From: Desulfurivibrio sp.
Lineage (GTDB): Bacteria > Desulfobacterota > Desulfobulbia > Desulfobulbales > Desulfurivibrionaceae
Direction of reading: 5' to 3'
DNA length: 47,073 bases
Assembly (NCBI GenBank): GCA_013791995.1
Contig: VMSS01000125.1
Location: 1 to 47,073 of the forward strand
Position 1 is the stretch's first letter. Each line of letters opens with the position of its first letter. The notes under the pieces are model-generated. The model was not told the origin of the DNA and made no database searches. It saw nothing but the letters and a program-made list of their open reading frames with translations. Of this stretch, positions 1-47,073 are shown piece after piece. A program made the position numbers and the translations under genes.

Positions 1-1
1 G

Positions 2-688
2 GAGGAAAACATCCGGCAACGCATGCTGCAGGAATTCAAAAAACCCGTGACTCTCCGGTTGGACCAGATTCAGGTCGCGGATCTTAAAAAGGTTGAATCC
101 CAGCAGTCATCCGTTGCCAACCCGATTCAGACCAACACGGCCGCATCCGCCTTGGGTTCCGCCGGGATCATTCAATCGGTGCGGGCATTTTTCCCTATTC
201 CCACCCGGCTTTTTGAAGTGGACGAGATAAATCACCGTATCACCATCCTGCCGAAATCCGATGCCCAGGCTTCCCTCCGGACTCTGCACCGGATGGAAGA
301 AGAACTCTTGCTGCAATATCCGGGGTGGACCGTACAGATAGTCCCGCCGCAACAAGCATTGCCGAAACTTTTTTATCCGCGGGGAGTAAGCGAGTTGGCC
401 CCGGACCAGAAGCAGCGATTGGCAGACATTGCCTGGGCATTGCGGGCTTGGGAGGCAAACAACGTGATGGTGAACGGCTATGCCAGTACCGCCGGAGAAG
501 GGCCATTGCCGCTTGCCTGGGAAAGGGCTCGGCGGGTCGGCGAATTCTTGGGGAATGCGGGATTTCAGGTCCGCGCCCAGGGGTTGTATCCGGCACCGAA
601 ACAGTCGGAGCGGGAGCGCGATTTCGGCTATATCGCTTTTCAGGCGGTGGAGGTATCCCTGGAACCCTCGGCCATACCTACGCCCTGA
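2..688 (+). CDS. C-terminal part of an OmpA-like domain-containing protein (5'-truncated by the window edge)
   Basis: The frame is open from position 2 (EENIRQRM...). The segment VMVNGYASTAGE...LAWERARRVGEFL resembles an OmpA C-terminal domain. Confidence 0.55.
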   Translation, partial: EENIRQRMLQEFKKPVTLRLDQIQVADLKKVESQQSSVANPIQTNTAASALGSAGIIQSVRAFFPIPTRLFEVDEINHRITILPKSDAQASLRTLHRMEEELLLQYPGWTVQIVPPQQALPKLFYPRGVSELAPDQKQRLADIAWALRAWEANNVMVNGYASTAGEGPLPLAWERARRVGEFLGNAGFQVRAQGLYPAPKQSERERDFGYIAFQAVEVSLEPSAIPTP

Positions 689-824
689 TTCAATCGGACG
701 ATGACAGCGCAGAAAAGGCTTGAGAAAAATTCTTCCAATTTATTCTTGCCCATCCGGGATGAGCCCGCTATCTTGGCGATATTGAAGTTCAGGCTGAAAC
801 CTACGAATTGGAGATACGCGGGTT

Positions 825-1031
825 ATGGAAGTTATGAGTTACGGCGTTTCTATCTTGATTTCCCTGGTCTTGGGGCTGGCTGGCTTTTTCGCCGCCTTTA
901 AGGTGTTCAACTGGATGACGCCGAACATGGACCTGAACAACCAGCTTAAATCCGGAAACATGGCGGTGGCTATCTTTTTGGCCGGTCTTTTTATCGGTCT
1001 CGGCCTGCTGGTGGGGAGCGCCATCCAATGA
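825..1031 (+). CDS. DUF350-family small membrane protein
   Basis: Two hydrophobic helices separated by FNWMTP-x-MDL...GNMAVAIFLAG, the DUF350 pattern. The stop overlaps the next start (ATGA). Confidence 0.75.
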   Translation: MEVMSYGVSILISLVLGLAGFFAAFKVFNWMTPNMDLNNQLKSGNMAVAIFLAGLFIGLGLLVGSAIQ

Positions 1032-1495
1032 AGAGCGCGTGCCTCTGCCTCTCCTTGTTGCTTGCCTTGAGCTTTTCCCCTGCAACAGCGGGCCAGCAGG
1101 AAACGGTGAAACCTTCCACGGAAACCTTTGGCAATGACTTGCGCCTCAAGATCGAGCAGTTTCTGGGCCGACCGTATGGACGAGGGACTCGCGGGCCGAA
1201 ACGATTCGACTGCTCCGGTTTTGTCTGGCGAGTGATGCAGGAGAACGGTATCCGTATGAAACGGACCTCCGCGAGGAAACTCTATTTTTCCCTCCCCAAG
1301 ATCAAGGAAGAGGAAAAGTGGCAGCTGGGGTCAGTAGTGTTTTTCAACAACATGAAGCATTGCGGCATCGTCAATGACGAGTCCTCATTCTATCACGCCT
1401 CATCAACCGCAGGAACCACACTTTCGGAGTTCGCCCCCTATTGGCGGGAGAGAATCAGCGGATTCCGGCGGCTGCCTATCAAGAAAGCGACCTGA
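1028..1495 (+). CDS. NlpC/P60 (C40) cell-wall peptidase, exported
   Basis: Signal peptide, LGRPY..G, catalytic FDCSG, HCGI and FYHASS motifs. Confidence 0.9.
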   Translation: MKSACLCLSLLLALSFSPATAGQQETVKPSTETFGNDLRLKIEQFLGRPYGRGTRGPKRFDCSGFVWRVMQENGIRMKRTSARKLYFSLPKIKEEEKWQLGSVVFFNNMKHCGIVNDESSFYHASSTAGTTLSEFAPYWRERISGFRRLPIKKAT

Positions 1496-1699
1496 TCCGC
1501 CCACAGCGGAATTAATTCCGACATTCACACAACCTGTACGATCATATCTTCCAATTTCTTATTGTAGCGGGGTCTTGATTCAGAGCGACCAACGTTCGCT
1601 TGTGTTCCCGAGTGACCTTGCAGTATACTAAACAGACAACACCGCTGGCGTTTAGCCTGGTCGGCAGCGGAAAATTCAACAAAAAAAAGGTTGGTCATT

Positions 1700-2188
1700 A
1701 TGAAAATTCGCACTCTTTTTTTACTGATTGTCCTGATCGCGATCACTGCTTTCGCTGCGCTCAACTGGAGCGCGTTCATGACACCAACAACTCTTTCCTG
1801 GGGATTCGGCTTTGTTGAGGCGCCTCTCGGATTAGTCATGCTCGGGGTATCGACCTTCCTTCTGGCCCTGTTTCTTTTCTTTGTTCTCTATCTCCAGACC
1901 TCGGTCTTCTTTGACGCTCGTCGCCACGCCCGCGAGCTTCAGGCAAGCCGTGAACTCGCAAATCAGGCTGAGGTTTCGCGTTTTATCGAATTGCGCGGAT
2001 TCCTGGAACTGGAGTTGAAAAGACAGGCGGATCTTGACGCGGAATCACGGGCGGCCGTGCTTGCAAGGATAGACCAGCTTGATCGTGATCTCCGCTCGTT
2101 GATTGAACAGTCGGAAAACTCACTGAGCGCATATATCGGTGAATTGGGGGATCAGCTCGAAAAAGCGGCTTCTTCCCCACCAGCCTGA
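1700..2188 (+). CDS. LapA-like membrane protein with C-terminal coiled coil
   Basis: Two TM helices (FAALNW...TLS.GF...APLGLVMLG) followed by a charged helical region. Confidence 0.65.
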
Positions 2189-2261
2189 TATCTCCGACAA
2201 CCGATACACGAGGGAAACGGTTTCCCGTTTCCCAAAAACCACACCACCGAAATATTCACCC

Positions 2262-2678
2262 ATGAAAAGCTTTCGCAAGGAACTTGTCTTCAACATTCCC
2301 ACCCGCCGCGCCTTTATCAACATCACCCCGCAGGTGGTGGAGTGTCTGCGCGAATCCGGAGTAAGGGAAGGTCTGGCCCTGGTCAACGCCATGCACATCA
2401 CCGCCTCGGTATTCATCAACGATGATGAATCGGGATTGCACCACGACTACGAGGTCTGGCTGGAAAAGCTAGCCCCGCATGAACCGGTTTCCCAATACCG
2501 GCACAATGGGTATGAAGACAATGGTGACGCCCATCTCAAACGGCAGATCATGGGCCGCGAGGTTGTGGTGGCCGTCACCGATGGCGCGCTCGATTTCGGC
2601 CCCTGGGAACAGATTTTTTACGGCGAGTTTGACGGCGGCCGCAAAAAAAGGGTGCTGGTAAAAATCATCGGGGAATAG
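2262..2678 (+). CDS. yjbQ: YjbQ/UPF0047 family protein
   Basis: [16 protein letters not shown] and [16 protein letters not shown] motifs. Confidence 0.92.
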
Positions 2679-2688
2679 GCTTCCTGTC

Positions 2689-3258
2689 TTGCCGAAAAAA
2701 GCACTGAACATCCCGAATCTGCTGAGCATCCTGCGCATCCTCCTTGCGCCACTGCTCCTGGCAGCCGCAGCAGCAGGCCTGCCAGGTCTTTTTCTTTTCC
2801 TCTTTATTCTCTCCCTTCTCAGCGATGCCCTGGACGGTTTCCTGGCCAGACGGTTGAATCAGGTCTCCGAATGGGGTGCCCAGCTGGACAGTTGGGGCGA
2901 TCTTGTCACCTATCTTGCCGCGCCGTTCGGGGTATGGCTGCTCTGGCCAGCGCTGGTAAGCCGGGAGCTGAACTTCATCCTCCTTGGCCTTGCCGCTTTT
3001 CTGTTCCCTATCCTTCTGGGATTTTACAAATTCCGCCGCCTGACAAGCTACCACACCCATGCGGCAAAAATCGCCGCAGTCCTTTTGGGAATCACCACCC
3101 CGCTGCTACTCATCGGCGGACCGGCCTACCCTTTCCGCATCGCCATCATCGTCTTCCTGGTCGCTGAACTGGAAGAGGTGGCGATCACCATACGCCTGAA
3201 ACGCTGGCAGGCAAATATCCCGAGCATCTTTCACTGCTGTCGCCTGCCGTCTGAGTAA
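2689..3258 (+). CDS. CDP-alcohol phosphatidyltransferase family protein
   Basis: NIPNLLS and the signature DALDGFLAR...WGAQLDSWGD. Confidence 0.9.
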   Translation: MPKKALNIPNLLSILRILLAPLLLAAAAAGLPGLFLFLFILSLLSDALDGFLARRLNQVSEWGAQLDSWGDLVTYLAAPFGVWLLWPALVSRELNFILLGLAAFLFPILLGFYKFRRLTSYHTHAAKIAAVLLGITTPLLLIGGPAYPFRIAIIVFLVAELEEVAITIRLKRWQANIPSIFHCCRLPSE

Positions 3259-3337
3259 CCGCCGGAGAATAATGACATATGCATCCCTGATGCACAGGAT
3301 ACTCCCGCCTGCAGCACAGCGCTATTTCCCACCGACA

Positions 3338-3367
3338 TTGACAAGCCCCCGTAAAAAATGGGATACT
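3338..3367 (+). promoter_or_regulatory. Putative sigma70 promoter of the metal cluster
   Basis: TTGACA (3338-3343), 18-nt spacer containing the extended TG, then GATACT (3362-3367). Confidence 0.55.
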
Positions 3368-3479
3368 GAATACTTCTCATATCGTGCGGGGAACTGCGGT
3401 TCACTGTCCCGATTACCTATCACAACGGGCATTCGCCTTCACAGCACAACCAACAACTTATTCGCAGAGGGAGGACAAC

Positions 3480-4016
3480 ATGAAAAAGAAACTCATGGCG
3501 GTTACGGCATTGGCATGTTTGTTGGCAGCAGGAACGGTTTCCGCCCAGAACGGGCAAGAGATGATGCAAAGCGGTGCGCCTGGTGCGATGCCCCAGCAAC
3601 AGGCAATGCCGCCGATGGGCCCGGGCATGATGGGTGGTGGTATGGGCATGGGTCCCGGCATGATGGGCGGTGGTATGGGCATGGGTCCCGGCATGATGGG
3701 CGGTGGCATGGGCATGGGTCCCGGCATGGGCATGGGGCCATGCGGTCAGATGGGTGGCGGCATGGGGTCCGGCATGATGGGCGGTGGCATGGGCATGGGG
3801 TCCAGCATGATGGGCAATATCGAGCCTGAAGATCAGCAAAAATTCCTCGATGCGACCACGGATTTGCGAAAGAAAATGCACGACACGCAGTTTGAATATG
3901 CCGAAGCGGCGCGCAATCCCAAAACGACCAAGGCAGATCTCCTCAAAAAGAAAAAAGAGCTGTGGGATATCCAGCAGAAGATCCATGAAAAGGCCTGGGG
4001 ATTCATGAAAGAATAG
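3480..4016 (+). CDS. Periplasmic Met/Gly-rich protein with ZraP/Spy-like helical C-terminal domain
   Basis: GGAGG RBS, signal peptide, GPGMMGGGMGM repeats, and C-terminal QKFLDATTDLRKKMH...EAARNPKT. Confidence 0.75.
   Translation: MKKKLMAVTALACLLAAGTVSAQNGQEMMQSGAPGAMPQQQAMPPMGPGMMGGGMGMGPGMMGGGMGMGPGMMGGGMGMGPGMGMGPCGQMGGGMGSGMMGGGMGMGSSMMGNIEPEDQQKFLDATTDLRKKMHDTQFEYAEAARNPKTTKADLLKKKKELWDIQQKIHEKAWGFMKE
3618..3716 (+). repeat. 33-bp coding tandem repeat, three copies (GPGMMGGGMGM), degenerating to about 3815
   Basis: Directly visible in both DNA and protein. Confidence 0.85.
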
Positions 4017-4028
4017 CGAGGCAACCTG

Positions 4029-4065
4029 ACACGGCGGGAGAAACAGCTTCCGCCGTGTTGTTTTT
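4029..4065 (+). terminator. Intrinsic terminator
   Basis: ACACGGCGGGAG-aaacag-CTTCCGCCGTGT followed by TGTTTTT. Confidence 0.8.
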
Positions 4066-4136
4066 GGGGGATGAGCGCATTTCCCGGAACTAACGCCGAA
4101 CGACTGAATGTATCTTCTGACAACAAGGGGGAAGCG

Positions 4137-4670
4137 ATGGAGGCTCGTTCAAGTTTACCCGCTGCGGATTTTGCCCTGCCCGATGCAACAGGTACGGTGC
4201 ATACTCTGGAGGAATTTCGCGGCCACTGGCTGCTCATGGTCTTTCATCGCCACCTGGGGTGACTGCCCTGCCGGGCGCATCTCTCGCAGTTGCGGGAAGA
4301 GGAAAAGACCTTTAAAGAACGGGACGTGCGCATCGTCGTCGTCACCTTCGAGGCCGGTCATTTTGCCCGCCGATATATCGATGAAACCGATCTTACCTGG
4401 CCTGTGCTGGTGGATGAAAAACGCGAACTGTACCGGGCCTACGACATGCTTACCGCCTCGTTCTGGAATATCTGGGGCCCAAAAACCTGGTGGGCTTATC
4501 TCAAGGCCATTCTCCACGGCCAGAAACTGCAGAAATCCCATGGTGATATCTCCCAGCGCGGCGGCGATGTGCTTATCGACCCGGAAGGCATGGTTCGGCT
4601 GCATCATGTGGGCGAAGGCCCGGCCGACCGGCCTTCACTGGCATTGATTCTGGAAAGACTTACACGGTAA
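4137..4670 (+). CDS. AhpC/TSA-like (SelL/SelU-related) thioredoxin-fold selenoprotein with a UxxC motif; 177 aa, Sec42
   Basis: ORFs 4071-4262 and 4290-4670 are in one frame. Reading through TGA 4260-4262 gives FHRHLG-U-LPC-RAHLSQL. The C-terminal QRGGDVLIDPEG...DRP is typical of the family. Confidence 0.88.
4282..4297 (+). promoter_or_regulatory. Putative bacterial SECIS hairpin
   Basis: UCUCGC-AGUU-GCGGGA; the G-containing loop begins 25 nt after the UGA. Confidence 0.6.
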
Positions 4671-4699
4671 AATTTTATCACCATAAAAGGATAGAGGAG

Positions 4700-4921
4700 A
4701 TGTACAATATGGGATGGCATGCATACAACGGGATGGGCTGGGGCGGTGGCATGTATATGCTGATCATCTTCGGGTTGATCGTGATTGGCGGCATCGTGGT
4801 TGTGCGGTGGTCTCTAAAATCCGGCAGTGAAGATTCCGCCCTGGAAATCCTGAAGCGGCGCTATGCCCAGGGAGAACTCACCAAAGAACAATTTGAGACG
4901 ATGAAAAAAGACATCCAATAG
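4700..4921 (+). CDS. SHOCT-domain small membrane protein
   Basis: One TM helix plus SALEILKRRYAQGELTKEQFETMK. Confidence 0.88.
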   Translation: MYNMGWHAYNGMGWGGGMYMLIIFGLIVIGGIVVVRWSLKSGSEDSALEILKRRYAQGELTKEQFETMKKDIQ

Positions 4922-4930
4922 AGGTTCGCC

Positions 4931-5473
4931 ATGAAAATGACCGTTATTTCGCGGGTAATTGCCAATTTTTTCCATCTGGTTTTTGCCGTTCTCCTCATCG
5001 CCTTATCGGTCCACCTCATCCATCTGGCCATCGGACACATCCTGGAATCCTTTCAGGTGGAAAACGCCGTTGATTCCATTTTCAGCGCCATCTGGCTCAT
5101 TACCGTGGCGATAGTTGTTTTCGACCTCGGGATCATTATTTTCGATGAGATCATCTGGGAAGGCCGCAAAAAAAGCCTCAGTGAATTCAAGCGGGAATTC
5201 AACAAATTCCTGATCGTCATCATCACTGCCCTGCTTATTGAAACACTGGTTGTTTTTTTCCGGGTCGCAAAACAAGACGTCACTCTGCTGAGTTATCCGG
5301 CGTTGTCGATTTTTGCTATTTGCGCGCTGATTCTTTCGCTGGCAGCCTATATGCGGTTCAGCGTTGATAAAGCCGACGACCAGGAAGATCCCGGGCAAAC
5401 ACTCAAAATCAAGTATGTCAAAGGCGAGATTAGCCGGGAGGATTTCGAGGAAAAGATGCAACTCATCCAATAG
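4931..5473 (+). CDS. Four-TM membrane protein with C-terminal SHOCT-like motif
   Basis: Four hydrophobic segments; ends LKIKYVKGEISREDFEEK. Confidence 0.7.
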   Translation: MKMTVISRVIANFFHLVFAVLLIALSVHLIHLAIGHILESFQVENAVDSIFSAIWLITVAIVVFDLGIIIFDEIIWEGRKKSLSEFKREFNKFLIVIITALLIETLVVFFRVAKQDVTLLSYPALSIFAICALILSLAAYMRFSVDKADDQEDPGQTLKIKYVKGEISREDFEEKMQLIQ

Positions 5474-5582
5474 GATATTCACACATACTGAACCCACAGC
5501 GTGTAGAGGTGGGCATCGTTGTACACAACTGTAACGGAATGAGGGGGCTCTTCTGAACAGTACAGCGGAACTCATTGAATCG

Positions 5583-6623
5583 TTGCGAAGTCTGCACGAT
5601 CTTCTCAAAGCCATCAACTCCACCCTCGATACCAATGAGGTGGTGGAATTGATCCTGAAAAAAACCGCAAGCCTGATGCGCTCCCAGCGAGTGCTTATTC
5701 TGCGCCTAGATCCGTCGAATACCGAGCTATTCGTCTATCGCGCCTATGGATTTCGGGAAGAAGAACTCCGCCTGCGGCAGTTTGCCGGGGTCTTGTCCTT
5801 TGATCATTGCATAGTCCACAAGGGGACCGTGATCCATTTCGCTGAACTTTTGGCACAAAGCGATTACGAGAAAGTGATTGCTGCTGTCCCTGCCTTGGCA
5901 AAGATGATTTTTGCCCCACTGGAGATCCAGGGCAAGGCATATGGCCTGCTGGGTGTGTCCGGCGGGGATCAGGATTTTTCGGAAATCGAATTGGAAATTT
6001 TTTGTGCGCTTGCCAGCCAGGCAGCGGTGGCCATCGAAAACGCCAATTTATACCAAAGGCTGAAAGACACTTTTCTCCATACCGCTGCGGCCCTGGCCGA
6101 GGCGGTCAACAGCAGAGACCCGTATACCGGCGGACATGTGCAGCGGGTCCAGGATTATTCCCTGCACATAGCCGCAGCCCTGAAAATGCCGGCAGAACAG
6201 CGTGATACCCTGCGGCTTGCCGCCATTCTTCACGATATCGGCAAAATCGGCATCGATGACGCCATCCTGAGAAAAAACAGCGGCCTGACCGATGCAGAAC
6301 AGCAGAACATGCGAAAACACCCGGAGATCGGCGCCCGTATTCTAGCCATGGCTGACGGCATGAAGGATGTGGTGCCGGGGGTGCTGCATCACCACGAATG
6401 GTTCGACGGCAGCGGCTACCCCGATGGCCTGATTGGTGAAAACATCCCGTTATCGGCAAGAATCATTGCCATTGTTGATGTTTTTGACGCCTTGACCACC
6501 GAGCGTCCGTACCGGACGGCATTACCGTTTTCAGCGGCCCTGGACGAACTGGCGCAGGGGGCTGGCAAACATTTCGACCCAGATTTGGTCAAGATTTTCA
6601 CTGGAAGTATCCATTCGGCATAA
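5583..6623 (+). CDS. GAF + HD-GYP cyclic-dinucleotide phosphodiesterase (true start possibly CTG at 5553)
   Basis: GAF domain ending LASQAAVAIENA, followed by YTGGH, LHDIGK, HHEWFDGSGYP and DALTTERPYR. Confidence 0.92.
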   Translation: MRSLHDLLKAINSTLDTNEVVELILKKTASLMRSQRVLILRLDPSNTELFVYRAYGFREEELRLRQFAGVLSFDHCIVHKGTVIHFAELLAQSDYEKVIAAVPALAKMIFAPLEIQGKAYGLLGVSGGDQDFSEIELEIFCALASQAAVAIENANLYQRLKDTFLHTAAALAEAVNSRDPYTGGHVQRVQDYSLHIAAALKMPAEQRDTLRLAAILHDIGKIGIDDAILRKNSGLTDAEQQNMRKHPEIGARILAMADGMKDVVPGVLHHHEWFDGSGYPDGLIGENIPLSARIIAIVDVFDALTTERPYRTALPFSAALDELAQGAGKHFDPDLVKIFTGSIHSA

Positions 6624-6666
6624 GGGTATATCGCTCTGCTGACTATTTGGAAGGGGGGGGAACCAT

Positions 6667-9255
6667 ATGGACATGAAGCACGGAGAAGATCAGCACCACA
6701 AAACGGACGACGCAACGGCGCAATACACCGATCCGGTATGCGGTATGAACACCGATGACCCAAAAGCGTTCATCCCCTATGCGCACGAGGGACATACGCA
6801 TCATTTCTGCAGCGACCGCTGTTTGGCAAAATTCAAGGAGAACCCCGCAGCCTATGAGGGCAATGAGGTCAAAAAAACGGCCATGACGCATCAATCCCCG
6901 GACGCAGGGAAATATACCTGTCCAATGCACCCGGAAGTGGTGCAGGACAAACCCGGCGCCTGCCCAAAATGCGGCATGGCCCTTGAGCCGGTTATTCCTG
7001 CACCGCCTGCGGCGGTGAAAACTAAATACACCTGCCCCATGCACCCGGAAGTAGTGCAAGATAAACCTGGCACCTGCCCAAAATGCGGCATGACTCTTGA
7101 GCCAATCATCCCGGCGTCTCCTGGAGCGGGAAAAACCGAATACACCTGTCCCATGCACCCCGAAGTGGTACAGGACACGCCTGGGAATTGCCCGAAATGC
7201 GGCATGGCCTTGGAGCCCCGCTCGGGCTCAGCTGCGGAGGAAGAGTCGAACCCGGAGTACGAAGACATGCGCCGCCGGTTTATTGTGGGAGCGATTTTCT
7301 CCGTGCCGGTGGTGATCATTGCCATGCGTGGCCTGATTCCGGGCGCGCATCTCCTTGATTTACTGGCCTCGGCAGAGGTCTACGGATGGCTGGAACTGCT
7401 GTTGGCAACGCCGGTGGTGCTGTGGGCCGGTTGGCCTTTTTATGTTCGGGGCGTGCAGTCGGTGGTCAACAGGAGCCTCAACATGTTCACCCTCATCGGC
7501 CTCGGTGTGTCGGTGGCCTATGTCTACAGCCTGATTGGAGTGCTGTTCCCCGGACTGTTTCCTGATGCCATGCGCACGCATGAAGGAACGGTGGGGGTGT
7601 ATTTTGAGGCAGCGGCAGTGATCGTGACCCTCATTTTGCTGGGGCAGGTTCTGGAGTTGCAGGCCCGCAGTCGCACCGGCGCCGCGATCAAAGCTTTGCT
7701 CGGACTGGCCCCCAAGACGGCCAGGAAGGTTTTTGATGACGGCAGGGAAGAGGATATCCCCCTTGAGCATGTCCAGGTCGGCGACCGCTTGCGCGTGCGG
7801 CCCGGCGAAAAGGTGCCGGTGGATGGCGTGGTGCTGGAAGGAACCAGCAACGTGGACGAATCCATGATCTCCGGCGAACCCATGCCGGTGAGCAAAAAAA
7901 GCGGAGATCCGATGGTCGGCGCCACAGTAAACAGCACCGGCTCCCTCGTCATGCAAGCCGAACGCGTTGGCAGCGACACCATGCTGGCCCAGATCGTCCA
8001 CATGGTGGCCGAGGCCCAGCGCTCCCGTGCTCCGATCCAGAAACTGGCTGATGTTGTGGCGGGCTATTTTGTCCCGGTTGTTATTGCCATTGCCGCGGCA
8101 TCCTTTACCGTCTGGTTTTTCTGGGGACCGGAGCCGCGTTTGGCCTATGCCCTGATCGTGGCGGTTTCGGTACTGATTATCGCCTGCCCGTGTGCCCTGG
8201 GGCTGGCCACACCCATGTCGATTATGGTGGCAACCGGCAAGGGCGCCACCATGGGCGTGCTTTTTAAAAGCGCCGAGGCCATCGAAACCCTGCGCAAGGT
8301 CGATACCCTGGTGGTGGACAAAACCGGCACTCTCACAGAAGGGAAACCAAAATTGGTGGGAGTGGTTGCCGCCGAAGGGGTTGATGAAACCCTGTTTTTG
8401 TCTTTGGCCGCAACCCTTGAGAAAGGCAGCGAACACCCTTTGGCCGCAGCCATTGTGAATGGTGCCAAGGAAAAAGGGGTAGAGATAGGAGAGGTGCACG
8501 ATTTCAACTCCCATACCGGCAAGGGCGTTTCCGGAAAGGTAGGAGAGCAGCAGGTATTATTGGGTAACGCGAAATTACTGGAGGATTTCAAGGTCGCCCC
8601 TGGTGCTTTGGCGGAAAAAGCCGAAGCGATGCGAGCCGAAGGGCAGACCGTCATGTTTGTTGCCGTGGACGGCAAGATCGCCGGTTTGCTGGCTGTTGCC
8701 GATCCGATCAAAGCAACCACTCCGGAGGCCATCAAACAACTGCATGCAGAAAATATCAGGGTCGTCATGCTCACCGGGGATAATAAGGTTACGGCAGCGG
8801 CCGTGGCCAGGAAGCTTGATATCGATGAGGTGGTGGCCGAGGTGCTGCCCGAGGAAAAAGCAGCGATTGTCAAGCGGTTCCAGGGAGAAGGCAAGATCGT
8901 GGCCATGGCTGGCGACGGCATTAATGATGCGCCGGCCCTGGCCCAGGCACAGGTCGGTATCGCCATGGGCACCGGTACGGATGTCGCCATGGAAAGTGCC
9001 GGCGTTACCCTGGTTAAGGGCGATCTGCGCGGCATTGTCCGGGCCAGGAAATTGAGCCGCGCCACCATGGCCAACATCAAACAGAATCTTTTCTTTGCCT
9101 TTATCTACAATGCATTGGGTGTGCCCCTTGCCGCAGGCGTCTTGTTTCCCTTTTTCGGCATGCTGCTCAGCCCGATGATTGCGGCGCTGGCCATGAGCTT
9201 CAGTTCGGTTTCAGTGATCGCCAATGCCCTGCGGCTGCGCCAGGTGAAATTATAA
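6667..9255 (+). CDS. copA: Cu(I)/Ag(I)-translocating P1B-type ATPase with N-terminal YHS domain and three YTCPMHP metal-binding domains
   Basis: DPVCGM/FCS (YHS), [22 protein letters not shown] and MSFSS motifs. Confidence 0.95.
6910..7218 (+). repeat. Three ~114-bp coding repeats ([23 protein letters not shown])
   Basis: Repeat units start at 6910, 7024 and 7138. Confidence 0.9.
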
Positions 9256-9327
9256 TTATAAAAGAACCACCCCTGGCTTTTTCCCACAGATCGGGAGGAG
9301 CAGGAAGTTGCATTAAAGCCCGGATAG

Positions 9328-9351
9328 GCTTGGGAGTCATGACTTCCAAGC
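9328..9351. promoter_or_regulatory. 24-bp near-perfect palindrome upstream of the Met-rich gene; possible operator
   Basis: GCTTGGGAGTCA|TGACTTCCAAGC, one mismatch, ending 31 nt before the ATG. Confidence 0.45.
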
Positions 9352-9382
9352 ATGGTATTCAAAAAAAGCTAAGGAGCGAACA

Positions 9383-9880
9383 ATGAAAAAGATGATGATC
9401 GGAACCGCCCTGATGTTGGCATTCGTCGTAACACCTGCCTACGCTGTTGATGAGCATCATGCGGACAAGGCGCCTGCGCCAGCCCAGGCCGCGATGGAAA
9501 AGCCCGCCCCGGATCAGGCCGCCATGGATAAACAGAAGCAGGAGATGGATGCCCGCATGCAACGCATGCAGGAGATGCGCAAGAAGATGCAGGAGGCAAA
9601 AACTCCGGCCGAACGACAGAAACTGCGGCAGGAACACATGGCTGAAATGCAAAAGAACATGAAAGCTATGATGGCCGACAAAGGCATGATGATGGGTGGG
9701 AAAGACGGCATGATGATGGGCGACAAAGGCGGAATGATGGGTGGAAAAGACGGCATGATGATGGGCGGCAAGGGCGGCATGATGATGTGCGATCCAGCCA
9801 TGATGGAAAAGAAAATGCAGATGATGCAGGAAATGATGCAGGGGATGATGGATCAGCAGGAAATGACGATGAAAAAATAA
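9383..9880 (+). CDS. Periplasmic Met-rich putative copper-binding protein
   Basis: AAGGAG RBS, signal peptide, VDEHH, ERQKLRQEHM and MMMGGKDG repeats. Confidence 0.75.
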   Translation: MKKMMIGTALMLAFVVTPAYAVDEHHADKAPAPAQAAMEKPAPDQAAMDKQKQEMDARMQRMQEMRKKMQEAKTPAERQKLRQEHMAEMQKNMKAMMADKGMMMGGKDGMMMGDKGGMMGGKDGMMMGGKGGMMMCDPAMMEKKMQMMQEMMQGMMDQQEMTMKK

Positions 9881-9891
9881 TAACTGGTGCA

Positions 9892-9924
9892 GATAAGGAC
9901 TCGTCTGCAGGGCGAGTCCTTATC
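9892..9924. terminator. 14-bp stem-loop after the Met-rich gene (terminator or mRNA stabiliser; no U-tract)
   Basis: GATAAGGACTCGTC-tgcag-GGCGAGTCCTTATC. Confidence 0.55.
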
Positions 9925-9951
9925 AATAAGTAATGCAGGGAGAAGGATGAT

Positions 9952-10950
9952 TTGGCACAAAAAGCGAAAGTTCTGGTTATAAGCTCCCTGGTTGTTCTCA
10001 TAAGTCTGTTGCATTATTTTACCCAACAGACAGAAACATTCCATCATATCGTTTTTCGCGAGGTCTACTTTTTACCCGTTATCTTGGCCGGTTTCTGGTA
10101 CGGGCTACGCGGCGGGCTTATCGTGTCGCTTCTTATCACGGCATTTTATGGACCGTTTATTCTTTTATCGTCAGGAAGAGCAGCATATCTTCTCTTCGGC
10201 AATGTGATGGAATTGCTGTTGCTCAACATTGTCGGCGTCCTGGTAGGCTGGCTTCGTGATCGCGAGACGAAGAGTCAGGCTGCGTTGCGCAACGCCGAGA
10301 GCTTGGCCGCCATGGGCACGGCCGTATCCGCCATAGCCCATGACATGAAGACGCCACTTGTAGCCATAGGCGGGTTTGCCGGACAGTTACGCAAGAAAAT
10401 AAACGATGAAACACTGCTCAAAAAAGTCGATGCCATCATAAGCCAATCAGCCCGCCTTGAAACCATGGTCAGGGATATGCTCGCTTTTTCCCGGCCATTA
10501 ACCCTTAAAAAAGACAAGGGCAACCTGAAATCCTTAGCCGAGGAAACCATTGAAACCGCTGCAGAAATTGCCCGGAAGAGGGGTGTTCAATTCGTGTTTG
10601 AGGCGAAAGACGATTTGTCGGAAGTGGTGTTTGATGCCCATCGCCTGCAGCAAGCCATACTCAATCTGGTGGTCAACGCAGTGGAGGCATCTCCGAATGG
10701 GGAGACCGTGGCTGTAATTATTCGCAAGCACGGAGATATGGTCGAAATTGATGTTGCCGATCGTGGCGAGGGTATTCGCGAGGACCAAAGGGATGAGATT
10801 TTCAAGCCTTTTGTGTCAAGCAAGAAAACCGGAACCGGTCTTGGCCTTGCCATTGTCAAAAAAATAGCAGAAGCCCATGGCGGTGGCATCGCGGTATTAA
10901 CCAACCAAAAACAGGGCACAATTTTTCGCTTCAGCCTGCCACGCACGTAA
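9952..10950 (+). CDS. Membrane sensor histidine kinase (no adjacent response regulator)
   Basis: TM N-terminus, H-box AHDMKTPL, N-box NLVVNA, G1 DRGEG and G2 GTGLGL. Confidence 0.92.
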   Translation: MAQKAKVLVISSLVVLISLLHYFTQQTETFHHIVFREVYFLPVILAGFWYGLRGGLIVSLLITAFYGPFILLSSGRAAYLLFGNVMELLLLNIVGVLVGWLRDRETKSQAALRNAESLAAMGTAVSAIAHDMKTPLVAIGGFAGQLRKKINDETLLKKVDAIISQSARLETMVRDMLAFSRPLTLKKDKGNLKSLAEETIETAAEIARKRGVQFVFEAKDDLSEVVFDAHRLQQAILNLVVNAVEASPNGETVAVIIRKHGDMVEIDVADRGEGIREDQRDEIFKPFVSSKKTGTGLGLAIVKKIAEAHGGGIAVLTNQKQGTIFRFSLPRT

Positions 10951-10982
10951 ATCGAATTAAAAAAACCACAGGAGGCTCGACC

Positions 10983-12392
10983 ATGGGAAGAAAGGGGATT
11001 TGGAGATCATTTCCGGCAGCCTTGGCAGCCTCTTTTTTCATGTTTAGTGCGTCAATTTCCGCAGCCCAGGAAAATCCCCTGCCCATTCCGCCGCTGCTCA
11101 CTAATCAGAGCAGCGATCCTGCCGTGGCCCGCTTCGAACTCACCGTGCAAAAAGGAGAAACCGAGTTTTTCCCCGGCAAGCCGAATATCACCCTCGGGTA
11201 TAACGGCAACCTTCTGGGCCCCACTCTCCGTGCCAAACGCGGCCAGCGAGTGGAGGTAACCGTGCATAACTCCCTTCGGGAATACACTACAGTGCACTGG
11301 CATGGCATGCTGCTCCCAGGAAGCGAAGACGGCGGACCCCACCAGGTTGTGGCTCCTGATTCCGACTGGAAAGCCCGGTTCACCGTGAACCAGCCCGCAG
11401 CCACACTCTGGTATCACCCGCATGGCATCGGCAACACCGCCACTCAGGTCTATTATGGTCTGGCCGGTTTTTTTATTTTGGACGATGAAGCCTCGGACAA
11501 ACTCAACATCCCAAAGGAATACGGGGTGGACGATATCCCGCTGGTTGTTCAGGATCGCCGTTTTTCCTCTGACGGCGTTTTGCTTTACAACACCACCATG
11601 CGGGACATCATGTATGGCATGCAGGGGAAAACGCCATTGATCAATGGAGCGGTGAACCCCTATCTCACGGTGCCGCGGTCAAAGGTTCGGTTGCGACTCT
11701 TAAACGGCTCCAATGCCGGTTTTTATGACTTTAATTTCGAGGGCAACAAAAAGTTCCACCAGATTGCCTCGGACGGTGGCTTGCTGACCCGGCCTGTGGA
11801 AATGAATCATCTGCAGCTATCGCCCGGGGAGCGGGGTGAGATCGTGATGGATTTTTCCGGCTATGGACCAGGCACCGTGCTGCATCTGCGCAACGGAAGG
11901 CTTCCGGTGCTGAAAATCATTGTGGGAAAAGGAAAAAAAGAAAGCCCGCCGCTTCCGGAAATTTTGGCGGTTGTGCCGCCCCTGCCCTATGATGGCACGG
12001 AAACAGTGCGTCGCTTCACCTTAAGCGGTTTGGGGCGCATGGTGGGAATCAATGGCCAACAGATGAATCTGCGGCGAATCAACGAACAGATGGACTTAAA
12101 CAGTACGGAGATCTGGGAAATAACCAGCCGGACCGGCATGATGGGGATGATGGGGGGAGGCGGCGGAATGCTGCATAATTTCCATGCCCATGGCATCCAG
12201 TTTCAGATCTTGGCGCGCAACGGCTCCATGCCGCCGGAAAACGAGCGGGGCTGGAAAGATACTCTCCAAGTAAGGGAAGGTGAGGTGGTTCAGCTGATCA
12301 CCCGGTTCCATTATCCGGGCGATTTCATGTACCACTGTCATGTACTGGAACATGAAGACAACGGCATGATGGGGCAATTTCGTGTGGAATAA
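10983..12392 (+). CDS. Multicopper oxidase (CueO/Mco-like)
   Basis: Copper ligand motifs VHWHG, WYHPH, HNFHAHG and YHCHVLEHEDNGMM. Confidence 0.93.
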   Translation: MGRKGIWRSFPAALAASFFMFSASISAAQENPLPIPPLLTNQSSDPAVARFELTVQKGETEFFPGKPNITLGYNGNLLGPTLRAKRGQRVEVTVHNSLREYTTVHWHGMLLPGSEDGGPHQVVAPDSDWKARFTVNQPAATLWYHPHGIGNTATQVYYGLAGFFILDDEASDKLNIPKEYGVDDIPLVVQDRRFSSDGVLLYNTTMRDIMYGMQGKTPLINGAVNPYLTVPRSKVRLRLLNGSNAGFYDFNFEGNKKFHQIASDGGLLTRPVEMNHLQLSPGERGEIVMDFSGYGPGTVLHLRNGRLPVLKIIVGKGKKESPPLPEILAVVPPLPYDGTETVRRFTLSGLGRMVGINGQQMNLRRINEQMDLNSTEIWEITSRTGMMGMMGGGGGMLHNFHAHGIQFQILARNGSMPPENERGWKDTLQVREGEVVQLITRFHYPGDFMYHCHVLEHEDNGMMGQFRVE

Positions 12393-12433
12393 GAACGGTT
12401 GCAAAGGGAATGGCTCGAATGTGGGACACAATC

Positions 12434-13270
12434 TCACAAACGCTTGTGCCAGACATTCATGCTTTGCAGGTCCCCTGAAATCTGGGTATTGTTGACCAAA
12501 GGCCCGGCGTAGATGTAGTCGTGCTTGGCAAAGGTAATATTCATGCCAAAGGAATAGGCCCGGGCAATGGTGTAGACGGTCTTGATGCCGAGCTGACGGA
12601 TCCCCTCTTCCATCCTGGCCAGAAGAAAGGTTGCCAGCCCCAGGCCGCGGGCTTCGGGCAGGGTCGCAAAATCCGTCATTTCCGCATTCTGCCCGGCGTA
12701 ATCAATTTCCGCGGACGACACGGCAATCAATTTTTCTTCGTCCCGGATGCCGAAATAGATCACATTTCCATCCATGGTCTTGGCGAGATAGTCGGGGTCT
12801 TGAATGGGAAATGGATAAGAAGCAAATACCTGTCGGTAGAGTTGGGCCATCTCCTCAACGTCATGTTTTTCCATGGTCTGGAAGGAAAGACCCGATGGCA
12901 GGGCGGCTTCTTCCATGGTCCCTGCTTTCTGTTCCGCAATTTCCAAAACCTGCGATACAAGCTCGGGCTGTTTTTCCTGCTCCCGCTCAGTGGAGAAAAA
13001 TCTGCTCAGAAAAAAGCTGTCTTCTTTCCCTTTAAAAAATGCGGGAATCTTCGCCTCTTCAACAAATCCACGGCTCAAAAACCTGTCTTTGGCAAAAGTC
13101 GGCGCCTTGACGAAAATCTTGCTGTACCCCTTTCTCCGCGCCAGCGACACGACAAAATCAATAATCTTGGCGCAGTCCGTTTTCCCGACCTTCATCACGT
13201 AGGCCCGGTCGTTGACCGTGCCGTGCTGGATTATCGAATCTCCAAGCTGCTCAATGGCATCAGGCTTCAT
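12434..13270 (-). CDS. ablB: Beta-lysine N-acetyltransferase
   Basis: GNAT fold with [26 protein letters not shown] and MNVWHK; directly downstream of the aminomutase. Confidence 0.9.
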
Positions 13271-14576
13271 CTCTTCTCTCCATTCGCTTGTTGTTTTCCG
13301 GGGTCAGGGAAATGGTTTGGTGGTAATCCGAAAGCAGCCGTTCGATCCCGGTGGAGCGAAACTCCTCGGCATCCTCCAGATTCAACTGCAGATGGCAGTC
13401 GTCACAGTTCCGATCACAAAAAACCGGTTCGTAGCTGTCCGGCTCTTTATAGCTGGTGATGACCCCTTCGTAGTTGCGCAGGATCACCTTGTTGGTGGAG
13501 TGGGAAATGAGGTAGCTGGGGTTCACCGGAATCTTGCCGCCGCCGCCCGGCGCATCGATAACGTAGGTGGGCACGGAAAAACCGCTGGTATGACCGATCA
13601 GGCTCTCCATGATCTCGATTCCCTTGCCAACCGGGGTGCGGAAATGGGACAACCCTTCCGAAAGGTCGCATTGGTACAGGTAATAGGGACGCACCCGGTT
13701 TGCCACCAGCTTGTGCACCAGGGATTTCATTATCCGCGGGCAGTCGTTTACTCCGGCCAGAAGAACCGACTGATTCCCCAGGGGGATGCCGGCATCGGCC
13801 AGACGCTGCAACGCCTGCTTGGAAGAAGTGGTGATCTCCCGGGGGTGATTGAAATGGGTGTTGACCCAGACGGGATGGTGTTTTTTCAGCATGGTCACCA
13901 GTTCGGGGGTGATGCGGTAGGGAAGCACCACCGGCATGCGGGTGCCGATCCGGATCACCTGCACATGCTCGATCTTGCGAAGCTCGGTAAGAATCCAGTC
14001 CAGATACTTGTCCGAGAGCATCAGAGGATCGCCGCCGGAAAGGAGGACATCCCGGATTACCGGGGTGTTGCGGATATATTCCAGCCCCTTCTCGATATCA
14101 TCGCTGCCGGGGACGGAATCGGTATCGCTCACCTTACGCTTCCGGGTGCAGTGGCGGCAGTACATGGAGCAGATGTTACTGATATGAAAAAGGACCCGAT
14201 CGGGATAGCGATGGGTGATTCCCGGCACCGGACTGTCTTTGTCCTCGGAGAGCGGATCGGCCATGTCGAATTTTTCAATATCCAGTTCCCTCGGCGAGGG
14301 AAAGGCCTGCTTGAACACCGGGTCGTTCTGATAATCCTCGGCATTGATCAGGGAAAGGTAATACGGGGTAATCGAGAGGGGGAACTTTTCTAAAGTCAGC
14401 TCCAATTGTACCCGCTCTTCTTCCTCGAACCGGATTCCCAACACGGATTCAACCGTCGAAACTTTCTTGATTGCGTGCCGTAACTGCCAACGCCAGTCTC
14501 TCCAGTTGGCAAGATCAACGGTTTCGGTGGTGATTATCTGGGCGATGTTTTGCTGGTTGGCTGAGTAGATGGTCAT
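13260..14576 (-). CDS. ablA: Lysine 2,3-aminomutase (radical SAM/PLP)
   Basis: [39 protein letters not shown]; AAAGGA RBS before ATG 14576. Confidence 0.93.
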
Positions 14577-14880
14577 ATGTAATTCCTTTCTGGTTGAGAG
14601 GTTGTCAATAAACAAGCTCTTATGTGCGTTATGCGAAGTTTTCTCTCAACATTCAGGATACTGTCCCTTCCTGTTGACCTGGGCTTTCTGCCGGCGATGC
14701 TGAAACTTGTAACTTTACGACCATGCCCGCTGTTGACTGAAACAAAACCAGAAAATCGGTTCTGCTTGCTCAACGTCGGCCAAAGTTAGGAACGGGAATG
14801 TAGGAAACAGCCTTGATGCGGAGGTCGGAAATCTACGGAAGGGTTAACGTGACGCCGGTTCGGGGAAAAATAGTACGGGA

Positions 14881-15426
14881 CTAGAGAACCGGTGGAGCTT
14901 CAATTTTTCGGGCCTCCATCATATCAACCACCTTTTCCAGAGCCAGGGTAATGGAAACCTGTTCCAATTCGGGAAGATTTTTTAAGGACTCGGCCAGGGT
15001 TTCCTGTAAAGGCGAGGGGGCGTTAGCGATCAAAGCTTCGCCTGCCTCCGTCACACAAACCTGCACCAAGCGTCGATCTTTGCTACCCCGCTGGCGAACC
15101 GCCAACCCTTTGTCCGCCAAACGGTCGACGATTCCCACAACCGTGCTTGGGCTCTGGTAGACCATGCGGGCCAGATGGGTGATCGTCAAAGGACCGCCCT
15201 TGGCAAGAGCCAGCAGACAGCCAAGCTGCGGCCCGGTTATCTCATGTTCCTGGGCCAGCTTATGGGAATGAATTTCAACCGCCCGGATGATGCGCCGAAT
15301 GGATTGAAGAATGCGCAGCTCATAGCTGCTTTTTGGCACCGGCGGAGTAACTCCGGGTCCCAATATGACCTCCCCTCCCCCTTCCGGGGCGGAGACTCCA
15401 GATTTTTTCCTCAACACATTACGCAT
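14881..15426 (-). CDS. MarR-family regulator (EctR/CosR-like)
   Basis: ILQSIRRIIRA...ITGPQL...SPSTVVGIVDRL...DRR; lies upstream of the osmolyte genes. Confidence 0.85.
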   Translation of the reverse strand: MRNVLRKKSGVSAPEGGGEVILGPGVTPPVPKSSYELRILQSIRRIIRAVEIHSHKLAQEHEITGPQLGCLLALAKGGPLTITHLARMVYQSPSTVVGIVDRLADKGLAVRQRGSKDRRLVQVCVTEAGEALIANAPSPLQETLAESLKNLPELEQVSITLALEKVVDMMEARKIEAPPVL

Positions 15427-15474
15427 CGGCACCGCGCTCTTTATATTTCAACTCAAATAATTCGTATCCGAACA

Positions 15475-15503
15475 ATTAGAACACAAATGACCGCATTTGT
15501 CAA
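15475..15503 (-). promoter_or_regulatory. Sigma70 promoter of marR(-ablAB)
   Basis: Minus strand reads TTGACA (15503-15498), 17 nt, TCTAAT (15480-15475). Confidence 0.7.
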
Positions 15504-15691
15504 GTGTGAGGCCGCGGAACTGCGCCACTTGTGCCTTGCTGTTCTTGTTTTCAGCATTGACAACCTGCCCAAAAAAATGCGATGCTCCCTGAGGCTTCAG
15601 GAAAAACCGGAAGCCTTGGTTCCGCTTGACAAAAAAGGTGCATCCGCCTCTCGTTTTACGGCGACCCAACACAGCAACGGCCGCATAAAAA

Positions 15692-16459
15692 ATGATCCAG
15701 CCCCAAACGATATTTGCAGCCAAAAAAATATTTCTGACTGTTTATAAAAAACTGCGGGATGCAGTGACAGATCTCTTGCCGATCGTCCTGGTTATCGCTT
15801 TTTTTCAGGTGCTCATCATCCGGCAGCCTCTGCCCCAGTTCGGCGAGGTCCTGTTCGGGGGATTGCTTGTGGTGCTTGGCTTGAGCCTCTTTATCCAAGG
15901 ACTTGAGATGGGGCTTTTTCCCATCGGCGAGGCCATGGCCCATGGACTTGCCCGCAAGGGCAGCCTGTTCTGGCTTCTCTGTTTTGCCTTTGCCCTTGGT
16001 TTCTCGACTACTGTGGCGGAGCCCGCCCTTATTGCCGTATCCCGCGAAGCTGCCGAAATTGCCGCCCAGGGAAATCTCATCCCGCAAAACGCAAAATCGC
16101 TGAACAGCTATGCCCTGGGGCTTCGCTTGTCCGTGGCCTTTTCCGTGGGGCTTGCCATCCTTATCGGGGTGTTGCGGATCCTGCGGGGCTGGCCCATCCA
16201 TTATCTCATCATCGGCGGGTATGCCCTGGTCATGCTGATGACCACCATCGCCCCGGATGAAATCATCGGCATTGCCTACGATGCGGGCGGCGTGACTACC
16301 TCGACCATCACCGTACCCCTGGTCGCCGCCCTTGGCGTGGGCCTTGCCTCGATCATCAAGGGACGCAGCCCGCTGCTGGACGGCTTCGGCCTCATCGCCT
16401 TTGCCTCTCTGCTTCCCATGATTTTTGTCATGGGATACGGACTGGTTATTTTCGGATAA
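15692..16459 (+). CDS. DUF1538 membrane protein
   Basis: [25 protein letters not shown] and [11 protein letters not shown] motifs. Confidence 0.88.
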
Positions 16460-16477
16460 TGCACACGGACTGAGCCA

Positions 16478-17275
16478 ATGTCTTTTTTTAAACTTTTTAC
16501 GGGGATATTTCTGGACACGCTGCGGGATGTGCTGCCCATCCTGCTCCTGATCGTCTCCTTTCAGCTTTTTGTTTTGCGCCAGCCCATCCCCCATCTGCGC
16601 CGTCTCATTGTCGGCGGTATCTATGTGGTGGTCGGCCTGGCTCTCTTTCTGGCCGGTCTTGAAAAAGCCCTGTTTCCACTCGGCAAGATAATGGCCACCC
16701 AGCTTTCCGATCCGGCCTTTATCTATGGCGCCAAGACAGCGGTTACCCAGCCCGACTGGATGGCCTACGGCTGGATCTATCTCTTTGCCTTCATGATCGG
16801 TTTTGCCACCACCATTGCCGAGCCTTCACTCATTGCCGTAGCATTTAAGGCCAACGAGGTCTCCGGCGGCGTCATCAACCAGTGGGGGCTGCGCCTTACC
16901 GTGGCCTTCGGAGTGGCCGTGGGCATCACTTTGGGTGCCTTTCGCATAGTCAGCGGCACGCCGCTGTATCTGTACATCCTGGTCGGTTATCTGATTGTGA
17001 TAGTGCAGACCATTTTTGCCCCAAAAAATATAATCCCGCTGGCCTACGATTCCGGCGGGGTGACCACCTCGACGGTGACCGTACCCCTGGTTGCCGCTTT
17101 AGGTCTCGGCCTGTCATCAACTGTTCCGGGGCGCAACCCGGCCCTGGATGGTTTCGGCCTCATCGCCTTTGCCAGTCTTTTCCCGATAATAACCGTTCTG
17201 GGTTATGCCCAATATATGCAATGGTCTGTCGGCCGGAGCAAAAAGAAACTCAAGGAGGACAACAATGCGATTTAA
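16478..17275 (+). CDS. DUF1538 membrane protein (paralog of the previous gene)
   Basis: ATTIAEPSL, LAYDSGGVTTSTVTVP and [11 protein letters not shown] motifs. Confidence 0.88.
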   Translation: MSFFKLFTGIFLDTLRDVLPILLLIVSFQLFVLRQPIPHLRRLIVGGIYVVVGLALFLAGLEKALFPLGKIMATQLSDPAFIYGAKTAVTQPDWMAYGWIYLFAFMIGFATTIAEPSLIAVAFKANEVSGGVINQWGLRLTVAFGVAVGITLGAFRIVSGTPLYLYILVGYLIVIVQTIFAPKNIIPLAYDSGGVTTSTVTVPLVAALGLGLSSTVPGRNPALDGFGLIAFASLFPIITVLGYAQYMQWSVGRSKKKLKEDNNAI

Positions 17276-17612
17276 GGTCATTCTCGCTTCGGTAAAACCC
17301 GATATTACCGACAAAGTCGTGGACACCGCCAAAGCGGCAGGGGCAACGGGTGCGACCATCATCCCGGCCCGGGGCACCGGCATCCATGAGGCAAAAACCT
17401 TTTTTGGCCTCGCCCTTGAGGCCCAAACCGATATCATCATGTTTCTGGTGGAGGAGCATGTTGTCCAGACCATCTTGAAAGCCATCATGGAAGGGGGCGA
17501 ATTTCACAAGCCCGGCACCGGCATCGCCTTTGTTTTGCCGGTGGAGCATGTTGTCGGGTTGGAAAGCCAGATGGCGCGGTTCAAGGAAGAGGTTCGGGAA
17601 AATTATTTTTAA
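17265..17612 (+). CDS. PII-like signalling protein
   Basis: AAGATGATIIPARGTG and PGTGIAFVLPVE; AGGAGG RBS. Confidence 0.88.
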   Translation: MRFKVILASVKPDITDKVVDTAKAAGATGATIIPARGTGIHEAKTFFGLALEAQTDIIMFLVEEHVVQTILKAIMEGGEFHKPGTGIAFVLPVEHVVGLESQMARFKEEVRENYF

Positions 17613-17675
17613 CAACCATATTGCTTCTGTAAGCAACGAACGGCAACACCCGTCAGAGAAAAAATGGAGAATTGT

Positions 17676-18080
17676 ATGAATCCGGAAAGCACAGCAATTG
17701 TCAGGGCGAAAGATGTTATGAGCAAAAACGTGGTCTCCATCGACGGCATGGCCACGGCAAAAGAGGCCGCTGCAAAAATGCGGGGGAACCGGGTATCCGC
17801 CATGCTGGTGGGCAAACGCAACCCGGATGATGCCTGGGGCATTCTGGTGGTGCAGGATTTTATCCGGGGAGTGATTATTCCCGGGCGCTCATCCTCCGAG
17901 GTCAATGTGTACGAGATTATGACCAAACCAGTGATAACCGTGCCGGCGGACATGGATATCCGCTATGTGGCCCGCCTGCTTTACCGGGCCGGTATTCGCA
18001 GGGCGCCGGTTGAAGAACGGGGAGAGATCATCGGCATGATTTCTCTGTCCTCCCTCATCCTGGAAAACGAGTTGTTCTAG
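17676..18080 (+). CDS. Tandem CBS-domain protein
   Basis: RAKDVMSKNVV...VYEIMTKPVITV...RRAPVEE. Confidence 0.88.
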   Translation: MNPESTAIVRAKDVMSKNVVSIDGMATAKEAAAKMRGNRVSAMLVGKRNPDDAWGILVVQDFIRGVIIPGRSSSEVNVYEIMTKPVITVPADMDIRYVARLLYRAGIRRAPVEERGEIIGMISLSSLILENELF

Positions 18081-18157
18081 GAGTCGGTCAACGTCGAACT
18101 TGTCTGGTCTCCAGTCGGTTTCCCCGAGTTGTTTCATACAAAATTGAGGGGACACCC

Positions 18158-20689
18158 ATGGCGCAACTTCCCATCCACGAGGTCCTGCCCCAACTGCAAG
18201 AGCAGTTGGGGCGCCGCGAGTCGGTAGTGCTCAGTGCCCCGCCCGGCTCGGGCAAGACCACGGTGGTCCCCCTCGCCCTGCTGGCCGAGCCCTGGCTGGC
18301 CGGGAAAACCATTCTGATGCTTGAACCGCGCAGGCTTGCCGCCCGGCTGGCCGCAGGATTCATGGCTCGCCAACAGGGCGAGGAAGTCGGCCAGACCGTA
18401 GGCTACCGGGTTCGGTTCGAAGCAAAGGTTTCCTCGGCAACCCGAGTGGAAGTGGTTACCGAAGGGGTGCTCACCCGCCGGCTGCAAAACGATCCCGAAC
18501 TCACCGGAGTGGGACTGATCATCTTTGACGAGTTCCACGAGCGCAACCTGCAGGGCGACCTTGCCCTGACCCTCTGCCTTGATGTAATGGGCGGCCTGCG
18601 GGACGATCTCAAGCTTCTGATCATGTCCGCCACTCTGGACACCGGAGGGATCAGCCGACTGCTGGACAACGCCCCGGTGGTCACAGGCTCGGGTCAAACC
18701 TATCCCGTTGCGGTGGAATACTCCCGAACATCCCAACCGCTTACGCCCCATCCTCGGGAAATCGCCAAGCAGATGGCCGGAGCCATCCACAAGGCCCTGG
18801 CCGAACAGCCGGGCGATATTTTGGCCTTTTTGCCGGGTGGCGCGGAAATCCGGCATACTCAAGCACTGCTGAACGCTGGCGTGCCCTCCGCTGAAATTGC
18901 CATCCATCCCCTCTTCGGCGACCTGAGCCTTGCAGCCCAAACCGCCGCGGTGCAGCCGGACCGACAAGGGCGACGGCGCATCATTCTGGCCACCCCGATT
19001 GCCGAAACCAGCATCACCATCGAGGGCATCCATACCGTGGTGGACAGCGGCTGGAAACGGCGCCCGCAGTTCGACCCAAACAGCGGCCTAAGCCGCCTCA
19101 CCACCCAGCGCATCTCCCACGCCTCGGCCACCCAGCGTACCGGCCGGGCCGGTCGCCTCGGTCCGGGGCATTGTTACCGACTGTGGAGTATCGGTGAGGA
19201 CCACGGACTCAAACCCTTCGACCCGCCGGAAATCCTGGGCGCCGACCTGAGCCAACTGGTTCTGGATCTGGCCCGCTGGGGGGTGCACGACCCTGATCGC
19301 CTGCGCTGGCTTGATCCGCCGCCAGCCGGACATTTCAGTCAGGCGCAATCCGTCCTGCGAACCCTCGGAGCCTTGGACCTTCAGGGCCATATCACCCCCC
19401 TTGGCAAAAAAATAGCCGAACTTCCGACCCACCCGCGCCTCGGCCTCATGCTGCTGACCGCTGCCAAACATGGGGCAGCCTCTCTGGCCTGCGACCTGGC
19501 GGCCTTGCTCTCGGAACGCGACATCATCAAGGGACGGGAACGTTCGGCGGATATCGAAGACCGACTCCACGCCCTGGCAGCATTCCGCACTCATGGCCGG
19601 GCCGCGGCCCAATCCCTTGGGGCGGACACAGATGGATGCCGCAGGGTGGAGCAGAGCAGCAGGCAGCTTCGGGATCATCTGTCCAAACCTGCACGGCACA
19701 AGAGTACAGACACCGCAATGAACGCGGGCGAACTCCTGGCCCTGGCCTTTCCGGATCGGATCGGTCAGCGACGGGCTGAGAAACAGGGGCAATTCAAGTT
19801 GACCTCCGGGCGCGGTGCGGTTCTCCCTCCACACGACCGTCTCATGGCCCACGAATATCTGGCAGTGGCTGAGCTGGACGCAGGCCGGACCGAGGGAAGA
19901 ATTTTTCTTGCCGCGCCCCTGGACAGGGAGTCCCTGCTGACCCTGTTTTCCGACCGGCTGCAAAGGGAGGAAAAGGTATTCTGGGAAGAGCAGAGCAATA
20001 CGGTGAAAGCCCAGCAAATTATGCGGCTGGATGAACTCATTCTGAAAACAACCCCTCTGGCAAAACCTTCCCCCGAGGCAATGCTTGCGGCCCTGCTCTC
20101 CGGTATCCGCATTCGCGGTCTTGCACTTTTGCCCTGGAGTGACAACGCAAGAGAGTTGCAGGCGCGCTTGCAATGCATGCAACTCTGGCAGCCGGAAGCG
20201 GGATGGCCGGATGTTTCCGATGCGTACCTGCTCGAAAATCTTGAGCAATGGCTGGCGCCGTACCTCACCGGAATGCGCAGCGGAGAACATCTCAAGAAAC
20301 TCGATCTGGCCGCCATTTTTTCCGCCCTGCTTGACTGGCAACACCGGAGCCAGCTGGACCGGGATGCTCCCACCCATCTCACCGTGCCCAGTGGTTCCCA
20401 GGTTAAGCTGCGCTATACTCCGGGCGAGCCGCCGGTGCTGGCGGTACGCCTCCAGGAGATGTTCGGCCTGGCCGACACCCCAAGAATCTGCAACAATACG
20501 GTCCCGGTACTGCTCCATCTGCTCTCCCCGGCCCGGCGGCCCATGCAGATCACTCAGGATCTGCGGGGTTTCTGGGAGGGTGCCTACCATGAGGTGAAAA
20601 AAGAGCTCCGGGGCCGCTATCCCAAACACCACTGGCCGGACGACCCCTGGCAGGCCCAGCCCACCAGCCGGGTTAAACCCCGCAAATAA
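18158..20689 (+). CDS. hrpB: ATP-dependent RNA helicase HrpB
   Basis: APPGSGKTT, DEFHER, MSAT, QRTGRAGR and the C-terminal LLSPA.RP.Q.T.DL...RYPKH.WP. Confidence 0.95.
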   Translation: MAQLPIHEVLPQLQEQLGRRESVVLSAPPGSGKTTVVPLALLAEPWLAGKTILMLEPRRLAARLAAGFMARQQGEEVGQTVGYRVRFEAKVSSATRVEVVTEGVLTRRLQNDPELTGVGLIIFDEFHERNLQGDLALTLCLDVMGGLRDDLKLLIMSATLDTGGISRLLDNAPVVTGSGQTYPVAVEYSRTSQPLTPHPREIAKQMAGAIHKALAEQPGDILAFLPGGAEIRHTQALLNAGVPSAEIAIHPLFGDLSLAAQTAAVQPDRQGRRRIILATPIAETSITIEGIHTVVDSGWKRRPQFDPNSGLSRLTTQRISHASATQRTGRAGRLGPGHCYRLWSIGEDHGLKPFDPPEILGADLSQLVLDLARWGVHDPDRLRWLDPPPAGHFSQAQSVLRTLGALDLQGHITPLGKKIAELPTHPRLGLMLLTAAKHGAASLACDLAALLSERDIIKGRERSADIEDRLHALAAFRTHGRAAAQSLGADTDGCRRVEQSSRQLRDHLSKPARHKSTDTAMNAGELLALAFPDRIGQRRAEKQGQFKLTSGRGAVLPPHDRLMAHEYLAVAELDAGRTEGRIFLAAPLDRESLLTLFSDRLQREEKVFWEEQSNTVKAQQIMRLDELILKTTPLAKPSPEAMLAALLSGIRIRGLALLPWSDNARELQARLQCMQLWQPEAGWPDVSDAYLLENLEQWLAPYLTGMRSGEHLKKLDLAAIFSALLDWQHRSQLDRDAPTHLTVPSGSQVKLRYTPGEPPVLAVRLQEMFGLADTPRICNNTVPVLLHLLSPARRPMQITQDLRGFWEGAYHEVKKELRGRYPKHHWPDDPWQAQPTSRVKPRK

Positions 20690-21092
20690 CCAAGAATCGT
20701 CACATAAGGGATGCGATACCGGCGATCTTCCGAACACGTTCCGTTGCATTCTTTTTCTCTCCTGCCCTGTTCCCATCGGTACTACGCATAGCATCTCTCT
20801 TAAACTTCCAGCTTGACCGCCACATTTTCTGTTAAAAAACAGCGCAACTTCAGATATATAACAAAATATAACAACGATTATCATTTTTTTGTACAGGTAT
20901 TTATCTTTCATTGGTATAAATATCCATGCTAGTATAAATACCTACAAACGTGAATTTCGTGGGTAGGTATGAAACTTGTCAAACCAGCGGGACTGACCAA
21001 TACGGATCGCAGACAGAACACTGAATTCGATAGGTTGCAAAAAACCGTCAGAGTGTTTGCTTATCCATCACTAATCATAACGGAGGGTTGTT

Positions 21093-24000
21093 ATGGGCTT
21101 ATCGCGTCGGGATTTTTTGAAGTACAGCGGCACCACCGCCGTTGCCACGACTGTGGCCAACGGGCTTGTTCCGGGTGATGCCTCAGCCAACGAGCGGGAT
21201 AATCGCACCAAGGGGGCAAAGGTCTCAACAACCATCTGTCCCTATTGCGCGGTTGGTTGCGGCATGCTGGCGTACAGCAAAGACGGCAAGGTTATCAACA
21301 TCGAGGGTGATCCGGAACATCCGGTCAGCCAGGGCAGCCTCTGCTCCAAGGGCGCTTCCGTCTATCAGATCGCCAACAACAAGGACCGGGTTACCAAACC
21401 ACGGTACCGGGCTTCCGGCGCCGCCACATGGCAAGAGGTGGAATGGGACTGGGTCCTTGACAAAATCGCCCTGCGGATCAAAGAAACCAGGGATAAAACC
21501 TTTGTGGCCCAAAACGTTGAGGGCCAGACAATCAATCGTTGCGAAGGCATCGCCAGCGTCGGCAGCGCCGCTCTTGACAACGAAGAGTGTTACATCTATC
21601 AGAAATGGCTGCGCTCTTTAGGCCTTGTTCATATAGAACATCAGGCCCGTATTTGACACTCCGCAACAGTTGCGGCTCTGGCAGAGTCGTTCGGACGCGG
21701 TGCAATGACAAACCATTGGAATGATCTGGCAAACTCCGATGTCATCCTGATCATGGGCAGTAATGCCGCTGAGAATCATCCAATTTCCTTTAAACACATA
21801 ACTGCGGCAAAAGATAAAGGCGCAATCCTTATCAGTGTCGATCCCCGCTTTACCCGAACTTCGGCCAAAGCGGACATCTATGCGCCGTTGCGTTCCGGTT
21901 CGGATATCGCCTTCCTGGGCGGCATGATCCATTACATTTTGGAAAACAAGCTTTACCACGAGGACTATGTCCGCCTCTATACCAATGCCCCATTTCTGGT
22001 CAACGATGAATTCAAGATGCCGGGAGAGTTGGAGGGGATTTTCTCCGGATACGATGTCCAGCAACGCAAGTATGACAAAAACGCCTGGGCATTCAAGAAG
22101 GATGCGGGGGGTGTTATCCAGAAGGATGACACCATGCAGAAGCCGAACTCTGTTCTGCAGTTGTTGAAAAAACATTTTTCCCGTTATGACGTTGAAACTG
22201 TTTCCAACATCACCGGAACCCCCAAGGAACTGCTGGAGCAGATTTACAAGACCTATGGCGCAACCGGTAAAGCCGACAAAGTGGCAACGGTCTGCTATGC
22301 CATGGGCTGGACCCAGCATACGGTGGGCGTTCAGAATATCCGAACCATGGCCATTATCCAGTTGCTGCTCGGCAACATCGGCAAGGCCGGCGGCGGAGTC
22401 AATGCCCTGCGCGGTGAAAGCAATGTCCAGGGTTCAACCGACCACTGCCTGTTGTTCCATATCCTGCCGGGGTACCTTAAGACCCCCGATGTCTCTACGC
22501 CGACGCTGAAGGAGTATAACGAAAAGAACACCTCCAAAACCGATGAGAAAGAGAGCGCCAACTGGTGGGAAAATTACCCCAAATATTCGATTAGTCTGCT
22601 GAAGGCATTTTACGGTGACAATGCGACGCCTGAAAATGATTTCGGCTTTGACTGGCTTCCCAAGCTTGATGTTGGCCAGGATGCTTCCTGGATGATGATT
22701 TTCCATGAGATGCTCAAGGGCAAATTCAAGGGCTTCTTTGCCTGGGGACAGAATCCGGCCTGCTCCGGAGCCAACTCCAACAAGACCAGAAAGGCGCTGG
22801 GAGAACTCGACTGGCTGGTCAACGTCAATCTGTTCGATAACGAAACCGGTTCGTTCTGGAAAGGACCGGGACTGAATCCCGCCGATGTCAAAACCGAGGT
22901 CTTTTTCCTGCCATGCGCGGCCTGGATCGAAAAAGAAGGCAGCATCACCAACTCGAGCCGTTGGGCACAGTGGCGATACAAAGCCGTCAATCCTCCGGGC
23001 CAGGCCATGCCCGATGCCGAGATCATGAACGAACTCTTTTTCAGGGTCAAAAAGCTCTACGAAAAAGAGGGCGGCGTCTATCCCGACCCGATAACCAAGC
23101 TCGACTGGAGCTACGGGCCAAAGGATGCCAACGGCAAAGTCACCCATATGGACAGTCATATGATTGCCAAGGAGATCAACGGCTACTTCCTGAAAGACAC
23201 AATGATCAAGGAAGAACTTTTCAAAAAAGGGACTTTGGTGCCGAGCTTTGCCTTCCTGCAGGAAGACGGCTCCACCTCGTCTGGGAACTGGCTCTATTGC
23301 AACTCCTATACGGAAAAAGGCAATATGATGGCCAGGCGTTCCACAAAAGATTCCTCCGGAATCGGCCTGTATCCTGAATGGTCGTGGTGCTGGCCGGTGA
23401 ATCGCCGGATCATTTACAACCGGGCCTCAGTGGATGAATATGGCAAACCCTGGGATCCAAAACGTGCCGTTATCGACTGGAATGGGGAAAAATGGGTCGG
23501 TGACGTGCCTGATGGCGGCTGGCCTCCTCTCAAGAATCCCGATGGGACACCGAACCCGAAAACCAAAAAGGCCTTCATCATGAAACCTGACGGGGTGGCG
23601 AGCATCTTTGGCCCGGGCCGGGTCGACGGGCCTTTTCCGGAGCACTATGAACCGCTGGAGTGCCCGTTGCAGGAAAATCCGATGAACAAGTCCCATCGGA
23701 TCAACCCCACCGCTACCATGCTTAAATCCGATGAGGATGCTTTCTACTCCTGCGATCGCCGGTATCCTTTTGTCGCTTCGACCTATCGGGTCTCCGAGCA
23801 CTGGCAGACAGGGGTTATGACCCGGCACAGCCCGTGGTTAATGGAAATGCAGCCCCAGGTTTTTGTTGAGATCAGCAACGAGCTGGCGAGTGAACTGGGG
23901 ATCAAGAACGGCGAGAAGGTCATGGTTGAATCGGCCCGCGGCTCTTTATGGGCCAAGGCTGTTGTCACCTCGCGCTTCAAACCCTTCAGTGTGATGGGCG

Positions 24001-24161
24001 GGACTGTTCATCAGGTGGGGTTGCCATGGCATTTCGGCTGGCAATTCCCCGAGGATGGCAGCGGCGGCGAAAGCGCGAACCTGTTGACCTCGTCAATTGG
24101 AGACCCCAACACAAAGATACCCGAGACAAAGGCCTTTATGGTCAATGTCAGGAAACTGTAG
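21093..24161 (+). CDS. fdnG: Selenocysteine-containing formate dehydrogenase alpha subunit, Tat-exported; 1022 aa, Sec188
   Basis: SRRDFLK Tat signal and CPYCAVGC. TGA 21654-21656 reads as HQARI-U-HSATV and joins ORFs 21093-21656 and 21705-24161 in frame. Confidence 0.95.
21672..21690 (+). promoter_or_regulatory. Putative SECIS hairpin of fdnG
   Basis: GCGGCUCU-GGC-AGAGUCGU; loop begins 23 nt after the UGA. Confidence 0.7.
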
Positions 24162-24170
24162 GAGGCGGAC

Positions 24171-24941
24171 ATGGGAAAAAGCGTGCTGATTGATCTGACG
24201 CGATGTACAGGATGCCGTGGCTGCCAAGTCGCCTGCAAGCAGTGGAATGAGCGGGCGGCGCGTAAGACAGTGTTAAACGGCGATTTTACCAACCCCCCGG
24301 AAATGAGTTCGGATTGCTACACCCGCATCAAGTTCATTGAGCATGAAAAGAACGGCAAGCCGATGTGGAGCTTTGTCAAAGACCAGTGCCTGCACTGCAA
24401 GGAACCGGCCTGTGTCTCGGTTTGTCCGGTCGGAGCTCTGGAAAAATCCAAGGAAGGTCCGGTGAAATACAGCTACGTCAAGTGTATCGGTTGCCGGTAC
24501 TGCATGGTGGCCTGCCCCTTCCATATTCCGAAGTATGAATGGGAAAAAGTTCTGCCCTGGGTTCAAAAATGCAGCTTCTGTTCCGAACGGATCAATGACG
24601 GAATGGAACCGGCCTGCGTCAAAGTATGCCCGACGGATACCATGTTTTACGGTGAACAGGACGTTGTGATGGCCGAGGCCAAAAAACGGATCAAAGAAAA
24701 TCCGGGCAAGTATGTCAATCATATTTACGGCAAGGACGAGGCCGGCGGAACCGCATGGATGTACATCTCCGGCGTCCCGTTTGAAGAACTCGGCTTTCGG
24801 ATGAATATCCCGAAACAGTCGTTGCCGGCATACACCTGGGCGTCATTGTCGACCATTCCCGGCAAAGCCACCGCCATTGTTGCCGGGCTTGTCGCAATTG
24901 CCTATTTCCGTAACCGGGGAAACAGTGAGGAGGATAAGTAA
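24171..24941 (+). CDS. fdnH: Formate dehydrogenase iron-sulfur beta subunit (FdnH/HybA-like)
   Basis: CTGCRGCQVAC, CLHC..PAC..VCP, CIGCRYCMVACP and CSFC...PACVKVCP. Confidence 0.9.
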   Translation: MGKSVLIDLTRCTGCRGCQVACKQWNERAARKTVLNGDFTNPPEMSSDCYTRIKFIEHEKNGKPMWSFVKDQCLHCKEPACVSVCPVGALEKSKEGPVKYSYVKCIGCRYCMVACPFHIPKYEWEKVLPWVQKCSFCSERINDGMEPACVKVCPTDTMFYGEQDVVMAEAKKRIKENPGKYVNHIYGKDEAGGTAWMYISGVPFEELGFRMNIPKQSLPAYTWASLSTIPGKATAIVAGLVAIAYFRNRGNSEEDK

Positions 24942-26080
24942 TGGCCGAGCAAGAGAATAAAAACATACAACTGATGTCGGGCGGAGGAAAAATATTGCTC
25001 GCCCTGGTCGGCCTTTTCGGTGTGGCTGCCATTTACCGCCTCGCGACCGGCCTCGGTGCGGCCACCAATCTTAATGATGATTATCCATGGGGTTTGTGGA
25101 TCGCCATGGATGTTATGGCGGGCGTTGCCCTGGCGGCAGGCGGTTTTGCCATCGCGGCGGCTGTTTACGTCTTTAATATGAAAAAATACAAACCCATTGC
25201 CCGGCCGGCGATTTTGACCGCCTATTTCGGCTATCTGCTGGTGGCGGTGGGCATCTTCTTTGATATCGGCAAGCCCCACACCCTTTGGCACCCGCTGTTC
25301 ATGTGGCAGCCCCACTCCGTGATGTTCGAGGTTGTCATGTGCGTAGTGATGTATCTCGCCGTGCTCACCTTTGAATTCGCTCCCACATTTTTCGAGGGGA
25401 CCGGCAGAAAGGAACTGGCGGATAAATTCCATAGCCCACCGGTGCTGTTCTTTTTGGTGATCATGGGCATTACCCTGTCGTTTTTCCACCAGTCTTCCTT
25501 GGGCGGGCTCTTTTTATTGATGCCGTCCAAGCTCCATCATCTCTGGTGGACGACCCTGCTGCCCTATAATTTTTACATTTCCGCTATTGCCGCAGGGCTT
25601 GCCATGGTTTCTTTCGAAACCGTGCTGGCAGCCAAGATCTTTAAACATGATCAGGAAAAAGACATTCTGCAAGGGCTGGCCACGGGCACGGCTATCACCC
25701 TCCTCATTTACCTGGTTATGCGTCTTGGTGACATTGTCGCCAATGGCAACCTCGGCCTTGCCTTTGAAGGCAGCACGGCAAGCATGCTTTTTCTGCTGGA
25801 AATCGTTGGCGGCGCCATCGTGCCGATGATTCTGCTGGCCATACCGGGGATCAGAAAGTCGGTGGCTGCTCTGTTCATAACACAACTGCTGGTTATCTCC
25901 GGTGTTGTCATGAACCGTTTCAGTGTCACCTTCTTGGCCCAGGGGGGAGGGAACAGCACGTACTTCCCCTCTTTTGTGGAAATAGCCATAACTGTCGGCC
26001 TCATTGCCCTGCTCATGTTTTTGTATCGGGCATCGGTCATTAAACTGCCGGTGTTCTCCCACGCTAAAACCGAGAAGTGA
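24941..26080 (+). CDS. NrfD/HybB-family membrane anchor (quinone-interacting subunit)
   Basis: TNLND.YPWGLWI, GVALAAGG, HQSSLG and NRF motifs; many TM helices. Confidence 0.88.
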   Translation: MAEQENKNIQLMSGGGKILLALVGLFGVAAIYRLATGLGAATNLNDDYPWGLWIAMDVMAGVALAAGGFAIAAAVYVFNMKKYKPIARPAILTAYFGYLLVAVGIFFDIGKPHTLWHPLFMWQPHSVMFEVVMCVVMYLAVLTFEFAPTFFEGTGRKELADKFHSPPVLFFLVIMGITLSFFHQSSLGGLFLLMPSKLHHLWWTTLLPYNFYISAIAAGLAMVSFETVLAAKIFKHDQEKDILQGLATGTAITLLIYLVMRLGDIVANGNLGLAFEGSTASMLFLLEIVGGAIVPMILLAIPGIRKSVAALFITQLLVISGVVMNRFSVTFLAQGGGNSTYFPSFVEIAITVGLIALLMFLYRASVIKLPVFSHAKTEK

Positions 26081-26093
26081 TGATGCCAACCAT

Positions 26094-26135
26094 GTGAGAC
26101 GGGTGCTCCCTCCTTGTATCCCGTCTCACTTTTTT
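26094..26135 (+). terminator. Intrinsic terminator after the fdh structural genes
   Basis: GTGAGACGGG...CCCGTCTCAC followed by TTTTTT. Confidence 0.8.
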
Positions 26136-26202
26136 ACACAGCGCCTGACAGCGCAGGGTGTGAAAAGAATGAATGCATTTGAACCCCATGGGAGCGAACC
26201 AA

Positions 26203-26814
26203 ATGAAAAGATTATTTGTTTCTTTCATCACAGGTCTGTTGTTCCTCTCTGTGTTTTCCATTGCTTTCGGAAACACGGAAACGGAAAAACGCTATGATGT
26301 ACCGATTGGCAACTCACCCCAGATGGGTCCGGCTGACGCCCCAGTCACCATCATCGAGTTCATTGACTTTCAATGACCCCACTGCCAGGCGGCCGGGACG
26401 GTCGTCCAACGGTTAATGAGTGAACATAAAGGGAAAATTCGGCTGGTTATCAAGAATTATCCCTACAAATACCGCGATTATTCCCATATCGCCGCCGAGG
26501 CGACTTTGGCTGCCGGCGCGCAGGGAAAGTACTGGGAAATGCACCACCTGCTGCTTGTCCGGGGCACCAAGCTTGACCGAAAAAGCCTTATCGGCCATGC
26601 GGAAAAATTGGGCCTGAATGTGCAGCAGTTCACCGCAGACCTTGATTCCATGAAGCATGGCAATGAGATCGAACGGGACAAAAAACTGGCTCTGGATCTT
26701 GATCTGTATAACACCCCGACCTATTTCATCAACGGCCGCATGGTAATCGGCAACCGGCCCTATGAGCATCTCAAGAAGATCATTGACGAGGAGCTTGCCA
26801 ATGTTGCGAAGTAA
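26203..26814 (+). CDS. Exported DsbA/Com1-like selenoprotein with U-P-H-C active site; 203 aa, Sec58
   Basis: GPADAPVTIIEFIDFQ-TGA(26374)-PHC continues in frame into ORF 26416-26814 (AAGAQGKYWEMH, TPTYFING). Confidence 0.9.
26388..26406 (+). promoter_or_regulatory. Putative SECIS hairpin of the DsbA-like gene
   Basis: GGCGGCCG-GGA-CGGUCGUC; loop begins 19 nt after the UGA. Confidence 0.7.
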
Positions 26815-27871
26815 GGCAATGCTTCCTGTGCTCCTGCTTGTTGTTTCCGTGCTGCTGCCAGGAATGCTGTTTGCCGGAAAACTAGAGCCGATCAAGCCTG
26901 TTGCTGCGCCACGCTTTAACCCCATGAGCGCCGAGAAGGTTGAACTTGGCAAGATGATATTTTTCGACCGTCGCCTTTCCGGGGACGGCACCATGAGTTG
27001 CGCGACGTGCCATATTCCGGAAATGGCATTTACCGACGGAGAGGCTATTTCGCTCAATTACCCGACCACCAGGAACTGGCGGAATGCTCCGACCCTGATC
27101 AATCTGGCATACAACCGGTATCTTTTCCATGACGGCCGGGCAGAAAGCATGGAAGACCAGGCGCTGTTCCCGATTCTTTCGGCCTTTGAGATGAATCAAA
27201 ACCTGGATTTTCTGGAGGAAGAACTGCGCTCGGAACCGGAGTACCGGAAAGAGTTTCAAAAGGTTTTCGGCACCGATGATACCACCAGAGAACGCATTGC
27301 CTTGGCCATTGCAGCATTTGAACGCATCTTGGTGTCGCAAAATGCGCCGTTGGACCGCTTTCTTGAAGGCGACCATACAGCGCTTTCCGAACCGGCCCAA
27401 AAAGGACTTGCGATATTCACCGGCAAGGGCAAATGCACGGACTGCCATTACGGCATGAATCTGATCGATGATAAGTTCCATGCCCTGAATGTACCTGAAC
27501 ACCCGGAATTTCAAAAGGACCCGCGGGTCGCTGCAACCCGCAGATTTGTTGCCAAGTTTTACAACTATGAAGCGTTTCGTACCCTGCAGGAAGATCCGGG
27601 CCGCTATCTCATAACCAAAAAAGATGAGGACTGGCGTGCTTTCAAAACCCCAACCCTGCGGGAAATAGCCCGGACGGGCCCTTATATGCACAACGGCTTT
27701 TTTGAAACCCTGGACCAGGTGATCGATTTTTTTGATCAGGGCGGCGGCAGCGGCACCACAGCGCTCAAACCCCTGGGCTTGAGCAGGGAAGAAAAACAAT
27801 ATCTCAAAGCCTTTTTGCTCGAAGGATTGGCCGGCGAACCAATTGCGTTTCAGTTTCCGCGCATACCATAA
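26801..27871 (+). CDS. Diheme cytochrome c peroxidase/MauG superfamily protein with atypical key residues
   Basis: Signal peptide, VELGK..FFD.RLS, CATCH, CTDCH and FKTPTLR...PYMHNG. Confidence 0.9.
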   Translation: MLRSKAMLPVLLLVVSVLLPGMLFAGKLEPIKPVAAPRFNPMSAEKVELGKMIFFDRRLSGDGTMSCATCHIPEMAFTDGEAISLNYPTTRNWRNAPTLINLAYNRYLFHDGRAESMEDQALFPILSAFEMNQNLDFLEEELRSEPEYRKEFQKVFGTDDTTRERIALAIAAFERILVSQNAPLDRFLEGDHTALSEPAQKGLAIFTGKGKCTDCHYGMNLIDDKFHALNVPEHPEFQKDPRVAATRRFVAKFYNYEAFRTLQEDPGRYLITKKDEDWRAFKTPTLREIARTGPYMHNGFFETLDQVIDFFDQGGGSGTTALKPLGLSREEKQYLKAFLLEGLAGEPIAFQFPRIP

Positions 27872-27885
27872 ATAAGGAGAAAACC

Positions 27886-28206
27886 ATGTCGCAATATCCC
27901 AAGAATTACACCTGGCTCATGTCGCAGTTTAGTGAAGTGATCGAGGCCCACCAGAATTTAGGCAAGATACTTACCGCTGCCGGGCCTATTGACAAGAAAC
28001 ATGCTCAACTTGTGCAGCTTGCCGGTGCGGCCACCTCCCGTTCGGAAGGCGCAGTGCATTCCCATGTCAAAAGAGCCCAGGGCGCAGGTGCTACACCTGA
28101 GGAAATTTATCACACCTTGATTCTCCTGGTCAGCACCATCGGATTTCCAGCCGTTGCGGCAGCGCTTTCCTGGGCCAAGGATGCCCTCGAACCGGAACAG
28201 CAGTAA
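27886..28206 (+). CDS. Carboxymuconolactone decarboxylase (CMD)-family protein
   Basis: GPID.K..QL..L...SEGAVHSHVKRA...GAT.EEI...TIGFP. Confidence 0.85.
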   Translation: MSQYPKNYTWLMSQFSEVIEAHQNLGKILTAAGPIDKKHAQLVQLAGAATSRSEGAVHSHVKRAQGAGATPEEIYHTLILLVSTIGFPAVAAALSWAKDALEPEQQ

Positions 28207-28226
28207 GAAGGATTGGAGGAGAGAAT

Positions 28227-28472
28227 ATGCAACCCCTCGCCCTATTTGAAGTGCCCTATGAACAGCCCCGTGTCACGTCGGAGGGTTCGCTTTCTCCGGA
28301 AATACGCGAGAAAATCGAACATCATGTTCGTGCGGCCGCCCAAAATGGCAAAATTTTATGTGCAGGAGCTCTTGCCATTGCCCGGTCTCTCGGGGTACGC
28401 TCCAGTGATGTCGGTAAAGTTGCCGATGCCATCCACATCAAAATTGCAAAATGCCAGCTGGGCTGTTTTTAA
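28227..28472 (+). CDS. Conserved small protein with C...IKI..CQLGCF motif
   Basis: GKILCAGALAIARSLGV...VGKVAD..IKIAKCQLGCF; GGAG RBS. Confidence 0.75.
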   Translation: MQPLALFEVPYEQPRVTSEGSLSPEIREKIEHHVRAAAQNGKILCAGALAIARSLGVRSSDVGKVADAIHIKIAKCQLGCF

Positions 28473-28518
28473 AAGCTTCATGCTCGTGATGCGGACAATG
28501 TAATATGGTGGAATAATT

Positions 28519-29400
28519 ATGAATGCCACAAACGATGTTTTGATTGTCCGGGTTAAAGACGGCCAGGAAGAAGAACTGATCGACCAGGTTGCCTCGGAGA
28601 CGGCCTTTACCCTTTTTGTAAACAACCAGATCCTGGTTTCGCTCCTCTGTTCGCCCAATGAACTGGACACCATGGCCATTGGTTTCCTGCTCTCTGAAGG
28701 TATTATCAGGGAGCGGGATGAACTGATTGCCGTTGATGTGGATGATGAGAGTTCTTCTGTCCATGTGAAACTGAAGAACCTGCCCGACAACTGGGAAAGC
28801 CTTTTCCATAAAAAGACCATCACCTCGGGCTGTGGCCAGGGCGTCACTTTTTCCGATGCCAAGAATCTTCAGCCTATCCGACGCTTGTCCCGGCCTTTCA
28901 GGCTCAGCTCGGATGATATGCGGGTGTTGCTGGGAAATTTCAGAAATATTTCCGATCTCTATGTGAAAACCGGGGGAGTGCACAGTGCCGCCTTTACCGA
29001 TGGCAAGAAACTGCTGCTCTTCTCCGAAGATATCGGCCGGCACAATGCGGTGGATAAATTGATCGGCAAGGCCTTTCTTACCGGTATGCGCATGGACGAC
29101 AAAATGCTGCTTTCAAGCGGCAGGATTTCAGGCGAAATAATGACCAAGGTGATACGTAATCACATCCCTGTTCTGATCAGCCGAACCGCCCCGACCTGCA
29201 TGTCGGTGACCCATGCTGAAAACAACGGCGTGACCCTTATCGGTTTTGCCAGGGGCACCAGAATGAATATTTATAGCCATCCCCAGAATATTGTTATTGA
29301 TCAGGCCGAAGTCGATACACCATGCGAGAAGAAAAAAAACTGCCACCGGTGCCAGGAAAAAAACCAGGCCCCACGGCTTCATGAAGTTGTAAACGGATGA
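28519..29400 (+). CDS. fdhD: Formate dehydrogenase accessory sulfurtransferase FdhD
   Basis: GFLLSEG, TSGCG, TGGVHSAA, EDIGRHNAVDK, SGRIS and TLIGFAR motifs. Confidence 0.93.
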   Translation: MNATNDVLIVRVKDGQEEELIDQVASETAFTLFVNNQILVSLLCSPNELDTMAIGFLLSEGIIRERDELIAVDVDDESSSVHVKLKNLPDNWESLFHKKTITSGCGQGVTFSDAKNLQPIRRLSRPFRLSSDDMRVLLGNFRNISDLYVKTGGVHSAAFTDGKKLLLFSEDIGRHNAVDKLIGKAFLTGMRMDDKMLLSSGRISGEIMTKVIRNHIPVLISRTAPTCMSVTHAENNGVTLIGFARGTRMNIYSHPQNIVIDQAEVDTPCEKKKNCHRCQEKNQAPRLHEVVNG

Positions 29401-29818
29401 CCTGCCCTTCAAGCTGATGGCGACAGGAAGCCGTTCTTTCCGGGCCGCCTGAACAACCATGGACACACCACAACACTTTTCACGCCCGGCAGCGGCATCC
29501 TCCGCTTGCAGCCTTTTTTCAACAAAGACCTCGTAATCCTTTCCCTGCAACTCCTTGCCGAAAAGCACAGCCCTGCCCACCCGTCGGATCAAACCCCGAA
29601 AATAAGCGGAAGTGTAGAAACTGATTACCAAGGGCACTCTCCGCCGATTCCGTTGGAGCCCCACACCAATCACAACCTTATTGGCACGGAGCGTAATACC
29701 CAACGGATCACGCAGTATAACGGATCGGACGGCACGTCGCCTTTGCACTCAAACTTCGTGCGCATCATAGCCTTCGTGGTACAATGGCTCCGTGAAAAAA
29801 TCCAAGAAGGAGCAATCC

Positions 29819-30448
29819 ATGAAGCTTGAAGTTCCGGTTATCGGCATTTTGCGGGGCATTAGTGGCGATTTCTTCGGCGAGGTCATGCAGATTTCCTTTC
29901 TGGCCGGACTTAAGGCCATTGAAATCACCATGAACACCCCGGATGCCGAAAATATTGTTCGGGAATACCGGTCAGCCGTACCCGAAGGAAAGGTGCTGGG
30001 CATGGGCACCATCCGCAATCTCGAGGAAGCCCGACGGGCTGTGGATGCCGGGGCCATGTTTCTCGTTACTCCCAATCTGGACACCCGGGTGATCAAGTAT
30101 GCCAAGGACGAAGGCATTCCCATAGTGGCCGGAGCGTTGACCCCCACCGAGGTATACACCGCCTGGTCCGCCGGAGCCGACATGGTCAAGGTTTTTCCTT
30201 GCGGGGCCATGGGCGGCCCCAAATACATCAATGACCTTCTCGGCCCCTTCGATCATCTCCGGCTCGCCGCCGTTGGCGGAGTCAATCTCGCCAATCTCGA
30301 GGAATATTTTACCGCAGGCGCCGCAGCGGTGGGGGTATCTTCCAGCCTCTTCGGCGACAAGGCCTTGCGGGAGAAGAACCTTGACCAGATTCGACAAAAC
30401 GTAAAAAAATTCATTGAGCATTGCCCCGTCGAAAAAGATCGGGTATGA
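29819..30448 (+). CDS. eda: KDPG/KHG aldolase family protein
   Basis: AIEITMNT, GMGT, GALTPTEV, VKVFP and VGGV motifs. Confidence 0.88.
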   Translation: MKLEVPVIGILRGISGDFFGEVMQISFLAGLKAIEITMNTPDAENIVREYRSAVPEGKVLGMGTIRNLEEARRAVDAGAMFLVTPNLDTRVIKYAKDEGIPIVAGALTPTEVYTAWSAGADMVKVFPCGAMGGPKYINDLLGPFDHLRLAAVGGVNLANLEEYFTAGAAAVGVSSSLFGDKALREKNLDQIRQNVKKFIEHCPVEKDRV

Positions 30449-30649
30449 TCCCCACCTTTACTTGGTAAATCTACGTCTTTTTATAACTGTCCAGCTTGGT
30501 GTAAAAAACGAAAAACGAATCGGACCTGTGACTGTTCAACAGCGCGGCAAAGGCCTGAGAGCCATACACCGGTATGTGACAGACCGATAACAGCGAAGCA
30601 GATGTGGTGCTATTGAACAGTTACCGTCTTTTTCAAGGAGACTTTCCCC

Positions 30650-31594
30650 ATGTTCAGACCGGAAATTAAAGTTATTGACTGCACTGTCCGCGACGGCGGC
30701 TTGATGAACAAATGGCAGTTTGACGATACTTTTGTCAAGCAGGTGTACCATGCCCTTGCCGATGCCGGGGTCGATTACATGGAAATCGGCTATCTCAGTT
30801 CCGAATCCGCTTTTGACCGAAAAGAAGTAGGCCCCTGGCGCTTCTGCGGCGAAAAAGACCTGCAGCGCATCATTGGGGATTCGGAAAAGAGAATCAAGCT
30901 CTCGGCCATGGCGGATATCGGCAGGATCGACTACGATGACATCCCGGTTCGCTCGGAAGGCTCGCTGGACATGATCCGGGTAGCCTGCTATGTCCACCAG
31001 ATCGACAAGGCCGCCGACCTGGCCCACCACTGCATGGACAAAGGGTACGAGACCACGATCAACCTGATGGCGGTTTCCACCGTGGGCCCCCGCGACCTGG
31101 AAGAGGGGCTCAACGACCTGGCCAAGTGCCGGGTTCCGGTGATCTATCTGGTGGACAGCTTTGGCGCCTTTTATTCCGAAGATATTGAGGTATTGGCCAA
31201 GATGTACATGGAGCGGATGCCTGAAAAAACCATCGGCATCCATGCCCACAACAACCAGCAATTGGCCTTTGCCAACACCATCTCCTCCATCATCTGCGGG
31301 ATCAACTATCTGGACGCCACCCTGTACGGCATTGGCCGCGGCGCTGGAAACTGCCCCCTGGAGCTGCTGCTTTCCTTCCTGAAAAATCCGAAATTCCGGG
31401 TTCGCCCCGTGATCAAGGTCATTGAGGAGCAAATCCTGCCCTGGCGGGAAAAGATCGACTGGGGATATTTCATCCCCTACATGGTTTCCGGAGTTCTCAA
31501 CCAGCATCCCCGTGAAGCCATGGCCTGCATGGAGTCCGACAAGAAAAATCAGGTCACCGAATTTTATGACCAGATGACCAGCGCTGCGACCTGA
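30650..31594 (+). CDS. DRE-TIM (HMGL-like) aldolase catalytic-domain protein
   Basis: DCTVRDGG, VDSFG, GIHAHNNQQLA and GIGRGAGN motifs. Confidence 0.85.
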   Translation: MFRPEIKVIDCTVRDGGLMNKWQFDDTFVKQVYHALADAGVDYMEIGYLSSESAFDRKEVGPWRFCGEKDLQRIIGDSEKRIKLSAMADIGRIDYDDIPVRSEGSLDMIRVACYVHQIDKAADLAHHCMDKGYETTINLMAVSTVGPRDLEEGLNDLAKCRVPVIYLVDSFGAFYSEDIEVLAKMYMERMPEKTIGIHAHNNQQLAFANTISSIICGINYLDATLYGIGRGAGNCPLELLLSFLKNPKFRVRPVIKVIEEQILPWREKIDWGYFIPYMVSGVLNQHPREAMACMESDKKNQVTEFYDQMTSAAT

Positions 31595-31620
31595 AGCTGA
31601 TCTTCTTCATAATCGATTTC

Positions 31621-31657
31621 AAAAAGGCAGTCCCGCGACATGGGCCTGCCTTTTTTT
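31621..31657. terminator. Intrinsic terminator, potentially bidirectional
   Basis: AAAAAGGCAGTCCC-gcgacat-GGGCCTGCCTTTTTTT. Confidence 0.8.
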
Positions 31658-31717
31658 ATTGCCGCCATCCCTCGTTTTTCTGCATATAATAAAGAAAAAG
31701 TACCAGAGGAGGCCACC

Positions 31718-32206
31718 ATGCGTATCCGAACTGACCATCACCTTCCATGTCGACTCATCGCACTTCTCGCCCTGCTCCTGGCTGCTACCGCCTGCGGCAG
31801 ACCGGAATATATGTTCCATGCGGATATGCGCATCAGCGATGCCCTGGAATCGTATCGCCCCCTGCCGGGGTACACCTACTACTACAGTGGTCCGGAGGAT
31901 TTCCCCCTGGCCATCCTGGGGATCAGGCCTGAATACCAGCTGAAAAAACAGTTTTGGATTCCAGTGGATCTGACGGAAAAGAAGCTGCAGGACTGGATGG
32001 AGCTCATCGACAACCCCCATCGCGGCATAAAGTCCAGATACCACGGCAAGGTGATCCGCACACCGGAAGGAGAGGAGATCGGCATCTGGTACTCGCCCCA
32101 GGAATGGAGCACAGTCAGAGTGGGGCCAGACCGGGAAGTTATCATCTACACCCCGCCAAACACCCTCTATAACAGGATAATCGGCAACCCTCGGGATTTC
32201 CCCTGA
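31718..32206 (+). CDS. Hypothetical lipoprotein
   Basis: GGAGG RBS, lipobox-like LLLAATAC, and YYYSGP...P.AILGI...IGIWYS. Confidence 0.75.
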   Translation: MRIRTDHHLPCRLIALLALLLAATACGRPEYMFHADMRISDALESYRPLPGYTYYYSGPEDFPLAILGIRPEYQLKKQFWIPVDLTEKKLQDWMELIDNPHRGIKSRYHGKVIRTPEGEEIGIWYSPQEWSTVRVGPDREVIIYTPPNTLYNRIIGNPRDFP

Positions 32207-32228
32207 GCATTAACCGAAAGAGACCATC

Positions 32229-32744
32229 GTGACACCCAACGGAATTGAACTAACCACAGAGGATATCACCACCCTGGCGGTGGAGAGTATTGTCAACGCT
32301 GCCAACAACTCCCTCCTTGGCGGCGGCGGGGTTGACGGCGCCATCCACCGAGCCGCCGGGCCGGAGTTGCTCGCGGAATGCCGAAAACTGGGGGGCTGTC
32401 CGACCGGCGAAGCGCGAATCACCAAAGGCTACAAGTTGCCGGCCACCTGGGTCATCCATACGGTGGGGCCGGTATGGCACGGCGGGACACAGGGAGAACC
32501 GGAACTGCTGGCTCATTGCTACCGCAATTGTTTTTCCCTTGTCCGTGAATACGGCCTCAGGAGTATTGCTTTTCCCGCGATCAGCACCGGCGTTTACGGG
32601 TATCCTAAAGAAAAGGCGGCCCGCATTGCCGTCCGGGAAGCACGCCGGTATCTGGCAGAAAACGAAAACCCCGCCGCCATCCTCTTCGTCTGCTTTAACG
32701 ATGCAACACGGATGGCGTACCACAATGTCCTGACTATATCCTAA
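32229..32744 (+). CDS. ymdB: Macrodomain O-acetyl-ADP-ribose deacetylase (YmdB-like)
   Basis: [25 protein letters not shown] and [12 protein letters not shown]. Confidence 0.92.
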
Positions 32745-32968
32745 GCCTCCGCCTTTGCGACAAGTTCCAAAACCTCTCCCCCAAACTCCACCAGATCCCC
32801 AGGCACAAGCTGACGGCCACGACGGGTATCAACCTCGCCGTTGACCTTTGCCTCGCCCTCCCTAATACGGAGTTTGGCCTCGCCGCCGGTCTCAACCACC
32901 CCTGCCAGCTTGAGAAACTGCCCAAGCCGAATAACCCCGTCACGAACTGCTATCTGCTGTCTGCCCAT
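32741..32968 (-). CDS. S4-domain RNA-binding protein (YaaA/YbcJ-like)
   Basis: [18 protein letters not shown]...[13 protein letters not shown]. Confidence 0.9.
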
Positions 32969-32986
32969 TGTTGCGTATTCCTTGTC

Positions 32987-33307
32987 TTAAAACGGCGGGG
33001 CGATGGTCACCAGGATCCGCAGATCGGTATGCGCCCGGACGCCATGGGGTTCGTTGATATCACAAAGCAGCAGATCACCGGCCTGGGCCGGAATAGCCTG
33101 CTCATCCTTGCCGAGAAACTCCCCTGTTCCCTCCAGCACCTGAATGGAGAGCTGGCCTTCGGTATCATGGGAATGCACCGGAAAAACCTGTCCGGCGCTA
33201 AGATTGAAGTTCAGGATCCTGAACCAGGGGGAATCGTGGAGCAGCACCTTTTTCATGCTTTTGCTGTCAAAAATTCTGGTTTCGTTAAGACTTTTTTTCT
33301 CCATCAT
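32987..33307 (-). CDS. Cupin-domain protein
   Basis: GQVFPVHSH, VLEGTGEF and EPHGVRA; AGGAGG RBS. Confidence 0.88.
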   Translation of the reverse strand: MMEKKSLNETRIFDSKSMKKVLLHDSPWFRILNFNLSAGQVFPVHSHDTEGQLSIQVLEGTGEFLGKDEQAIPAQAGDLLLCDINEPHGVRAHTDLRILVTIAPPF

Positions 33308-33353
33308 CGCAACACCTCCTGGGATCAGATTTGGATGCATCTCTTTGCTTTCC

Positions 33354-33395
33354 ATTATACAAGACAAGCGCCAAGTCATCCTTGACCTGAATCAA
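33354..33395 (-). promoter_or_regulatory. Class II Crp/Fnr-family promoter: FNR-type box plus TATAAT
   Basis: Minus strand reads TTGAT-TCAG-GTCAA (33395-33382) and TATAAT (33359-33354). The box is centred near -41.5. Confidence 0.75.
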
Positions 33396-33414
33396 AGAAC
33401 TTACGATTTTCCAT

Positions 33415-33448
33415 AAAAAAAGCCGCCATCCGAAATTCGCATGGCGGC
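33415..33448 (-). terminator. Intrinsic terminator of the M23-bactofilin unit
   Basis: Minus strand: GCCGCCAT...ATGGCGGC followed by a T7 tract. Confidence 0.8.
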
Positions 33449-33476
33449 AAGCAGACCCAGTGCTCCTGGCTGCTGA

Positions 33477-33941
33477 TTACTTGATTGCAGCACCCTTCTT
33501 TTTGGCCTGCGGTGTAGAGGCGGCTTCTTTCATCCGCAATTCCCAGTCTTCATCCGGAAGCGCAGAACCGGGCACCAGCCGTAACTCCTGACTTCGGGAC
33601 TTGATTTCCCCGTTTAAAACAGCGCCGGACTCCACGGCCAGGTCCATGGTCTCGACCTTGCCCTCGATGAAGCCACTTTTCACCACATAGAGCTTCTTGA
33701 CATTGACAGTGCCCTCAACCCGCCCGGAACAGACAAAGGTGCTGACCACAACATCCCCGGAGATTGTTCCGGTTTCGCCGAGGATAAGATACTCTCCGCT
33801 GATGTTTCCTTCGGCTTTGCCGTCAAGCCGGAGCTTGCCCTTGAACGATATGTCACCGACCAATTGCATATCCGCACCGATTACACTGGTAATCGTCTCA
33901 GATTTTGTCTCTCCGATGCCCTGCTTGTTAAAAAAACCCAT
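33477..33941 (-). CDS. Bactofilin (polymer-forming cytoskeletal protein)
   Basis: SVIGADMQLVGDISFKGKLRLDG...LAVESGAVLNG beta-helix pattern. Confidence 0.9.
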   Translation of the reverse strand: MGFFNKQGIGETKSETITSVIGADMQLVGDISFKGKLRLDGKAEGNISGEYLILGETGTISGDVVVSTFVCSGRVEGTVNVKKLYVVKSGFIEGKVETMDLAVESGAVLNGEIKSRSQELRLVPGSALPDEDWELRMKEAASTPQAKKKGAAIK

Positions 33942-34001
33942 GCCAATCACCTGCTGCGGATTTTTTAAAAAAAATACTCCGAACGGTAACTCGGAGCTGC
34001 A

Positions 34002-34871
34002 TCAATGCCCCTTTACCGCGGCAACGCGTGAATTCACCTGAATAAATTTAACCGGATCGATCTGTTTGTCCCGGTATCTTATTTCGTAATGCAAATGGGC
34101 ACCCGTGCTTCGCCCTGAATTGCCAACCAGGCCAATAACCTGCCCTCTAGACACAGTATCACCCTGCTTGACAAAATCCTGCTGAAGATGGAGATAATTG
34201 GTCTGGAATCTGTTTCCGTGATTTATTTCGATGAAATTTCCATGGCCTTTGCTGTAGCCACTGGCTATGACAACACCATCCGCCGGGGCAATGATCTTGG
34301 CCCCTCGTTTGTTTCTGATATCAACCCCGCTGTGGAACGCCGGCTGCTGATTGATGGGGTCAATCCGGTTTCCAAACTGGGAGGTAATGGTTCCCCGAAC
34401 AGGAGCCCCCAAGGGCACGGATTGGATGGCATCAAAGTAATGGTCCACCTTCAGAGTGAGGCCTTGATAAGAATCCTGCGGCTGCCGGGTAAACGGTCCA
34501 CCCGCGCCTTTGGCGCTTTCATGCACCTCAAGATTCACGCCCACCGAAGCGAGGATTGAGTCGATAACCTGGCTCTTGCGTTTTAGATCTGTCAATGCGG
34601 CGTTCAACTGGGCCTGCTGTTCCTGCTCCTGCTTGGTTGTTCGCGCCTGCATGCTTTCGTTCAAAGCGACAGTGACTGCCATATCCTGCTGCAATGTCGC
34701 AATTTTCTGACGCAAGGCGAAATTTTCTCCGGAAAAAACCAAACCGAACCCACTGCCTAATATAAGAAAACAACAAATCCCGAGCACAATCTTCAGGGTT
34801 TGTCTGGATACGGCAAACGAACGGATTTCACCGCGTTCGCCTGTTACAATGAAATGTATCTGTTTATCCAT
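34002..34871 (-). CDS. M23 family metallopeptidase with N-terminal TM helix and coiled coil
   Basis: HSGVD, YLHL and GNSGRSTGAHLHYE motifs. Confidence 0.92.
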   Translation of the reverse strand: MDKQIHFIVTGERGEIRSFAVSRQTLKIVLGICCFLILGSGFGLVFSGENFALRQKIATLQQDMAVTVALNESMQARTTKQEQEQQAQLNAALTDLKRKSQVIDSILASVGVNLEVHESAKGAGGPFTRQPQDSYQGLTLKVDHYFDAIQSVPLGAPVRGTITSQFGNRIDPINQQPAFHSGVDIRNKRGAKIIAPADGVVIASGYSKGHGNFIEINHGNRFQTNYLHLQQDFVKQGDTVSRGQVIGLVGNSGRSTGAHLHYEIRYRDKQIDPVKFIQVNSRVAAVKGH

Positions 34872-35189
34872 GCGGAAGAGGTCCCCCCTCGTTTGCGGTC
34901 TCGCTCTCAAACAGTACCCGCGCCGGCTCAAAAACCAGCCCGGCGCGTAAAACTATCTCCTCAAGAAATGGAGGAAATTCGCTGAGTCTTTCAAAAGGTT
35001 AACAGGAATGCGGCGGGCAAACCAGATTTTTTTTACCCTCCCGAAGGCGGGTGAGCCGCAACCCATTGTGCCCTTTGCCTTTGCCGGGTTATTTTTTTGT
35101 CTCTTGTCTCTTGGCACGAAAAACGATATGCATATCTCAATAGGTGCAATGTTTTCATCCGTACTTCTTTTTCCCCATTACAAAAAATC

Positions 35190-35729
35190 ATGCGCAAACC
35201 GAACCGCTCCCCTCGTCAATCAGGCTCCGTTATCAAGAACCCGGAGGGGAAAACAAAAACACAGTCCATCCGAAAATTGACGGTCAACGATGACTTGGGC
35301 GTCCTTTTCTCCCCTGACCCGGAGAATACCAATCCGCAGAGCTTTGTCAGCGCACTGGCAAACGGGATACCCTCCTCGACCCTTGACGAAATCCTTACGG
35401 AAAAAGAAGAACTGCCAACCGCAGCCCAGTCGCTGCAGGCCGCAATAAGAAACTCCCCACCGCCCCAGGACCAACTCGACCTCCATGGCTGCACCGCCTG
35501 GGAAGCGGAAACAAAGACGGAGAATTTTCTGATCCGGGCCACGCACAATCATCTGAAAACCGTCCTGGTCATAACCGGCAAAGGCCTCCATTCCCCGGAA
35601 GGCTCCGTGCTCAAGGACGTCATTGAAACCCGGCTCAAGATCATGAAAAACAATGGGGTGATCCTCGCCTATCTCTGGGAAAAAAAGAACAGGGAAAAAA
35701 GCGGGGCGCTCCTGGTGTATCTGCCCTGA
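35190..35729 (+). CDS. Smr-domain protein (start uncertain)
   Basis: QLDLHG, VITGKGLHS and SGALLVYL motifs. Confidence 0.85.
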   Translation: MRKPNRSPRQSGSVIKNPEGKTKTQSIRKLTVNDDLGVLFSPDPENTNPQSFVSALANGIPSSTLDEILTEKEELPTAAQSLQAAIRNSPPPQDQLDLHGCTAWEAETKTENFLIRATHNHLKTVLVITGKGLHSPEGSVLKDVIETRLKIMKNNGVILAYLWEKKNREKSGALLVYLP

Positions 35730-35752
35730 AACCCAAGACAAGGACTCATACC

Positions 35753-35971
35753 ATGCCCCTCCATCAGGTCACAGTTTTCAGCCCCTTTCCCTTTGTCATC
35801 GGTCAGAAAATCAATATTGCAGGGGGGCCGCGCGGCGGAGACTGGCTGGTAATCGGCCTGAGTGAGCGCAAAGTCCAGCTCAGATGCCCGGTTTCCGGTC
35901 GCGAGGTGGAGTGGGATCGCTTCTGTTATCTCAGCGAAACCCGTGAGCAGGAATGGCCCATGCCGCATTGA
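35753..35971 (+). CDS. Hypothetical small protein
   Basis: AAGGA RBS; 72-aa ORF filling the gap, with globular composition (GDWLVIG...LRCPVSGREVEW). Confidence 0.7.
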   Translation: MPLHQVTVFSPFPFVIGQKINIAGGPRGGDWLVIGLSERKVQLRCPVSGREVEWDRFCYLSETREQEWPMPH

Positions 35972-36084
35972 CATTTTCAAACCGCCCACCCTTGACTTGC
36001 AAGCAGCCCGAATTATATTCCCTGACACCCGCCGGGCCTTGTGCTCGGCTGAACAAGCAAAAAATTACGGATTGAGGATCACCT

Positions 36085-36933
36085 ATGGGAAACACCCTGA
36101 AAACAGGCATGCTGATGGCTGCCTTGACCGCCCTCTTCATGGTGGCAGGCCAAGCCATGGGCGGGCAAAGCGGCATGACCGTAGCCCTGCTCCTGGCCAT
36201 CGCCATGAATTTTTTCGCCTACTGGTTCAGCGACACACTGGCCCTGAAGATGAGCAAGGCCCGGGAGGTGGATCAAACCGAGGCGCCGGAACTGCACACC
36301 CTGGTCGCCGGGCTTGCTGCGCGGGCCGAACTCCCCAAACCCCGCATCTATATCATGGAAAGCGATACGCCAAATGCCTTTGCCACCGGCAGAAACCCAG
36401 CCCATGCCGCAGTGGCCGTCACGCAAGGGTTGCTGGCCATTCTCAACCGCGAAGAGTTGGAAGGCGTTCTCGCCCACGAACTGGCCCATATTAAAAACCG
36501 AGACATCCTGATCAGCTCCATGGCAGCGGTCATGGCCGGAGCCATCAGCTCCCTTGCCACCATGACCCAGTGGGCCATGATTTTCGGGATGGGCAGGAGT
36601 TCGGATGACGAAGACAGCGGAGGCGGAATGATCGGGTCAATCGTGATGATGATCGTCGCCCCCATTGCGGCCGCCCTGATCCAGATGGCTATTTCCCGCA
36701 ACCGTGAATATCTGGCCGACTCCACCGGCGCCCGGATCTGCGGCAGACCCGCCTCTCTGGCCAGCGCCCTTCAGCGTCTGGAAGATTCCAATCACCGCCA
36801 TCCCATGAAGGTTAATCCGGCCACCGCCCAAATGTATATCGTCAACCCGCTCTCCGGCGGGACCATGGCCAACCTGTTCAGCACCCATCCGCCCATACAG
36901 GAACGGATCCGACGCCTTCTCGCCACCGGTTGA
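36085..36933 (+). CDS. htpX: Zinc metalloprotease HtpX
   Basis: PNAFATGR, HELAH, SRNREYLAD and FSTHPP..ERI motifs. Confidence 0.95.
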   Translation: MGNTLKTGMLMAALTALFMVAGQAMGGQSGMTVALLLAIAMNFFAYWFSDTLALKMSKAREVDQTEAPELHTLVAGLAARAELPKPRIYIMESDTPNAFATGRNPAHAAVAVTQGLLAILNREELEGVLAHELAHIKNRDILISSMAAVMAGAISSLATMTQWAMIFGMGRSSDDEDSGGGMIGSIVMMIVAPIAAALIQMAISRNREYLADSTGARICGRPASLASALQRLEDSNHRHPMKVNPATAQMYIVNPLSGGTMANLFSTHPPIQERIRRLLATG

Positions 36934-36936
36934 ACC

Positions 36937-37551
36937 ATGCCCAACACTCCTGTTATCTCAACGATTCTCTTCGACTATGGCGGGGTCCTGGCCGAAGAGG
37001 GCTTCACCCAAGGGCTTTCGGTCATAGCCAGGGAAAACGGGCTTGATCCGTCCCTTTTTGTTCGTACTGCGACCGAGATCATCTACGACTGCGGCTATGT
37101 GACCGGCAAAAACACCGAGCATGCCTACTGGGAGCTGCTCCGCAGCCAAACCGGCATCACAGCCGAAGACCAACCCCTGACCGAAGCAATCCTCAGCCGC
37201 TTCACCCTGCGGCCGAATATGCTTGTTGCGGTCCGTACTCTGAAAAAACAGGGGGTGACGCCGGTCATCCTCAGCGACCAGACCGACTGGCTCGACCGCC
37301 TCAATCAGCGGCAGCCGTTTTTTCAGGAGTTCACCCGAGTTTTCAACAGCTATCATCTCGGAAAGACCAAACGCGAGCCAAGTCTATTCACCGACATCCT
37401 CTCGGTCCTGCAGGTCGAAGCCGGGCAAACCCTTTTTGTCGACGACAATCCCGGCCACATTGACAGGGCAACAGCCCTTGGCCTGCAAACCCATCTGTTC
37501 CGGAACGAAGAGCTGTTTTTTGCAGACCTTGCCCGCCGCGGGCTTGCCTGA
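36937..37551 (+). CDS. HAD-family phosphatase
   Basis: LFDYGGVL, ILSD, GKTK and LFVDD motifs. Confidence 0.85.
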   Translation: MPNTPVISTILFDYGGVLAEEGFTQGLSVIARENGLDPSLFVRTATEIIYDCGYVTGKNTEHAYWELLRSQTGITAEDQPLTEAILSRFTLRPNMLVAVRTLKKQGVTPVILSDQTDWLDRLNQRQPFFQEFTRVFNSYHLGKTKREPSLFTDILSVLQVEAGQTLFVDDNPGHIDRATALGLQTHLFRNEELFFADLARRGLA

Positions 37552-37588
37552 ATCCGCCCTGAAATATCTGACAAGAGGAAACGACGCC

Positions 37589-37957
37589 ATGCTGGATCAT
37601 AAAAAACTTGCCGTCATCCATATTGTCAAAAAGGAGTTGGAGATAAGCGACCAAGAATACCGCGACACCATGGAAAAAATCGCGGGAGTCCGCTCGGCCA
37701 AGGAGCTGGACGAGCCCGGCTTTCAAAGGCTCATGCGCTATTTTACCAGAAGTCGGCATTATCGGGCCAGCCGGGAAGGCATTACCTTCCGGCAGAGGAT
37801 GTACATCAAGCATCTTTTGGAAGATCTTGCCTGGGACGCAACGCATTGCGCCAATTTTTTAAAAAAATATTACAAGACTTCCGAGATAGGGACCCTTTCA
37901 AAAAAAGAGGCCAGCAAGGTGATCGAATCACTGAAACATATTCTGGCCGGACGGTAA
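37589..37957 (+). CDS. Mu GemA/Gp16-like (DUF1018) protein
   Basis: LAVIHIVKKEL...EYRD...GVRSAKEL and ASKVIESLK; GAGG RBS. Confidence 0.75.
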   Translation: MLDHKKLAVIHIVKKELEISDQEYRDTMEKIAGVRSAKELDEPGFQRLMRYFTRSRHYRASREGITFRQRMYIKHLLEDLAWDATHCANFLKKYYKTSEIGTLSKKEASKVIESLKHILAGR

Positions 37958-37979
37958 CGATGAGGAAAAGAGGACAACA

Positions 37980-38330
37980 ATGACAGCTTTCAGAAATGAA
38001 TGGGACCTGAGCATGGCCCTGCAGGTGATGCACAGCGAGAACGTGGACGGCAAAATCTGGGCCGAGGCGGTCAAATGGCTGTTTCTCTTTGGCCCCCCGA
38101 CAATCCGGGAGATGATCAGTCAGGCTTCGAGCATGGCCACCGGCGAGTTTTTCCCGGAGCTGTCCCCCATCGGATATACCGACCAAGGGGAACCGCTATA
38201 CGACATCAAAAAACTTGCGGAAAGCTTGGGAATGAGTGAAGAGGAAGCCTTGGCCAAGATGGCGGAACTGGAAGCGGAACACGACATCCAGAGTCTTTAC
38301 GACAAACCGGAAGCGCATAAAATCCAGTAG
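37980..38330 (+). CDS. Hypothetical protein
   Basis: GAGGA RBS; 116-aa acidic ORF with C-terminal YDIKKLAESLGMSEEE (HTH-like). Confidence 0.7.
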   Translation: MTAFRNEWDLSMALQVMHSENVDGKIWAEAVKWLFLFGPPTIREMISQASSMATGEFFPELSPIGYTDQGEPLYDIKKLAESLGMSEEEALAKMAELEAEHDIQSLYDKPEAHKIQ

Positions 38331-38337
38331 CCTGAAC

Positions 38338-38805
38338 TCACAGCATAAGTCCGCCGGACCGCCGTCTATCCTTTACAAAGACCCGGTCCAGGGAAAGCAT
38401 GCCGCCACCGCGAAAAACAAGGGCCAGGGCAATCCCCAGCACCAGGATATGGTATTCATATCCCTCCCCCTGCTGCTGCCCGAACCAGTTCATAAAAAAC
38501 CCATGCTGCAAATGGTTCATCTTCAGACAGATGGCAATAGCCGTACCGATAGCCAGAGCCCAGACCCTGGTAAAAAGACCGAGCACCAACAACAACGAAC
38601 CGCCGAACTCGGAAACCATCAACAGAATAATGGCCCAATACGGAAAGCCCATGGCGGAAAAAGCCGTGACCGTAGCGCTATAGCCAGGCCCCCCGAACCA
38701 GCCGAGGACTTTCTGCGCGCCGTGGGGGAAAATCACCACCCCAAGAGCCAGACGAATCAAGAGTTGAGCAGGGCTGTTATCTGTCGCTATCAGGGCTTTG
38801 AACAT
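38338..38805 (-). CDS. DoxX-family membrane protein
   Basis: RLALGVVIFPHGAQK, EFGG and GEGYEYH...G.LSLD motifs. Confidence 0.9.
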   Translation of the reverse strand: MFKALIATDNSPAQLLIRLALGVVIFPHGAQKVLGWFGGPGYSATVTAFSAMGFPYWAIILLMVSEFGGSLLLVLGLFTRVWALAIGTAIAICLKMNHLQHGFFMNWFGQQQGEGYEYHILVLGIALALVFRGGGMLSLDRVFVKDRRRSGGLML

Positions 38806-39185
38806 CAGAAACCTCTCATGAAAATCAGTTACAAACCCAATACCCTGGCTGCCCTTGAAAGACAGCTCCCGCTCACAAATCCAGGCACCGGCACAATTTT
38901 TTAATATATCCGCTCCGGGACGAAATTTCCAGTTGAAAAGCAGGTGCCCGCTTCAACAAACACGGTTTTTTCTTACAATGGGCATGGCATTTTATTTTTT
39001 TTTCAGGTAATAAATAAGAGATTCTCTGAGCGCCCGAAAATACAACGGATGACACATCCCAATACCGCCGTGCCGCCCATTTCCGAGTCACACAATGTTT
39101 GCGCTTCCGGCCCGAATAAAGATACCAACAACCAATCGGTTATTTTGTGCCATATGATCACACAGTAAAACACGAGGAGAGAACA

Positions 39186-40100
39186 TTGAACGCCCAATTC
39201 CGTTATTTTTCCCTGGTCTTAGCCATATTTCTTTTTCTCGTCGCCGGATGCGGCACAAAAGAGGCCACAGTCGCCCCCGCAGGGGAAGGAACCAGAATCA
39301 CCGGGGCGGAATTGATCGACCTGCTCTCAGGCAATACCATTTCCATCCATGAATACGGCGACACCGCAATTATCGAAATGTATGACAATGGCAAGATGTA
39401 CGCCGTAAAAAGCAAAACCGAGAAAAATGATGGGAAATGGTCAACGGAAAATGACAAGCTCTGCCTTAAGTTCAAACGCTGGGGCTTTGGCGACGAGATC
39501 TGCTACGATGTGTTTCGCAAGGGAGAACAGTACAACCTGTATACCGAAAGCGGCATAAAATCGAGCTATTTCACCATCACACAAGGCGTCAAACGAGGGC
39601 AGACAGGAAAAAGTGCTGCAGGTTCCGAGAGACAACCAAACAAACGGGCCACAGCCACAGCCACAGCCTCCCCCGATGTGATGGTGGAAGAACAGGCCGC
39701 GCCGGTATCCACCCCCTCAATCCAGGAAACTTACCAGACGTCCACCCCGCAGGCAGCCAGCCGGGATCTGGGCATGATATACCGCGGGATGAGCCAGAAC
39801 TGCCCGGGCTGTAATCTGCAGGGCGCCAACCTGGCTGAAGCCAGCCTGATGCGGGCCAACCTGGCCGGGGCCAATCTGACAAACGCCAACCTCGTCAAGG
39901 CCAACCTCAAATGGGCCAATATGAAAGGCGCCAACCTGACGAGCGCGGATCTTTCCGGGGCCAATCTGGCCGGGGCTGACCTGGCCGGAGCCAATCTTGA
40001 GCGGGCCGACCTGACCGGGGCCAATCTCGAACAGACCAATCTCCGTGGCGCCACAATCAATGGCGCCATCGGTCTTGACCTGAAAAAAGCCATCCGCTGA
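39186..40100 (+). CDS. Lipoprotein with C-terminal pentapeptide repeats
   Basis: GAGGAG RBS before a TTG start, lipobox LVAGC, and CPGCNL followed by A(N/D)Lxx repeats. Confidence 0.85.
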
Positions 40101-40198
40101 CGCCACCACCACCTTGCCTGAAGAGTTCCTCTTCGGGCAGTCGCAACGGAACAGTGGTGGTCGTGTATTCTTTCTGCCCAAGACAGCTGTCACCTTAG

Positions 40199-40228
40199 CC
40201 GGGCCTTCAATGAAACATGAAGGCCCGG
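40199..40228. terminator. Hairpin between convergent genes
   Basis: CCGGGCCTTCA-atgaaaca-TGAAGGCCCGG. Confidence 0.55.
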
Positions 40229-40260
40229 ACTGTACCTCTCCTGCCTCCACGCGTTCGTTC

Positions 40261-41919
40261 CTACCTGGAAGAAGTCTTCACCACCCCGGGCTTTCCCTCT
40301 TTACCCTTTGGATATGAGCCATTTTCAGGCTGCGGTCTGTGAGCTTCGCTCAGGATGTCCATCTGGGGATTGTAGAGCTCGGTTTGAATCTCCATGATTC
40401 CAAGGACGGTGTGGAACAAGTTGTCCTGAGAGTACTTGCGTCCAGCCTGTTGCCTGAGGATATTTCTGTCTATCTCAAATCCCGCGCCAAACCACATGAC
40501 GGCAGCGATATGCTTCTGGGTCTCCGGCGCCATCATATAGGGCATGCCATGCAGGTACACCCCGAATTCGCCCAAAGATTCACCATGGTCGCTCATGTAG
40601 ACCATGGCCGTTTCGAAACGTTTGTCGTTCTGCTTGAGCAGGCCGATGACCTTGCTCAAAAAGTAGTCGGTGTAGAGGATGGCGTTGTCGTATGCATTGC
40701 CTATTTCCTCCGGACTGCACTGGTCGAGCTGATTACTTTGGCAGGCCGGTGTAAAGCGCTCAAAAGCCTGGGGATATCGTTTGTAATAAGCCGGGCCATG
40801 ATTGCCCATCTGATGGAGGACGATCAGAATATCCCCGCTCTTCCGCGCATCAATATAATTCTGTAACCCAACCAGCATGCCCTCATCCCGGCCTTCCGCA
40901 TCAAAGATCGTATTCCTCGCCGGCCCCTGATAATCCTCATAGGGAACACGCAGGGCCACCCCTTTGGAGTCCGAATTGTTGTCCCGCCAGAGAACGTTTA
41001 CTCCGGCGCGCTGGGCGATATCAAGGACGTTTTCCCGCTCTTTGGCTTTTTTGCTGCTGAACCCGGCCCGGGTCAGGTTGGAAAACATGCATGGGACCGA
41101 GGTGGCAGTTGAGGTGTCGCAGGAATGCATATCCGGGTAAAAAATCACCTCCTCCTGACCGAGCAGCGGATTTGTTTCCCTCCCATACCCGTTCAAAGAA
41201 AAGCGATCAGCCCTGGCCGCCTCGCCCACCACCAGGATAATCAACTCCCGATCCGTGTCCGTATCCGGAATCTTGGCATCGGTGCCGATGGCCTGCACTG
41301 TCACAGCGGAGGTGGCAAGGTTCTTCTTCACATATTTATGCACCGAATAGATAGCGTAGGTTGGATTTGTATAATAGCGCAATTCCTGATGCTCCCGGAA
41401 GAAGGAGGCATAAAACCGACTGAAGAGAAACAGCGGGACCAGGATAAGAAGAAGGGAAATACCGATCATCTTGAACCGGGACAGAATCGCCTTGCGCAAG
41501 GGCGGACGCTCAAGCGGCACCAGACACACCAGCAGCGACGGCACGATGCCGAGAAAAAAGATATACAGAAACAATTTAAGGGAAAAGAGATCCGTGGCCT
41601 CCCGCACATTGGTCTGCAGGATGTTTTGGATCATGATGTAATCAATGACCACGCTGTAGTTGTTCATGAAATAGCTGGAAGCCGAGGCCGTCAGAAACAG
41701 AAGGACTATCAGCGGCTTGGTGGTGAAGCGCGAGGCGAGCAGGGACAGGAGCAAGGCGATAACCCCGGTCAGTCCTAGAGCTAGCGAGACGAGAAAAAAC
41801 AGATTGTTGCGCTCACCAAGCGGATAGACACCGATGACATTTTGAAAAAAGGCGAAATTATAAAACAAAACCAGGAAAATGGCCGAGGAAAAGATCAGTT
41901 TGTTGGTGCTCAGTTTCAT
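40261..41919 (-). CDS. eptA: Lipid A phosphoethanolamine transferase
   Basis: Five TM helices, VVGEAARAD, SCDTSTATSVPCMFS, LHQMGNHGP and SDHGESLGE. Confidence 0.92.
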   Translation of the reverse strand: MKLSTNKLIFSSAIFLVLFYNFAFFQNVIGVYPLGERNNLFFLVSLALGLTGVIALLLSLLASRFTTKPLIVLLFLTASASSYFMNNYSVVIDYIMIQNILQTNVREATDLFSLKLFLYIFFLGIVPSLLVCLVPLERPPLRKAILSRFKMIGISLLLILVPLFLFSRFYASFFREHQELRYYTNPTYAIYSVHKYVKKNLATSAVTVQAIGTDAKIPDTDTDRELIILVVGEAARADRFSLNGYGRETNPLLGQEEVIFYPDMHSCDTSTATSVPCMFSNLTRAGFSSKKAKERENVLDIAQRAGVNVLWRDNNSDSKGVALRVPYEDYQGPARNTIFDAEGRDEGMLVGLQNYIDARKSGDILIVLHQMGNHGPAYYKRYPQAFERFTPACQSNQLDQCSPEEIGNAYDNAILYTDYFLSKVIGLLKQNDKRFETAMVYMSDHGESLGEFGVYLHGMPYMMAPETQKHIAAVMWFGAGFEIDRNILRQQAGRKYSQDNLFHTVLGIMEIQTELYNPQMDILSEAHRPQPENGSYPKGKEGKPGVVKTSSR

Positions 41920-42379
41920 TACCGGGACTCCAAGGAGGGTTGGGCAGCAGACAGATTGGGACAATCAGGTGCGGCACGACTGGTGAAAAGGATATCACCT
42001 TTGAACCCACCACGCCATGATTTCTCCCGAGGCTCTACCTCCATCGTTGCGCAGACCAAAAGACGAAACTCTCCGGCAACCATCCTCTCTTTTGATGCCT
42101 GTTGGCACTTTGTTGTCAGAGGTAAAAAGACGCGGTGGACGGGCTTCTTCTGGAAGGAGAAACCGATATTCCAAACAGGTCGGCAGGATCCTGCCGATGG
42201 ACATGGGCCTCTCAGGAGAGCATTCCCCTGTACCCGGGGAGATGTTTCCGGTCAGCCACTATTTTGATGGGTATTCTTACTGCTGGAAATTCTTGAATGC
42301 TGCACGAAATGCTCTCGCCTGATCCCGGCTTTGCCTTTCTGACACAATGGCAACCCCTTAAAAGAACAGGAAAGCCCGC

Positions 42380-42637
42380 TCACTTGACCGGGCGAACAGC
42401 TCTGCCCATGGCCGGCCATTGCCGCGGGACCAGACAGAGGAAGGGATAGAGCAGCCAACGCATTCTGCCAAGCCGGGCAACGGTCACATCCCTGCACCGG
42501 CAGCAATCACAGGAGGCGGCAAGATCTTCCTCTTTACCCAGCCATTGATGCTGGTACAGCAAAAACACATGGGAATTGGCCTTGGCGCATTCTTCGCACA
42601 GCCACTGAACGGTTCCGTTTATCTGCCACTTCTGCAT
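42380..42637 (-). CDS. Small Cys-rich hypothetical protein
   Basis: AAGGA RBS; CEEC and CDCCRC motifs. Confidence 0.5.
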   Translation of the reverse strand: MQKWQINGTVQWLCEECAKANSHVFLLYQHQWLGKEEDLAASCDCCRCRDVTVARLGRMRWLLYPFLCLVPRQWPAMGRAVRPVK

Positions 42638-42884
42638 GGAAAATTCCTTCTTGATTCGTGATCGCTTGCTACCATTACCACAATCAGCTCCAACACCACA
42701 AGTATCGGTATCTTTTGTTTTTTTCTTTAATATTTCCTCTGCAACATACGACCTTTTCCTTCCGGCACAACAAACCGCAAAAGCTTCTTATTCTCTTTGC
42801 CTGACAAACCGATATGAATTGTAAGGGGGGCATGCTTCCAGCATCAACACCACACAGCCGCCGTGCGCGGCTAAAGGAGGGACC

Positions 42885-43307
42885 ATGCACGAAACAGACC
42901 GGCTCGGGCTCCTTGCGGAGCTTCCCAACGAATGCTGTGAATTAAACCATGGTCCCGGAACCCTTCGGAAAGACTTCCCTGCAACGGATTACCTTGTCAT
43001 GCCCTTTGGCTACCACGAAAATGATGTCATTGAGGTCTCGGTTCGCGAAATGGCTATTCCGGTTTGCCGGGAATGCACCACAGCCTTGTGCGGCACGGAG
43101 TGGACCCTTCTGTACTGTTTTGAGTGCTGCAGCTGCCAATGGGTAGCCAGGGCTTATGCCAAAAACCGGTATCGCCATCATATCCTCTGGCTGCGAGGCT
43201 GCCCGCATTGCGCGCAACAATTCGGCGGAGTGTATTTTAACGATTTATCAGCCCTGGTTGAATTGCCGGTCTTCCTGAGCCGCCAACCGGGGATCATGGC
43301 TGCCTGA
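42885..43307 (+). CDS. Cys-rich hypothetical protein (putative metal-binding)
   Basis: AAGGAGG RBS; CC, CREC, CFECCSC and CPHC motifs. Confidence 0.75.
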   Translation: MHETDRLGLLAELPNECCELNHGPGTLRKDFPATDYLVMPFGYHENDVIEVSVREMAIPVCRECTTALCGTEWTLLYCFECCSCQWVARAYAKNRYRHHILWLRGCPHCAQQFGGVYFNDLSALVELPVFLSRQPGIMAA

Positions 43308-43336
43308 AACTCAAGCGTGCACACGGAAGGGGGGGG

Positions 43337-44143
43337 TTAGCCATCCTTGTCCAAATAGGTCCGCGCCCCCACATAGCAGCCGTCAAAATAGCTGCTATGC
43401 AGCGAACTTTGCCGGATGGTGTCGCCCTTTTTGGGCGCATGGATGAAGCTGCCGTTTCCGGTGTAGATTCCCACATGGGACACTTCTGAATCTCCGTTGG
43501 TGGCGAAAAAAACCAGATCCCCCGGAGCGAGGTCTTCGCGGCGCACCGGAGTTCCCGCCTGGAACTGCGCCCTGGAGTTGCGTGGCAGATTGAGCCCGTT
43601 CAGCTTGTAGGTGGTCATGGTCAGCCCGCTGCAATCAAAACCAGTCTCCGCCGACTCTCCACCCCACTCATAGGGAATACCGATAAACCCCTCCGCAGTG
43701 TTCACCAGCATTTTCCGCAAGGGTCCACCCCGATAATGCCGGTACCGAGCCGCGGCAGAATCCTCCGGGGCAACCAGATAAAATGCGTCGATCACCCCAC
43801 CTTTTCGTAACTGCACGGCCCGGGCTTGTGCTTCTTTCCGCGAAGGGTAATCTCCGAACCGAACCTTGTACAAACCGCTGGCATGACGATAATAATAGGC
43901 GTCAAGCCCCAGGGCATCAAGTTTCTGCATGAGTCGGACCGCATTGTCCAATTTGGCAAAGGCCCCGACCTGGATGGTATGTCCCAGCATGGCCAGTTTT
44001 TTTTCCGATGCCGCCCGAGGCAGACCAGCGCCTCCCTGCTGGATTCCACCGCAGCCGGGAAGAATCCCCAGGATAACCACAATCAGAATCCATCGGGCTT
44101 GGGGAAAAAACTGCGCCGAAAATCCTTGGGCTGTCATGTTCAC
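43337..44143 (-). CDS. SPOR + NlpC/P60 lipoprotein peptidoglycan endopeptidase
   Basis: Lipobox LPGC, SPOR motifs IQVGAF...LYKVRFG, then FDCSG, HVGIY and FIHAP. Confidence 0.92.
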   Translation of the reverse strand: MNMTAQGFSAQFFPQARWILIVVILGILPGCGGIQQGGAGLPRAASEKKLAMLGHTIQVGAFAKLDNAVRLMQKLDALGLDAYYYRHASGLYKVRFGDYPSRKEAQARAVQLRKGGVIDAFYLVAPEDSAAARYRHYRGGPLRKMLVNTAEGFIGIPYEWGGESAETGFDCSGLTMTTYKLNGLNLPRNSRAQFQAGTPVRREDLAPGDLVFFATNGDSEVSHVGIYTGNGSFIHAPKKGDTIRQSSLHSSYFDGCYVGARTYLDKDG

Positions 44144-45147
44144 GATTTCACCTTCTCTTCTACCCTGCCGTAATCAGCCAACGCGGCGGCAAGTTCTTTT
44201 TGCACCAAACAGACCAGCTCCTTTGGCGCAAGAGCCTTTGCCCCACTCCCCCAGGAAAGTATCCAGCGCTCGACCTCATAGAGATGCCGGGCCGGAAACC
44301 CGAGCACCACGCTCCCATCTTTTTCGCGGACCGTGGTCTGTTTGGGATGCCACTCCCGCTCCAAAACATACGGAGCATGCTTGCCGGAAAACCAGACCTT
44401 CACCACAATCTCGCGCTCTCCGCTGAAGATTCCGAACTGCGACCCGGCATACTGCGCATGGTCAAAGTCAACGGGTACGGTAAACTTTTTTTCAAGAAGC
44501 AGGGCCGTTTCGATTCGAGACATGGCAAAGGTTACAATCGCGTTGCGCCGATGGCAATGACCAATGAGGTACCACTCCCCCTGATACCGCACCAGATGGC
44601 AAGGGTCAACCCGACGCTCAGTACTCTCCCGGGCGCCGGGTTTTCGGTAGGAAATAACCACCGTCTGATTCTTGCTTAACCCGGCCGACACAGCTTCCCA
44701 TATCTCCGGTTCCAGTCTGGTTTGCCGCTCGGGGATGACCGACAGTTTGTCTTCCACCCATTCCGGATGGATGGAGACTTTCTCGGGCAGGGAATCCTCA
44801 ATTTTCCGGAACACCTTTTGAAGCTTGCGGTATATGGGCGTGTCTTCATGCATCTGCAAGGCTTTTTCCGCAATGCAGATGGCAAACAGATCGCTCTCAT
44901 TCAGGGAAATGGCGGGCAGTGCGTAATTTTCTTCGGTGTAATAATAGCCACGATTCTTGGCATCGTAGGCAATGGGCGCATCACGCTGGTTCCGCAGATA
45001 ATCGATATCCCGCAGGATACTCTTGGCGCTCACCTCATATTCGGCACCCATGGAACTGCAGTTCGCCAAGATTCCGCTGCGCATCCCCTCGCGGATCTTT
45101 CGGTCTATGAAGAGCAGTCGTAAAAGCTGGGTTTTGTCTTTTGCCAT
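44140..45147 (-). CDS. HTH-WYL-WCX transcriptional regulator (DriD/PafBC-like)
   Basis: Winged HTH EVSAKSILRDIDYLR...RGYYY, WYL domain YQGEWYLIG...FAMSRI, WCX domain WILSWG...LAPKEL. Confidence 0.93.
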   Translation of the reverse strand: MAKDKTQLLRLLFIDRKIREGMRSGILANCSSMGAEYEVSAKSILRDIDYLRNQRDAPIAYDAKNRGYYYTEENYALPAISLNESDLFAICIAEKALQMHEDTPIYRKLQKVFRKIEDSLPEKVSIHPEWVEDKLSVIPERQTRLEPEIWEAVSAGLSKNQTVVISYRKPGARESTERRVDPCHLVRYQGEWYLIGHCHRRNAIVTFAMSRIETALLLEKKFTVPVDFDHAQYAGSQFGIFSGEREIVVKVWFSGKHAPYVLEREWHPKQTTVREKDGSVVLGFPARHLYEVERWILSWGSGAKALAPKELVCLVQKELAAALADYGRVEEKVKS

Positions 45148-45170
45148 ATCTTTATTTAAAAAAAGTTTAG

Positions 45171-45195
45171 AGGTAGGACACCATTTGTCCTACCT
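45171..45195. promoter_or_regulatory. Perfect inverted repeat; putative WYL-regulator operator
   Basis: AGGTAGGACA-ccatt-TGTCCTACCT, located in the 108-bp divergent gap. Confidence 0.8.
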
Positions 45196-45199
45196 GCCA

Positions 45200-45208
45200 T
45201 GATAGGCT
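45200..45208 (+). promoter_or_regulatory. Extended -10 element for the 71-aa ORF
   Basis: TG-A-TAGGCT fits TGnTANNNT; the palindrome occupies the -35 region. Confidence 0.6.
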
Positions 45209-45255
45209 CACACCAGAAGAAAACACAAGACAGCTTTTTCATCTGGAGGAAAACA

Positions 45256-45471
45256 ATGTTTTATAAAGACCATGGATTCAAAAATGGGTTTCTCTCGGCG
45301 CTCAACCGGTGTGTTACAACTTCTTTCTTCACTGCTGCAGATAAGGCTGGGCAAGACACGAAAAATTCACCCGTCTTCGAAATGGTCGCCAGGGTGCCGA
45401 GAAATCCTGCCCAGGAAAAGTATCTCTCCATCCCGACCTTTATCCGGCAGGGCAAAACCTTGGGGTTGTAA
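45256..45471 (+). CDS. 71-aa protein with an FtsZ C-terminal-peptide-like motif (candidate division inhibitor)
   Basis: Strong GGAGG RBS and ATG at 45256; C-terminus EKYLSIPTFIRQGKTLGL. Confidence 0.7.
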   Translation: MFYKDHGFKNGFLSALNRCVTTSFFTAADKAGQDTKNSPVFEMVARVPRNPAQEKYLSIPTFIRQGKTLGL

Positions 45472-45755
45472 AAAGTCCAAAACCGCGGTTGTCGCAACGG
45501 CATCGACCAAATCGCGGCGGTGCTGTGCATACTCTCATGACAGGAACCGCAGCCGTTGCAATGAGAAGCAGGCACACCGTTTCATCCGATGCCGCGCTGT
45601 CACCTGATCTCCCGGCCAAATACCGACCTTTCCCCACCGCGCTTTACCGACTTTCCCCCATATATTTGGCAAGCGCGCTCGGGTATAGTGTCACAGGACC
45701 GGCATCATCCACTCAGAGAGACGCTCCTTCCATGAAAAACAAAAGGAACCCCATC

Positions 45756-46103
45756 ATGGCCCATTGCCATCTCGCAAAACAGTGCGCCTTTTTCGTTGTA
45801 CGGGAAGAGGGAAGAGAAATGCGTGAGTACTTTACAGGACTCTATTGCTGCGGAAACTTCAGGGATTGCGCGCGCTACAGGGCAGCGCTGGATGTGGGAC
45901 AGGAAATGGTGCCAGACGACATGTTCCCGAACGAAGATGATTTTCTCAGCCTTTTCGCCTGGCCAGGAAACCGGCAAAAAACCCAGGTCAACAAGCGCTC
46001 CCGCACTGGCTATCCTGACAGGCAGCACGTTTCTCCGTCAGAAAAGAGTGCAGCAGCTTCCGGCCATCTTCCTCCAACCCGTCAAACTCGCAGCCGACGC
46101 TGA
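45756..46103 (+). CDS. Small Cys-motif hypothetical protein
   Basis: AAGGA RBS; CHLAKQCAFF...YCCGNFRDCARY...VPDDMFP pattern. Its tail overlaps the convergent PilZ gene. Confidence 0.65.
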   Translation: MAHCHLAKQCAFFVVREEGREMREYFTGLYCCGNFRDCARYRAALDVGQEMVPDDMFPNEDDFLSLFAWPGNRQKTQVNKRSRTGYPDRQHVSPSEKSAAASGHLPPTRQTRSRR

Positions 46104-46401
46104 TATTGCCTACCATCGGCAGATCCAGCACCCAGCGCACCGTAACCAAAAGGGTCTTGTCGCACAAAACATCCCCCCCTTTGCTGAGGCGAACAAGAAC
46201 AAGCTGCCGCCCAAGCTCCAGGGAATTCCAATCATCCCTTTTCAGGGTGAAATGCACTCCGCCCATGCTCAGATCCAGCACCAGAGCGGAAAAAGAAAAC
46301 TGCCCGAAATCAGGAAAAACGAAGACCCCGTAGATATTCTCTTCAGGCGAAAAATATACCCGCGCTTCTTTTCTTTTCTCGTGAAAATCGCCAGCCATCA
46401 T
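45988..46401 (-). CDS. PilZ-domain c-di-GMP receptor
   Basis: RKEAR (RxxxR) and DLSMGG (DxSxxG); GGGGAG RBS. Confidence 0.85.
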   Translation of the reverse strand: MMAGDFHEKRKEARVYFSPEENIYGVFVFPDFGQFSFSALVLDLSMGGVHFTLKRDDWNSLELGRQLVLVRLSKGGDVLCDKTLLVTVRWVLDLPMVGNISVGCEFDGLEEDGRKLLHSFLTEKRAACQDSQCGSAC

Positions 46402-46608
46402 CTCTCCCCTGGTTTTCCGAGGTAGGAACCACAGCCAAATCCAACCCATGGTTGCCAAATCATCCAATCTGCTCTTTTTTTTATATCTGGGGTTGTTTAT
46501 TTTGGCAAGCCCTACCTGTCATCCCTTAGTCTTAGGAATTGACAAATACCCCGCCCACGGCTATCAGTTAACAACAATCAGCCTGCAAACAACGAAGAGG
46601 AACTCCCC

Positions 46609-46875
46609 ATGCCCATCACCATTGAAACGCTCTCTCCCAAAAAACGCGAAGCCCTGCGCCTCGACGAATGGCCGATCTGGCAATGTGAGCCCTCGACCTT
46701 CCCCTGGCATTACGACGAGGAAGAATCCTGCTATATTCTGGAAGGTGAGATCACCGTTACCACCACGGACCAGACCGTGCAGATCTCCCCCGGCGATTAC
46801 GTGACCTTTCCCAAGGGTATGGATTGTCAGTGGCAGGTGCACAGCGCGGTTCGCAAGCATTACCTGTTCCGCTAA
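46609..46875 (+). CDS. Cupin, DUF861/EutQ-like
   Basis: WPIWQCEPSTFPWHY.EEE.CYILEG...GDYVTFPKG...VRKHY. Confidence 0.88.
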   Translation: MPITIETLSPKKREALRLDEWPIWQCEPSTFPWHYDEEESCYILEGEITVTTTDQTVQISPGDYVTFPKGMDCQWQVHSAVRKHYLFR

Positions 46876-46899
46876 AGCGGTCTCTTCCGGATTCCCCCT

Positions 46900-47073
46900 G
46901 TGACCGACCTTTCCGCCATCGCCTATCAGTTCGCCTTTCCCGGCGAGGTGCTCTCCGTAAACGAGTACGGCTCCGGCAATGTGAACGACACCTATCTGGT
47001 CCAGGTCACAGGCGGCCAAGGAGTGTCGGAATTCATCCTGCAACGCCTCAATCCTACAGTATTCCTAAAACCC
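46900..47073 (+). CDS. Aminoglycoside-phosphotransferase-like (NahK-type) kinase, 5' part only; absent from the ORF track
   Basis: GTG start; translates as MTDLSAIAYQFAFPGEVLSVNEYGSGNVNDTYLV...FILQRLNPTVFLKP and runs off the window. Confidence 0.75.
   Translation, partial: MTDLSAIAYQFAFPGEVLSVNEYGSGNVNDTYLVQVTGGQGVSEFILQRLNPTVFLKP

Follow-up and report, generated by a model that had tools for sequence, protein, structure and literature searches.

WYL-activated inhibitors of cell division are already known (DidA and AciT). In Caulobacter crescentus the WYL-WCX activator DriD binds a palindrome that lies over the −35 position, at a fixed distance from the −10 box, of promoters without a −35 element (PMC4211646, PMC9186387, PMC13004042), and, bound at its one site in the bidirectional gap beside driD, it switches on the far side (PMC13004042). 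Its effector DidA is a 71-aa membrane protein with a transmembrane helix that binds the SPOR domain of FtsN and leaves the Z ring undisturbed (PMC4211646). In the LexA-less Acinetobacter/Moraxellaceae lineage, the WYL activator DdaA binds CGWCA-N5-TGWCG (PMC12392091); it controls recA, uvrA and ssb, and a division inhibitor shares its regulon with genes for CRISPR and restriction (PMC12392091, PMC13010146). That inhibitor, AciT, is WYL-activated, and tail mimicry is not reported for it (PMC13010146). SiwR of Mycobacterium smegmatis is a local WYL activator with a palindrome between itself and its target genes, upstream of −10; the targets described are DinB-family enzymes, with no division effector among them (PMC10693628). 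The gene for DdrR of Acinetobacter baumannii, like those of small inhibitors divergent from lexA, is a small division inhibitor gene divergent from a regulator; it is damage-induced and under a self-cleaving repressor, and no mention is made of an FtsZ-tail motif in it (PMC13689564; PMC7617703 is a review cited alongside DidA, AciT and DdrR). Free C-terminal fragments of FtsZ inhibit the growth of E. coli and have been modelled on FtsA subdomain 2B, their predicted target, but these fragments are artificial and not the product of a natural regulated gene (PMC11831152).

The window analysed here (47,073 nt) is contig C78 of a 2.96-Mb Desulfurivibrio genome that is 95% complete. Its WYL-WCX transcription factor gene (bp 44,140–45,147, minus strand) encodes a 335-aa protein that is over the Pfam cut-off for WYL (PF13280, E 4e-20) and WCX (PF25583, E 6e-15) and whose nearest named relatives come mostly from Desulfurivibrionaceae and other Desulfobulbales. 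An earlier note on this DNA had called it an HTH-WYL-WCX gene; the last two domains hold by Pfam, and the HTH has no Pfam match (the PADLOC WYL model spans residues 30–311), so that an N-terminal winged HTH is only putative, from an invariant R46-D47 helix (R46 in 67 and D47 in 66 of 67 loci). The closest solved relatives are PafBC and DriD, the latter with a weak sequence likeness (E 2e-9). In a phmmer alignment read by eye, the equivalents of the ssDNA-binding DriD residues Y168, R178 and Y192 are kept (Y167, R178 and Y193), but those of R176, R204 and R207, which belong to the same ssDNA-binding set, are T, V205 and A208; among the 67 loci the R204 position is R in 30 and the R207 position is A in 60. 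DdaA likewise has one WYL arginine replaced by alanine (PMC12392091). In a quick-search, midpoint-rooted tree of 51 chosen proteins, which did not include DriD and DdaA, all WYL proteins partnered by the tail ORF described below fall into one clade (SH-aLRT 98). In neighboring clades the same operator is paired with an ARPP-1 gene or with the gene for a 70-aa one-helix membrane protein, the latter, in the sister clade, in the same position as the tail ORF.

The 108-nt gap between the WYL gene and the small gene divergent from it holds an inverted repeat with perfect 10-bp arms (bp 45,171–45,180 and 45,186–45,195) and a 5-nt spacer, with the core GGACA-N5-TGTCC at bp 45,176–45,190. An arm of 10 was reached in 5 of 5000 base shuffles of the gap, and the perfect palindrome that had been pointed out here stands. 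Its center sits close to −32 of the promoter predicted for the small gene; the right half-site is followed at 17 nt by a predicted extended −10, TG-n-TAGGCT (here TG-A-TAGGCT, bp 45,200–45,208, plus strand), and a Shine-Dalgarno sequence GGAGG is present at bp 45,245–45,249 on the same strand. In 40 aligned sites that were picked by palindrome and downstream tail only, with the −10 unused and one spurious 41st row dropped, the T, A and T of the −10 hexamer occur at fixed positions in 40, 40 and 39 cases, and there is no −35 consensus; a sigma-70 scan did not list the small gene's promoter, in keeping with its lack of a −35. The operator-plus-−10 pattern was matched 75 times, with the matches spread over 43 of 61 related genomes, compared with one match for the reversed pattern; 42 of the 75 are training-type sites, and only the remaining 33 are new. 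The operator stays before the small gene when the WYL gene is 2.7 kb off or not nearby (L115, L116 and L121). Of genomes with a deleted WYL gene, G017 has a degraded operator and has lost the small ORF, and G013 has a slightly altered operator and has kept the small ORF. Judged by this conservation, the palindrome is the operator of the small gene. The arrangement, with a palindrome that covers the −35 position at constant spacing from the −10 and with no −35 consensus, is that of the DriD and DdaA activator promoters and agrees with the DriD-like promoter logic proposed earlier; the operator has the same geometry as that of DdaA and is similar to the DriD half-sites CGAC-N7-GTCG (PMC12392091). 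This conserved layout and the parallels with DriD, DdaA and SiwR make it likely that the WYL protein is an activator that acts from the palindrome on the divergent small gene; as in the DriD-DidA case, one site in a bidirectional gap beside the regulator would serve a 71-aa effector on the far side.

The small gene (bp 45,256–45,471, plus strand, with its ATG at 45,256) encodes a 71-aa protein that ends in EKYLSIPTFIRQGKTLGL and in which a Pfam search found no family; a variable linker precedes a conserved C-terminal tail. In a panel of 61 related genomes, with WYL orthologs taken as best matches with E below 1e-75, the tail ORF is present in 41 of the 44 genomes that have an ortholog versus 2 of the 17 that do not (the genomes are kin and not independent). 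The 41 include G039 and G059, with variant tails accepted by eye, and G014, where the genome's own copy is deleted and the pair is carried on two other contigs; the two genomes with a tail ORF and no ortholog are 85% complete, and their WYL gene is deleted. The cultured relative Hydrosulfovibrio ferrireducens CB1MN (L047) carries WYL gene, operator and tail ORF. At the best 30 WYL loci of these 61 genomes, 20 of which are from one genus, a divergent ORF whose tail fits the pattern [IV]P[TAS][FYW][ILMV]R is present in 26 and one with a variant tail in a 27th, and the palindrome is present in 28; in one member of the genus (L002) the small ORF has been lost and WYL and operator retained. Protein searches gave 108 and 39 relatives of the small ORF, nearly all 57–113 aa long. 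Across 17 sequences of the genus the tail has a pN/pS of 0.06, against 0.38 in the N-terminal helix and 0.67 in the linker. The possibility that the conserved stretch is an RNA structure or a gene in another frame was considered and rejected, as there are synonymous changes in every motif column and the other frames have stops. By its conservation, then, the 71-aa ORF is a real gene; the earlier sighting of an ORF with an FtsZ-tail-like end divergent from WYL is borne out, and small ORF, tail and palindrome are kept next to WYL orthologs across many families.

The small protein appears not to be a membrane protein of the DidA/SidA type. Its best 19-residue hydropathy is 0.66, versus 2.2–2.4 in the small protein of the sister clade, and no transmembrane helix is indicated by hydropathy. 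An N-terminal amphipathic segment (residues 8–20, bp 45,277–45,315, plus strand) carries an F..GF.A motif that is found in 45 of 67 relatives and possibly serves oligomerization or membrane contact. The Atlas model has a pLDDT of 0.41, in keeping with a disordered linker. A 100-aa long-form relative is predicted to fold as a helical bundle with a low-confidence tail; neither PDB nor BFVD contains a match to this fold at E ≤ 0.001, and the long-form profile gave 2 weak matches of 301 across the phylum.

The tail motif, E54-K-Y-L-S-I-P-T-F-I-R-Q-G66 (bp 45,415–45,453, plus strand), lies behind the variable linker, with 7 residues between R64 and the C-terminus. The tail, EKYLSIPTFIRQGK, aligns with the E. 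coli FtsZ tail DYLDIPAFLRKQAD, whose residues I374 and L378 are crucial to ZipA, FtsA and MinC (PMC4117426); the equivalents of these two residues are kept in a core of I59, P60, F62, I63 and R64. Across 73 distinct motifs of the family L, P, T and R never vary, and Y, F/Y, I and G hardly do; counted as classes over the core, I/V, P, F/Y, I/L and R are each present in all 73. The position of the acidic D373 is S58 here, and in the 67 relatives it is A in 37, D in 12, E in 9 and another residue in 9. A matrix built from 49 Desulfobulbales FtsZ tails ranks the small ORF second of 18,662 ORF ends, after FtsZ itself, the reverse matrix (from the family) puts FtsZ second, and when whole ORFs are scanned each is third; two long repeat proteins, P0116 and P0129, were removed as chance matches before this ranking. 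In the PDB, the family profile matches the FtsZ tail of B. subtilis best (E 0.089). Across 300 genomes from the phylum the profile found one true relative and 18 other places, and all 18 matches are FtsZ C-termini, one of them (LSIPTFIRR, in L282) nearly identical to the motif; an FtsZ paralog in L266 ends PAFLRRGKSL. Thus, by sequence comparison, the only strictly conserved part of the small protein is specifically like an FtsZ C-terminal peptide.

We favor, at a probability of about 0.5, a reading in which the WYL protein switches on the 71-aa gene, and the FtsZ-like tail of its product acts as a decoy that occupies FtsA, detaches FtsZ from the membrane and so pauses division. Conservation ties the operator, the −10 box and the small gene to one another and to one WYL clade. 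By analogy with DriD, SiwR and DdaA, a WYL dimer would bind the operator over the missing −35 and turn on the small gene once its WYL domain detects single-stranded nucleic acid, whether from damage or from invading DNA. The product, whose strictly conserved part is specifically FtsZ-like, would then compete with FtsZ for subdomain 2B of FtsA. ZipA, MinC, SepF and SulA were not found in this 95%-complete genome; of the known tail binders looked for (FtsA, ClpX, ZipA, MinC and SepF), FtsA and ClpX are left as those present, and FtsA, which keeps the EPR motif of the subdomain 2B region, is the only known membrane anchor for the FtsZ tail that was found. A lone FtsZ tail peptide binds FtsA weakly (∼50 μM; PMC4117426), and a decoy would therefore need avidity or high levels; the amphipathic N-terminal helix may add avidity. 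The host FtsZ tail is DYDRPTFLRR (DYDRPTFLRRNES); this, the mostly non-acidic D373 position and the extra fixed Y56 and G66-K speak against a simple copy of the host tail. Since the decoy keeps the phylum-common L[DS]IPTF[IL]R and the host FtsZ has DRPTFLR, the decoy may out-compete the native tail on FtsA.

ClpX also binds the FtsZ tail (PMC4117426) and is present in the genome, and the tail might instead aim at ClpX(P), making the small protein a decoy substrate or adaptor that alters the turnover of FtsZ or other ClpXP substrates under stress, or giving it a degron that makes it short-lived. The same tail is found on unrelated scaffolds, and the extra fixed G-K/R-x-hydrophobic end could fit another pocket. 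A pure degron, on the other hand, would need an effector elsewhere, yet in 22 of 67 relatives the remainder of the small protein shows no conservation, and the residues retained in the tail are those critical for FtsA binding. We consider a ClpX target unlikely. The extra residues Y56 and G66-K, fixed throughout the family, are atypical of local FtsZ tails, and therefore a partner other than the FtsZ-tail binders may be possible; in addition, the small protein's tail does not, by eye, track the variation of host FtsZ tails. The resemblance could thus be convergent and the motif could bind a protein with no part in division, such as a defense enzyme or the WYL protein itself, which the abundance of defense genes in the regulon (below) would suit. 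This explanation is improbable given that 18 of 18 outside matches in 300 genomes are FtsZ tails, one of them almost the motif itself, and that the L266 paralog of FtsZ ends so similarly.

In this genome only a single operator site rises above the reversed-genome control, and there is none at recA or umuDC. The 33 extra sites in relatives include 15 that lead into defense genes (7 Cas3/Cas1, 2 BREX, and 6 methylase, nuclease, Hma or PDC). The others precede 2 BRO-N genes, 5 genes of an acidic 71-aa family, whose confident predicted fold has no PDB match by Foldseek, and one each of DNA ligase, RlaP, RhuM-Fic and transposase genes, and 7 are not classed. On this evidence the WYL regulator is one that joins a small effector with immune genes, as DdaA does, and it differs from DdaA in not being, in this genome, a global repair regulator. 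With extra operators at CRISPR, BREX and restriction genes in relatives and none at recA or umuDC here, damage and phage or foreign DNA are equally plausible triggers. The SOS-independence that had been claimed for the locus finds support in that this genome yielded no LexA DNA-binding domain, and in 36 family members there were only three weak partial matches, though LexA coexists with the module in several relatives (G044, G045, G048, G049 and G050). Because the operator heads CRISPR, BREX and restriction loci in relatives, division arrest by the decoy is probably one arm of a combined damage/defense response. The fuller proposal, put forward as tentative, is of a LexA-independent WYL regulon in Desulfobulbales that induces CRISPR, BREX and restriction loci and relies on the FtsZ-tail decoy for arrest.

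That 15 of the 33 extra operators lead into anti-phage genes would also fit a protective decoy, one whose tail would sequester the phage or host inhibitors that reach FtsZ by the FtsZ tail, so that division continues. Such a role is distinctly improbable, since the tail-binding inhibitors MinC and SulA were not found in the genome and free tail fragments are themselves inhibitory in E. coli (PMC11831152). The defense bias of the targets could also mean that the WYL protein represses its own gene, the small gene and the defense islands in the manner of CapW/BrxR and is released when it senses nucleic acid. Immune WYL regulators are generally repressors (PMC13010146), and the operator in the gap sits 24–48 nt from the WYL start. 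Repression is very unlikely, however, as the fixed −10 without −35 fits activation, the closest solved relatives are PafBC and DriD, and the operator degrades upon loss of WYL; further, the neighbors of the WYL gene are the small ORF and a peptidase gene, not a controlled defense operon of the CapW/BrxR type, and the defense genes that bear the operator lie away from it.

That peptidase gene (bp 43,337–44,143, minus strand) encodes a SPOR-NlpC/P60 protein (Pfam NLPC_P60 E 6e-30, SPOR E 1e-15) with a predicted lipoprotein signal. Both domains and the overlap with the WYL stop codon are as described before: a GTG start overlaps the WYL TGA by 4 nt, with an ATG 2 nt past the WYL stop, and the peptidase is translationally coupled to WYL by this overlap across the genus. 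In its full form the earlier note made this presumed septal hydrolase an integral part of the checkpoint, a version that is most unlikely despite the overlap and the presence of the gene in 25 of the best 30 WYL loci, since the gene occurs in only 33 of the 61 genomes, gave no match to this query in 12 with both WYL and tail ORF (G029, G031, G033, G035, G039, G044, G045, G048, G049, G050, G059 and G060), is on another contig in 4, is retained after WYL deletion in G013 and G017, and has a strand that faces away from the predicted activated promoter. We judge the peptidase to be a local neighbor outside the apparent module.

Known damage-induced inhibitors block FtsZ polymerization (SulA) or late septal proteins (SidA, DidA and YneA), and among those cited here none is described as copying the docking tail of FtsZ. 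Within the literature searched, neither a naturally occurring FtsZ-tail decoy nor this WYL clade was the subject of any paper listed, although the tree supplements of PMC12392091 could include the clade; WYL-activated inhibitors thus have precedents and an FtsZ-tail effector has no described one that we found. FtsZ-tail mimicry may be a general trick not yet described, because the C-termini of many phage proteins carry this motif. A viral scan for the exact family motif gave 0 matches. If true, a regulated tail decoy of natural origin would be a new way of stopping division and would explain how division is halted in a LexA-less group of sulfur bacteria, and the WYL operator predicts which defense islands are co-regulated. 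If this reading is correct, a cell of the sulfur-cycling Desulfobulbales under DNA or phage stress would likely pause its division by jamming the FtsZ anchor, and it would stop dividing while its immune genes come on.

The operator associated with the WYL-WCX regulator gene also lies ahead of genes other than the small tail ORF. In several families it directly precedes an acidic 71-aa family (L152:1584-1796 and seven relatives, alignment A7), whose members lie immediately downstream of the same operator; this family gave a confident structure model with no structural match in the PDB, and a search of the Desulfurivibrio sp. genome of the window did not find it. In a sister WYL clade (L202:1575-1781, L203, L204 and L205) the same operator stands ahead of a 66-78-aa protein with a single N-terminal membrane helix, a candidate DidA-like inhibitor. 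In another WYL clade the divergent position is occupied by an ARPP-1-like gene (L124, L248, L252, L258, L260, L262 and L263; the Pfam PF20208 assignment was verified for L124 alone). Genome G430 has five identical copies of the operator-promoter, each on a contig of its own, and a mobile element may carry them.

The regulator gene itself has been lost at two loci, L245 (G013:C31) and L076, where two deletions join the first WYL codons toward the peptidase gene; these are natural WYL knockouts. At L025 the tail ORF and its operator sit on a different contig from the WYL gene, and a umuD-like gene lies immediately 5' of that WYL gene on the same strand. In the window the module is flanked by Cys-rich ORFs of 140 aa (42885-43307, +) and 123 aa (45732-46103, +), both without a match in a Pfam search, and by a PilZ-domain gene (45988-46467, -) and a cupin gene (46609-46875, +).

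A tail motif identical in type to that of the small ORF ends helical long forms of about 100 aa with no adjacent WYL gene (L117:2980-3291, L118:769-1077, L119:2839-3144 and L120:1605-1910). These have no Pfam match, a modelled 100-aa relative had no fold match in the PDB or BFVD (E<=0.001), and the Atlas contains unnamed clusters that resemble them. Second FtsZ paralogs are present at L266 (G044:C45) and L267 (G050:C34), the former with the C-terminal end PAFLRRGKSLPTTVP.

The extended motif of the tail family is also found in VPTFIRQGKELGI, the C-terminal end of a phage protein (L200:3737-4045) that has a transmembrane helix at its N-terminus and is surrounded by small phage genes. On viral contigs (L212-L244) the motif [DE]xLDIP[AT]F[LIF]R occurs on phage proteins with unrelated scaffolds; it is in frame in 29 of the 33 matches (raw match counts) and lies at most 13 residues from the stop in 14 of those 29. 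These viral matches may reflect mimicry of the FtsZ tail by phages.
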